DNA of 64,000 nt from Sporopachydermia quercuum (taxonomy: Eukaryota), in NCBI GenBank assembly GCA_001599295.1, contig BCGN01000002.1:1116001-1180000 (forward strand), given 5' to 3'. Both the position numbers and the translations under genes were made by a program. Positions 1-64,000 of this stretch are shown one piece after another. Every line of letters starts with the position of its first letter. Position 1 is the stretch's first letter. The notes under the pieces are model-generated. The model worked only from the letters and a program-made list of their open reading frames with translations. It did no database searches and was not told the DNA's origin.

Positions 1-2571
1 CTCGATTTCATTCTGATTTCTCGTTTCTCTATCCAAGTCTTTATTTTTCGATCCAAATTCCATTTTCACTTTCACATCTTCACCTTTTGTTTCAGCTTCA
101 GCCTCTTTCTTTGCTTCAACTACGTTACTATCACCATTTTCTGTCTTACCCTTTTTGGCCTTCTTTNGCTTCTTCTCCTTTGGCTTGAAATCATGCTTCA
201 AACTGTCAATCAAACCATTCATTTCAGGATCTTCAAATCCATGCAATAACAGGAACGATATAAGGATTTCGTGGTTGTTTAAAACCTCACCAATAGCGTC
301 CTTTGGTAAAATGTATCTATTAACAGGATTTTCATTGAATTCAAATACTATTGTTGAACCAAGAATGATTCTTTCAGTATGCTGAGATTGTAGACTAGTA
401 TCTTTTGCCTTTGGCACAGCTTTCCTTCTTGGTTTCTTCTCACTAGGTAGTTTAGTAGGCTTTTTAGTAGAATTGCTTTTTGGTGACGGTCGGTCTTTAC
501 TAGCACAGGAAGCAGTCGTTGAGAGTGTGGATTTTATTCGTTTAACAGTCTTTTGCCCTTGAGTGTCAGTCGTACTGTTATCTCGTTTAATTGGTATACC
601 TTTTGGAGCTAGAATCATACCAGGCTGAAAAGTTGGAGATCCTAACGGTTTAGCAGTAATTGGAGCTGGTTGTTGCTTAAGTATTGGTTTATCGACAGGC
701 TTACTTTGTATGTTTGATGGTTTGCTGCCAGCAGGTGATACAGCCATTGGTTGAGATTTCCTTTGATTATTTGGCGGCAAAGTACCATTACCTCTGTAGC
801 CTTGATAACCCATACTTTTGGCCCTACTGATATAACCTTGAAATCTCACGATTTGTTCCTGTGAAGCCTTTCCCGAGGCTACTATCTTCATGAGGGTGTT
901 TAAGCTAGGATCAACTCTTGCAATTGCGTTTAGGTTAGCAATCATCATATGGTTTTCTGGAGATTTAATGGACTCATCAGCAGCTTTACGAGCTACTAGT
1001 TTCTGTTTCTGAGGTTTGGAGGGAATAACGGTACTGCGGGGGCTGGGAACTGGAGCTGGGGTTGTAGAAGAGGGAGCACCATTAGAAGCAGTAGGCACAG
1101 ATGTAGAACGCGCAAGATTCGGCTTAGCCACTGTATCTGCAGCTGGTTTCATGGGTGTAACAGTATCACTTTTAGCATCAGCAGTAGGACTACTTGTTGT
1201 TTCAGCCTTATTATCATGTGTCTTACTAGCATCAGATCCAGATCCAGATCCAGCAGAACTTACTTCTGAATTTTCAATTTTCTTCTCAAGTGCTGAATCT
1301 TTCTCATGGGTACTTGGAAATACCTTCTCATCAACCGCCAAATTCTTGTTGTTCGCCTGACCTAAATCAGAGCTTCCCTTAAGAGTAGCAGTTGATTGGN
1401 GGTAATTGCCTTGGTCCTTTCTTGGTTCATTAATATTTTCCAGCGTTAGCAATGAAGAAGTGTTATTATTATTATTACTAGAAGAGGCTTTTGATGAGAG
1501 TTGATAGGATGAATTGTCTTCAGTAGTACCTGATGCTCTTTCTGCTGCTTTGGCAGAGTTTGGGTCAGCTGTAACGTTGTCACCAGCAGGTTTGCTTATG
1601 GTTTCTGTTGAGTCTTTTACTGCGTTCTCATTTCCAGGATAAGTATTGCTGTTATTGTTGGTNTTCTCCTGCTTGCCACCATCCTTGATAGCTTCTTTAC
1701 TACTAATACTACTATCAGTCGAAGCATCATCAGATTTCTTTATTTCTATTTCCCCGGTATCGCCACTGGCAGTAGCAGTCCGGCTCACTGTACCAGATTC
1801 TGAGAGTTCAGGGCTCTTTTCCAACGCTTCGTTCTTCACTGGTTGTGCTGGTTCAGATTTAGCCACCACAATCTCTCTTCCTAGAGGACTCTGCTGAAAG
1901 ACGGTTGTTTGAATAGCAGCTTTTGATGCCGTATGGTCTTTCCTTTCTAATTTCTGCAGCTCCTCCAACGGTTTTATAGTACCCGATTCAATACATTTCC
2001 TTATACTATCGCTTATGATTTCTCGAACTATTTTCCCTTCAGTATCAACAATTGCTTTCCGCTTGTTTCTCAACGTCTTCAGTTTATATATCGAAACTCT
2101 TCTGGGATCATCGTCCTTCACAGCAAATAACTTTACATCAAAAATATGAGGACCAATTGTAAGCTTACACTCACATAGTTTATTCATTCGCTCTCTGGCG
2201 TTAAATCCACCTTCCGGTAGCTTTCTTCCTCTAGGTGGTCGAGTCCAAAATGTCTGAAACATACTTCCTGATGTCCAAATGTATCGTGAATATATTAAAG
2301 AAGCAAATAGCACGTAAGAATCCTTTACTGAAAAAGGATTCTTCAACAGCTTAATATCAGGGGTTTCACTTGATACGGGAAATCCATCATGAGCTCTATA
2401 AGGTATTGTAAGATCTTTCACCTCATCCTCTTCAGTATTTGCATGTTTTTCTTGCTGCTGTTGTAACGTTCTTTTAGTTTTAACAGCATTCCTTCTCATC
2501 CATTTGCTGGATGATGCATTTCTGCCACCTATCTTCGTTTTGGTATGTCTAGAAGATCTACTTGGTGCCAT
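1..2571 (-). CDS. SWC3: SWR1 chromatin-remodelling complex subunit Swc3-like, 3'-partial (runs off window start; absent from ORF track)
   Basis: ATG at 2571; reading frame appears open to position 1. Motifs NPFSVKDSYVLFASLIYSRYIWTSGSMF, RERMNKLCECKLTIGPHIFDVKLF, PENHMMIANLNAIARVDPSLNTLMKIVASG and IVFEFNENPVNRYILPK resemble fungal Swc3. Confidence 0.75.
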   Translation of the reverse strand, partial: MAPSRSSRHTKTKIGGRNASSSKWMRRNAVKTKRTLQQQQEKHANTEEDEVKDLTIPYRAHDGFPVSSETPDIKLLKNPFSVKDSYVLFASLIYSRYIWTSGSMFQTFWTRPPRGRKLPEGGFNARERMNKLCECKLTIGPHIFDVKLFAVKDDDPRRVSIYKLKTLRNKRKAIVDTEGKIVREIISDSIRKCIESGTIKPLEELQKLERKDHTASKAAIQTTVFQQSPLGREIVVAKSEPAQPVKNEALEKSPELSESGTVSRTATASGDTGEIEIKKSDDASTDSSISSKEAIKDGGKQEXTNNNSNTYPGNENAVKDSTETISKPAGDNVTADPNSAKAAERASGTTEDNSSYQLSSKASSSNNNNNTSSLLTLENINEPRKDQGNYXQSTATLKGSSDLGQANNKNLAVDEKVFPSTHEKDSALEKKIENSEVSSAGSGSGSDASKTHDNKAETTSSPTADAKSDTVTPMKPAADTVAKPNLARSTSVPTASNGAPSSTTPAPVPSPRSTVIPSKPQKQKLVARKAADESIKSPENHMMIANLNAIARVDPSLNTLMKIVASGKASQEQIVRFQGYISRAKSMGYQGYRGNGTLPPNNQRKSQPMAVSPAGSKPSNIQSKPVDKPILKQQPAPITAKPLGSPTFQPGMILAPKGIPIKRDNSTTDTQGQKTVKRIKSTLSTTASCASKDRPSPKSNSTKKPTKLPSEKKPRRKAVPKAKDTSLQSQHTERIILGSTIVFEFNENPVNRYILPKDAIGEVLNNHEILISFLLLHGFEDPEMNGLIDSLKHDFKPKEKKXKKAKKGKTENGDSNVVEAKKEAEAETKGEDVKVKMEFGSKNKDLDRETRNQNEIE

Positions 2572-2955
2572 TATTGTCAACTAGGCCTGTTCCATTACAA
2601 CCTGAGATCAACAGTAGGTACAATAGTGTCTTCGAATAATGTCCAGTCAACAACACAATGACAACTGCTGTAATCTGCAATCAAGTGCCGGCTACTATTA
2701 GAAGTATTGATATCTAATCTTTTTTTACAAATTATGAGCTCAATACTATCTACAAATGACTTTAAACGAGCATCAAACCAGCTTCCTATCACCTCATTGT
2801 TTTATTTGTTGCGAAGTGATATCTGAACAGACTCCTCTTTACCTAAGAGACTGTCAACTTACACGATAAAGGCAAGTTTTACGGGTACTGAGCAGAAATC
2901 GGAGAAGATGGAATTGTTTATAAGTACGGAAATAATTACATGAAAACCGGAAACC

Positions 2956-3034
2956 CACGAAAGTCATCCTTTTATCTTTTTATTGATTACAAAATCAACA
3001 ATGATTATTGATTTCATGAGACACCCTGACGCGT
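2956..3034. promoter_or_regulatory. SCB (CACGAAA 2956-2962) and MCB (ACGCGT 3029-3034) G1/S elements in the SWC3/SMC5 divergent promoter
   Basis: Exact consensus matches upstream of SMC5, a plausible G1/S-regulated gene. Confidence 0.45.
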
Positions 3035-3286
3035 AACATGGAATGGCGCATTATGTCGCATCTACAACAATAAGCCACAATGATACAAATATTAAAAGAT
3101 AAAGCCAGAGAGGAATCCAGAGAAGAAGCCAGAGAGTTCTTTTGTTCCCTTAGTTCACCCAGATCTTTGAATGTATATAGAAACAAGTTCCAAATATGAA
3201 TAGCTGCCCTTGGATCTGTTAGGTTCAGTTTTATGTTACCTGTTTCCTTCACTTGTTTTCTATAGAACATGAAGTAGGTGCATACA

Positions 3287-6200
3287 ATGACGGATATAGG
3301 ATCAAGATTAGGAACCGGGCTAGCACTGNTGGAGGTGGAGTCTTCAAAGTTCGAAATTGACGGGGGAATCAGGAAGAAAGCTAGAGTTGATCTATGTACT
3401 GGCGAAAGAGATTTCTCTGAGTTCNCACCTGGTTCAATTATCTCCATTCAAGTTAGAAACTTCATTACTTTCGCATTTGCAGAGTTTCACATGGGTCCAG
3501 CTTTAAACTTGGTGATTGGGCCAAATGGTACGGGAAAATCAACCTTGGTTTCTGCTATTTGTCTAGGTTTAGGAGGACGTCCAGAACTAATCGGCAGACA
3601 GAAGAACCTGGGGGAATTTGTGAAGAATGGTGAAACCAGCGGTTGGATTAAGATCAAATTACAGAATCTCGATAGGAGCAGACCTTTAATCATTGAAAGA
3701 GTGTTGACTACTTCTAATAACAGCAGTGATTGGAAAATCGACAACCGTAGTGCAAAATACTCTGAGATAAAGGCAATTTTGCAGAAATTGAATGTTCAAG
3801 TTGATAACCTGTGCCAGTTTCTTCCTCAAGACAAGGTAGTTGAATTTGCTCAGATGAAGCCTGAGAAGCTTCTGAGGGAAACTGAAAGGGCTGTTGGCTC
3901 AGCCGAATTGTTAGACCAACACGATCAACTTATCAAATTTGACAAAGAAGTGGAATCATTGAACAGTACTATTGAAACGTCTGATGATACTTTAGATGAA
4001 CTGTTACAGCTGCAAAGAGATACCGAAGAAAGAGTATCTAAACACGTGGAATCTATAAGAATTAAGAAACAGGTGTCTTTATTTGAGAAAGTATTGCAAT
4101 ATGCTATAGTCAATGACTTCAGAACTGAATACACCGAACATAAAGATAGATATAGTCGTTCCAAGAAGATTGTGGAAACACTTGCAACCAAGTATAAAGT
4201 AATCGAGGATGCTGAGTTATTAGCTGAAAGCAGAAGAAAGAAAGCTGAAGTAGTTCAAAAGAAAAGAATCGCCAAAGTCTCAACCGTGAAAGAACTAATC
4301 AGAACATTGACATCAAGAATCCAAATCGTTGATCATGAAATTGCTGGTCTAAGAGGTAAATCCAAAGCTATTCGAGCGGCTAAAGAGAAACGTATAAGTA
4401 ATCTGAAAAGCGCTCAGGAAGATCTGCAGAAATTGAAGCAAATGAATTACAGTTTCACTGAGGAAGAAAACGAAGAATTAAACGCTCTGAATCTTCAGAT
4501 CTTAGAATTCAACAAACAAGAACAAGATATACAGAACAAAGTGTCAAATCTTCAGAGTGATATAAGGAATTTGGAACAGCAAGGTAAAAGAACCAAGCAT
4601 TTAATACAGGCAAGGGAGAGTGATTTAGAGAAAGATGATAGATCTGAAGTTTTAGCAGGAATCAAAGGGAAACTTTCAGAAAACGTTCAAAGAGCTATAC
4701 CATTCATCCGTAGCCGTAGAAATGAATGGAATAATAACATATACGATCCACCTGTTGTTTCTATAAATTTGAAGGATACTCGATATGCTGGTGCTATTGA
4801 AGCAGTCATTAGTCTAATCAATTTCATGACATTCACAACAGTTGATCGTGGCTCTTACTTGAAAATATGTGAAGAAGTCTTAGACAGACAGAATATGAAT
4901 GTTCCTATAAAAGATTACTCCAACTCGAAACAATCTAAACTGTCAGATTTAACTGCTCCTTTAATTAGTAAATCTGAACTCACAAAATATGGTTTTGATG
5001 GATATGCTATTGATTTCATTACTGGTCCAGAGCCTGTTCTGCATATGCTCTGTATGGAAAATCGTATAAATAATGTTCCTGTATCATTGGAACCTTTGAA
5101 TGATAGACAAGTTAACCAGGTAGTGAATCTTAAAGATGCCAATGGTAGTCCTCTATTCAATAGATTTATCTCCGGTCATACTATGTATACTGTTAGAAGA
5201 TCTCGATATGGTTTAAAAGAAGTATTTATTCAAACTGAAGACGTGAAACCTCCTAGAATTCTTGCATCTTCTGCTACAGCTATCAATCGTGAAAGAATAA
5301 CTACTAAGATTGAAGAGTTCAAGAAAGATCTTTCTACAATTGAAATGAAGCATAGAGAAGTTGCTTCTGAACTAAACGTGCTTAAAGACTCTTCTCGTAA
5401 GATTCAACATGAGAAAACTACTATACTGGATAAACGAAAGAAGCTCAATGATAAAAAGTCGTTAACCCATAGATGGAAGCAAAATATGAGGAAGAAGAAA
5501 GAACAAATCAGTGTTTTAGAACATGAAGTGGAAACTGATAATATCGATGCTGTAAAGCAAGCGGAGACAGATATTAATAGCCATTTGATTGATAGAACAA
5601 AACTTGTTGTCAATTTAACTGAACAATGTGAAAATTTATACCCATTAACAATTAAGTTATCAATATCCAATTTTGATGTCATTGGTACCAAATCTGATCA
5701 TGATACTATAAGGAAATATAGAAAGTTGTTTGAAGCTGCCAGACAAAAGCACGTCGATGAAAATCATGAATTGAAGGCCAAACTACTGGAAATGAAACAG
5801 AAATTGAAGGTAATGGCTACTAACTGTAAAGAAATCAGAGCGGAATTGGAACCTGAAGAGGTCGAGGCACTAGAAAATGCCATTACCGATTATTCAGACA
5901 AGGGGGAACTCACGGCAACTGTAATTGAACATGAATTGAGAAAGCTGAAGAGTGATTTAGAGCTGAATGGCAGTGGTTCAGAAGACGATATCGCTGTATT
6001 TGAACAAAGGCAAGAAGAAATTGAGAAACTGCAGCAGAAAAAAAATAATTTGAATAACGAAAGGCAACAGCTAGAAGAGAGAATATCTGGAATCAGAGAC
6101 CGTTGGCTACCTGAGTTAGAACGTCTGGTGGAAACGATATCGTCAAGGTTCTCTGAGTCGTTTGCAGCAGTTGGAAGTGCAGGAGAAGTTCAGCTAGTTA

Positions 6201-6607
6201 AATCTCAGTATTTTAGAGACTGGAGGCTTGAGATTCTAGTGAAATTCCGCGATGCTGCAGAACTGAGAATGCTTGATTCTTGTTTTCAATCCGGTGGTGA
6301 AAGAGCTGTTTCTACGGTTTTTTTTATCATTGCTTTACAGGGATTATCGCAAGCTCCATTCAGAGTCATTGACGAGATCAACCAAGGTATGGATCCAAAG
6401 AATGAACGTATTGTTCATAAGCATTTAGTTAATACCGCATGTATGGAAAACAGCTCGCAGTATTTCTTAATTTCTCCTAAGCTATTGCAGGATTTACATT
6501 ATGATCCGAAGATGGAAATCATTTGTATTTTTGCAGGATTATATATTCCCGATCCTGTAAGTGATAATACTATGGCTAAGGTGGCGGATCTGACAAATTA
6601 TATGTAA
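3287..6607 (+). CDS. SMC5: Structural maintenance of chromosomes protein 5
   Basis: Walker A GPNGTGKST, DNLCQFLPQD, long coiled coils, signature QSGGERAVST, Walker B FRVIDEINQGMD. First in-frame ATG is at 3287. Confidence 0.96.
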   Translation: MTDIGSRLGTGLALXEVESSKFEIDGGIRKKARVDLCTGERDFSEFXPGSIISIQVRNFITFAFAEFHMGPALNLVIGPNGTGKSTLVSAICLGLGGRPELIGRQKNLGEFVKNGETSGWIKIKLQNLDRSRPLIIERVLTTSNNSSDWKIDNRSAKYSEIKAILQKLNVQVDNLCQFLPQDKVVEFAQMKPEKLLRETERAVGSAELLDQHDQLIKFDKEVESLNSTIETSDDTLDELLQLQRDTEERVSKHVESIRIKKQVSLFEKVLQYAIVNDFRTEYTEHKDRYSRSKKIVETLATKYKVIEDAELLAESRRKKAEVVQKKRIAKVSTVKELIRTLTSRIQIVDHEIAGLRGKSKAIRAAKEKRISNLKSAQEDLQKLKQMNYSFTEEENEELNALNLQILEFNKQEQDIQNKVSNLQSDIRNLEQQGKRTKHLIQARESDLEKDDRSEVLAGIKGKLSENVQRAIPFIRSRRNEWNNNIYDPPVVSINLKDTRYAGAIEAVISLINFMTFTTVDRGSYLKICEEVLDRQNMNVPIKDYSNSKQSKLSDLTAPLISKSELTKYGFDGYAIDFITGPEPVLHMLCMENRINNVPVSLEPLNDRQVNQVVNLKDANGSPLFNRFISGHTMYTVRRSRYGLKEVFIQTEDVKPPRILASSATAINRERITTKIEEFKKDLSTIEMKHREVASELNVLKDSSRKIQHEKTTILDKRKKLNDKKSLTHRWKQNMRKKKEQISVLEHEVETDNIDAVKQAETDINSHLIDRTKLVVNLTEQCENLYPLTIKLSISNFDVIGTKSDHDTIRKYRKLFEAARQKHVDENHELKAKLLEMKQKLKVMATNCKEIRAELEPEEVEALENAITDYSDKGELTATVIEHELRKLKSDLELNGSGSEDDIAVFEQRQEEIEKLQQKKNNLNNERQQLEERISGIRDRWLPELERLVETISSRFSESFAAVGSAGEVQLVKSQYFRDWRLEILVKFRDAAELRMLDSCFQSGGERAVSTVFFIIALQGLSQAPFRVIDEINQGMDPKNERIVHKHLVNTACMENSSQYFLISPKLLQDLHYDPKMEIICIFAGLYIPDPVSDNTMAKVADLTNYM

Positions 6608-6771
6608 CTATACGTAGCATAGGTAGTATAACTTGCATAGATAATCTGTATAATAAGAAAGCGTGGTTTTCTGGATTTACAGAATTTGTATCTCGTATTT
6701 TATATTTGGTCCAATTTCTTATTTACATGATGTTTAGATTTATATCCGAATTTTATCTATGAGATGGAAGC

Positions 6772-8448
6772 TTATAATTCCTGTTCAAGACGTTCAATCC
6801 CGCTGTTTAACCGTTCTAATGTATCTCTAGTTTCCAGCAAACCGTACAGTACTGGCAATTTGGTACCAGGTATGCTCCCGCTCAGTGCAAATCGTAATGT
6901 CTCAAATATAGGTTTTTTCTTGATGTCCAAATCTTTAGCAACTTTGTTTAGCAGTTGATTGAAATGAGAAGGGTCTCCTTTTGATGGTAAATTATTGATA
7001 AATTCGTTCAGAATTCTAATGGAAGTGTTAACTGAGTTGCTCTCCCTCAACTGCTTAATAAATGCAACTGACTCTTCATTGGTATAATCACAAGGTTCAA
7101 AGAAATAGCCAGCAACTTGTTTGAAATCGTTGATACTGCTNAAAGAAGCACCAACTATTTTCAGGACATCCGCAACATAATTCTCAGAGTATTTATTTCC
7201 ATATGCAGTAGTTATTTGATTATAGCATTGGTCAAATAAAGAGGAATAGGTTTCTGGGTTGTTCAAACGTTCAGTAAGAAAATGCTTATTGAAAAAGAAC
7301 AACTTTTTATCGTCGACTTTTGCATTTCCTTTAGTTAAATCATCAACAGAAAACAATTTCTCTAACTGTTCTAAATGAAATACTTCTGACAATTCAGAAT
7401 CAGTTCTTCTTGGTGACCAACCGAACAATGCAACGAAATTTATCACAGCTTCAGGCAAAAAACCTTTATCTCTCATGCTTAAAATGCCAATATCTCCGGA
7501 TCGTTTACTTAGTTTCTTATCTGCATCGACTGAAGTAAGAAGAGGAATATGTACAAATTCAGGTTCTCTCCAGCCAAATGCTCTGTACAAAGCAATATGC
7601 TTGGGTGTAGATGGTAGCCATTCTTCACCTCTTACAACGTGAGTGATTCCCATTAAATGATCATCTACAACATTAGCAAAATGATATGTCGGTAATCCAT
7701 CTGATTTCATAAGTACTATATCATCATATCTCACATCGTTATGATTGACTTGTACTTGATGATTAATTCTTCCATGTAGAAGATCTGTGAACTCAGGGTA
7801 AAGTTTAGGAGCCCGGAATCTGATTGTAAACGAATCTCCGTGATCAACTTTGGCCGAGACATCTTCCTTTAATATTTCATAACAGTGTCTATCATATGAA
7901 GCTGTAGTTGGGGGATGTAGTTTTAGTGCAGACTCCTTCAGTTCTTTTAATCTTGCTTTAGAACAAAAGCATCTATATGCATGTCCTGACTGTAGCAAAA
8001 TCTCAATGTACTTTTTATAAATATCCTTTCTTTCGCTTTGTCTATAAGGAGCAAATGGGCCTNCTTCTTTGGGACCCTCATCAATTTTCAACCCACACCA
8101 TGCTAATGTCTCGTAAATATTCTCTTCAGCACCTTGGACTAATCTTTTTTGATCTGTATCTTCCAACCGCAGTAAGAATTGACCTCCAGTGCTTTTAGCT
8201 AGTAAATAGTTATATAAAGCTGTTCTCAATGATCCNAGATGAAGAAATCCTGTTGGCGATGGAGCAAATCGAGTTCTAACTGGAGTTATTGGTTGTTTGA
8301 TTGAGTTTGTTTTTACATTTAAGTTCAAAGCTGGTTTCTTTTTCCCATTGAACGACAGCCTTTTCGTAGTGTTTAGTTCAGCTTTAAGAGCACTTTTACT
8401 AGTAAAAGACCGACATTTCGTCTTTATTGGACTTCTTTCTACTAACAT
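6772..8448 (-). CDS. MSE1: Mitochondrial glutamyl-tRNA synthetase
   Basis: [15 protein letters not shown] (HIGH-like), [21 protein letters not shown], and a basic N-terminal presequence. Start is uncertain: ATG 8448 chosen, with in-frame ATGs at 8487 and 8502. Confidence 0.93.
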
Positions 8449-9128
8449 GAGTCCTCTCGCACTCCAATGCACTCCTGGTTTATACATTTTTTTTTTCTTC
8501 ATGAATTGTACCACCCAATACTCAATTTGATAGCATAACTTCGCAAACTTCTACAACCGTTCACCAGACTACTGCTACAGGAGCATAACTAGGCAATGCC
8601 GCATCCTCTATGTATTATATCCATGGGAACTCCCAGTATAGAATCACTGATGTTCTCATAGAACACACATATTGCTTTTTCTTCGCTGAATGATCCATCA
8701 ACACACAAATACGAAGAAGCGAAAAATGAATGTCCCAAATCAAGTGCCTGTATTGCATCTGCCATGTTAAAGTTTAAGGTTTATGTAATTTGATATAAGG
8801 TTTGTACAAGTGAAATTAGCAATTAGTCCCGAAGATTGCGATCGGGTTATCCTCAATTGATAGCATAAACGATTAGAGAAAAAGAGTGCTTATATGATTA
8901 GTATTGAAGAGCTGAGTAACGGATTAATACCTTAACGTTCTAAGAACTGCAGTTTATACAAGATATGTGGAAAAACAATGGACCTTGATTTCTGTAGTTC
9001 TAGTTAATTGATAGTATGAGGTAATGGGGATAGAGTAAATCGACACATCCCTTGTAGTGAATGATAGTCAAACAATAGGATACCAGTGGGATTATATTTG
9101 TTAATTTTGATATAGATAGCATTTGGGA

Positions 9129-10589
9129 ATGTCGGTATTCAGAGCGCCTGGTGTGCTGAGAAAATTCTCAACATCAGCGAAATTAAATGCCGATTATTCA
9201 CATGTGGTGATTGGAGCTGGTGTAGTTGGTTTAGCAATCGCTGCTAAGTTAGCTCAAAGACCAGGAACAGACGTGTTGCTACTAGAAAGGCATTTGGAAC
9301 CAGGAACAGAAACTTCAGCTAGAAATTCTGAGGTAATTCATGCTGGCCTTTATTTTCCACCAGAAAGTCTGAGAACCAAATTATGCATAAGAGGAAAAGA
9401 GCTACTTTATACAACTGCAAAGCAAGCAGGTGTAGAAATGAGGAAATGTGGTAAGTATGGTATTCTACAAGAACATACAGTGTGAACAGGATTTGATATN
9501 GGATATTAATTTGGAATACTAACACTAATGTATGCTAAGGGAAATGGATTGTTGCACAAAATGAAAGTGAGCATGAATATCTGGAGAAAATGTACCATAG
9601 GGTGAAAGCTCTTGATGTAAGTTAAAGAAGTTGAGGCAAAGAGAACAATTAGGATATAACGATTTCAAAGAATTTTCTCCCAGATTATTAACAAAATAAA
9701 TGTTTTTACAAGCAGATTCCGATTGACTTTGTTCCTTTAGATGAAGCTAAAGAAATTGAACCATTCATTCAAGCGAATGCTGCCATACTCAACTCTCCTT
9801 CTACCGGGATAATTTCAGCTCATTCACTTATGAATTATCTTCAAGCCCTTGTACAGGATAACGAAGGAGACATTGCAATAGGAACTGAAGTGGTTGGTAT
9901 TGAAAAAAACGGTAACGAATATTTACTGTCTACTAAATCCACTATATCCAACGAGGAAACCGAAATATCAGCAGAGCATGTTATTAATTCTGCTGGCCAC
10001 GGTGCACCTAAAATAGCTAATATGATATTGCCCCCAGATCAGCATGTAACGGCATACTATGCTAAAGGTAATTACTTTTCTTACGCCTCACACGATATCA
10101 AAGTGAATCGCTTGATTTATCCTTGCCCAAACTATGCATCATTAGGTACTCATTTGACAATTGATTTGGATGGAAAGATTAAATTCGGTCCTGATTTACA
10201 ATGGGTAAGTTAATCATTTGTTTGCGAAGTACTATTTTTTATTGATATGCTCATTGGTATTGGTTGTTGATTCATACTAATACAATAATATGTATGATTA
10301 GGTTGACGATCCTAATGATTTATCACCATCTACCGAAAACCTTTATTCCGCTTACGAAGCAGTAAAGCGTTATATTCCATCTATAAAACCTGGCGATTTA
10401 ATTCCTGACTATGCTGGTATCAGACCTAAAATCGTTGACCAGAACTTCAAAGATTTCCAAGATTTTATCGTAAGAAGAGAAACAGCCGTGGGGCATGAGA
10501 ATTTCGTTAATTTGCTAAGCATAGAGAGTCCTGGTTTAACATCATCAATGGCCATTGGCGAATATGTTGATGGCCTACTTCACAACTAA
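9129..10589 (+). CDS. FAD-dependent oxidoreductase, L-2-hydroxyglutarate dehydrogenase-like, mitochondrial; exons 9129-9450, 9540-9616, 9716-10204, 10302-10589
   Basis: GAGVVG FAD motif, TSARNSEVIHAG, KGNYF, LGTHLT, YAGIRPK, IESPGLTSS. Three GTAAGT...AG introns restore the frame. Confidence 0.88.
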
Positions 10590-10698
10590 AACTGTAAACT
10601 TCCAACAATTATAGAAAGGAAAGAAATCCCAGAAAAGATCGATCGAGTCGTCTTGTTCATTATAATACATTTCACTTGTTTTCATTCATCAAATATAC

Positions 10699-12173
10699 TT
10701 ATTGTTTCTGCTTTTTTGCCTGTAATTTTTCACGTTTCCTTTTCTCTTCTTCCAAACGTTTCCGTTTCACTTCTCTAATCATTTTCCTCTTTTCTCGTTC
10801 TTTTAAAGAAATTTCCAAATCATATTCAACTCCGCTTTTCTTTGGTAAGTCTTCCGGTCGAGTAGGTCGTGGGAAATCCGTGAAGTATTTAGATTTCAAT
10901 GCCTGTTCTGCATTAAGTCTTTTATTAGGGTCAAGAGCAGTTAAGCTTTCCATTAGATCTAGTGCTTCAGATGTTGCTGCAGAAAATCTAGCTTTCAATT
11001 CCTGTCTGGTTGGTTGTGGNTATACTTTGACTTCAGTATAATTGGGTAAGCTACTAACATTAGGCCATATCTTTTCAGTTGGAGTTCCAAGAGCTTGGAA
11101 GGTAATATTCAATTGGTCAGCATCATCTTTCCCAGGTAAATAAGGAGTACGCAACATTAACTCTGCAAAAATTATTCCAACAGACCAAATATCTATAGCA
11201 GTTGTATAATGATTGGATCCAAATAATAATTCTGGTGCTCTATACCATCTTGTGACAACGTTTGATGTCATTATATCTCTTGGCGATATTAATGAACGAG
11301 CCAAACCAAAATCTCCAATTTTCAGTTCGCCAGTTGTAGATAGCAACAAATTGCTTGGTTTCAAATCCTAAAGAAATTCTGTTAGTCGTTTTGAAGATCA
11401 AAATTGGTAGGAGACCAATAATTAATGGAGAGCATTTCAACTCCCAGCTTTTTCTAATACAACGTTGATACAGTAATTATTATTCCATGACTAATAATGA
11501 ACCATGTTTCCAACTCTCATGTTTCTTCGATAGTACAACTTACCCTATGGAGAATGAAATGTCTATGACAATGATGAACACCTCTAAGGGTCATTAACAT
11601 CCATGATTTAACATCTGCTGCGCTGAATATTATCGTTTTATCTTTAATCAGCATTTCCAAGTCGGCTGGGAGATACTCTAACACCAAATTGAGATTTTGT
11701 TCTGTTGAAAATACATCTATTAGCTATGAAGTGAATAATAAATATGTTAATAAGAATCCAATCTATTATCAAACCTCTCGAACCAGTTTCTAAGACTGCA
11801 GGTACTATATGATCACCTGTTTTCAATTAAATAGCAGCATACCTCGATCACGTTCTCATGATCAATTTCCTGTAAAAACTTCACTTCTCTGATGGCTGAC
11901 ATGTCTAACCCATCTTTGAATTGACCTGTTTTGATCTCTTTGATGGCAACATTTCTTCCAGTTTTGATTTGACTACCAAGATACACAACAGCGTAAGTAC
12001 CTTCACCTACTTTCCTCTCTGAATGATTTAAGCGTTAGAACAGAAATCAAATCAATTTATACTTATCGGAGCTGTAAGNAATAAAAAAAAAGTTAACGAG
12101 AGACGTCTGGTCCCCCGAAAAACAACATACCCTTGGTATATCTTACTGTGGCTGTTGTGTGTATAACAGTCAT
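10699..12173 (-). CDS. KIN28: TFIIH CTD kinase Kin28/CDK7; exons 12173-12131, 12018-11843, 11723-11544, 11367-10699
   Basis: VGEGTYAVVY, DGLDMSAIREVKFLQE, HRDLKPSNLL, DFG, MTSNVVTRWYRAPELLFG after removing three canonical introns. Confidence 0.93.
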
Positions 12174-12687
12174 GATTGATGTTCCATGTGCTTGTAGTGT
12201 AATATCGCAGCTTAATGTTCTACAGCAGCAATCACAGTGATTTCAAGAATGAAAACCAGAAGAATCCTTAACATACAGCTCATTAATAAATCCATAAGAA
12301 TGTAGCTATCTAACAACTAATATTATCATCAATACATTATGTCAGTAATGATTAATGTCATGGTAAACTATTCTTTTATCACATAACTGAACAAAATTGC
12401 CTTTTATAAATTAAGTTATTGATATTGCATAAAGATGCATAAACTCAATGCCTCAAAACTTTATTTCAACTTCTATCGGAGATTATACAATGCATATTGT
12501 CTCCGTAATTCATAATAGAAAAGGACCATTTTGATCTTGAGACATCGGGTCAGTTATGAAATATTTGGAAATCTATTTCTTTGATGATACTTAAAGGAAT
12601 AAGTTATCCCAAAGTTTACTAATGCTGATAGGTGATTGTCGATAAGCATTATAGAGGATCTGGTTATTACCTTCGTCTGCGATAACC

Positions 12688-13860
12688 ATGTTTCGATCTC
12701 ATTTCTTAAAGGTCTCCCGACCGCTGAATCTGGTACGATTTTATAGCGAGGCACCTATGATCATTCATCCGATTCTCTTGCAAAGAGTAGAAAAGATTAG
12801 AACTGAGGCTGAGGCTCTGGAGAAACAACTCACAGAAAGCACAAAATTTGATGCAAATGTGTCAATTAAACTATCCAAATATCAATCTACTTTAGAGAAG
12901 TTTTCCGAATATGATGAAGAATTAACTCTGTATAAGGAATTACAAGAATTACTACGAGACGAAGCACTAGTGGGTGAGGCAGAGGAAGAACTGAAAACAT
13001 TGGTACCCCAGTTGAACAAGAAAGCACAGGAACTGGAGACAAGTTTACTACCTCCACTAGATTTCTGCGATAAAGCATGCTTCATGGAATTTCACAATGG
13101 CGTCGGTGGATCAGAAGCAATGTTATTTGCAAATGATCTGTTGTTGATGTATACTAGGTATTGTGATTCGCATAGATGGAAATGGACAATCGTGGAAAAA
13201 ACCGCCAACGAAAATGGTGGAATTGTTTCTGCAACGTTGGAAGTCCAGGAACCCGGTAGTTATGATAGACTTCGGCATGAAGCAGGGGTTCATAGGGTTC
13301 AAAGAATTCCGGCAACTGAGACCAAAGGAAGAATTCACACAAGTACTGCGGCAGTGGTAGTTTTGCCCAATATGAGTGATGAATCGAGTGTTGAAAATGA
13401 TGAGGATGAGAGGTCTTTCACCAAGGATGAGGTAAGAATTGATGTCATGAGATCCAGTGGAAAAGGTGGACAACACGTTAATACAACTGATTCGGCTGTT
13501 AGGTTGACACATTATGCATCAGGAATTGTAATCAGTATGCAGGATGAAAGGTCACAGCATCAAAATAAAAGAAGAGCTTTCCAAATTCTGAGAGCGAAAT
13601 TAGCTGATTTAGAAAGACAGCAAAGGGAGAAAGATGCAAGGAATGCTAGATTGACTCAGGTATCATCAACAGAGCGTGGAGATAAGATCAGAACATATAA
13701 TTTCAAAGAAAAGAGAATTACTGATCATAGATGTGGGTTTACAAGTCATAATTTAGATTCTGTTTTGGCTGGTAACGGACTTGATGATATAATAGATGCT
13801 GTTCGTGAGAAGTTTGATAATGATAGAATGAACCAATTAGTGGAAGAACAAGAGGAATGA
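12688..13860 (+). CDS. MRF1: Mitochondrial peptide chain release factor 1
   Basis: GVHRVQRIPATETKGRIHTSTA (PxT motif), GKGGQHVNTTDSAVR (GGQ), N-terminal presequence. Confidence 0.95.
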   Translation: MFRSHFLKVSRPLNLVRFYSEAPMIIHPILLQRVEKIRTEAEALEKQLTESTKFDANVSIKLSKYQSTLEKFSEYDEELTLYKELQELLRDEALVGEAEEELKTLVPQLNKKAQELETSLLPPLDFCDKACFMEFHNGVGGSEAMLFANDLLLMYTRYCDSHRWKWTIVEKTANENGGIVSATLEVQEPGSYDRLRHEAGVHRVQRIPATETKGRIHTSTAAVVVLPNMSDESSVENDEDERSFTKDEVRIDVMRSSGKGGQHVNTTDSAVRLTHYASGIVISMQDERSQHQNKRRAFQILRAKLADLERQQREKDARNARLTQVSSTERGDKIRTYNFKEKRITDHRCGFTSHNLDSVLAGNGLDDIIDAVREKFDNDRMNQLVEEQEE

Positions 13861-14127
13861 GTATGAGCAATTTTTTGCTAACTACAATTAGTTTCATGTA
13901 AATAAATATACAAATAAAGCACATAGATTACAACCATTTGTTTGATTTACCTTGTAAGTATTTGAGGGTTACATTTCTTCGCACGATATACAGTATGTAT
14001 CTCTAAATTACTGAGTTTATTTCACTCTAATATGTAGTATACAATTATCNTAGAAACCATTCAGGATTTCTATAAGATTTTTATCCTTCTCTAATCTTCG
14101 ATATTTGGCAGTTCTGTTCTATAAAAA

Positions 14128-15036
14128 TTATATATTCAAAGACTTGAAGAAAGAGTGAGCTAATTCAACACCAACAAATGTAGCAGCATTGGCAGGGAAA
14201 GAACGAGCCAGAGCAGGACCAACACCAGGGAAAAATGCTTTCACACCACCTTTGTTATACAATTTCTTTGTAACTGTGACAATATTTGTAGGTTCACTTG
14301 ATGATTGCAAAATAGATTTGATTGTATCAACTGGGAAAACAGCTAACCACATGGAAATACCAGCCATACCACCTGCAAAACTGACAGCTGCCAAAGACAT
14401 GGATTCTCCCTCAGGTGTCAACCTCCTTTTCAAATATTCATATGTAGCAAAATATAATGCAGAACCTGGACCATCTCTAGCCATTGTAGCAACAGATCCT
14501 TTGAAAATTGATCTTAAACCACCTTCTTTATATAAATGCTTAATGACNTCAAATGCACCATTAAACTTGGGTCCATCGACCTTACCTTGACCTTGCAATT
14601 GTAATAAAACCTTGACTCTTTCAAACGGAGCTGCTACAGCTGTAGTTGGAATAGCTGAGAAGAAACCAGCTGTAGAAATTTGTGCAATTGACATATTTCC
14701 ATCAGCAGACACTGGAGAAATAGATGAAACTATTCTTTTACCTAAATCATAACCCCAGAATGAGATTGCAAACATAGGGGTGACACCAATTAATGGTGGT
14801 AACACACCTCTATAAAGTCCTCTCAATCCATCTTTCGCAATTGTTTGTTTGGTACAATCAATAGCTCCTTGGTATGCTCCTGGTTGAGCTGTTTGCAGTC
14901 TAACCTTGATCAAATCAAAAGGATGACCTGTTGCAACAGCGCAAACACCACCAAACCCTCCGGCGACAAATGACTTGAGCTGTCCAACAACAGCTGATTC
15001 ATGAACAGCTTCTTCAGCTTCAATTGAATCGCTCAT
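14128..15036 (-). CDS. CRC1: Mitochondrial carnitine/acylcarnitine carrier
   Basis: Three carrier repeats (PFDLIKVRLQ, PFERVKVLLQ, PVDTIKS), plus GVTPMFAISFWGY, RDGPGSALYF and RSFPANAATF. Confidence 0.92.
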   Translation of the reverse strand: MSDSIEAEEAVHESAVVGQLKSFVAGGFGGVCAVATGHPFDLIKVRLQTAQPGAYQGAIDCTKQTIAKDGLRGLYRGVLPPLIGVTPMFAISFWGYDLGKRIVSSISPVSADGNMSIAQISTAGFFSAIPTTAVAAPFERVKVLLQLQGQGKVDGPKFNGAFXVIKHLYKEGGLRSIFKGSVATMARDGPGSALYFATYEYLKRRLTPEGESMSLAAVSFAGGMAGISMWLAVFPVDTIKSILQSSSEPTNIVTVTKKLYNKGGVKAFFPGVGPALARSFPANAATFVGVELAHSFFKSLNI

Positions 15037-16433
15037 TTTCTAGGTTTGCTTATTGCGTTCTACTGTTATGAATCCAAAGGTACCTATCAGTTGTTTCTTC
15101 TAAATTACAACAATTTACACTCAATTATTATTTCTCTCTTTCAAGCTATCATCAAACCACAACTATAACACGAATAATTGGAAATATGCTTCAATTATAT
15201 TTATCTTCTTCTTTCACCCGAACCTGAAAATGTAAAAAGAAAAAGTTGGGTTTCTTTTCTTTTTATATGATTCAGTGTTTTAGAGGATATATGGAAAGAT
15301 GCCAATTTTTAGTGTGAAACTTTTAAACTTTCTGTGAAATAATCAAAGTGTGGAGAACTTTAGTAGGCAAGCGATACTTCGGATTTACGCTGATGGAAAG
15401 ATAGATAGATTAATGACTTTTTTTGATAATTAATATGATAAAAAAATAACTTCTTCCTCTTTTATTGTTTTATTATTTTATTGCTGAAGTAAACATTTAC
15501 AATGGAATTGATTAAGGATGGTTTATGATTTGAATATTTGGTAAATATAGCTGATATGATATAGAATATTGAGTGTGAGAGGCATTTCCTCAATTGCTAT
15601 AAAGCCGGTCAGGCGGAGGTTGAAGTGGACAAGGATTTTATTGCACAAGACATAAATAATACTATAGTATATGAAATAAGAATGAGAATAGGTCAATTGG
15701 AGGTTTCAGAAACAACGGTATTCATAAATTTTTTCTTNTTTATTGTTTTGATTGCTTAGTTAGTTAGTTGGTTATGACATATTGAATGTCCCATCGGATC
15801 GAAGGAGAGTGGTTGTAAGGCTTGGACAAGCCGAGAAAGGCAAGTTCGATGCTGAAATATTTCTATTCGGAAAGAAAAACAGTAGACTCTTCGGTTGTGA
15901 GGATGAATCACAAGCTTGGTTTTAATTTTCTAATTATTTGATTTTTACTTGCTGATAAGAAGAACAGAGATAGGTTGAATTTCAAAAAGTCTTATCAGAT
16001 CTAAAAGCCGTTGCGGTACTTAATTTAACGAGGAGCAATATTTCTTAAAGGTTGTATGAGCTTTTTATCTATGTATGATCAGATATCTTCTTTCATCTAT
16101 CTATATAAGTTTAGTAATTATCAACAAACTACTAATAGTTTTCCTTTTTTTTGACAGGGAGCATACTTATTTAGCATCGGTCATTCGGTCCTTAGAAAAT
16201 GACATACGAAATAGCCATAAGAAGAGTCTATTTATCCCATGATTCATTCATATGAATCCCTGTAATTCTTATCTGATTATCCACTTCCTTTTCTTGTCCA
16301 TATTATGCATTCTTGGATACATTATAATAAACTGTTGCCTCGGTTGAAAGGACGTTATCATATCTTTTAATGATTATATAATTATTTATTACAACNTTCG
16401 TTGGGAGCAGATGTCCCGAAATGGACAAAGAAT

Positions 16434-16801
16434 CTCGTGATCAGTGTTACACAATAGTCTCAACGTTACACCTCACGTGCTTTGTAGTTATTATGTACAT
16501 GTGGTTACAACAAACTACCAATCAGGTGACTTCATAAGTAGAGGGGAGTTTATGGAATTCCCTTCTGCAAGTTTCTTTCCCGTGATCATCATCAACAATG
16601 CCGATAACAGGAGAAACAACAAGAGTACTTATTCTGCTATTTATAAAAAGCTATAAGAAAACTTCTTGGACAACTGTTATATAAAGGAAGCTTTCAATAC
16701 TGGATAGAATTACATATATTCAAGTTATCCACTGAAATAGACCATCGCTCCAGAAAGGAAATTATTGTGGTGGAAGCTTATCACTCGTGATTCTCACCTG
16801 A
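16434..16801. promoter_or_regulatory. Cluster of Cbf1/E-box sites upstream of CBF1
   Basis: TCACGTG at 16473-16479. One-mismatch variants at 16434-16440, 16523-16530, 16579-16585, 16784-16790 and 16794-16801. Confidence 0.55.
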
Positions 16802-16882
16802 CCCAGGAAAAGAAAAAATCAGATCGGTAAATCTCGTTGTTCATAAAGATCAATACTGAACATAAATAAAAAAGTCAAAAAG

Positions 16883-17710
16883 ATGAGTTCTAGCGAAGCA
16901 AATAAAAGATCAGAGCCTGATTCTTCATTCAGTGAAGAAGATCGTTTAACAAAGAAGACAAAGAGTCAAGAAACAAACGGAAAAGAGAATGCTAACGAAG
17001 TTGATGTAATAGATCTAAAACACGACTCTAATATTGATGGTGATCTCATCAATAAAGAGAAGAAGGAGTCTGAGGAAGGAACCAGCAATGAGAGCGATGA
17101 CAATGAAACTGCTGCTGATGGCGAAAACGCAAAAGCTGACATTAAGTCTGTCAGCGAAGGGAATGAACCAACCAGCTCTGCTAATCAAGACCCATCCAAG
17201 TCATCAGTTTCAGCAACAGAAGCTAATGATGCAGGAAAACATGATCCAAATGCCAACTTGATGTATCAGCAAATTCCTTTACATATGAGAGAGCACTATG
17301 ACCCTTCAATCCCTACTGGTTTCAATGCCAATAACGGGCAACCAATTAACAAGCCTACTATTGGCTCTGATGAATGGCACAGAATGAGAAAAGAGTCTCA
17401 TAAAGAAGTTGAAAGACGCCGCAGGGAGACCATTAATTCAGGCATTAACGATTTGGCCAAAATTGTTCCTGGTTGCGAAAAGAATAAATCTCAGATTCTT
17501 AGAAGAGCTGTGGAGTATATCAAACAAATCAAAGAAAATGAAGATAACAACATTGAAAAATGGACTCTTGAGAAATTACTAACTGATCAAGCCATTGCTG
17601 AATTGAGCTCCAGTAATGAAAAACTCAAAACAGAACTTGAAAGATGCTATCGTGAAATTGAACATTGGAAAAAGGCTTGTGAGGATAAGGGTATTAGTAA
17701 GAAAGATTGA
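16883..17710 (+). CDS. CBF1: bHLH-leucine zipper transcription factor Cbf1
   Basis: RKESHKEVERRRRETIN...KSQILRRAVEYIKQIKENEDNNIEKWTLEKLLTDQAIAEL. Confidence 0.93.
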   Translation: MSSSEANKRSEPDSSFSEEDRLTKKTKSQETNGKENANEVDVIDLKHDSNIDGDLINKEKKESEEGTSNESDDNETAADGENAKADIKSVSEGNEPTSSANQDPSKSSVSATEANDAGKHDPNANLMYQQIPLHMREHYDPSIPTGFNANNGQPINKPTIGSDEWHRMRKESHKEVERRRRETINSGINDLAKIVPGCEKNKSQILRRAVEYIKQIKENEDNNIEKWTLEKLLTDQAIAELSSSNEKLKTELERCYREIEHWKKACEDKGISKKD

Positions 17711-17828
17711 CTCTAATACTTTTTGGTTTGCCCTTTTGTATTATAATTTTTACTATTCGGTTGATGTATTCTAATGTATTTTGTATCTATATTATTACAA
17801 GTTTGTAAGCCTCTATTGTTTATTAATG

Positions 17829-18737
17829 CTAATATGGTACCTCCCGAACAAGAACATTTTCTTCATACTTCGTTAAATTACCTTCAACTGTCCAATCACC
17901 CTTTGCTCCTCCAATTTCATCCCAATATCCATATTTCTTCTCCAGTCTACGTTTCTCTTCTGTTTCAATACTATCACCAATCGTCATTATACTAGAGCTA
18001 CCAGCATATTCTACAGTATCTTCTTTCCCGCTTCGATTACAAGCTACGAATATTCTGCGTTTAGACGTCCTTTGGTCGGGAAAAAGAGGTAGCAAGCGGA
18101 GAAGCCAATAACTTATATTTCCATAATCTGGTTCATTCTCTGGCACATTAGTTTCTGATGTAAGCCATGCCATAGGCAATAATATAAGTTCAGCATCTAC
18201 TTTTGCGACATAATTTGCAAATTCAAACAATCTAAATGGCGCTTGAAATTTGTATGGATTCAGATCCATGCATATTCCTAAAGCAGTTTTAATCTCACGT
18301 TTCTCTCTTGGATGTATTAATTTGAATGATCCAAACCCATCAGGACCCTCTGATGCTCCCCAGTGTTCATCTGCTTCATAAAGAAAATGTTTACGATAAT
18401 TCAGAACAACCTCACCTTCAGGATTAACAACAGAAACAGAGTTGTAGATGGTATCATTAGGTGTTACTTCAGGATACCCAACAAGAGTGTAACATGACAA
18501 TTGTTTGGAGATATCAATAGCCCATTTAGTAGATCTCCCCTTCTTTGATGGTTCTAAATATGGCTCAATGGCTTTTCTTGTAGGAAAATTGTAACCTGTG
18601 AAAGCCAACTCTGGTAAAATAAGAACATCTAGAGGTTTGGTTAAGTTTTTTTTCACCAGGCTAGATGCTCTCGCTATATTATCTTCTACCGCTCCTATCC
18701 TGCCATTGAGTTGTAGGCACGCTATTCTTAAAGACAT
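17829..18737 (-). CDS. NTA1: Protein N-terminal amidase (carbon-nitrogen hydrolase, N-degron pathway)
   Basis: LPELAFTGYNF, YRKHFLYEAD and GICMDLNPYKF give the E-K-C triad. Lies next to CBF1, as in S. cerevisiae. Confidence 0.9.
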   Translation of the reverse strand: MSLRIACLQLNGRIGAVEDNIARASSLVKKNLTKPLDVLILPELAFTGYNFPTRKAIEPYLEPSKKGRSTKWAIDISKQLSCYTLVGYPEVTPNDTIYNSVSVVNPEGEVVLNYRKHFLYEADEHWGASEGPDGFGSFKLIHPREKREIKTALGICMDLNPYKFQAPFRLFEFANYVAKVDAELILLPMAWLTSETNVPENEPDYGNISYWLLRLLPLFPDQRTSKRRIFVACNRSGKEDTVEYAGSSSIMTIGDSIETEEKRRLEKKYGYWDEIGGAKGDWTVEGNLTKYEENVLVREVPY

Positions 18738-19553
18738 TTTGATTAGATTTAATTAAAATATTAAATATATCCACCGTTCTCTTACAGAACTATCCTCCTC
18801 TTCGTCGTCTCTAATATTTTACCTGGTTGTCATTGATTATCATGTTCTACTGTATCAAAACACTGGTATGATGTTGGTTAGTTTCACTGTCCCATTGCCT
18901 ATCAATCTGGAGATATTACCACTTTTACTTTCCTTACAGTTCATGTCTCATTATGATTCAGTCCCCATTAATCGCAAGTTCCACCGTTTTCTTCCTTTCT
19001 GATTACGATCGATCGACTATCCTCTGATATATTTATATTTGTCCATTTTCAAGATTATGATCAGGTATTTGTTGTCTCTTAGCCGATGCTTGTGTCTTCA
19101 TTTCTCCAGATAACAAAGCCTCATAGTCTCCTAAAATATCATCTCTTTGTCGCGCAGAAATACCCAATAACGCCCTCTCATTGTTGGGATATTAATTTCC
19201 ACAGCTGATCAGTAACATTTCAGAAGAATTACCGAAATTGGAAGTAAATGGAAGATGCCAGGAATATATCACTTTGTAAAGACCATCGTGTGGAGTGAAC
19301 AAGAATAGATACTATGTGAATGCTCAAACAAAGTTCAATTGCTAATCTATTTTTAATCATCAGTTTTTGTATCAGTAGAAATTCTCGACAATCATGTTTC
19401 CATTTCGATCTATTCTTCCAGTCTTTCAATGCTTCAACTGAGGCAATGTAGTGAGATACGCCATGAAGTAATTACCGTGCCACTAGAGAACGAAGACCGA
19501 TCCGTATAATATTGATCAGTACCAAATGTTTGCAGGGTCTCTATGGTTAACTT

Positions 19554-19561
19554 CCGGGTAA
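19554..19561 (-). promoter_or_regulatory. Reb1-type site TTACCCGG in the NTA1/ACT1 intergenic region
   Basis: Exact consensus on the minus strand. The same 11-mer TTACCCGGAAG recurs at 62902-62912. Confidence 0.5.
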
Positions 19562-20363
19562 TATTAGTAGAAAAGGAGTTTTGAAGTGCTTAAAAGAGAC
19601 TTACCACCATACACCACTAAGAGGGAGTAAGCAACTATTGAGTGGAATCAATGTGATTTGTGATTAAATACCAAACATTACAAAAAGGATCATTAAGAAT
19701 AGTTTCCTTATACATAACGAATTGCCGTCAATAAATTTCAATCCTGGAATCGCAGGATTGTAATCCTTCGATGTTTCTCGAGCTGAAGCGCATGACACGT
19801 TACTTGCTTATGTAATCATTTATTATAGACCCTCGATTAACACCAGTCTTATCAGCTCCCATACGGCTTGATAGTATATGTTCATTTGATTAAACCAGGT
19901 AGTCTATCTACTATATTCTAATCAAGCAATCCTAAATCATAAAAATTTAATATTTCATGTCGATTCTTCGTGGTCAAAATTATATAACACATCCATCATC
20001 TAATAGTAATTAGCACCAAGTACAACATCAAACACACATCCAACCCTCTCTTTATACTCTTAATTCCCAAAAAGCAAACTCAATCTACCGCCCAAGTATA
20101 GAATGTGTACGTAAGAACACAGACACTCCTTTTATTAATAAATGTTGGCTTTTCACTTCTCCCTTCTTTCCTTGAACTGCACCACCTTCCTTCTTCTTTC
20201 ATTACGTGTGAAGTTTTCAGTAGGTGCTAATCATATAAAGATCAGAAGATCTATTGAGGATTTCAAACCATTGAATATCGTTTAGATAGTAAAAATTTGG
20301 GGTTTGTATCATTTAAACAGTCCTTTATTTATTTCTTTGCATTCAATATAAATCTACTCAAAA

Positions 20364-22302
20364 ATGTCTATGGATGGTAAGTTACTTGTTGTTTGATGGT
20401 CCATAGTATGGAGATTTAACCAGTACCGGATGTTGAATCAAGCAATCAATCAATCCATTTGTCAATCTATCGGTCAATGAACGCAGAACGTGTCAATTGA
20501 TCAAACTATTATACACTTGTGAAATCGGTGTATAACTATTGAGGCGTTAGATCAATTAAGCCTAGACCAATGATTGGATCCACTCATTGCCTGCAGTATG
20601 GAGTCCGATATGGCAATTTTAGCATTTGCTGATATTCTGCCATTGAACGGGAAGTAAAACCTCAAGTTTATATCTAAACAATTAATTTTTCGAATCAGCA
20701 TTTAGTCTTTGAGTTTTCATTGATTTTAATGATTGATCGTTACGACATGCCTGCCGCACGGAGACCGATTACTCTAAGTTTACCGAGGGGTGTAGTTCTT
20801 TGTTGATCTATTATATGTGATAGTATTCCTGTTGACATTTCATCACAACGTCTTAGCCACCCCAACAATAATAGCCTGTGAAAGGAACAAGGACTGTGAT
20901 TTTGAAAATGGTATTCACGTACTTTAGTATTGTAGTATGCCACAGTAATTCCCGCCACATCCTGGGTGTTTTGAGTAGGAGTTTGATTGATATTTGACTA
21001 TGATTCATCTGGCATATACTGTTCATTCAATGAAGTTTACTAAACAAGTTACTAACAATCATTATAGAAGAAATTATTGCCGTATGTTCTCTTTTATATT
21101 GATGCGTTTTTTATCGTATCAATTATAAAGTCTCTTATCGGATTTAGTCATTATTTGGTCTCTGTCTTATTCAGTTTACTAATATACAATTTTAGCTTGT
21201 CATTGACAATGGTTCCGGTATGTGTAAGGCCGGTTTCGCTGGTGATGACGCTCCAAGGGCCGTCTTTCCATCCATCGTCGGTCGTCCGCGTCAACAAGGT
21301 ATCATGGTCGGTATGGGTCAAAAGGACTCCTATGTCGGAGATGAAGCCCAATCAAAGAGAGGTATCTTAACTCTCAGATATCCTATCGAACACGGTGTTG
21401 TCACCAACTGGGATGATATGGAAAAGATTTGGCATCACACCTTCTACAACGAATTGAGAGTTGCTCCTGAAGAGCACCCAGTTTTGTTGACTGAAGCTCC
21501 AATCAACCCCAAGTCTAACAGAGAAAAGATGACTCAAATCATCTTCGAAACTTTCAATGCTCCAGCATTCTACGTTTCTATTCAAGCTGTCTTGTCTCTT
21601 TATGCTTCTGGTCGTACTACTGGTATTGTTTTGGATTCCGGTGATGGTGTTACTCACGTTGTCCCTATTTATGCTGGTTTCTCGTTACCTCATGCTATCT
21701 TACGTATCGATTTGGCTGGTCGTGACTTGACCGACTACTTGATGAAGATTTTATCCGAACGTGGTTACACTTTCTCCACTACTGCTGAAAGAGAAATCGT
21801 TCGTGATATCAAGGAAAAACTCTGTTACGTCGCTCTCGACTTCGAACAAGAATTACAAACCTCCACTCAATCCTCTTCTTTGGAAAAATCATACGAATTA
21901 CCTGATGGACAAGTTATCACCATTGGTAACGAAAGATTCCGTGCTCCTGAAGCTCTCTTCCACCCATCTGTCTTGGGTCTTGAAGCTGCTGGTATTCACG
22001 AAACCACTTTCAACTCTATCATGAAGTGTGATGTTGATGTTAGAAAGGATCTTTACTGCAACATTGTCATGTCTGGTGGTACTACCATGTTCCCTGGTAT
22101 TGCTGAAAGAATGCAAAAGGAAATTACTTCTCTTGCTCCTTCAAGTATGAAGGTTAAGATCATCGCTCCTCCAGAACGTAAATACTCTGTCTGGATTGGT
22201 GGTTCTATTCTCGCTTCTTTATCTACTTTCCAACAAATGTGGATCTCCAAGCAAGAATACGACGAATCTGGACCTTCTATCGTTCACCGCAAGTGTTTCT
22301 AA
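20364..22302 (+). CDS. ACT1: Actin; exons 20364-20376, 21068-21081 (14-nt microexon), 21196-22302
   Basis: Near-invariant actin sequence. Splicing GTAAGT..TACTAAC..TAG (691 nt) and GTATGT..TACTAAT..TAG (114 nt) gives (MS)[25 protein letters not shown]. Alternative in-frame ATG at 20370. Confidence 0.97.
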
Positions 22303-22662
22303 GCGTTCCATATCTGATATTTTTAAATATTTTATGTATGTGTTCTCCTATTTTTATTGAAGTTATTTAGATCCCTCTAATGCTGATTCTATTGTAAGTA
22401 GTATTGGTACTTAGTCTGCTTTATAAATTACTACTTTGGTTATATATTTTAATATATCATATGGCCACTTAGATTGTGTTTTACTGTTTGTAAATTTAGC
22501 GCGACGAAAGGGAAGTAATCTATACATGATTTCGATACATAACTACCTATCAAACTTTCATATTTTTGGGCCTCGTAATACAGCTTACGGATGACATATA
22601 AACAAACATAAAACATTATTTCAATAGTACATTAGCAACTATACATTTCTTTCCTAAATCGC

Positions 22663-24804
22663 TTAAAGGTCCAATTTTGGATCTGTTCCCTTCACTCTTC
22701 CAATAACATATTGAGCAGCATACTTTGGAATAACTCTATCTTCATGTAGCATTTCAAACTCTTCAGTAGCATCACGGCCAGCAAAGTTAACAATGGAATT
22801 TTCTCCACCGGGATGATCAGGAAGGAATTTGGTAGCATCAAGAACTAAACCTTTGACAATAACCCAGCAATCACTCCTCATGTTGTGCTTGGCAACGTCT
22901 TCTTCAGTATACTCCGTAGCTGGAATGGTAAACTCCTTCGCTTTTGGCTTTGCAGCTGGGGCTGGGGTTGGAGCTTCACTCACAGTTTCACAAGCAGCAG
23001 TTTCCGATCTTGACAATTGAGCATCGGGGGCAATCTTTCCATTACCCCAATCAACAATAACACGACCAGGTTGAGCAGGATCAAGGTGTAATGAGATTTG
23101 ACCAAGACGAGAACTTGAAACATNTTCTTGATTTGAGAGTTTACTGAATAAATACTGACTGGCAGAATCACCAGCAACCCTGCCATAAACAACACAACCT
23201 AATAATGAGGAGCCACCAAGTCTATTTGCTCCATGAACACCACCGGCTAGTTCACCTGCCGCCCAAAGCCCTTCAAATGGCTTTCCAGTAGCACCATTGA
23301 TAATTTCAGCTTTAGGTGTAATTTCTACACCTCCCATAGTAAAATGAAGAACTGGGGTAATAAGCGAAACATAGAAGTACTCATCATCGACAGACAATGG
23401 AACATTAGGGAAGAATTTCTTTCCAAAAGGATCTTTCGCTTCCCCACTAGCATAACGATTGTATTGTTTGAAAACAGAATCTAACTTGGAAAGGGGAACA
23501 CCAATCTCGTCAGCTAGTTCAGCAGCAGTTATTTTCTTCATCAAACCTCTACCAGCATAATGCTTGGTATGGAAATCAAGAACTGTGGAGGCAGCTTTAT
23601 TGAGAACAAGTCTGATAGGGAATGTCGTTTTGAACATCTCTCCTGATACATAATCACGAGTTCCTAATTCGTCACAGAATCTATCACCCTTTGAATTAAG
23701 CATGATACCACCTTCGCCTCTAAGGGCTTCAGCGGCTAAGAACTTCCATTTACTATCGGGATCTCTTGGATCAACCAAACCTGTTGGATGAACTTGAACT
23801 TTATCAAGATCAATTCCTTGACCACCAGCAGCCATAACCATCTTTTGACCATCGCCAGTTGCATGAGTACCGTTTGTTGAGGCTAAGTCATAAATATCCG
23901 GTCTATATTTCTTGAGTAAAGAGTCTGAAGTGAAATCAGCAGCATAACCTCCGGTGGCTAAAACAATGGGTCCATTAAGCACAATCTCCTCGCCAGAATC
24001 AGAGTTTTTACAATTGACACCAATAACGTGGTTCTCGTCAGAAGGATCCTTAATCAAAGAAACTACTCTGGTTTTCTTCAGAATGGCTACTCTTGTTGGA
24101 TCTGATTCAGCTAATTCTTCAAGCTTCTCCATCAAGGCATATGTAATAGCCATACCAGGGAACTTGGCATCGTGGCCTCTATGAGTTCTTGGTTGGGAAT
24201 GACCACCTAATCTTGAAACTAATGTGAGATCTAACTTAAAAATGTCTTGTAGCCATTCTACTGCCGCTGCAGAGTTATATGTCAAAACTCTGATCAAATC
24301 TGGTCTGGCACCCGCCTTCGCTGATTTAACAGTGTCATCGTAAAACTGTTGAACTGAATCTCTAATCTTCAGATCTTTTAAACATTTTGTTAATTCAAAC
24401 GTCTTACAATAAGGTTCCGAAATATTCAAATTCATACTTACCGACTTGAGTTCTGGTTAAAGCACCATTGATACCAGAAGTAGCTTTGGTTGAGTTACCA
24501 CCAAAGAAACCTGAGAATGTTAATTCAAATTGTTCAAATATGATAAAATATGCTCCAAGCTCAAATTTTCACTAAAAAAGTACCATGTTCCTTCAATTTT
24601 GATATCATTTTAACTTACCTTGCTTATCAACGACAACGACATTTGCACCATTGATGATCAATTGATGGGCAGCTGATAAACCAGCTAGACCTCCACCAAC
24701 TACGATTATCTATTGAAAAATAAATGTTAGTATTAATCTTCCCGTAGACTGAATTTAACAGCTTTGACTCCATTCATACTTACATAATTAGAAGGAAGTG
24801 ACAT
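22663..24804 (-). CDS. Soluble FAD-dependent fumarate reductase (Frd1/Osm1 family) with C-terminal cytochrome b5 domain; exons 24804-24784, 24709-24619, 24510-24442, 24374-22663
   Basis: Spliced N-terminus IIVVGGGLAGLSAA and GGNSTKATSGING; VQVHPTG, AAEALRGEGG, HFTMGG, HGANRLGGSSL; b5 motif FLPDHPGG...FAGRDAT...LH. Confidence 0.9.
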
Positions 24805-26227
24805 TTGTATTGTATTTACCTCTTCACTTTTAGACAAGGACAATCCTCAATATTCTTTATCGCTCTCTTACTATCTATTGCTAGTTTCAAATATTCCAAC
24901 CAGATAGAACAATTATTCTCTGATACAATAAATTACTACTATCCCTATTCTTTACAAATACAAGATGTACAAATTTCCAAATCATGTACTCAAACTTCGA
25001 GCATTAGTCCTTTTTTATAAGCATCATATGGTGATCATGGGTATGTAATCCTTTATATAACAAACCCCACTGGTTAGATAAACGAATTGGATTTTCGTTA
25101 TGAGGTGAGAATGCGAAAGTTACAATGAAATAAAGTTAGAAATGTACCGTACAATAAAAGGTCTTTGCGGATGTCAAGCTGCACTGTGCCATCCAAATGA
25201 GTTAAGTAAAATCATCACATTAAGAAGAAAAGTAATACATCAGGAACTAGTTTAGCTTGCTTACACTTTAAATTATTTCTTCAAATCAAGTACCAGTATT
25301 TCAATCTGAATATTATTACTTTATATCTCATTGGGCCTCTTGGCAGGAATTAGCGACTGATGATGATCCAAATGTTGTTGTTAAAGATCAAATGAAACCC
25401 CCACGAAACCAGAAATAACGTTTGCATGCTATAGATCTCATTACGTATAAAATTATTTCTTGCATGCAACTTGCATATGCGGGGGAAATAATTGACATGG
25501 AAATAGATGAGAGAAAGACTTTCGATGAAATTTTGTTGATATAATAAAAGAATGAACTATGTACTGAAATGTGAAACGAACTCGGGAATAGGTTACGACA
25601 CTGATAGTGTCGACCTGGATTATGAGGTTAAAGTAAGGAAGAGTTTGAGGATGTCATAGGAAAGTGGTTGCTGAAATGAGTAAAATCAGTTGAATGATTG
25701 ATGTGAAGAAGTATACCTTATGGAACTTCCTGTGTTTAGACGTCGATAGCTGGTAACCAAACATTTTCACTTTTTCTCATTGATTCTCATGTATCAAAAG
25801 GCGAAACAACCGTTGTTAATTTGAGTTGCGATAGCGCTTTTGATGATAATTATAAACTATTCAACCCTGGTTCGTCGGACAATCTGACAGTAGAACCTTT
25901 ATCACGTTCAGTTTTTACTAATACTGGCCCATTAATTGCATTTTCAGATCAATTCGAAGAGAGTTCGTTATAACTAACTAAAAAGTCACCCTATTTCATC
26001 AGTATATTGCTCTTTAGCCCAATATTCAGTTGGTGGGTTGACATATAAGATTGCATGTGACTTTCTGCTTACTGTTCGGTTTATAGTTTAAGCTCTGCAT
26101 GCAGTTGTATCATTCTGTACGTAAGTTCTGAACCAGGGTGCTGAAACGTGATGTAAAATAAAAATAAATATATAGAATCGAACTTATTGGAAAAGAAAGA
26201 TAATCTTTCTACGATTGAAGGAGTATA

Positions 26228-26247
26228 GATCGAATATATATTCGATC
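26228..26247. repeat. Perfect 20-bp palindrome GATCGAATATATATTCGATC
   Basis: The sequence equals its own reverse complement. Confidence 0.9.
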
Positions 26248-26620
26248 AAGATATTCAGAAACAAATGAATACTTAATAAACAAAAAGTGGAATACTTTGG
26301 GTTTTCCCCTGTTATTTTGATGATCAGTAGTTTCTCATATGCGTCATTTGACTATTGTTGCCTACTCCTCGGTCAATAATTGGTGATGGCGAATCATATT
26401 TTGGATCACGTGATTAATGTATCGCGCTTAGGCAATGCGCCTCCTAAATAAAGGCATTTGTTTATCTACAAATTTAATTAGTATGAAGACAATATATCGG
26501 TAAGACATATTGACTGATTATAGTCTTTTTGACCTATTGATCTCGAGGTAATAATAAATACATTATTTATTATTTAAGTCTATTATTCATCTGAAATCTT
26601 GATCTTAAACATTCTTAAAC

Positions 26621-29050
26621 ATGATGGACACTACGGTGTCAAGTGATGTTGGTCACCCACCAGGAAATCCTTATAAAAGGATGAAGCCTGTGAGAGCAAG
26701 ACCAGCTGCTATAGATGATAATACTGTGGCAAAGCTTACCAAACCTTTTAAAATTCCTATGCGACAATCACATCAACCTCTCAGAAAAGCAAAGAAACAT
26801 ATAAACTACACTGAAAGTCTGGAGGCTGAAGAATTAAATACCAGGCGACCTCTATCAGATATTCGGCCTCGGATCAATGCTTTAAGTCCTAGACTTTTAA
26901 AACCTGCCGAAAGTAAACCTTTTATTTGCCGACATAAAGCACGCTCTTTAAATCCTCCTCCACCTTTGGGAACGCGTCGAAAGCCTGTTATTATTCCTAG
27001 ACCGCTTCATGATCCCACTGGTGAGTATGCCATTGTATTGTATGATCCAACAGTAGACGATGCAATCTTAGCAGAAGTTGAACAAAAAGATAAGTGTTCA
27101 GAAGCATATTTGAAAGAACAGGAAAAAGCAGAAGAAAAGGCTAAAAAAGATGCAAAAGATCAAAACAATGGAAGTCAAAAGTATCACAAGTCATTAAAAG
27201 AGATTCTAGGAATAGGTGATCCTAAGAAACCAGTAGTTCATCCGAATGTACCAGTGGTGATTGATCCCAAACTCGCAAAAATTCTTCGTCCTCATCAAAT
27301 TCAAGGTGTGAAATTCCTGTATCGTTGTGTTTCCGGACTAGTTGATAAAAGAGCTAATGGTTGTATTATGGCCGACGAAATGGGATTGGGTAAAACTTTA
27401 CAATGCCTTACTTTGATGTGGACTCTTCTAAGGCAATCACCTAACGGAAAACCAACGATCTCTAAATGTATCATTGTTTGTCCTTCTTCGTTGGTACGTA
27501 ATTGGGCAAATGAAATTGTGAAATGGTTAGGCGAAGGTGTTTTAACTCCTTTAGCGATGGATGGGAAAAATAAGGAAATCGGGTTTAGTATAAGGCAATG
27601 GGCACAAGCAGCTGGTAGACAAATTGTTAGACCTGTTCTGATCATAAGTTATGAAACTTTAAGAAGAAATGTCGCAGAGTTGAAAGGAACTGAAATAGGT
27701 TTATTATTATGTGATGAAGGTCATAGACTAAAGAATGGAGAATCACTCACATTTACAGCATTAGATTCTCTAAATGTATCTAGAAGAGTTATTTTATCAG
27801 GTACTCCAATTCAAAATGATCTGAGTGAGTACTTTTCTTTACTCAACTTTGCTAATCCAGGTTTATTGGGTTCCAGAACAGAATTCAGAAAAACATTTGA
27901 ATTAGAAATTTTGAAAGGAAGAGACGCTGATGCCACATCTGAAGAAGTCAAAAAAGGAGAAGATAAATTAGCTGAATTATCAACTATTGTCTCCAGATTT
28001 ATCATCAGAAGAACAAATGATATTTTATCTAAATATTTACCTGTCAAATATGAGCATGTCGTATTTGTCAATTTGTCACCGTTCCAAAAGACGTTATACA
28101 AGCATTTTATCACTTCTCCAGAAATCAAAAAGTTACTGAAAGGTGTTGGATCTCAACCCTTAAAAGCAATTGGTTTATTGAAGAAGCTTTGCAATCACCC
28201 TGATCTACTTACATTACCCGATGATATCGATGGTAGTGAAGATTTAATTCCTGATGATTACGTATCAAGTAATCAAGCGCATGGCCGTTCAAGAGAACTG
28301 CAAACTTGGCAATCAGGTAAATTCTCTATTCTTGCAAGAATGTTGTCATCTATTCGAAATGACACCGATGATAAAATAGTTATTATTTCCAATTATACTC
28401 AAACCCTTGATTTAGTAGAAAGATTATGTCGTATCAACCGATATGGTTGTCTTCGTCTTGATGGTACTATGAATATCAATAAAAGACAGAAATTAGTTGA
28501 TAGATTTAATGATCCAGAAAATCCTGATATTTTCGTGTTTCTACTAAGTTCTAAAGCTGGTGGTTGTGGTTTAAATCTCATTGGTGCTAACAGATTAATT
28601 TTACTTGACCCAGACTGGAATCCAGCAGCAGACCAACAGGCTTTAGCAAGAATTTGGAGAGATGGGCAAAAGAAAGATTGTTTTATTTATCGATTCATTG
28701 CTACTGGAACTATCGAAGAGAAGATCTTTCAAAGGCAAAGTATGAAATTGAGTTTGAGTTCCTGTGTTGTGGATGAAGCACAGGATGTTGAGAGATTATA
28801 TTCTACAGAAAATTTGAGACAACTGTTCCAATTCCATCCTGACACCGTTTGCGATACTCATGACACTTATAAATGTAAGAGATGTCAACAAGGGCAAGGT
28901 AAAGTCAAGTCTGATTTGATGCTTTATGGTGATGCAACCACATGGAATCATTTCACCAATTCATATTTAGAAGTTATAGAGGATATATTACTAAGAAACG
29001 AGCAAGGTTCAGATGATGTGAGCTATGTTTTTGAGTATATTTCTCATTGA
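26621..29050 (+). CDS. RAD54: Swi2/Snf2 DNA translocase Rad54
   Basis: PRPLHDPTGEYAIVLYDPT, LRPHQ, MADEMGLGKT, DEGH, SGTPIQNDL, WNPAADQQALARIWRDGQKK. Confidence 0.95.
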   Translation: MMDTTVSSDVGHPPGNPYKRMKPVRARPAAIDDNTVAKLTKPFKIPMRQSHQPLRKAKKHINYTESLEAEELNTRRPLSDIRPRINALSPRLLKPAESKPFICRHKARSLNPPPPLGTRRKPVIIPRPLHDPTGEYAIVLYDPTVDDAILAEVEQKDKCSEAYLKEQEKAEEKAKKDAKDQNNGSQKYHKSLKEILGIGDPKKPVVHPNVPVVIDPKLAKILRPHQIQGVKFLYRCVSGLVDKRANGCIMADEMGLGKTLQCLTLMWTLLRQSPNGKPTISKCIIVCPSSLVRNWANEIVKWLGEGVLTPLAMDGKNKEIGFSIRQWAQAAGRQIVRPVLIISYETLRRNVAELKGTEIGLLLCDEGHRLKNGESLTFTALDSLNVSRRVILSGTPIQNDLSEYFSLLNFANPGLLGSRTEFRKTFELEILKGRDADATSEEVKKGEDKLAELSTIVSRFIIRRTNDILSKYLPVKYEHVVFVNLSPFQKTLYKHFITSPEIKKLLKGVGSQPLKAIGLLKKLCNHPDLLTLPDDIDGSEDLIPDDYVSSNQAHGRSRELQTWQSGKFSILARMLSSIRNDTDDKIVIISNYTQTLDLVERLCRINRYGCLRLDGTMNINKRQKLVDRFNDPENPDIFVFLLSSKAGGCGLNLIGANRLILLDPDWNPAADQQALARIWRDGQKKDCFIYRFIATGTIEEKIFQRQSMKLSLSSCVVDEAQDVERLYSTENLRQLFQFHPDTVCDTHDTYKCKRCQQGQGKVKSDLMLYGDATTWNHFTNSYLEVIEDILLRNEQGSDDVSYVFEYISH

Positions 29051-29151
29051 TTCATAATAGCCATTAGTCCATATTAAGTGTCATAGTCTCATATATTATT
29101 TAGCATTTATACTTGATAGAATGAATATGTAAAACTTATTTATAATAGCCA

Positions 29152-30945
29152 CTATGTATCGCTTGATCTTGTTGTTCTTGTGTCACTAGTTGGTGCACTT
29201 GCCAGATGTCTCAGTTGTTTCCTCAGTTCCATGCCTCTTGCTTTCATCCTCTGAGTACTGATAGGTGTTTGACCATTACCTTGTCTTTTATCTAATTCCC
29301 AGGGAGTAGCTTCTTGATTTGATTTAATATCTCCTGGCATCGGACTTTCAGGTGTTTTGGGTTCAGTCTTAGTATCTGATGATGATTTATCCTTACTGGA
29401 TATCTGCATGCGGTTCAATTGTGATACTATATCATCTCTTGGGGTACTAGGCGAAGACTTATAGGGATGAGAGTTATTCAGTGTTGATGCACTTTGTCTA
29501 TGTTTTAATTTGGGAGATGAAAATGTACCTGCATTGTTTTTAGGGTTAATTGGTTGGTTTTCGTTTTCGTTTTGAACTTCATCATGTAAGAAAAGCGCTA
29601 ATCTCTCATCGGGCGATTCTAACGAAGATACTTGATCTGATATTTGCAATGCAGTCAATCGAATAACATACTCCAGTAAAGAGAGCGACCTTTCATGTTC
29701 TGAATTCTGCTGTGAAATTAAAGATTCCTTTGCATGAAATTCGGAGTCTGAATCTGAATCTGAACTAGAATCCAAATCAGAATCATTATCATCATCTTGA
29801 ATCATCTCGAAGGCTAACCATTCAACTGCAAGTACTGAATCAATATGAAACTGTAATTGTGAAGTAGTCCCTGGCACTGGGTGTTCCTTATTTCCTTTAG
29901 TTTTCTTCGTGGAATCACCTGTTTTATCAAAAATGCTAGTATTCTCTTTCAGCGATTCAGAATTAGAATCTTCTGGTTTCATAAACTTTTTCACCTTCAG
30001 AATCAAAACTGGAGAAGTTGAATCTTCTATCTTCAATAGCTTTCCCGCAGCACTGAAAAATAACCTTGCAACTAAAGAGATGTCAATTCGTCTTTCTCTT
30101 GGAACTTCCGTATCTTCATGATATCTTCCATCGTCAAAATCTTCTTTGATACGTAATTCATAATCATAAAAGTTATTGATCAAATAGTTTGAATTATTCT
30201 CTGGATCAGCAACAATGTTCTCTTGATTTAATGATTTCCTCCAAACACTAACTCTGCATTTTGGACATTCTTCTCTCCACAAGATTTCTGCTTCGCTATT
30301 TACTGCACCTTGACCAAAATTATGGAAGATAGAGTAAAGAGTCAACAAAAACTCTGGTCCTACTTGAACTGTTTTACTAACGTCCTTTTCAAATTCTGAA
30401 TCGGCGGTTGTAAGTAAATTTGACGCTTGTAATAATCTTCCTGGTGATACAGTTTTTGGTAAGGTAGCATTCAAATTGGCGCCTGACGTTGTTAAGGATA
30501 AAGTGATCAAAGGAATTGCTTCATCAATTCTTTTCAAAAGATCTTTCATATAGATTTCAACGGCTTTTGTTGCTGACTCTCTCAGTTCTCGTTCACTTTT
30601 GAAAAGATTCTTACTGTTCACTAAATAAACCTCTGATATTTCTTGTACTTTGGTTTCGAATTCATCAATATCCTTACGGAGCTGCTTGGTTAATTTAACA
30701 GTGCTTTCTAAGCTTGTATTTCCTCTTGCTGCCACTAAATGAATTAAATCAATTGCTGGTGATACAATTTGAATCTTCGTCTGTAAAGTCATTTTCGTGA
30801 GCTCCAAAGTTCCTTTTTCTTCAGCTGGAATTTTATCCATAAATTTTGAAACTGTTTTAATTGCATATGTTGAAGCAATTGAGATTCCTGACCTAATAGC
30901 AAATGTAACCACTTGGTTACTTGCTTTACTTAAAATCTCATCCAT
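29152..30945 (-). CDS. YRB30: RanGTP-binding protein Yrb30
   Basis: N-terminus MDEILSKASNQVVTFAIRSGISIASTYAIKT, VSPGRLLQAS, EDFDDGRYH, SLSLLEYVIRLTALQ. Convergent with RAD54. Confidence 0.88.
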   Translation of the reverse strand: MDEILSKASNQVVTFAIRSGISIASTYAIKTVSKFMDKIPAEEKGTLELTKMTLQTKIQIVSPAIDLIHLVAARGNTSLESTVKLTKQLRKDIDEFETKVQEISEVYLVNSKNLFKSERELRESATKAVEIYMKDLLKRIDEAIPLITLSLTTSGANLNATLPKTVSPGRLLQASNLLTTADSEFEKDVSKTVQVGPEFLLTLYSIFHNFGQGAVNSEAEILWREECPKCRVSVWRKSLNQENIVADPENNSNYLINNFYDYELRIKEDFDDGRYHEDTEVPRERRIDISLVARLFFSAAGKLLKIEDSTSPVLILKVKKFMKPEDSNSESLKENTSIFDKTGDSTKKTKGNKEHPVPGTTSQLQFHIDSVLAVEWLAFEMIQDDDNDSDLDSSSDSDSDSEFHAKESLISQQNSEHERSLSLLEYVIRLTALQISDQVSSLESPDERLALFLHDEVQNENENQPINPKNNAGTFSSPKLKHRQSASTLNNSHPYKSSPSTPRDDIVSQLNRMQISSKDKSSSDTKTEPKTPESPMPGDIKSNQEATPWELDKRQGNGQTPISTQRMKARGMELRKQLRHLASAPTSDTRTTRSSDT

Positions 30946-32135
30946 TTTCTTGTAGATCAATACAATGCAAAATGTACCTTTACCTATACTTTATCAATCA
31001 ATTATCCGTAAGTTGCATTAATATTTGTTCTCTTCGTAGATACTTTATTGATTTGGTTCTTCTTGTTAGTGCTGATCCTTTTCTGTTATTCTTTTTATTC
31101 TTACTATATGGAGCAAATGTTGGATAGTCTATTGTATTAGAACACCAACAGCCACAACTATATTAACCAACAACAACTTTTCTCCGGTATATCAAAACCA
31201 ATATACATATTCCAACTATTCCTAGGGTTTCACTAATTTCTTATTCAACAGGAACAGAACAATAGTAACAACCATTTAGAAAGTATTGCCATCATTCATC
31301 TTAAATCAAACCTGCTAATGAATAAGATCTGAATTGAGTTAACGTTTGAATGCCATGCATGAACCAGAGAAACTGTATTAACGTAGTGGTTATGACAGTG
31401 TTACAGGTGAAAGTGGAATCAAAAGGAAAAGGACGCTCATTGTTGGACACTTGAATCACTAAATAGATTCGAGAGTGTTTATGAGTTGCAATTCAGTATT
31501 TTATGTACTAAAGATTAAAAAGTAGCTACTTGTTCAGAAAGAAAGGTTCGATGGATTAAGAAGAAATTGCTCGAACATATTCAAGTTTTACGGATACCTT
31601 AACTTGGAAAACTAAAGGTTCGTCATCTCTTGTATTCTTTTCATACCAGGAAATTCCTTAATTTCTTGACAACAGCTTTCGTTGTTCCTTCAGTAGTTTC
31701 AGTATTCTTAAAATATATGAAACTGTCTTAAACAAGTTCTTTCAGCTAAGTCTATCATATTATGTTGGTGTGTGAGTTCTATGTACTTAATTCAGTATTC
31801 TAATTGAAACCTTAATCTCATGCCGCATACTTCATGCATTATATCAAACTTTATTTTAACAATCTCATCGGAAACTCAAGAAACGAATGTCAGGCTGGTA
31901 TGTTGATATAGAGAACTTGATAATAAGAATTAATATAACCTAGCAACATTAATCAGTGATCCATGATAGTAGAATGCTATAAAGAATTTAAGCAGAAAAC
32001 ACTTGATCTGGTATTTGTGNTGGAGAGGAATATGTAAATATTAATTGGTCATGAATTCAGAACTCATTGTGTAAGGAGTTAATTGATATAAAGATAGAAG
32101 GGCAGTAGATTGGTCACTACGTTTTATAATAGGCC

Positions 32136-32540
32136 ATGGATAGGAAATCACCTGAGACTCTGATTCCTCGGGTAGCAAAATCTCTAAAAGAAACAATTCA
32201 AGCAGATACTCGGGTTACAATTGATGAGCTTGATATTTTGGAGCAAATGAACCGGCAAACAACAAAGAAGTACAGCAATATGTACGAAAACAGTTCATCC
32301 TTATTAGAAAATGAAGAAAAGATACGAGGAATGAGTATGCAGTATTTTTTGGAAAGCCTCAGTTTCTCAGATATACTTTACTAACTTTTATTGAATAAAA
32401 TAGACGAGGAAATTAAAGGATATATCAATCAAGTTAATGAGATTGAAAAATTCGTGAATAATTTACAAGGAATTACAGGAGAATTAGAAGAGTGGAGTAA
32501 CGAATTAGAAGCGAAAATAAGACGATATTACAAAAAATGA
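32136..32540 (+). CDS. BLOC-1 subunit 2 (BLOC1S2/BLOS2)-like coiled-coil protein, 111 aa; exons 32136-32334, 32404-32540
   Basis: ILEQMNRQTTKKYSNM...YINQVNEIE...LEEWSNELEAK resembles the BLOC1S2 family. Intron GTATGC..TACTAAC..TAG. Confidence 0.72.
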
Positions 32541-32592
32541 GTTAAGTGGAAATGTATTTATACGCATTAATATGTACAAGAGGTTTATTTTC

Positions 32593-34294
32593 TTACTTGC
32601 CAACACAGAAATTACTGAAAACTACTCCAAGAACTTCTTCTATGTCTATACTCTCTCCGGTTATTTTCCCTATACCTTCCGCAGCTAATCTTAGTTCTTG
32701 AGAAGCAAAAACAACATCTTCTTCACTATATTCACAAAAACTGATAAGTGCCGTTAAGACCTCTTTCTCTAAGATTTCTTTGGCCCTTTGAGTTATTGCA
32801 ATAGGTTCTTCGTCATCTAATCCTGTTAGGTCCTTAAATAGATCAGCCAAACCCGAAGTCAAATCTGTTATTCCTTCTTGCGATTTGCATGAAGTGACAA
32901 AGTACTCAGTTCGCTCAAAATCTATCATGGTTTTCAGCAGTGAAACAGCATTCGCAATAGTAACATTATCTGACAAATCAGATTTATTGATTACTATTAC
33001 TGTTGGCTTGCTCTTGACATGCGCAGGTAAACTATTCAGATACTCCATGAAATGCATGTTACGCAATGTCTCCAAAGTTTTATCCATAGGAATTACTACT
33101 ATATTTATATGACCTTCTTCCACTCTCTTTTTTGCTCGTTTGATTCCCTCAGCTTCAATTTGGTCAGCAGACTCTACTGATCGAATACCAGCAGTATCAC
33201 CAACCACTACTTTATAGCCTCCTATATCCAACGGGACATCAATAATATCTCTGGTTGTTCCCGCNACTTCACTCACTATGGCAATATCCCTTCCTGCTAA
33301 ATTATTCAGTAATGAAGATTTTCCAGCATTTGGTGCCCCAATTACTGTGAGTTTGATTCCAGAGAACAGAAGTTCTGATCTCGACACCTGGTGTAAATGT
33401 TGGTTTATTTCTTTAGTTAATTCTTCAACTTGATTTTTGGTTGTTCTAAATAATTTGTCAGCTGATTCNAAATCAGAATCGTCAGAGAAATCTATTAACG
33501 CTGTTAACAACCCCATGTTTTCTAGGATGTTTTTCCTCCATTTGTTATAGAGTCCCCTGGTATAACCATTAGCACTCAAAACTGAAGCTCGTCTTTGTGA
33601 CTCTGTTTCAGCGTCTATGATATCTCGTATACCTTCAATTTGAGTCAATTCCAACCTATCGTTATAGAATGCTCTTCTAGAAAACTCTCCTGGCCCAGCA
33701 CTTCTTATCTGTCGTTCTGGAGTTTCCAACCTTTGTATGGCCTTCAAAATGACTCTAATAACTGCGGGCCCTCCATGTATATGAAATTCTAAAACATCTT
33801 CGCCAGTATACGAATTCGGTCCTTGAAAAAACAAAACTAATGCTTGATCAAGTATACTTCCATCTAAAGGCGAATATAAGGTAGTCACTGAAGCTTTTCG
33901 ATGTGATGGTAAACTTTTTCTTCTACTTAAACTTTTAAAGATCTAATCTAGTTAGAATAGGAATTAAATGTATTTTAGAAAATACCAAGGAAAGTTCATA
34001 TACTGCTCATGATCAAACGTTCTTTCAACTTACATATTCACAATCAGGTCCTGAAACTCTTACTACTGCTATGGCTGATCTACCAGCGACGGTAGATAGC
34101 GCGTAAACAGTAGGTCCTTCGAATTGCTTACTTCTTGTATCAGCTACAGTTGCGAGGTTTCTACACACAAAAAATGAAAAGCGACTCGTTAAATCATTGA
34201 ATTTTCTGTAATATATCACGTTCCTTAGAAAATCATTTGACAAGAGGAACCTGTTAGAGATTCGGTTTCTCTTACAGAAAAGAAGTAAACTCAT
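32593..34294 (-). CDS. MSS1: Mitochondrial tRNA modification GTPase (MnmE/TrmE); exons 34294-34034, 33942-32593
   Basis: TVYALST..GRSAIAVVRVSG, GPNSYTGEDVLEFHIHGG, GAPNAGKSS, GTTRD, DTAG, NKSD, C-terminal FCVGK. Confidence 0.94.
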
Positions 34295-35025
34295 CACGAG
34301 TTTATTGATTGTACACAGTCAAAGTAATCGTTAGTAGCGAGGATGTAACTTTCTCAGCAAAACAAAAAGATTCAATCAAATAAATTATCAAACAAGTTCA
34401 AAGGAGAAGGATGAATAGAGAATTGATAAAACAAAAGCTCAGATCAAGGTTAAAAATATCATGTACAATAGTGATGCAAAATCATGTAACAATATGCAAT
34501 TCTAGAACTCTTGAATACTCTCCGAAGCAAGATTGTTATGTATGTTGGTGAACATTACTCAAACATTAGTATATAACAAACTATGGATAATGGGACGATA
34601 TTTTTCATATCGTTCAATAAATATAGATTAACTTCCAAGTATCATTTACTACAGTTTTACAGCTACTATTCACCATCATTAAGAAGTATATCACTTGGGT
34701 GTTAAGTCTAAAGTTAGTCTTAGCTCTACACTTTTATTATAGGTGAAGGAAAGAAGCGTCTCTGTTCATATAGATCTGAACGATTATATCAACAAAATAA
34801 AGTATATGATAAACATGTATATGAACTTTAAGATATGGTTTGAAGATGTGCATGATTATGCAGCTCGTGATTCTTAAAATACTTAAATGATAGATCTTCC
34901 TGTATAGTAAATAATCGTGCTCTTACTGTTCTCTACTTCACTTCATGACTTCGAAGAATGTAATGAAGCTATTGAACTGCTATACATTATTTGCTAAGCT
35001 TGAATACTATTTTCAAACTTTTGCC

Positions 35026-36195
35026 ATGCAGAAATACATTACCAGTTCGCGGCTGGTGACGAAATCGGCAAGTGTCAGTTTGTCTCGGAAACTAGTGAAT
35101 GGTAGACATTTTGCTCAATGTGGGGTTATCAAATCACATGAGAACCCATTGGTAAGTAAAAGTGATAGAAAGTTCTTGTTTATTTGCTTGAAAAGTAAGC
35201 TAATATTATATAGGGATTACCTAAAAGAGGAGAAATTCCTCGAATGAGTAGAGGACTACCTGTAAAGCAGAAGATCAAAGGCGTAAAGAAAATTGTTCTG
35301 GTATCTTCTGCCAAAGGAGGAGTTGGAAAATCTACCATCTCTGGTATGTGGAGTGTTTTAGTCAATTGTTGATAAATATTGTCTTCCAAACTCGATTCTA
35401 ACAAACTTACAGTTAATTTGGCGATCTCGTTACAACAACTGGGGAAGAAAGTAGGAATTCTGGATGCTGATGTCTTTGGTCCTTCAATTCCCAAATTACT
35501 AAATCTAAGTGGTGAACCAAGGTTATCGCATGACGGACGTCTTTTTCCGATGATAAATTACGGTCTGCCATGTATGTCTATGGGGTTTTTAGTACGTCCT
35601 GAAGACGCAATTGTATGGAGAGGGTTAATGGTTATGAAAGCATTGAACCAACTGTTATTTGAAGTCGATTGGATATCGGGTGGAGGAGAATTGGATTTCC
35701 TGGTGATCGATATGCCACCGGGTACAGGCGATACCCAATTGACTATTGCTCAACAACTTGTAGTGGATGGTGCAGTGATTGTATCAACTCCACAAGACAT
35801 TGCACTGATCGACGCAATCAAAGGTATAACAATGATGGAAAAAGTAAAAATACCGGTAAGCTAACCTTTTTATCACTGTTTATTTCATTTTTTATGGTCT
35901 CCTCAAATTTTACTATTTCATTTTAACATTTTCTTAGATATTAGGAATGGTTCAGAACATGAGTTATTTTATATGTCCGAATTGTAACCATGAATCTCAC
36001 ATCTTTGGCAGAGATGGTGTATTAAAAGAAGCTGAAAAGCAGGGTTTGAAACTGTTGGGATCTGTTCCTTTGAATGGAGAAATATGTACACAATCAGACA
36101 AAGGAAAACCGATTGCACTAAATGGCTTCCAGTCCCAGATAGCAAAACCGTACTTCGAAATAGCTCAAAGAATAATCGATCAGCTAGAAGGTTAA
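35026..36195 (+). CDS. IND1: Mitochondrial Mrp/NBP35-family Fe-S P-loop NTPase Ind1 (NUBPL); exons 35026-35151, 35214-35343, 35413-35855, 35938-36195
   Basis: Presequence followed by [48 protein letters not shown]. Upstream in-frame ATG at 34945 is possible. Confidence 0.9.
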
Positions 36196-36619
36196 CGTAG
36201 ATAATATTGTTTATTATCGTATATAACGTTCAGCTTCCCTTGTACATATTCTCATCAGTACTGATTTGTTTGCTGTTCTCCAATATAACAACAATCTGTT
36301 ATAGTAGGCAAATGATAACGATAGTTGTTTTCACAAACTTCAATTGTGGTAAACTCCAATTTTAGTTTCTGTGGAGATCAATACTTATGTTTGCTACAGC
36401 CTTCATGTAATAGCAGAACATATATATATAATGAGTAGTTTCTCTTTCCTTCTCGTTACAACTGTGGATCTTAGGTTCCGCTATTATTAGAAGAGAATCA
36501 TTCATCATTGTATATTTAACTACCTTGCTTTTATATTATTCGATAAACCAATTCGTTCATTTAATCGTTTGCTGCTGACATCAATATAGAATGTTGAGAG
36601 TTTGCTAGTTTATATTGCT

Positions 36620-37897
36620 ATGCTTAATAATACTGATAATCCAACGGCGATAGGAAAAATGTTACAAAATATTCTGTACTATATGTGTATTTACACAATG
36701 TTAGTGGAAATAGTAGTAGCGGGACCTTCACCAAGGCCATTACTACTCGACTATCAACTAGCAAATTACGAAGAAATGTTTGATTCTTTAAATGGTGCTT
36801 CCTTTGCTCAAGAAAATTATAAGGCATCTGTACTCGTTCATGGTTTAGTTACTAACAAAACAGAACCGGTACTTAATCAAACATTGAGTGAAGTTAGCGA
36901 TACAAATAATAGTTTAGATCCAAACCATTTATATGAGAAANNTCAGGCTGAATCAGCTGATTTGAACCAAAATTTGGAATTGGATCTCAATTTGGTAGAA
37001 AATAAAGGTGAGGTAGATGAGATAGCATCTGCCATGAATCCAGTCGAATATCTGAATGAAACCAGTGAAGAGTATGATATCCCTATTGATGATCGCACGG
37101 TTTCGGAAAAGACGTATGATTTGGAGTCATTAGGGTTATTTGAGATCATCGATGAATTCAGTGATTACGATACAGGTTTCCCTAATGGAATTAGTACAGA
37201 TCTTCCCTACGACGTTTCTGAGCAAACTACTGAAACTTCGAACGAAAACATAGCAAGTCAAGTTTCTAATGAAAGTAATGTTCCTGATAGACCTGTGAGT
37301 GGCGATGTTGAGAATGTAATTGATTGGAGCCTAGATAGTACGGGGGAAAACACAGAGAAGAGTGCCGAAATCCTGAAAACGACTGAAGAAACTTCTGTTT
37401 TAGATTTAGAACATATGACTGAAAACTCCAATGTTACTTTGACTACCCCAGTTTCAAATGTTTCTGAGAGCACATCAGATAATACTATTGTTCTGACTTC
37501 TTCAGCTCACTTGCCCTCTTCTTCCTCTGAAGTGCCAGAATCTCGCGGCTCTTCTACATTTTTGCAAGAAGATACTACTTTGACTCCAATATTGTCTTCC
37601 CAAACGACATCGGCAATTGTTGAAACTAGCGCGATTTCAACATTCTCGTATCATTATCAACAATTCAAGACACAAGTTCATAAAAATACAACTAGGCACG
37701 ATACTACGGAAGTCTATAATAATAATAATAACAACCACCTAATCAAAAATAATAACACCAATATTGATTCAAGTAATAAAGATGACTCTACGGGATACTC
37801 TGATGTGCCGGATGATGAATCAAAAGGTTCTTCGTTGTATTTCAAATCAGATTTAGCTGGAATCGCCGTAGCACTTGTTGCAATCTTAATCATTTAA
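36620..37897 (+). CDS. Orphan acidic Ser/Thr-rich putative secreted, GPI-anchored surface protein
   Basis: Long ORF with a hydrophobic N-terminal segment (MLQNILYYMCIYTMLVEIVVA, ATG 36659), many N-x-S/T sequons, and a C-terminal SKGSS plus hydrophobic tail LAGIAVALVAILII. No family recognised. Confidence 0.65.
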   Translation: MLNNTDNPTAIGKMLQNILYYMCIYTMLVEIVVAGPSPRPLLLDYQLANYEEMFDSLNGASFAQENYKASVLVHGLVTNKTEPVLNQTLSEVSDTNNSLDPNHLYEKXQAESADLNQNLELDLNLVENKGEVDEIASAMNPVEYLNETSEEYDIPIDDRTVSEKTYDLESLGLFEIIDEFSDYDTGFPNGISTDLPYDVSEQTTETSNENIASQVSNESNVPDRPVSGDVENVIDWSLDSTGENTEKSAEILKTTEETSVLDLEHMTENSNVTLTTPVSNVSESTSDNTIVLTSSAHLPSSSSEVPESRGSSTFLQEDTTLTPILSSQTTSAIVETSAISTFSYHYQQFKTQVHKNTTRHDTTEVYNNNNNNHLIKNNNTNIDSSNKDDSTGYSDVPDDESKGSSLYFKSDLAGIAVALVAILII

Positions 37898-40152
37898 ATG
37901 TGTAATACTTCTTAATAATTGATTACAATAAAATTTAATATTTGATTTATTCTACTAATTAATTTTAGGAATGACAGTCTTGCAGCTAAATCATCGAACC
38001 ATTCGATCCCATCATTTCAAATCCTGTCCAGGACTTTTTATTTTACTTTCGTCAATCCCTTCCTTATCTGGCAAGCCAGTGCTATCTCTTAAAAAGATTA
38101 CTATGATAATGCACCAGGCAGCTTCGATGCATCAATTACGCATCGCCTGTATCCATTTTCACTCTTTCCGCCAGCTTCACGGATTAATTCTCAATCATCT
38201 TCACTTAGACTTGTCTCCCATATATTCCATGACATAGTCACATTGCCTCATCACCAACAAACTTTATTTAAAGTTGAACAACTTTTATGTTTACGCTGCC
38301 TAATTACATTACGCTTTAGCCGGATTCAGCATTAAAGCCAAATTTTAAGTTTTGGAAACATTTGATATTGTATGACAAAGTTCAATCGGATTAACCAAGT
38401 TATCCGGTGACCGACAAGAAACTTAAAGAAACTTGACAAGATCTGAAGATCAGTTTCAATTGATATCAGTTATATGGAAACAGTGATATATGGTAAAGAG
38501 GAATACAAAAAATGAAAGGAAGAGGGGAATTGATTTTCATTTAAGAGAGGTATTATCTGGAATGAGTAAATGCTTGAAGGAATAGAAGAATAAAAACCAT
38601 TTTTTGATGATCATTAATTGTAATAGTTTACTATGAGGAATGAACCTCATACCAAGATAAAATGCATAGTGCATACAGTCTAATTTTTCGATTCTAAACC
38701 AAAGCTTGTTGGTCTACATTGTACTTGTAAATAATGTGAAAAGGTCCAATTAAAAGTAAACTATTATGAGTACCGTTTGATTGATATGTGACATACAGTC
38801 ATACTCAAAGTTTTTCGATACGACAGGATTTACTTATTAAACAGGACTCTTTGACTCTTATTGGATTTGCTTTAAGTCGAAAGAGACGGAGGTCAGTCCT
38901 TCATAGTTCTCTATATGTTACCGAACTGATTCTTCAAACGAAAGGCAACGGACAACTCAACTAGGTTCAACGGTTCTTTATGTTTCCATAGTTCCCCTCC
39001 CTATCAACTCGGGCCTAAATGATGAGTAGCTAACGCCTTACTCTAGAAAGGACCAGGAGAAGCCAAGACTATTATCACCGAATTAAAATGCAAGGAATAA
39101 TTTTCCATCTACTACAAATCAAAAGATAAAACTTTTGATGCTTGTCAATTGGTTGAACTTTTCTTTTTTCTTCTTTTTGACTTATCTATTGCTTATTCTC
39201 ACGGCAAAATCTCTTACTCCCATCTTCTGCAAAAGAGCGATTATTTAAACCACATTTTTCATCTAATTCCATTTTCAAAGTTTTTCAAGCCAACTTTTTT
39301 AGGCAATTACTTCTCTTCTCGATTAGTTGTTTTTACTCTTCCAATCCATTGCTTCAACAAACCATTGTTGGGCTTATCTTCAATTCCTCATTATTTCATT
39401 TGTCCTAAAACTAGTCAATTGTAACACAGATTGACTTTTGTAAGATTTGTACAAGAATCATTATCTGCGTGACTCATGTAAGACAACGCATAAATCTACA
39501 TGCAATTGTAAAACCTTAACGTTATGTTTGTTTTAAGAATAAAATTTTCCTCCCTCACCGCCTTCTCTATCTTCTTTTCTTTATTTCACTAACAAATATG
39601 AAATGTAAGAGCAAAAATACTATCTTTCAATCTATATTCACTAGTAGAATCACTTTTAAACAATTAGTCTCTTGGCTGATTTATTTTAATTTGGAAAAAA
39701 AATTGTTCCAAATATTTGTCAACTAAGGGCTAATCTATTTCGTTTAAGATCTATCAAACCATAGCCATATCATATCATATCATACCATTAATGAGTGGTT
39801 CATATAACATCTTACTGTTCAATTTATCAACACATAAAACAGCAATCATACAAAGTTGAGAACAAAGTTGATATTTCCACCTTCAAAATCAAATCTTCAT
39901 TTCACAACTCAAATAATTATAATCATAATTATTATTTTTTTTTTATGCTCTTTCCTCTGTGCGCTTTTATGTTTATTCAGCCGTTAATCAGAAGTTCGAT
40001 AGAAGGATAGAAAAAAAAGATAATCATCGTCATATTATCGTCGTATTGTCATCATCTTATCGTTATCTTACCGTCGTACTAGCTTTTGAGCATTTGTTAC
40101 TCTAAATTCTATACAAAGCAACTATCAAAGCTCTAGTTGCACCATTTCAATC

Positions 40153-42222
40153 ATGGTTGTTATTGATGGGGTTAAATATGCCTGCGAAAGGTGTATAAGA
40201 GGACACAGAGTAACAACCTGTACTCACACAGACCAACCATTAATTCTCATCAAACCAAAGGGACGACCAGCTACTCAATGTCATCATTGTCGAGAAGCCC
40301 GAAAATCAAAGAATCACCACGCTGTTTGTCTTTGTAGCAATAAGAAAAAGAAGGCAAAGGATAAAGAGAAAAAGAAGAAATCAGATTCAACCTCTTCAGA
40401 TTTGTCAGAAGGAGGGAAAGTCATGAAACCAGGTCATAATTGCAGTTGTAATGAGGATGGCGATTGTGTGTGTTCCTCAAGAATGAAGAAGGGACCTAGT
40501 AATGGAAATGATCCCCCAGCTACAACTGATAAAAAAGCATCCGATTTAGTTGGTCCTGATAGTTCCAATTCTGAATTTCCATTTCCGCTGGCGGTTTATT
40601 CCAATAACGATAACAATTTACCTCCACAAGACATCAAACCTAACATTAACTCTAGTAGAAGATCTACTTCGAGCCTAATACATCAATCTTTTTCATCGAT
40701 TGATGTACCAAGCATGAATGATCGAAGGAGTCATGAAAGTTTGACTTCATCTTTTGCTAAATCATCTTATAATTCATTATTTGCCCCGTTAAAGCCTGGG
40801 AAATCTACCACTGCATTAAACAAAATGGGTCACGTTTATCCGCCTTTACACACGCATTCATACATCACAAATAATCCTGGAAATCATCAGGCAAAAGATC
40901 TAATAGACAGTACTGGAAAATTTTCTGATCTTAAGTTATCAAATCACGGAACTCAACGCTCAGCTTCAGTTTCACATAGCATGTCTAATAATGATGGCCA
41001 TTCCTCTTCGTTGTATGGAATATCTTCTCAACATCAACATCAACATCAACAACAGCAAATCCAATCCTTCGACAATAAATGGTGGAATGAGTCTAATAGC
41101 AGCCTTTCAAGAAATAGAAGCACCAGTAATTTATCAATTGATAAGCCAGAAGTTAGTCGTGTAAGACAAATTGGAATGGAGACATTGTCAATAGCCCGAC
41201 CCATAACGCCAAATACAAGAAGAAACGTTGGGGAAGTTAGAATATCTGTTGATGTTGACCCATTTGTTGATACTGATGATTTCTTTGGTCGACCGCAATC
41301 AGCAACAAGTCAGAGTCATATTCAGAATCATTATAAAAATCATAATGGAGTGTCACAATTAGCACAACATCCTAATAGGGACTTTTCCCCTATTGGTGAT
41401 AGCAATTCTGATTCATCACCGCCGTCACTTAAATTTTTCTCCGATGCTCGGCCAACCAGTGCTAATAATATAAATCTAAATCAATTTCGACGTCCCGTAC
41501 AATCAAGAGGGAATACTGATGAATTCATCCATAAACAAGGTATCGACTCTGGTGAGCCTCTTGCATCTCTTGTTGGTATAAATCTAGCATATGGATTTGA
41601 TGACGATGGAGCCAATGATGGTACGTTGTTCTGGAAAGGGAGTAATGAGATTGATGGTACTGGAGGACGATTCCAGAATATGGATTCTTTGATGACAGAT
41701 TCAACCGATACGTCAAATTCTAATGAAGTGTCTAATACTAATGATAATAAGAACAAGATAGTAAATGGGAATATCAATCTTAATGATGTCAATCCAATCA
41801 GTACATTCTCTGGAAATGGATCTTTACCTAATATTCCAATAGGTTTAACTGAATTAGATGGTCAACTTGTCAATGATAATAGCGATATAAACGCTGGCAA
41901 CAATGATAATATGAATGCCAATGCAAATGGTAATAATCTAGCTATGGAACCAATTACAAACAAAAAAGAAGATGAGACAGTCCCACCTGCAGATTTCAAT
42001 TTCAATTTAAGTCTCAACGACATGTCCTCTGGAATGTACCCTTCTGAATCTTTTATGTCTGACAGTACTGATCTTGCGAGCTCTGTTTCCAGTTCTTTTA
42101 TTGATCTTGGATCTTTAAAGAATGACTCAAATATTGATTGGAATGACTTGAATGTAGGAGGTGGAAATACAGTGTCAGGAAGAAGAGTTCCAAATCATCA
42201 ACCTAATGCAACTTTCTTCTAA
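40153..42222 (+). CDS. Copper-fist transcription factor (Haa1/Cup2(Ace1) family)
   Basis: MVVIDGVKYACERCIRGHRVTTCTHTDQPLILIKPKGRPATQCHHC, followed by Cys-x-Cys clusters and a long low-complexity activation region. Confidence 0.9.
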   Translation: MVVIDGVKYACERCIRGHRVTTCTHTDQPLILIKPKGRPATQCHHCREARKSKNHHAVCLCSNKKKKAKDKEKKKKSDSTSSDLSEGGKVMKPGHNCSCNEDGDCVCSSRMKKGPSNGNDPPATTDKKASDLVGPDSSNSEFPFPLAVYSNNDNNLPPQDIKPNINSSRRSTSSLIHQSFSSIDVPSMNDRRSHESLTSSFAKSSYNSLFAPLKPGKSTTALNKMGHVYPPLHTHSYITNNPGNHQAKDLIDSTGKFSDLKLSNHGTQRSASVSHSMSNNDGHSSSLYGISSQHQHQHQQQQIQSFDNKWWNESNSSLSRNRSTSNLSIDKPEVSRVRQIGMETLSIARPITPNTRRNVGEVRISVDVDPFVDTDDFFGRPQSATSQSHIQNHYKNHNGVSQLAQHPNRDFSPIGDSNSDSSPPSLKFFSDARPTSANNINLNQFRRPVQSRGNTDEFIHKQGIDSGEPLASLVGINLAYGFDDDGANDGTLFWKGSNEIDGTGGRFQNMDSLMTDSTDTSNSNEVSNTNDNKNKIVNGNINLNDVNPISTFSGNGSLPNIPIGLTELDGQLVNDNSDINAGNNDNMNANANGNNLAMEPITNKKEDETVPPADFNFNLSLNDMSSGMYPSESFMSDSTDLASSVSSSFIDLGSLKNDSNIDWNDLNVGGGNTVSGRRVPNHQPNATFF

Positions 42223-42476
42223 CAATGAATTACTTACTATGTGCAAAATTCTATTATATTTATGCCCATGATGGTTCTAATTCTAGACTATTATTTCAAT
42301 TGCCCTAAATCTCAACTTAATTAATAAAGATTAGAATTAGTTAATCTAAAACTAATTATCAATCACGTTCTATATTCTCTAAAACTATGCATGAGAAAAT
42401 GATCTTTTGTAGATAGTAATGTGTTCATATAGTAAGTGAATGGGTCTCAAATCCATGAAGAATTCAATTATCTTTT

Positions 42477-44324
42477 TCACCATGTTTCTTGAATGAATCT
42501 TCCAGTTAATTCCATTTGATTAGTGTACTCTTTTGCTTTATCCTCATTCACATCAAGTTTCTCTCTTATCAATGTTTCTATTGTAATTTTAACCTGTCTA
42601 GGCATCTTTCCTGAAGACCCACATAAGTATAAAATACCTGACTTGTTGAACAAAACATCAAAAACATCATCACCATGCTTATATAACTGATCTTGAACGT
42701 ACCCTCCACTTTGTCTTGAAAATGCTGCGAAGATCTTTAATCCTTCAGCCTCTAATTTTTCCCAATCATCTCTAAATAAATAGTCCTTATTTTTAAATCT
42801 AAAACCTGGGAATAAAATAGAATCTCCAGCTCCACCATCTGGTGCTAAACATCCTCTGTTCTTGAAATCTAACAATAAGCTACGTATAGGGGCTATCCCT
42901 GTACCAGGACCAACACATATAACGGGCTTATCACCCTTAGGCATTTCTAACGTAGTCTTATCAATGGAAAAAGGTATAACATCACCAACTTGTAGACTAG
43001 CAATATACTTTGTACATACACCCTCTCTTATCAGTCTAATAATTGTTTGATACTTAACGATAGCTACTGCTAAACTAAGTGTTTTAGAAGAAGGTGGAGA
43101 TGCTAGTGAATACATTCTAGGTCTCAATTGAGGTAAAACATCAAGAAGGTACTCAACTGGTAGGTTTAATGATGAAAATTCTAATAGAACCTCAAGAATG
43201 GATCTCCTTGGTCTTGATGTATAATTGAATAGATCTTCTTCGTTCTCCAACAAAGTAAACTCCTGTAACTTTTCCTGCTCTCGTTCTTCAGAGGCAAATG
43301 GCCATATAGTATCAAAAAATGCTCTTCCCGGGATAGCCATTAAATCCAAGTGATGCGTAATAAGAGATCTTAACGTTAGAGGATCAACCCAACCGCCTTG
43401 TGGGACAGAATAATTACCAGGAATCCTCACCTTACGATCAGCGAGGTCTTGCCATGTAAATCGTTCTATCAATGCATTCACATTTTCTATCCTATTAATA
43501 GGATATATTGAAACAGTATCTCCTGGTGAAACATTGATTTGGCTTTCAGGCTCAATTAACAAATGCCGAACGTCTTGGAAATGATCTTTAGCTGTCATTC
43601 TAGTATTCTCAACAATTTTTCCTCTGTAGATTGGAGAAGATGCAGGAGTTAGATGATTATTGGGGTTATTGTTGTTATTGATTCTTATTAGAGACATAGC
43701 AGCTGGTTGTAGTTCAGTTAATCGTTTAGGTTTCAGAATTTCAACAGTCAATTCGTACTTCACTGGAAGACTCTGCTTTGGTACTATTGTTTCAAACTCA
43801 ACTCCTGGTAATAATTCCTTGACTATATTCTTCATTAAGATTGATTCCCATTCCATGAAAAACCTATCAACACCTTCGGGACTCATTTCATCACCTTCGC
43901 CTCTAGTAGAGAAAACTGTAGCACCCAGTTGCAACAACCTTTTATGCAATTTTCTGATAGCCCAATTGTATTTAGTATAAGATGAATCACCTAAACCAAA
44001 AGTCGAAAATCTAATATGAGATAACAAATTTGATGGTAAATCCGTGCGTAAGAGGAACTTCCAGAATTTCCTGCAGTTCCTAGGTAAATCACCTTGTCCT
44101 GTAGTTGAACAAAGAAATATCATATGGCTTTCTTTCAGGAGATCTTTCAAATCATAATCATTCATTTCAAAAACTCTTGAAGTTATTCCATATCTTTCAC
44201 ATTTTCTTGATAGTTGTCGACTTAACTCCGCTGAGTTTCCTGTCTCCGTACCTACTAGAATCGTTACTAGAGCTTTGGAAGCTCTCGTTTCAGCACTATA
44301 GTCACCTTTTGATTCATCTACCAT
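42477..44324 (-). CDS. TAH18: NADPH-dependent diflavin oxidoreductase (cytosolic Fe-S assembly)
   Basis: GTETGNS, STTGQGDLP, GLGDSSY, YTSRPRRSILE, PRMYSLAS, GPGTGIAP, CGSSGKMP, terminal QETW. Confidence 0.93.
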   Translation of the reverse strand: MVDESKGDYSAETRASKALVTILVGTETGNSAELSRQLSRKCERYGITSRVFEMNDYDLKDLLKESHMIFLCSTTGQGDLPRNCRKFWKFLLRTDLPSNLLSHIRFSTFGLGDSSYTKYNWAIRKLHKRLLQLGATVFSTRGEGDEMSPEGVDRFFMEWESILMKNIVKELLPGVEFETIVPKQSLPVKYELTVEILKPKRLTELQPAAMSLIRINNNNNPNNHLTPASSPIYRGKIVENTRMTAKDHFQDVRHLLIEPESQINVSPGDTVSIYPINRIENVNALIERFTWQDLADRKVRIPGNYSVPQGGWVDPLTLRSLITHHLDLMAIPGRAFFDTIWPFASEEREQEKLQEFTLLENEEDLFNYTSRPRRSILEVLLEFSSLNLPVEYLLDVLPQLRPRMYSLASPPSSKTLSLAVAIVKYQTIIRLIREGVCTKYIASLQVGDVIPFSIDKTTLEMPKGDKPVICVGPGTGIAPIRSLLLDFKNRGCLAPDGGAGDSILFPGFRFKNKDYLFRDDWEKLEAEGLKIFAAFSRQSGGYVQDQLYKHGDDVFDVLFNKSGILYLCGSSGKMPRQVKITIETLIREKLDVNEDKAKEYTNQMELTGRFIQETW

Positions 44325-45224
44325 TGTGTTATGCAGTGTGTTACGAGATCAGGTAAAACATGAAGAGATCTAATCGAAATGCAAATGAACTGGCTATGAT
44401 TCTTCTCCTTCTTATCTTTAACTTTTTTATTTTCTTATTTTTTTATTTTCTGGTTTCCTTCTCCACAGGTTGATACAATTCTAGCTCTTTGGCCCTTCGC
44501 TCTGCCTGCCATACATTTCTTCGGTGGAACTGTCAATATTGATGAGACAATAAGATTTGAATTCTTGCTATCCACTTCAACCCCCGAGACTCTTATCGCC
44601 AAATCTTCAGTTGATTTCATAAGCAGCAACACTCTCATTCGTTTACGATAGTAAACCTCAACAATATAGCTTATTTGATTGATTTTCTAAAACATATTAT
44701 CTCCTATCCTCTGATTGGTCTGTATATGAGAACAGTATCATTTATTGCATTCTATTTTCTTTTAGCTAATTCGAACTCTTCCATAGCTCAAGATTTTTTT
44801 CACTTATTATTACCCCTGCATGAATTCAAATCCCGGCTAATTTCAGTAATTGATCCTATCATTCTATGAATTCCTGTGATTACTAAGTCAAGTAAACATC
44901 ATACTGCCTTTTTTGATTTAGGATTTACGTATTACGTAATCTGATGATCGAAAAATTATACTGAAATACGGATATAATGGTATTATCATTGAGTGTATAA
45001 TTTCCGATGATTATCACCTTCCTTCCCTTCGCAAAGAGTTCCATGACCATCTGTATCATTATGACCGCCAGGTTGATTGATCTTTTTTCATTATGTGAGT
45101 ACTCTTCTCCCTAATTTGAAAATTATCAATGTACTAGTTTGTTCATCCAATATATTAATGAAAGGAAACCTTACGGATTCTTTGTAGCAATCAAGTTTCC
45201 ACAGGTTTATCTAGTGTTGTCAGA

Positions 45225-45977
45225 ATGAGTATCCTGAGAACTCCTTACCTAATTACCTGGAACAGGTCCATCAGCACAGCTTTCAATACAAATAGAAATG
45301 CAGCCATCATAAGGTCTGCTGTCAAGCAAAGGTATTGTGACAGTAAACCTACTTTGTCTGCAGGTTTTCACACTTCCATAATAAGGCCGACCAAAGATGC
45401 TAAAGAGACGAGCAATTCTGAATCTGAGACAACTGCTGAAAATACTGCCGAATCACCAGAAGTTGAAACAGAAGTCGACCAGAATGATCCTTTAGCAAAA
45501 TGCCAATCTGAGCTAGAAAAATCTAAAGCTGAAACTGCCCAATTGAAGGACTTTTATATGCGTACTCTTGCTGATTTCAAGAATCTTCAAAAGACAACCG
45601 AAAGAGAAATTAAGAAAGCAAAGGATTTTGCTCTTCAGAAGTTTGCCAAAGATTTACTCGAATCGGCAGACAATTTTGATAGAGCATTGAGTTCTGTTCC
45701 CGAAGAGCTAGTGACTCAAAATAAGCAAGTTCTCGATGTAGTTGAAGGTGTCAAAATGACCAGAGATGTGTTCATGAAAACCCTTGCAAAACACGGAATT
45801 GAGAAAATTGATCCCAAAGGCGAGAAATTTGATCCTAATTTGCATGAAGCCACATTTGAAGTTCCTCAACCAGATAAAGAGCCTGGATCTGTATTTTTCG
45901 TCCAACAAGTAGGTTATTCACTTAATAATAGAGTTATCCGTCCTGCGAAAGTTGGTGTCGTTAAAGAAGTAGAATAA
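45225..45977 (+). CDS. MGE1: Mitochondrial GrpE nucleotide exchange factor
   Basis: RTLADFKNLQ, FALQKFAKDLLES, FDPNLHEATFE, RVIRPAKVGVV; presequence. Confidence 0.95.
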   Translation: MSILRTPYLITWNRSISTAFNTNRNAAIIRSAVKQRYCDSKPTLSAGFHTSIIRPTKDAKETSNSESETTAENTAESPEVETEVDQNDPLAKCQSELEKSKAETAQLKDFYMRTLADFKNLQKTTEREIKKAKDFALQKFAKDLLESADNFDRALSSVPEELVTQNKQVLDVVEGVKMTRDVFMKTLAKHGIEKIDPKGEKFDPNLHEATFEVPQPDKEPGSVFFVQQVGYSLNNRVIRPAKVGVVKEVE

Positions 45978-46363
45978 CTGATTCGTCCATCCTCATTTAA
46001 ACGTCATTGATTCCATTAAGGCGCGTTTCGGGTCAATAGAAGAGGCTGAGTTCATTTTGATAGAGTCATTCGTCTGAAAAAAAAAGGTAATAAATGGTAG
46101 TGATATCAGACCTGTTGGAGTCTGATCATAAGTTTACTCAAGTAGAGCTACGATATATTGAGAATACACACATATGTACATAATGAGAATAATCTACATT
46201 TTATGCTTCTTATGTAACAGGGAAGGTAAGTCATTGTAGTATATACAAGAAAATAGAAAATCAAGTATGATTGTCTACCAAACATAGCTATGTTTTCATA
46301 AATGAGCTACCAAATTCCAGTTAATTGATAAATTTCTTAGTAGAACACAATGTTCTTCCTTAG

Positions 46364-47811
46364 CTATCTCAGTTCCACTTTATAAGTCTCAACAAGTTGC
46401 TCTCTCACTTTATCTTGTAAAGAATTTATTTCATCGTTAGTTAAGTTTCTATCCATTGACTGATAGTTAATTCTATAACATAAACTCTTTTTATTAGTCT
46501 TTGGGTGAACAAACTGATCAATCAGTGCAACACTTTCAACCAAATCTCCCCCAATGCCTCTAACCAGTTCCATCAAATCATTTTCGTGCATCTCATTTGC
46601 TAAGTCAGAATATGGTAACCAAAATGAAACGTCCCTAGTAGTCCCTGGATACTTGGAATACGGTCTGAATGTTCTAATCTTACCATCTTGAAATTGTTCT
46701 ACAAATCTTTCATCTTGACTCCAAAGAATACGAATATCAGGTATGCCAAACAACAACATTGCAATTCTATCTAAACCAATTCCAAAGGCCCAACCAACTT
46801 TTTCACCTACTCCTGAATTCTCTAGAACATATTTTTGAACAACACCACATCCACAGCATTCTAGCCAATCTCCTTTCCACCAGACTTCAATCTCCCAACT
46901 AGGAGACGTCCAAGGGAAATATGCTTCAACCCACCGAACTTTCAAAGGTTCATGAAGATCAGGATCATCATGACCATCAGCAATAGCCGCCTTCTTTGCC
47001 GTATTAAACACCTCATCAACTAGCAATTCGATTGTTCTTTTCAGATGCTGTCCAATCAATTCAGTCTCTAATTCGGACATATGACTTTGTCTAGGATTAA
47101 TCTTATCGTCAAATGGTAGTCCATTATCTTCCACAATTAAAGCAGTTTTGGGAATTGCTGCAAGATCAGCTTTGAGTCTATCAATCAACTGTTCTTTTCC
47201 ACCCAGTTCCTTTTCGCTCCATACACGGCCACCCTCTAATTGGTGGAATCCTGGATAATGAGTACGATCTATTTCATCTCTTCTGTATACATCAGCACAA
47301 ATCAAATACCCAGGAGTCTTAGATTTCGTGAAACATTCTTGTTCATGTGCTGAGGTATGAGTCCGTAACAATGTGTCCTTGTTTATGTAGTATGTATCTG
47401 TTTTGCTTCTACCGGGATGATCTTTTGGGAAACCTAGAACATCGAAATTCTCATAGGTAGTCACAACAGGATCAAAATCCTTGTAAATAGTGTATCCAAG
47501 TCCTCCAAATCGTTTCTCGATCAAACTCTGTAAAATACCTATAGGATGACCAGACTGTTTATATAGTTTCCTTTCAGTTAACTTAAGAATTGTAGGAGTA
47601 ACATTAGTCCATTCATCAGTTTTATATTCCTTGCCACCAATTGCAATTACAGATGCTATCCAATTGAGTTAGTCCCCGTTAGAAAAAAGTCATTGTGCGG
47701 TTTGATAATCAAATTGATAGTCAAATATCACATACGTTTGCTGTTCGTGGCATAACGTCGAATAGCTCCTGAGATGCTTGAGCGACAGGCTAAAACGACA
47801 GTTCTACTCAT
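46364..47811 (-). CDS. MSF1: Mitochondrial phenylalanyl-tRNA synthetase; exons 47811-47736, 47655-46364
   Basis: TDEWTNV, LRTHTSAH, VYRRDEID, AYFPWTSPSWE, GWAFGIGLDR, C-terminal FDX anticodon-binding domain. Confidence 0.95.
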
Positions 47812-48318
47812 GATCAATCATGTAAACTAGAGATTAACACTAGATTTTAACAAATATCAAAGGCTGTTAGTTGCTCTCAAGTTTCAAAATTCACCACTTG
47901 GGTGTTACTGTCATCGATCATCAATACTATCAATCAATCAATCCAGCATTAATTTACTCTCTCACTCAATCACTTAACTCAATGTTATTTCAATAAGCTA
48001 ACAACCTGATAAGGGACGGATATTAATTATTATTACTGGAAATTATATGAAGAGCCAAGTACATTGTTTCCGGATTTTAAAACAGGGTAACCAACACCTA
48101 TTCATTTAATCCAAAATTATTATCCATACGTAATACATCCAAAGAATTATGTCTATTGATTATGTTCACAAGATTGAAAAGCAATAGCGGCTATACCTAG
48201 ATTCGACTTTGGTTGGACTTATTGGTCATTATTTGATTTTCCAGAGGATTTTTTCAGATTGAACATTTGCTGTCCGATATTCGTATGGACCCTAGATGGA
48301 TACAATAGTATAAGCAAA

Positions 48319-49207
48319 ATGTTCAGTCCGTTTTCCCTAACCCGTCGTCCAGTTGGTATGTTGTGGTGGTACATATAATAGAAGAGTAAACAATAATGGC
48401 TGTCTAAATAAGATTGATCATAAATTAGTTTAGGAAATCTACGTTTATACTATTGGTATTAACATTAGTAGCTGCCGCTGGCTTCTTCAACACCCTCAAG
48501 GAAGTGTTCGCACCTCAAGGAATTACTGTTCGTCATGGGCATCAATATTGTATGTTGAGTTAACTCTAACTACTTAGAAATTCAGTAAAGTTCCGATTCC
48601 CATTTGGGATTTTTATGTCTTTTTTGCTAACGCTAGAATAGCACCCGTCTTTCAACGAATCAAGAAGAAACACAAGGGTAGAGTTCCTATTCGTATTGGC
48701 GGATCTATCAAAGGTTCTATTATGAAGTTTGGAGACTTTGGATTGAGATTAAGATCTGAAGGTACAAGAATGAAGGCTATTCAATTACAGCAGGCAGAAG
48801 AAGCTATTATGAGAGCCCTAAGACCTGTGCAAGGGCAATTATGGAGTAGATTGGCGACTGATATTGCGGTTTGCGTGAAAGGTAATGAAACACGTATGGG
48901 TAAAGGTAAAGGTGCTTTCGATCATTGGATGGTGCGTGTTCCAACAGGAAAACTTGTCTTTGAAATCGGTGGACAAAATTTACACAGTAGAATTGCGAAA
49001 GAAGCCTTAAGAAAAGCTTCAACTAAGTTGCCTGGTGTTTTTGATATAATCACCAAAGATGATTTACCAAAAGTTGGTTTCAAGAAAGTTCCTCTTCCAA
49101 CTGAAAAGATAAACTATTATGAGGAATTCAAGCGAAATCCGAAGAAGAAGTTTGAAAACTTGATAAAATCAAAATTACCGGAATATAAGGAGTACAGATT
49201 AAGGTAA
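48319..49207 (+). CDS. MRPL16: Mitochondrial ribosomal protein uL16m; exons 48319-48355, 48472-48549, 48642-49207
   Basis: [49 protein letters not shown]; two GTATGT introns. Confidence 0.92.
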
Positions 49208-49327
49208 AGGAAGCGAGCCCTTCATGTATATAATGAAAGAAAAATTGAACTACTATCTGATCGTTTCTAATAACTGTATCTTCTCTACGTAGAATGATTG
49301 AGAGAAACCAAAAATCCATTTTCTGAT

Positions 49328-50777
49328 CTAATAAGCTGACGCTGTTTTCTCTAAAACAACCATTGCCTTTGCTGTGAACCCTTCAAGATGAAAAATTGCT
49401 TTAGATCCAATACTCAGTCGATCATCCTAAAAACAGAACGGTTAGTATTGTGCAATAAAAACATAAGCATCATAAACTGATCGGCATACTTACAAACTCA
49501 GCTGCCAATTCAATTATTTGAGGTTTCACATTGCTATTGGCGGCATTTAATAGTATGAAGACTAGGGTTTTTAGTATAACTTTGGCTGGAATACAATGTG
49601 CCAATAATTCATAATATGTTCCTCGAATTTGAATTAACCTACAAGTTAGTAATTTATTCAATTAAAGGTTCAAAGTTTCTCACCAAACTCATAAAGTTTC
49701 TTTAACTTACTTATTGACACTTCTCTCCTTTATAATTCCTTGCCCAATACGATTTATTACCTCTTCCCAATCCGCTTGTACAATTGGTGTTCTTGAAGAT
49801 AACTCATCACTAGAAAATTACTATGCGTTAGACTGGTGACCTCTAAAGAGAAGAAATAGAAGAAAGAAAATCACTAATAATGGACATCATCCATTTCGCT
49901 ATATCGACTTACTATTGCATATAAAGTGATTCAAGAATCAATAACGCTTTGCGTAGATTTCTTCCACTGGCTTGTATGATGTTATCAAATAAAATTTCGC
50001 GTTCATTTTCGCTAGGTAAGTTGAGCTTTTCTTTCTTAGCTACTTTGTTGAAGATGTTCTTAATATCTGCTGGCTGTGGTGCAGCGATTCTTATGAGTAG
50101 AGTTCTTGATTTGATAGGAGGTAAGATGTTGGATGTGGTATTAGCAACTAGTATCAAACGAATGTTTGAAGAATATTTTTCCATAGTTCTTCTCAAGGCT
50201 GCTTGAGCATCTCTTGATAATGCATCAGCTTCATTGATTATAACAACTTTGAACTTATGACCATTAGTAAAATCCAGTTGTTCTGTTTGAGCAATATCTT
50301 TCAATAAATCTTGAATAACTACTCTATCGTTATTTCCCATGTCAGATGGAGTAATCTCTAAATGATGAGCACTTGAGACCACATTGAATTCTAATTTACG
50401 ATTTGAGGTAGTTTGAAACGTCCTAACATCAATTTTGATCTAATTTATTAGTGTCAATCTCAATTGATTAGTTTTATAAGTTTTGCTGAATTCATAAATC
50501 ACATACCTTTTCAACAGATGGGCCAAACAGTTCATTCAATGTAGCCAAAATTCTAGTTTTCTTTCCTGCTCCAGAGGGACCATAAACTAGTAAGTGAGGA
50601 AAATCTCCTGATGCCGCCTAAATTGTTGTTAGATAATATTCAGAGACCTCTTGTATTCGACTCTTTGTTCTTTCAAGTACGAAAACTTACCAATGCTTCT
50701 AATCGCTTTGCAATTCCTTTGTGATAATCCAAACCACTGAGGTTATGAGGCCTGTATTTATCTACCCATAAAGACAT
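49328..50777 (-). CDS. RFC5: Replication factor C subunit 5; exons 50777-50691, 50617-50507, 50439-49913, 49809-49711, 49638-49494, 49426-49328
   Basis: [68 protein letters not shown] after removing five canonical introns. Confidence 0.94.
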
Positions 50778-50935
50778 TTCCGATTCACTTAAAGAGTTGG
50801 GAACTTTTTCTCTGCAACAACTACAAAGCAAGTTTGTTTTGCTTATCAATGGTTCTCAATAACCGATAATTGTCAAGTGTATTCGATTATAATTAGTGAA
50901 CACAGCACAAGTAATGAATCATAAAGAATGAAAGA

Positions 50936-50960
50936 TCGCGTAAAATAGAGTAGAACGCGA
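50936..50960. promoter_or_regulatory. Pair of MCB-like ACGCGA sites upstream of RFC5
   Basis: TCGCGT at 50936-50941 and ACGCGA at 50955-50960, upstream of a replication gene. Confidence 0.45.
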
Positions 50961-51260
50961 CTATTAATTATTGTACGGAGTAGTGTAGTTAAAAGTAGTA
51001 TTACTGAGGTATTATTAGTAATCTACAAACCAGGGAACCGGACAAAGCCTGTAGATTACTTGTAGCGTCTTTCCCTGTGCTTGAAAAATCAACAGTTCTA
51101 TGGTGAATGAATAATGTGAAATTATATGCATACAACAATAATGATACGTAATAAATTTCATTTATATATATACAAGAGTTTAAAGAAGCTGAGATTCTAC
51201 CAATTTTCCTCATGCTGATTTGTTGAGAGTGAAATTCTATAGTATAGATCATGCTGACTG

Positions 51261-51741
51261 TTATATTGAACTTTGATCAGATGTGAATGTGGAAGGTTCT
51301 TTTAGTATTCCTAAAGCTTTTAAAGACTGATAAGAATCGAGATTATCAGGGCTTGATCCAACATTTTGTAAATACTATATTTTTATGTGTGTTAGTAAAT
51401 ACTGGGTTATATTTACATTCCCAACTCAGCATCAAGAAATACTTACATCACCAATGAGCCCATTGACTTTTAAAAACTTACTCACACATCTGTCAGTGCA
51501 AGTAGCTTCACCCTTATTCAGATCTTGTTCACCATATCTCCCCGGAATACATTTATTTCTGCATGTTTTCGTGAGACTGTTGTAGAATGTTAGTTCTATG
51601 TAATTCAAAACGTTTGGTAATCAAATGCACAACTTACGAATCAAAAACAACACTGATAGCTTCAAATTGAATACGAGCGGCTTCCATACGTTCTTCGTCC
51701 ACTGTCATGGAGCCCATTTGATACCCAAACATTGTTGCCAT
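51261..51741 (-). CDS. TIM12: Small Tim chaperone (twin CX3C), Tim12-like; exons 51741-51638, 51576-51447, 51374-51261 (absent from ORF track)
   Basis: ARIQFEAISVVFDSLTKTCRNKCIPGRYGEQDLNKGEATCTDRCVSKF; two GTAAGT introns; near RFC5 and PBY1, as in S. cerevisiae. Confidence 0.82.
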
Positions 51742-52467
51742 TTTTAACTATTTTCGAATTCTATATTTCAATTAACCAACTCAAACCATAAAATAAAAAT
51801 AGTATCTGTTAGAATCAATTTTCCAACAAAAGACTCTGAAGGCTTTTAAATTATGTTGATACTCTGAGACAACACAACCAATCTAGAAGTCGAATAAACG
51901 TCCGAATAGAAATAATCCCATCGATAAGCCTCAAGCAATTCACTATTCCTTCAAAACACTTAATCTTCAACAACTAATAAACCTTCTAGTCCTGTATCGA
52001 TATCATCTATTATTACTTTTCCTTAGAATATTTCCTTTCTTCTCGTGCAATTATTCCATCCAACTAACCCTTCATTTATTTTTTTTCTTTTTGAAGTCTT
52101 AGTGTTTCTGATAAAGTAATCAAATAAATATTATAAGAAACTTAGAGTCTTCGGTGAATCCCCCTAAATTTCAATTATGTACATCACATGATACGGACAT
52201 TCTCAACCAACCATTCTCACTCCACTTTAATTGGGCGCACCTGGGTGGTTCGGTCCCAAAGTATGTACATGTAACACTTCTGAAAGTAGCCAACAGGCGT
52301 TGTTTCCTTGCTTGTTTTCCTTTCATGATTCTTTCTTTTGACTTAGAGGATAGCAAATAAGAGGTGCTTTGATATGGTGGTAAAAGGCGAAATTGATGTT
52401 TTGTGTTTATTATTAATGAGTTGAATTAACTTGTTTATTAAGAACATTTGGTATATTATATTTCAAA

Positions 52468-53007
52468 ATGGCCGTTCCTCGTATTACTGGTACTATTAAG
52501 AGAAGAATTCTCACCGACATCTTTATTGGTATGTGTTGTGAATAGGTAGATGAATGGGTCAGAAAAAAAAGCATAAGATCTGAATAAACTAAACCACTGT
52601 TTGCTTATGGGTTTTAAGAAATATGTGATTTACTAACTATTATTTCAGGTTTAAGTAAGTTATTTAACAGTTATATAAGCAACATCAGCCGACAATGAGC
52701 AAGCACAAAGGAAAAAGTTTGATTAGACCGACCAACCTACAGTAACGCTTGGTAAAGAAGTGTTTATGAATTGCAGGCTTCAAAGTCCAACATTTCTAAG
52801 AAATAATTGAGGAAAGAGATAAAATAGATAGTTTGTTCGTTGATTAATACACGTAATTTTTGAAAGATGTTACTAACAACATAATAAGGCATCGGAGGTG
52901 TCTTTGCTTCCTACTGGTGGTGGGGATTCCACAAGAAGCTTGTGTCAACCCGTGAGAACTACTACGCCGAATTGGCCAAGAACAAGCAAGCCATTGAAGA
53001 ATCCTAA
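52468..53007 (+). CDS. COX9: Cytochrome c oxidase subunit VIIa, 61 aa; exons 52468-52528, 52649-52654 (6-nt microexon), 52889-53007 (absent from ORF track)
   Basis: MAVPRITGTIKRRILTDIFIGLSIGGVFASYWWWGFHKKLVSTRENYYAELAKNKQAIEES; both introns carry a perfect TACTAAC. Confidence 0.92.
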
Positions 53008-53708
53008 ATTAGAGATGACTTGCATTAATTGTTCGTTGATCCTTAAATTAAGGATAAAGGTTTTGGAAGGTATTAAGCATTAAGTATTCAATCAGTTAGC
53101 AAAAAAATTTGACACGTTTTAATACGGCAGTATGGCTGATCTTCAAATTGTATTCTATTACGATCTGTTAATTTTTTGTGGATCATCTTGGTTTATATAA
53201 CAATTCAATTCTGCATTAATGAAGTTTAAAGCAAGATGTAACCAATGATTGTGTACAACTCTTTTATTAGGCATTGTCTTAAGAAGTTGTTCTGTATGAC
53301 TTTTACTAAGAAATGTTTTTGTTAATTAAATAGTTATATTCTCTTTATATGTTAATCCTTATCGCTACGTAGCTTATGCTATAGTGTTTATTATAGTGTT
53401 TATTATTCGAATACTTCAAACTTGGGACTGCATCCAGTATCCCATTGCTACTACCACTTTATAAACAATTCCTTATTCCAGTGTTTGTCTTCAAACTTTA
53501 TAGGCGTCATGTAATGGGAACCTACGAATGAATTGATCTCTGACTATCGCCAACCTTGAAACAGCTTACACAAATAAGAGATTGAAGTTGAACTCATTTT
53601 TCATAAAGATGTATTCGCCCATCGGAAACACTTAGATCCCATAGAACCTTCTGTAGTCAGATGTATTAATTCTTATATATATATAAATAGGGCCCTATTC
53701 ATATGAAT

Positions 53709-54389
53709 TTAGATGTTAGAGGGGTAGAGCATGATGCGAACAGTGGCGCCGAAAGTCTTAGGAGGTAAGTTCTTCTTAAAGTTCGCTCGGACAGCACCAG
53801 AGTTACCGTGTGTTCGGGAGATCTTTCCCCACATAACTCTGATCTTTGAACCTTTGATTTCCTTGGAGGCCCTGTAAACGAAAGCGACTCTCTTTCCAAG
53901 GTAGAATTCAGCTTCCTTAGGAGAAGTGACGCCTTCAATCTTGATCAAAGAGACGTTAGGGTGGTTAACGTTCTTACTTCTTTGGTAAGAAACATGCTTT
54001 CCCTTGACGTACACTAAATTATGTTAGAATCAGTTTGACAAAATAGAAACTTCAAAATGATGTGATTGATAAGGTATTAGTTCCACAATTCGGTGCGGTT
54101 TGAAACGACTCTCCGTCGCACATTTCTCGGTTTTTCCCATATCAGACTGGCTCTCCGGGAAGAACGACCATCATAACTATTATGTCGCAATTTGTTGAGT
54201 TGAGCGAAGTTCTTGCAATAAATAGTCTGTTGATACATTGGCTCTAGTGACTTATTGGATAAAAACGATTATATCTTATCTACTATGCTTCTTAACACTA
54301 CTTCATACCCATCATGCACCAATCTCTCAATCATCATCATTATTATTTCAATATTGATCGATAAACATACGTCTATGTGATTCAGTCAT
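53709..54389 (-). CDS. RPL33: 60S ribosomal protein eL33 (L35Ae); exons 54389-54371, 54013-53709
   Basis: [20 protein letters not shown]...RIMLYPSNI, 107 aa; 357-nt GTATGT..TTCTAAC..TAG intron. Confidence 0.97.
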
Positions 54390-55093
54390 TTTCGAAATTA
54401 TATGTCCTAAGTTGACTTAAAGTATCCTTGAACTGTTGTTGTTACTTTGAATCTTTTGATTAGTATCAAGTTATATCACAATAACCACTAGCCTATTGAT
54501 TGTTCAAATACAACAAAGTAATCTGATGTATCAAACTGAATGTGATAGTGGAGCCTGGAATCTGCGTGGTGTATCATCCGAATTACAAGCGATTCCATTG
54601 CGTTGCTTACATCTTTAATCTTAGTCATGGAACTCATAGAAATTTTTATCCCATGATTGGAAACATTTCAGTGACGTTTCTAATATCCTGGTATTATTTT
54701 AACCCTTTTGATTTGCACGTGATATATTAACCCTGGGTAGTTCTTACTGAAGCATGTATACTGACTGCATCATCCTGCACATCGGATAAATTACCACTTG
54801 CATTATAAACTTATCTCCCCCACGCTTTCAGAATTTTTCTTGATGCGTTAAGATAACAATGAAGAACAATAAAAAAATGTGGGGAAATCAACTGGCTTTT
54901 CTAGGATTATCTCTGAATCATACAAATACAAACCAGTTCTCTTATGATATATATAAGATGGAAGATGAAATTGTAAAACAATGGTTTTTCAGTCAATTAG
55001 TAAAGTTATGTAGCAAAAAATGATCATAATTTCGCTGCAGCACAAAAATTTAGAGCTCGTTAGTGTTTGTTTGTGCAACTAACTAGAAGAAAA

Positions 55094-56914
55094 ATGATTC
55101 GGATTACTCAAGAGGAATGTATGTCATTTATAATCTTGTAGGGAAATCTATTCTTATTTATGTTTCAATTCATTCCGATCTCTAACATGATCACACAGTG
55201 GCTAAACATAAGACGAAATCTTCCTACTGGGTAGCAATTAATGGTAAAGTGTACGATGTTACAAACTTCTTACAGCAGCACCCAGGTGGTCCTAAAGTAA
55301 TTCAGAGATTAGCCGGTAAAGATGCCACCAAAGCTTTTATGAAGTTTCATGAACCAGATGCTATAAACGAACTACCGAAAGGAGCTTATAAAGGCGAATA
55401 CGTTACTTCTAAATTGGCTAATTCAACCGCTTATAGGAAGTCAATAAGCACTCAAAAACCAGCGGTTTTGAGAGGATTCATTACAGCGCCTGCTGTGAAT
55501 TCTACAAATGCACCCAAGACAGATAAAGATAATTCAGACCAAGTAATTATACCTAAGATATTACCACCTTTAAGCCATGTATTAAATTTACGAGAGTTTG
55601 AACAGTTAGCTAAAACACAACTTGATGCACCATCTTGGGCGTATTATTTTTCTGGTTCTGATGATATGGTGACAAAGAATTACAACAACATGATATTCTC
55701 AAAAGTAATCTTCAAACCAAGGATATTTGTAGATGTTGCAGAAGTGTCAACAAAATCTAGTATCTTGGGAGTCCCTACAGAGTTACCATTCTTTATTAGC
55801 CCTGCTGCTATGGCAAGATTAGCCCATCCAACTGGGGAGGTTGGAATTGCTAACGCATGTGGAAAGAAGGGAATATTACAGATGATTAGTAATAACTCTT
55901 CGATCCCTTTCGAAAAAGTTGTCAAGGAGGCTTCTAATCCCAATCAAAAGTTTTGCTTTCAACTATACGTTCAAAATGACAGACCAAAAAGTGAATCAAT
56001 GCTCAAGAGAGTTATAGGAACAGGAAAGTGTGTAGCCATAGTATTAACTTTAGACGCTGCTTGGCCCGGTAAGCGCGAAGATGATGAAAGAATCAAAAAC
56101 TTAGAGGCTGGTGATGAAGAAGAGGAAGATGATGATGAAACTCCTTCCCAGAATTCAGGTGATATCAGGGATAATCTTGATGCTGCAAAACAATCTAAAG
56201 GTGGTTTAGGAAAGGCCCTGTTTGCCGGTACCAGCGCAAGTCTGGTTTGGGATGATTTGAAATGGTTGAAGAGTCAGATTCCTGCTGATACGAAAATTGT
56301 TCTTAAAGGATTGCAACATATTCAAGATGTGATTAAAGCTTCTGAGAATCCATTTGTTGATGGTGTCATCATATCAAATCATGGAGGAAGAGCCCTTGAT
56401 TATGCTCCTCCTCCTTTACTTGTTTTAGAAGAACTGAGAAAAGTTTCCCCAGAAACATTCAACAAGATAGAAGTTTATATTGACGGTGGCATCAAAAGAG
56501 GTACTGATGTTGTGAAAGCTTTATGCATAGGTGCCAAACAAGTTGGTATAGGAAGAGCTGCCTTATATGGTCTTACAGGTTACGGTGAAGAAGGAGTCAT
56601 TCGAACCATTCAAAGTATGTTGATCCTAAAATAACTTTGCTCTAATGATTATTGTAATACGTGAGATACTAACAACCATCAATCTAGTTTTGAAAGAAGA
56701 AGTTGAAACAGCAATGAGACTTGTAGGAGTAACCTCAATTGATCAACTAGGCCCTCATCTGGTAAGTCGAAGATTTCCCAACTCATTTATCGTGAGCAAT
56801 TATTACTGGTTGATTTTCTGCATTCACTGAACTACTTATTAATTTTTATTTCTCTCATAGGTCAACCCTCGTCAATTAGACTTACTACTTGATATTCCTT
56901 TATACAAATTATAG
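55094..56914 (+). CDS. Flavocytochrome b2-like FMN-dependent alpha-hydroxy acid dehydrogenase with N-terminal cytochrome b5 domain and no presequence; exons 55094-55118, 55199-56614, 56688-56761, 56861-56914
   Basis: VYDVTNFLQQHPGG...AGKDAT...FH, WAYY, FQLY, VLKG, SNHGGR, DGGIKRGTD; three canonical introns. Confidence 0.9.
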
Positions 56915-57705
56915 ATGACGTTATGAAGTGGCTTTGAAGGTGAACGAATTAATATTTTTATATAGTATAGATATATTGAATATAAGTTTAATTATATATA
57001 CTTTAAATCTTCATCAATAAATGAACAACCGTATTTGGAGTTTGCTAAGTTTCTATTTAAGTTAATATTAGGTCTAATATCTTGAATGTTACTACTTACT
57101 TACTTCCTTAATTACTTTCTTACTTAATTCAATACTAAGATTTTGTCAGTGTTCTACATCAAGCTTCTAACAAGCAGTTATTGCTGTAGAAAACAACCAT
57201 TTTCATCTCCATCTCCATCTGGTCATGCTCTCCTTTCACGTGCTTTTTCAGCATCATCTACGTTAGGTCTCCTTTCATACTCTATATGATGATCCTCTCG
57301 TCAATTCGCCAATTAATCTGAAAGAGCGTATCAAATTGGAAATTTTAGATTCAAATTGCATATGCTTCATATAAATCAGTAAAATACTTTCTTCTCCTTG
57401 TTAGAGGCCAGTTCTAACTAATAAAACAAGAGAAAGCAAGGAAGAAAAAATTATTAAAATAGAAAATCATTAGGATTTGAATGGTATTCCATCAAGCCAT
57501 TTATAATTGTATAGCAACAGAAGAACTAAGTACTTATCTGGTAGTAGTAGTAGTTCTTTATCTTTATTCAATTAGTATTGTGTGTCTGATTAATTGATTG
57601 CAGAGAGGTCGAGGATTATTTGCAATTCAACTTCTAGTTGTGTCTATTTTGTAGTACACGAATTAGCTTAATTCTGTGGATTGATTATTAAATTAATTCA
57701 CGAAG

Positions 57706-60700
57706 ATGCATGTATTGGTATGTAACTTGAGAAGAAACTTGAAGTTTGAGCAGTCATGGTTGTTTATATCCTTAAGACAGCTGAGAGAGTTGCGTTAGAA
57801 GAAGAATACAATCAAAGAATGGTTGGACTAACAATGGACAATCGCAGGTTACCAATGATGATGGTCCCCCAAATGATTTGACCTCACCTTATATCAGATA
57901 CTTCGTTGAAGCTTTGCATAAATATACGGACTGGGAGATTTCTGTGGTACTACCAAATACTCAAAGGTAAGTTATTGAAAATGATGCTTAGCTGGATAGA
58001 AGAGAGTGACCTCAAATTATCCTGGTGGTAATTTTTGTTGTAGGACACAATGTTTTTCTCTGAGTGTAGCTGTTGGTACTAACACTTAATTATAATGACA
58101 GATCATGGATTGGCAAAGCTCACTTTGCAGGAAAGAATTTAACAGCATCATTTATAAAGCCATCATATAATAATAACACGTTTGAAGGACCAACAGCACT
58201 TCCTCAAGATGACGGATCAGAAGAATGGGTTCTTTTAGATGGTACACCTGCTTCCTGTACAGATATTGGAATCCATCATATTGGTAAACAAAAAAGCCCA
58301 ATTGATTTGGTTATATCAGGTCCAAATTATGGTAGAAACTGTACTGCAGTTTATATCATGGCCAGTGGTACAGTTGGTGCTGCAATGGAAGGCGCATTAG
58401 CAGGTGTGAAATCAATTGGTCTGTCATATGCATTTGAATCCCGTGATCATGATCCAGTAATAATCACTCAAGCTTCTAAAAATGCAGTTCGTATCATTGA
58501 TCACTTGTATAAAAATTGGTCAAATGATAAATCAGTTGATCTTTACACTATCAACATTCCATTAGTGAAGTCGTTGAACGATAATACGGAAATATATTTT
58601 TGTCCTATTTTACAGAATCGATGGGGCAGCGTTTTCGAACAAAGAGAACCTGAACCCGAAGCTAGCACTGAAGATATAATAGATGGAAGTGAACTTCAAA
58701 AGATTCAATACCATTGGAAGCCAGATTTCACAGCAGTACATAAATCTGTTGTTGCAAGTGAAAATGATGGCATCAATGATGGATTGATAGTTCATAAAGG
58801 CATGATTAGGTATGTTGAGATCTGAGTTTCAGAATGGGTATAGTTTTTTTGAGCTCTTTTGAGTTTTAGTTGGTCCCCTGGGGTTTTAGAGATTTTTATT
58901 AACATATATTTTTCTTCTAGCGTTACACCATTAAGAGCTACTTTCAAAGATGTGCCAGTTTCTGGGAGATTAGTTTTGTAAGTAGCATATTATATATTTT
59001 ACAGCATGCAAATTTGAATTGATTTATTGGTATGGAGTGAGATCAATTTCATGAGATAATTTTTTTCGTAAGAAGTAATTTTAGCAACTTGACGGTTATT
59101 GCATACCTATCATGACAAGAATTTCTCCTCCCGGATGATTTTTATTTTGAAAGTATTGGCCTTGTTGTCAAACTTTCATCAACAAGCTTCCTCGCGCATA
59201 CATACTTCAAATAAAACTTCCAATACAATCTTTGAATTATTTCTACGTTCAAATTTAGGAGGATTTGTTGTAACTGTACATTCAACATGCATGGGAAGTC
59301 TAGTCATTATTAATAAGTTACTAACATTGGTTACTTCACTTTTTGTTCTAAGGGAGAATAAATTCAGCAATCAAGAAAACGTTGAAAAGCAAGCATTAAT
59401 TACTATTTCTAACTCAAACTACATCTATCTTCCTATAAAGGAAGCTTTGGATAAATATTTGCCAGAAGTTCAAATTATATCTTCGAAAGATCAAGTCAGC
59501 GATAACGTGAAAAAGCTCTTTCAATATGGTGAATACGAGGATTTAGACTTTGACCAAATCATGGAAAACAAAGATTACTTGTCTTGTGCATATATCTATC
59601 GGTATGTGAACTGTTTGGAGAATAATATTGATGACATAGCATCATTTGCGCTGTAGTTCTAACTTTGGATGGATGCTTTTGTTCTTTTTATGGTAGGGTG
59701 AACCTTTTTATCTTTGAACTAACAAAATACTCTCATGTTTATAGAAAAGCATTGATCAGAAAGCATTATCTAGCTAGAACAATTCTAACATACATTGCTA
59801 AGAATCCCAATTCTATCCTGAAGAAAGCTTTTCCTGAGACTTTTAACATTGAAGTTGACTATGCAAGATTTTTAGATGATGCATTGGATGAGGCATATGA
59901 ATTAAGAGAAGAAATTGAAGAAGGAAAAAACGTTTGGATTTTGAAACCTAGTATGAGCGATAAAGGACAAGGTATTCGTATTTTTAGAACAATTGAGGAA
60001 CTAGAAGATATATTTGATGAATTTGAAGAAGAAGAAGAAGAAGAAGAAGAAAAAGAAGAAAAAGAAGAAAGGGAGGAAAATGATGAGTCAACAGAAAATG
60101 GTGCTGCTAATTCAGATATCGAAAGTAAACTACGAAAGCAATCACATGGCTCTTTCTTTGATAATGGTGTTATAGTCTCTCAATTGAGAGATTTTGTCGT
60201 CCAGAAGTATATTCATAATCCTCTACTTCTAAATGAATATGATAACCGCAAATTTCATATCCGAACATACATTCTAAGTGTCGGTGCTTTACAAGTTTAT
60301 ACCTACAAACAAATGTTAGCATTATTTGCTTCAACACCTTATCCAAGCTCTTTAGATTCAAACATTTTGGACAGTGATTTAAATAGTCATCTAACTAATA
60401 CTTGTCTTCAATCTGATCCCAATGAGGCGACAGTGGTGGAAGTCAGTGAATTGAAAGGTTTGGAACCTGAACAGAAATCAAGGATCTTCAATCAAATTGA
60501 TGAGATTGTTAAGGATTTGTTTTCAGCTGCTGTTAATAACGATAGAATTAACTTTCAGCCGTTACCGAACGCTTATGAAGTTTTTGGAGTTGATTTCTTA
60601 GTTGACTCTGATTTGAATGTTAGTTTACTAGAAGTTAACGCATATCCCGATTTTAAGCAAACTGGTGATGAATTGAAAGATGTGATTTATGGTTTATTTG

Positions 60701-60810
60701 ATGCAGTAGTACAACAAGCAGTTGTACCCTTCTTTAAATCGTCAGAATCCAAATCAATTTCAAAATTCTTTTCTCCTGTATTAAAGCTTGACGTCAATGG
60801 CTCATGGTGA
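57706..60810 (+). CDS. PBY1: SurE-family nucleotidase / tubulin-tyrosine-ligase-like fusion protein Pby1; exons 57706-57717, 57848-57966, 58102-58809, 58921-58977, 59353-59601, 59745-60810
   Basis: SurE: MHVLVTNDDGPP, RSWIGKAH, DGTPASC, ISGPNYGRN, SGTVGAA, SVTPL. TTL: QYGEYEDLDF, YIYRKALIRKHYL, WILKPSMSDKGQGI, RKFHIR, HLTNTCLQ, LLEVNAYPDF. Confidence 0.9.
60025..60051 (+). repeat. (GAA)9 coding microsatellite (poly-Glu) in the PBY1 TTL domain
   Basis: Nine tandem GAA units followed by a degenerate continuation. Confidence 0.9.
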
Positions 60811-61260
60811 AACAAAAGTTAATCAAAATGGATCTATATATAACATTTATAAGCATCTTCGCTTTGAACATCATATAAATGCATATGGCTGATGTATCAA
60901 AGGGTTTGTTTATTAAGACTCCGCTATATGAATCTAAGAGTAGTTTATACGCCTGCAAACTACAACATGATAGGGCACAGCAAGTTAACGAAGTAAATAG
61001 CATACAAACACGAGATAACAAAGAATATACAGATTGTGATTAACGATACCAATCAAATAATCACCAAAGCTAAAACAATCACAACCCATGCACACTTCGC
61101 ACTTCAATTATTCACTGAGTCATCAAAATAATACACTTTCATATTTGCTTCATCATTCTCTCAGAGCATTTACCTACATTTCTAAACCCTAAACTTCTAA
61201 TTAAACAATAATAACAAAAATTAAAGACCCGCTGTTAAACTTATCACCTAGAAAAATACA

Positions 61261-62567
61261 TTATTTTTTATCTTCTGTATTGTTCTGAGCTTCATCAACA
61301 ATGATCCTCTTTCCAGATGCAGCCCCAACATTCTCATCAACATCACCTGCCATTTCTTTACTCCATCTATAGATAAGATTCTTAAGACGTTCTGCTCTAA
61401 CTAACCCTAGTCTTACTGTGCGCATGCAACGAATAAACTTTTCATTGCGCTGAAGAGCAATCTGAGTTAATTGTCTAGTCTCTTCTGCATTTTCTGGAGT
61501 TATTCCAAAATTAACATCAAAAGGAATTCTTGGTAAAGCAAAAAATGAGCTTTCTTCATCTAATTCTTCTTGAGCAGCTTGAACTTGAGCAGCTTGTTTT
61601 CTTGTTATCCTTTTGTTTGCAATTTNTTCTGGCTCAGGTGACGATTCTTTAGTTTCATTAGTTTCTGAAGTCTCGGCAGCAGTTCCATCTTGATTTTCAT
61701 CTTTCACATCACCAACTGATACAGAACTAGTTGCAACAGATTTGCTATTGTTGTTGTTATTACTATCTTCACTCTTGCTATCATTAGTTTTATCATCTGT
61801 GAAACCAAAAGTCGATATAGAAGAATTCTGAGAGTAAGGAGAAGCACTTTTCAAACTTCCAATAACTTCTTCTAGCAGCCCTTTCGTTTTATTCAACGAT
61901 AAATTCTCGTCATAATCAGGAAGGTTTAATTTTTCAGGTAACAAAAAGGAAGGGTCATCACCCAAGAAAACTTGCATCAAATTAGAGAACTGTACAACAT
62001 TCTTCTGTTCTTCACTAATGACATCTAAGGCTCTAGCCGCTAGAGTTCGAAGGGTTCCACCAGTGAAAGTGCGAGATATTGCTTTATGACTAACTATTTC
62101 AGCAGGATCCGTTATTGGTGCAAGCAATTCCTCAAGTTTGATGTTAGCAAGAATATCCCCTTCATCAATTCCATTTTCCTGATTATCGGTATCATTCGTA
62201 GATTCTTCATCATCTGCATTCCTTATTTTTCTTTTCTTATATAATATTGGTCTTTTGAACCCTTTATATGAAGCATAACCATATCTAGAGGTCGACANAG
62301 TAGTACTACCCATTCTTCCTTCATGGATTTGAGATGCCCCTCTTTTTAACTTAAGACCCCTGTTGGGAACACCTTCTTCAATTGATGAAGCATCAGAATC
62401 AACATCTTCTTCTTCATCTCCTCGCTTCACCGCTTCCTTGAATTTTCTAAAAAAGAAACAAATAAAAAGTTAGCATCAATAAATTCCCACTATACTAACT
62501 AAAATCAAACCACAATCAAATATCAATTAACATACGCTATACTAGCAAGGCTCTTCTGATCAATCAT
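61261..62567 (-). CDS. RXT2: Rpd3L histone deacetylase complex subunit Rxt2-like; exons 62567-62536, 62446-61261
   Basis: KFKEAVKR, NRGLKLKRGA, IKLEELLAPITDPAEIVSHKAISRTF, AEETRQLTQIALQRNEKFIR. Convergent with PBY1, as in S. cerevisiae. Confidence 0.8.
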
Positions 62568-62901
62568 GGTATATCACTGTTATTAGTTCGAGGTGATACT
62601 TGCAGACTTGCATTCAACGAAACAATTTCAACATAAAACCAGCTAGTCAAATTAACTAAAACAAAATCCCTTGAGTCGGTCTCATTCATTCCCGTCTCAT
62701 GAAGTTAGCACTATTTCGTGATAATGTAGGAACACCTAATTAGCAGGTCGAGAAAAACTGGTTATGAAGAGATAGAAATTTAATCACCCACAATTACATT
62801 AGGGAGGATGAGAGTCCCATATGGGGGGGTATCTTTTGATGAAGATGAGATCACATGTCAGAGAAGTTTGATAATAAACGATTATATAACCATTTAAAAT
62901 G

Positions 62902-62988
62902 TTACCCGGAAGCCACGAATTGGTTTCCCAAGAACTCAAACACGAAATGAAATCAGTCGCCAAATCATTTTTGTTATACGTACCGCGT
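62902..62988. promoter_or_regulatory. Reb1 site (62902-62909), SCB CACGAAA (62941-62947) and MCB-like CCGCGT (62983-62988) in the RXT2/POL30 promoter
   Basis: Consensus matches upstream of PCNA, a classic G1/S gene. Confidence 0.5.
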
Positions 62989-63175
62989 CTTAGTAGTCTA
63001 TTGTTCTTTATTCGTTTTCTGTCACTTGTTATTCTTTTACTTCTTTACGATTGTTTTGCTTTCAATACGTCAAAGATATTTGTCTTTAGTTTTATTTAGA
63101 GAACGAGATATTTTGAAGAACACATTCATTTTGTATTAGTTTTCTAATTCCCAATCTATATATAAAAATCGCAAG

Positions 63176-64000
63176 ATGTTGGAGGGAAAATTCGATGAAG
63201 CTTCTTTATTGAAGAAGGTACGTAATTTATGATTTTTGGAGCAATCAATGACATCGATGAATCCAATACTAACAGTGATTTAATTAGATTGTTGATGCTA
63301 TCAAGGATTCAGTCCAATTATGCAATTTCAACTGCACAGAAGAAGGAATCGCTGTTCAGGCAGTTGATGATTCCCGAGTTTTATTGGTGTCTCTGTTGAT
63401 CGGAGCTGATGCTTTCACTGAATACAGGTGTGACAGAAGCATAACTCTCGGTGTTGACTTGAATCCATTTTCAAAAGTTATCAAATGTGGTGACAATGAT
63501 GATTTCTTGACTTTAATCGCTGAAGATAACCCAGATTCCATTAGATGTGTTTTTGAAGATAAGAAGAAGGATAGAATTTCAGAATACTCCTTGAAGTTAA
63601 TGGACATTGACTCTGATTTCTTGAAAATCGATGATATGGATTATAGCGCTACGATTACTATGCCTTCAAGTGATTTTGCCAGAATTTGCCGTGATTTAAA
63701 AACTCTTAGTGAATCATTAACCGTAGACGTTACTAAAGAAACTGTCAAATTCTCCACTGAAGGTGAACTGGGAACTGGTAATGTTGTCATCAAACCATTT
63801 ACGGATTTAGATAATGCTGATAACTCTGTAAGAATTCAGTTATCTGATCCCGTTAATTTGTCTTTTGGCCTCAAATACTTGAATGATATCATCAAAGCCA
63901 CCAACTTATCATCTACAGTTACTATCAAGCTCATCAATGAAGCACCAGCATTGTTCGAATACAAAATTCCTGGAGGTCATCTAAGATTTTTCTTAGCCCC
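63176..64000 (+). CDS. POL30: PCNA sliding clamp, 3'-partial; exons 63176-63217, 63288->64000 (absent from ORF track)
   Basis: MLEGKFDEASLLKK|IVDAIKDSVQLCNF, QAVDDSRVLLVSL, YRCDR, SEYSLKLMDIDSDFL, LRFFLAP; intron GTACGT..TACTAAC..TAG. Confidence 0.97.

Follow-up and report, generated by a model that had tools for sequence, protein, structure and literature searches.

The question raised by this locus is whether the long intron between the two enzyme domains of a Sporopachydermia quercuum fusion gene is simply removed, or whether its fate decides between two proteins. The initial annotation had proposed that intronic polyadenylation or retention of this intron (intron 4) could yield a free SurE nucleotidase while splicing yields a SurE-TTL fusion, and had added that the intron could be a relic of intergenic DNA at the point of fusion. 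Both proposals were examined computationally in the 64,000-nucleotide stretch of DNA that contains the gene (hereafter the window) and at homologous loci of other fungi.

A six-exon gene is predicted to encode a two-domain PBY1 orthologue

Inspection of the window reveals a previously unannotated gene that we identify, by its predicted protein, as the PBY1 orthologue of a budding yeast, with a SurE-like N-terminal half and a TTL/ATP-grasp C-terminal half (Table 1). The exon 3 product matches Pfam PF01975 (SurE) with E 6e-32 over profile positions 38-188 of 189, where the NDDGP start of the domain is supplied by exons 1-2, and the exon 6 product matches Pfam PF03133 (TTL) with E 5.7e-58. The short exon 1 agrees with the homologue start MHVL(I/V)TNDDGPP, as in the ORF of the Geotrichum candidum locus (L001), and the spliced product aligns end to end with full-length homologues, the tblastn alignment to L001 spanning residues 1-736. 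Over exon 3 the closest relatives share 55-59% identity; among the 120 ORFs listed, the closest named ones, from Wickerhamomyces ciferrii and Cyberlindnera fabianii, share only 55-58%. We know of no intron in the PBY1 gene of S. cerevisiae. The two-part SurE-like plus ATP-grasp/TTL architecture is the same as that of S. cerevisiae and K. lactis Pby1, as described in the available text of Charenton et al. (2020; PMC7293026), and in comparison with these the gene here is split by five introns.

Table 1. Positions of the predicted PBY1 gene, its exons and introns, and sequence elements of intron 4 within the window.
Feature	Position	Strand	Description
Predicted PBY1 gene, six exons	57706-60810	+	spliced frame continuous, 736 aa
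Exon 1	57706..57717	+	ATG CAT GTA TTG = MHVL
Intron 1	57718..57847	+	130 nt, phase 0, GTATGT..GACTAAC..CAG
Exon 2	57848..57966	+	SurE domain start, VTNDDGPP...
Intron 2	57967..58101	+	135 nt, phase 2, GTAAGT..TACTAAC..CAG
Exon 3	58102..58809	+	bulk of SurE domain, Pfam PF01975
Intron 3	58810..58920	+	111 nt, phase 2, GTATGT..TATTAAC..TAG
Exon 4	58921..58977	+	57 nt, SVTPLRATFKDVPVSGRLV + TT, conserved C-terminal SurE motif
Intron 4	58978..59352	+	375 nt, phase 2
Donor of intron 4, with last two exon nucleotides	58976..58983	+	TT/GTAAGT
Stop codon in unspliced intron 4 RNA	58979-58981	+	TAA
Tract in intron 4	58988-59000	+	TATTATATATTTT
TATATA within the tract	58991-58996	+	
Stop-free frame into exon 5	59093..59352	+	86 codons; in-frame ATGs 59135, 59291
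Branch-point motif	59319-59325	+	TACTAAC, branch A at 59324
Acceptor of intron 4	59350..59352	+	AAG
Exon 5	59353..59601	+	short variable linker (ENKFSNQENVEKQ) + N-terminal part of ATP-grasp/TTL half
Intron 5	59602..59744	+	143 nt, phase 2, GTATGT..AACTAAC..TAG
Exon 6	59745..60810	+	TTL/ATP-grasp domain; stop TGA 60808-60810

Intron 4 is long, carries consensus splice signals and contains an automatic stop

The anatomy of intron 4 given by the initial annotation holds throughout. Its length is 2.6-3.4 times that of the gene's other four introns, the annotated range of 111-143 nt for these agreeing with Table 1, and it is the longest of the seven introns detectable in the window, where the two outside PBY1 measure 73 and 176 nt. 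The distance from donor to branch-point motif is 341 nt in intron 4 versus 87-115 nt in the other four. Both its donor and its branch point are perfect matches to the consensus, and the AAG acceptor ends 27 nt past TACTAAC, as annotated, and is the first AG 3' of the branch point. That is to say, intron 4 has the features by which budding-yeast introns are recognized, namely a GTAWGT donor, a TACTAAC-type branch point and an AG 10-50 nt downstream. Splicing is further supported by protein continuity: 40 homologues align across the exon 4/5 junction, from the conserved SVTPLxAxF..GEIKL block encoded by exon 4 into the conserved ..YIYP.. block with which exon 5 carries on. These signals and the flanking protein identify 58978-59352 as a true spliceosomal intron that separates the two enzyme halves. 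A shorter intron 4 with a longer exon 5 was considered and rejected, since the sole frame-compatible open upstream AG, at 59298, lies 5' of the branch point.

Because the intron is in phase 2 and its donor is GTAAGT, unspliced RNA reads TTG TAA, and the protein would end as ...GRLVL, exactly as had been pointed out. The accompanying caveat that any phase-2 GTAAGT intron creates such a stop automatically is also correct, and is illustrated within the same gene by intron 2, whose unspliced RNA likewise has an in-frame stop (AGG TAA). The TATTATATATTTT tract is present where it had been placed, but TATATA is not enriched in intron 4 over the background of the window. TATATA occurs in the non-ORF DNA at 1.32 per kb per strand, which gives a probability of 0.39 for at least one copy in 375 nt; the probability of a copy within 25 nt of the donor is 0.033, in a test chosen after the fact. 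TATATA is no marker of gene ends in the window, because it follows the stop within 100 nt in only two of 22 long ORFs, at a background of 0.12 per 100 nt. Besides this single TATATA (58991), intron 4 holds a single AATAAA-like word (59210) as a candidate poly(A) signal. None of the three sequence features put forward for a switch, namely the stop, the TATATA and the splice signals, is diagnostic.

Intron 4 begins where natural SurE proteins end

The placement of intron 4 at the end of the SurE domain is upheld by comparison with natural SurE proteins, which end near the motif encoded by exon 4. In the bacterial SurE chain 2wqk_A (251 aa), the ..SVTPL.. motif occupies residues 215-235, about 16 residues before the chain end, and the stand-alone bacterial proteins in the PDB (2wqk, 4zg5) end a few residues past ..SVTPL..(E)I.L, where intron 4 begins. 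Free-standing fungal SurE genes stop 2-5 residues past the SVTPL motif, and stand-alone fungal proteins (L010, L014 and L017, and the 314- and 318-aa proteins of Ascoidea rubescens) likewise end near the start of intron 4. A truncated PBY1 product would be a complete SurE protein, given that free-standing ones from fungi and bacteria have their ends within a few residues of this point. The stand-alone nucleotidases themselves are separate genes with ordinary stop codons, and not isoforms of a fusion gene. Among the 120 ORFs listed, 60 reach the exon-4 motif; 59 of these end a few residues past it, with tails of 0-4 residues beyond the motif, and the 60th breaks off before the motif is complete.

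The boundary intron is conserved in position and phase

Conservation of intron position and phase in relatives, which the initial annotation had suggested comparing, is pronounced. Eight PBY1 loci of other fungi were compared (L002-L007, L011 and L001, the last being the Geotrichum candidum locus, which lacks a donor), and seven of them carry a phase-2 GTRAGT intron at the SurE/TTL junction, within one codon of the position here. In L002, L003, L005, L006, L007 and L011 this boundary intron splits an L codon (xT/G), and in L004 it lies one codon later (GA/G). The donor is GTGAGT at four loci and GTAAGT at three, and an immediate stop results at all seven. Its recurrence in other fungi shows that the position of intron 4 is not accidental, and its distribution indicates that it was already present in the last ancestor shared by budding yeasts and filamentous ascomycetes. 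Of the 120 proteins listed, every one that bears a name is ascomycete. This ancient age of the boundary-intron position is, as read from the compared loci, what is new here. A full-text literature search (titles and abstract starts) gave no report on the PBY1 boundary intron among the matches listed and none on the gene structure of Pby1 among the matches listed, and a search on fungal gene fission at an intron/domain boundary gave nothing related.

The conservation is one of position rather than of length or sequence. Boundary introns at L002-L007 and L011 are predicted to be 57-318 nt long versus 375 nt here, and their sequences have no evident similarity to intron 4 when compared without formal alignment. 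By predicted acceptors, the boundary intron is longer than intron 3 at most other loci, at about 318 versus about 65 nt in L006 and L007 and 138 versus about 60 nt in L003. The intron 3 site is also intron-bearing in L002, L003, L006, L007 and L011, and it interrupts 69 of the 120 ORFs listed. Where intron 3 has been lost (L004, L005) the boundary intron is kept, and no locus has the opposite pattern.

The two phase-2 sites differ in how often an ORF reads on past the donor. Not one of 59 ORFs does so at the boundary site, as against 32 of 69 at the intron 3 site (P = 3e-11 in a naive Fisher test with no correction for relatedness). The intron 3 tally is alignment-anchored, and inspection assigns three of its rows to 'contiguous' and ten to 'immediate stop'. 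With ORFs grouped into single-linkage clusters at 60% identity, read-on occurs in none of eight clusters at the boundary site and in six clusters at the intron 3 site.

The junction is a gene boundary in Geotrichum and in some public annotations

The Geotrichum candidum locus, whose SurE ORF is 100% identical to a protein of that name, has the same junction as the gene here with a dead donor, in which G has become T (AT/TTAAGT), and with no usable donor or TACTAAC. The SurE ORF stops at the TAA that corresponds to donor positions 2-4, and the TTL ORF begins at a separate ATG 135 nt past that stop, such that the locus comprises two reading frames and not one spliced gene. One group of related TTL ORFs starts with M(T/S)xKTALITID. 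Geotrichum thus presents a clean natural reverse of gene fusion, where a point change in the donor makes the intron a spacer and the TAA a real stop. Public annotations also cut PBY1 in two, because the boundary intron has a built-in stop; the gene is divided at the boundary in Brettanomyces nanus (FOA43_003579 / 003580), Ogataea philodendri (OGAPHI_005699 / 005700), Candida boidinii (B5S29_g4713 / g4712) and Exophiala xenobiotica (KIW52986 / KIW52985).

Constitutive splicing is the probable fate of intron 4

We consider it probable that intron 4 is an ordinary, old and unusually long intron that is most likely removed constitutively. Splicing would then yield one 736-aa fusion protein, the in-frame TAA would be a by-product of phase 2 and the GTAAGT donor, the TATATA tract would be ordinary AT-rich intron sequence, and the extra length, which lies wholly between donor and branch point, would most likely be neutral. 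Counted against this reading are the unusual length of the intron, its persistence, the uniformly immediate stop at boundary donors, and the existence of the SurE and TTL halves as separate genes in Geotrichum. That a consensus intron can be retained, as for NUP116/NUP100 in the available text of Hurtig et al. (2020; PMC7491326), weighs against it as well.

A choice between splicing and termination, in which retention of intron 4 or polyadenylation within it yields a free 299-aa SurE protein and splicing yields the SurE-TTL fusion, is possible but unlikely. In favor of such a choice, the end of the truncated product would coincide with that of natural SurE proteins, the stop is immediate at 59 of 59 ORF ends and at seven of seven intron-bearing loci, the intron is long and persistent, and in Geotrichum candidum the former donor TAA terminates a SurE gene of its own. 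Functional separability of the two halves in S. cerevisiae points the same way: in the available text of PMC7293026, Dcp1/Edc3 binding and targeting to P-bodies are properties of the C-terminal half of Pby1 on its own, whereas the N-terminal half on its own is spread diffusely through the cytoplasm. Dcp2/Dcp1/Edc3 binding and P-body localization are known only for the S. cerevisiae and K. lactis proteins. A precedent is the retained FES1 intron of S. cerevisiae, in which four sense codons lead to a stop and a poly(A) site is also present (Gowda et al. 2016, cited from the available text of Hurtig et al. 2020, PMC7491326). The same text describes how alternatively spliced genes give way to separate genes in other yeasts. 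Like intron 4, the FES1 intron has a stop just inside it and in principle offers a splice-or-end choice between two proteins. In contrast, the poly(A) site and both isoforms have been demonstrated for FES1 in that account, whereas PBY1 here is known from sequence alone; the FES1 intron lies near the 3' end and alters a short tail only, whereas that of PBY1 sits mid-gene, and a short form of the protein would be missing a whole 437-aa half.

Several observations reduce the weight of these arguments. The stop is automatic and has its counterpart in intron 2, TATATA stands at background and is no hallmark of gene ends in the window, and the donor and branch point are perfect. The uniform GTRAGT has a neutral account, where the exon ends in T or A and not in the preferred G, and the full intron-side consensus may be required for U1 pairing. 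In a full-length RNA that keeps the intron, about 1.8 kb would follow the stop. Such an RNA is expected to be a target of NMD, which counts further against a splice-or-terminate choice.

That intron 4 descends from spacer DNA which formerly lay between independent SurE and TTL genes, as the initial annotation had also suggested, is unlikely. This reading concerns origin and not present function, and is compatible with the ordinary-intron explanation. The end of the SurE fold is a few residues away from the intron, and the age of the intron is roughly that of the sampled fusion proteins, because budding yeasts and Pezizomycotina-like loci have it in the same position and phase; Geotrichum exemplifies the opposite path, in which an intron became a spacer. 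Against this, the intron sequence is not conserved and therefore nothing ties intron 4 to an old spacer, an intron at a domain junction may also be a later or a fortuitous acquisition, and no TTL gene follows the SurE-only fungal genes L010, L014 and L017 within the 1.9-6 kb of downstream sequence covered.

A broader proposal, which we judge decidedly unlikely, would make the boundary intron a conserved dual-output device of ascomycete PBY1, giving free cytoplasmic SurE or a P-body-targeted fusion, with the phase-2 GTRAGT kept for that reason. On this view the two outputs would have become fixed as separate genes in lineages such as Geotrichum and perhaps in Ascoidea and Saccharomycopsis, and the long intron here would carry termination or regulatory signals.

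The stop-free frame that runs through intron 4 into exon 5 (Table 1) was evaluated as possible coding sequence and rejected on the grounds of its non-coding codon usage and its want of a real homologue. Its codon usage scores -0.200 log2 odds per codon versus +0.04 to +0.17 in the exons, and its score is equalled or exceeded by 68% of random non-coding pieces. An HMMER search against the whole library gave two matches, of which P0399 (733 aa) is repeat-derived and unrelated to PBY1, and P0398 (2761 aa, four stretches) is presumed to be repeat-derived like it. An open length of 86 codons is reached by 10 of 5000 shuffles for the exon 5 frame and by 71 of 2000 in any of the six frames.

An internal promoter, or incipient fission, in which a transcript starting in the 375-nt segment encodes the TTL half alone from ATG 59135 or 59291, is very improbable. 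The arrangement would resemble the separate TTL gene of Geotrichum, whose ORF has its own ATG, and the group of related TTL ORFs beginning M(T/S)xKTALITID lends it some support, as do the two in-frame ATGs, the rarity of so long an opening in the exon 5 frame, and a segment size that may be close to that of a short yeast promoter. These points are countered by the non-coding codon usage of the frame and its two matches, both taken as repeat-derived, by the frequency of equally long openings over six frames, and by both ATGs, which lack A at -3 and follow an out-of-frame ATG at 59112. The donor, branch point and acceptor are all intact, which speaks for continued splicing of the segment.

Budding-yeast introns do harbor snoRNAs. 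That the extra length of intron 4 hosts such a non-coding RNA or a structured regulatory element has a probability close to negligible, where length alone speaks for it and an Rfam scan of 57500-61000 at E up to 10 found no snoRNA or credible family in intron 4 (the sole match there, 19 bits to a bacterial sRNA family at 58985-59048, is taken as chance), and where the RNA fold has z = -0.97, with 16 of 100 shuffles folding at least as well. Intron 4 was also rejected as a repeat copy, blastn against the window giving only 13-18-nt chance matches.

Significance of the boundary intron for ascomycete PBY1

Taken alone, the locus is a PBY1 orthologue with an ordinary-looking intron, and its practical value lies in the comparative result: one phase-2 intron marks the junction of the SurE and ATP-grasp halves across ascomycetes. 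Were the short isoform real, it would provide a regulated way to free the nucleotidase half of Pby1 from P-body targeting, and would add a mid-gene case to the few splice-or-terminate switches known in budding yeasts.

PBY1 gene model and the end of the SurE fold

Stop-to-stop frames and junction strings across 57000-62000 give PBY1 six forward-strand exons totaling 736 codons, with phase 2 common to introns 2, 3, 4 and 5 (see table). In a 5.8-billion-protein collection, its nearest neighbors are SurE-TTL fusions of fungi that carry the names PBY1 or "survival protein SurE-like"; the best matches over exon 3 come from Wickerhamomyces ciferrii (58% identical) and Cyberlindnera fabianii (55%). 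Since the top relatives reach only 55-58% identity, the host is a budding yeast without a close relative in that collection. A Glu/Lys-rich low-complexity insert (EEEEEEEEKEEKEEREEN) sits within the TTL/ATP-grasp domain at about 60025-60085. The adjacent gene, a 402-codon open frame on the opposite strand (61261-62469), contains N bases (e.g. 61627), and the whole window holds 23 Ns.

PBY1 and related features. Introns of PBY1 are described by length, phase, donor, branch-point motif and acceptor.
Feature	Location or record	Strand	Description
PBY1 exon 1	57706-57717	+	
PBY1 exon 2	57848-57966	+	
PBY1 exon 3	58102-58809	+	Pfam SurE, E 6e-32
PBY1 exon 4	58921-58977	+	encodes conserved SVTPLxAxF..(S)GE(I/L)KL block
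PBY1 exon 5	59353-59601	+	
PBY1 exon 6	59745-60810	+	Pfam TTL, E 5.7e-58
PBY1 intron 1	57718-57847	+	130 nt, phase 0, GTATGT, GACTAAC, CAG
PBY1 intron 2	57967-58101	+	135 nt, phase 2, GTAAGT, TACTAAC, CAG
PBY1 intron 3	58810-58920	+	111 nt, phase 2, GTATGT, TATTAAC, TAG
PBY1 intron 4	58978-59352	+	375 nt, phase 2, GTAAGT, TACTAAC, AAG
PBY1 intron 5	59602-59744	+	143 nt, phase 2, GTATGT, AACTAAC, TAG
Other intron	11368-11543	-	176 nt
Other intron	56615-56687	+	73 nt, near end of ORF 55186-56634
Split PBY1	L001:782-3223		metagenome contig; two ORFs, same strand, same frame, 135 nt apart
Fungal SurE-only genes, more distant type	L010:5884-6900, L014:2894-3930, L017:143-1200		28-54% identity per matched segment
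Ascoidea rubescens / Saccharomycopsis crataegensis proteins	P0131, P0132, P0137, P0286		
Brettanomyces nanus pair	FOA43_003579 / 003580		SurE-only / TTL-only
Ogataea philodendri pair	OGAPHI_005699 / 005700		SurE-only / TTL-only
Candida boidinii pair	B5S29_g4713 / g4712		SurE-only / TTL-only
Exophiala xenobiotica pair	KIW52986 / KIW52985		SurE-only / TTL-only

Re-checking the sequence bore out the anatomy of intron 4 in the initial annotation: its coordinates and length, a donor TT/GTAAGT that reads TTG TAA if unspliced, the TATTATATATTTT tract at 58988-59000, and TACTAAC at 59319-59325 with an AAG acceptor 27 nt beyond. The excess length falls entirely in the stretch from donor to branch point, which spans 341 nt here and 87-115 nt in the gene's four other introns. 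Alignment with 40 homologues places the intron directly 3' of the conserved exon-4 block, while exon 5 opens with a short piece of length-variable linker followed by the conserved ..YIYPxL.. of the C-terminal half. Conserved blocks therefore flank the intron, such that homology supports both intron and frame.

The proposal that the SurE domain ends at this site also stands. In bacterial SurE 2wqk_A (251 aa), the D..G.vSVTPL motif occupies residues 215-235, about 16 residues before the chain end. Fungal SurE-only genes end in ordinary stops after the ..(E)I.L motif, 2-5 residues past it (L010 ..PLDLNQ, L014 ..EIILDKSHL and L017 ..EIILEK), with no TTL match in 1.9-6 kb of downstream sequence. 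The intron 4 junction is thus also where the SurE fold really ends.

Conservation of the junction intron

Conservation was followed by two routes: protein-database ORFs called uninterrupted on fungal contigs, whose ends and read-on mark introns, and a SurE-alignment scan of metagenome contigs that returned fungal loci with DNA. By the first route, 60 of the best 120 SurE-length matches reach the exon-4 motif, and 59 of these 60 end within a few residues (tails 0-4) of its last L; one breaks off earlier. Because G/TRAGT in phase 2 needs a codon ending in G, the 49 of 59 ends whose terminal residue has such a codon fit a phase-2 donor. The other ten (7 I, 2 D, 1 N) end on residues without a codon ending in G and, on this codon argument, the stops after them must be real stop codons.

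By the second route, eight PBY1-type loci cover the SurE-TTL junction and seven carry an intron there, so that the position and phase named in the initial annotation as a point of comparison are conserved in relatives. In six loci (L002, L003, L005, L006, L007, L011), the intron interrupts the L codon at the same point as intron 4 does (CT/GTGAGT or TT/GTAAGT), and the yeast locus L004 (41% G+C) is split one codon later (GA/GTAAGT..TACTAAT..TAG, 177 nt). Donors are GTGAGT in four and GTAAGT in three, all leading to an immediate TGA or TAA. Lengths of about 87, 138, 58, 318, 318, 57-120 and 177 nt follow from acceptors predicted from frame and branch-like motifs, and other fungi, too, tend to have a long boundary intron. 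The intron 3 site is occupied in L002, L003, L006, L007 and L011 and empty in L001, L004 and L005. The junction intron position is ancient.

Several public annotations (four species) hold SurE-only and TTL-only proteins with consecutive identifiers. The SurE members of the pairs have E, K or L as their last residue, compatible with the built-in stop of the intron. For Exophiala, other strains have a single 744-aa model, and the 307-aa protein matches its residues 1-307 at 96% identity. L004, which we guess from the look of its protein to be Ogataea/Brettanomyces-like, has a junction intron and thereby adds to the reading of these pairs, which are probably single PBY1 gene models cut at the stop of the boundary intron.

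Fission of PBY1

The eighth junction locus, the Geotrichum candidum-like L001, lacks the intron. Its junction reads ..AAA AT/T TAA GTT.., with the donor G replaced by T (TTAAGT), and downstream of it neither a GTAWGT or GTGAGT donor nor a TACTAAC is found. The SurE frame (338 aa) stops at 1796-1798 in the TAA of the former donor, and the TTL frame (430 aa, MSEHIGLVTIDPESYLYP...) begins 135 nt past that stop at an ATG at 1934 in A-rich context; related TTL ORFs begin M(T/S)xKTALITID at the same place. A protein named Geotrichum candidum matches the SurE ORF at 100% identity, and the same cluster includes two more members named G. reessii (93% identical) and G. galactomycetum. In Geotrichum, at least, the division of PBY1 into two reading frames is real.

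Two annotated SurE-only proteins of Ascoidea rubescens (314 and 318 aa) end ..IHLDI and ..IKLD, and a similar protein of 307 aa is present in Saccharomycopsis crataegensis. Given endings of ..LDI or ..LD, these termini cannot come from a phase-2 donor stop. The scaffolds of the A. rubescens SurE-only proteins differ in length from the one that carries its "partial" TTL protein. These proteins may represent a second, independent fission or SurE-only paralogues.

Readings of intron 4

Intron 4 is probably a plain intron, old and unusually long, that is spliced out constitutively. The initial annotation had proposed a switch, in which unspliced or intron-terminated RNA yields free SurE and spliced RNA the fusion. 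The specific arguments for it (stop, TATATA and splice signals) do not hold up as evidence. The in-frame stop is automatic for phase 2 with GTAAGT and hence no evidence of a switch; intron 2 unspliced also reads one (AGG TAA). With a density of 1.32 per kb per strand in the non-ORF DNA of the window, TATATA is expected at least once in 375 nt with P = 0.39; a post hoc criterion, a copy no more than 25 nt from the donor, gives P = 0.033. Among 22 frames of at least 200 codons, two of which end at introns, 2 (PBY1 being one) have TATATA at most 100 nt past the stop. This matches the background of 0.12, and the motif is therefore not a hallmark of gene ends in S. quercuum. Both donor and branch point match the consensus perfectly, and the AAG is the first AG past the branch point. 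No Rfam family was found in the intron and no repeat copy elsewhere in the window, and its RNA fold is not distinctive (z = -0.97).

Other features do point to something beyond a plain intron. Intron 4 is the longest of seven introns detected in the window, five of them in PBY1, in a screen that required 40 open codons on either side and missed 5'-proximal introns; one of the seven is near the end of an ORF we take, from its translation, for a flavocytochrome b2-like gene. The boundary intron is kept where intron 3 is lost (L004, L005). Boundary donors always give a stop: read-on occurs in 0 of 59 ORFs there, versus 32 of 69 ORFs at the intron 3 site, whose GTATGT donors show themselves in RYV.. 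tails. The naive Fisher P is 3e-11, for sequences that form just 12 clusters by single linkage at 60% identity; boundary endings occur in 8 of these clusters and site-3 read-on in 6. The reason may be neutral, in that exons ending in T or A, not G, may need a fully consensus intron side for U1 pairing. The halves of S. cerevisiae Pby1 are separable: according to PMC7293026, Dcp1/Edc3 binding and P-body localization are properties of the C-terminal half on its own, and the N-terminal half alone is diffuse in the cytoplasm. A precedent for the mechanism is the retained intron of S. cerevisiae FES1, in which, according to PMC7491326, four sense codons lead up to a stop and a poly(A) site is also present; by the same paper, separate genes often stand in for alternatively spliced genes in other yeasts. 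A FES1-like dual output is unlikely.

That intron 4 is a relic of the fusion, a reading that concerns origin only, we consider unlikely.

A T-run followed by TTTTAG lies at 59060-59084, 107 nt past the donor, about the usual intron size for PBY1; with no branch motif upstream and the frame off by one, a former acceptor here is only a guess.

The exon-5 frame is open for 86 codons (260 nt) upstream of the acceptor (59093-59352, the 3' two-thirds of the intron), and its in-frame ATGs at 59135 and 59291 could start a TTL-only product. This length, about equal to the excess of intron 4 over neighboring introns, is reached in 10 of 5000 dinucleotide shuffles in that frame and 71 of 2000 in any of six. 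By codon usage the frame is non-coding: it scores -0.200 log2 odds per codon, where exons score +0.04 to +0.17, and 68% of random non-coding pieces equal or exceed it. Whole-library HMMER gave two hits in all, one repeat-derived on inspection. We treat the frame as chance, with a small probability of an internal start, and an internal promoter within intron 4 is highly improbable.

Relative to the literature searched, the conservation of the junction intron across ascomycetes, the annotation splits that probably result from it and the true split of PBY1 in Geotrichum are new.
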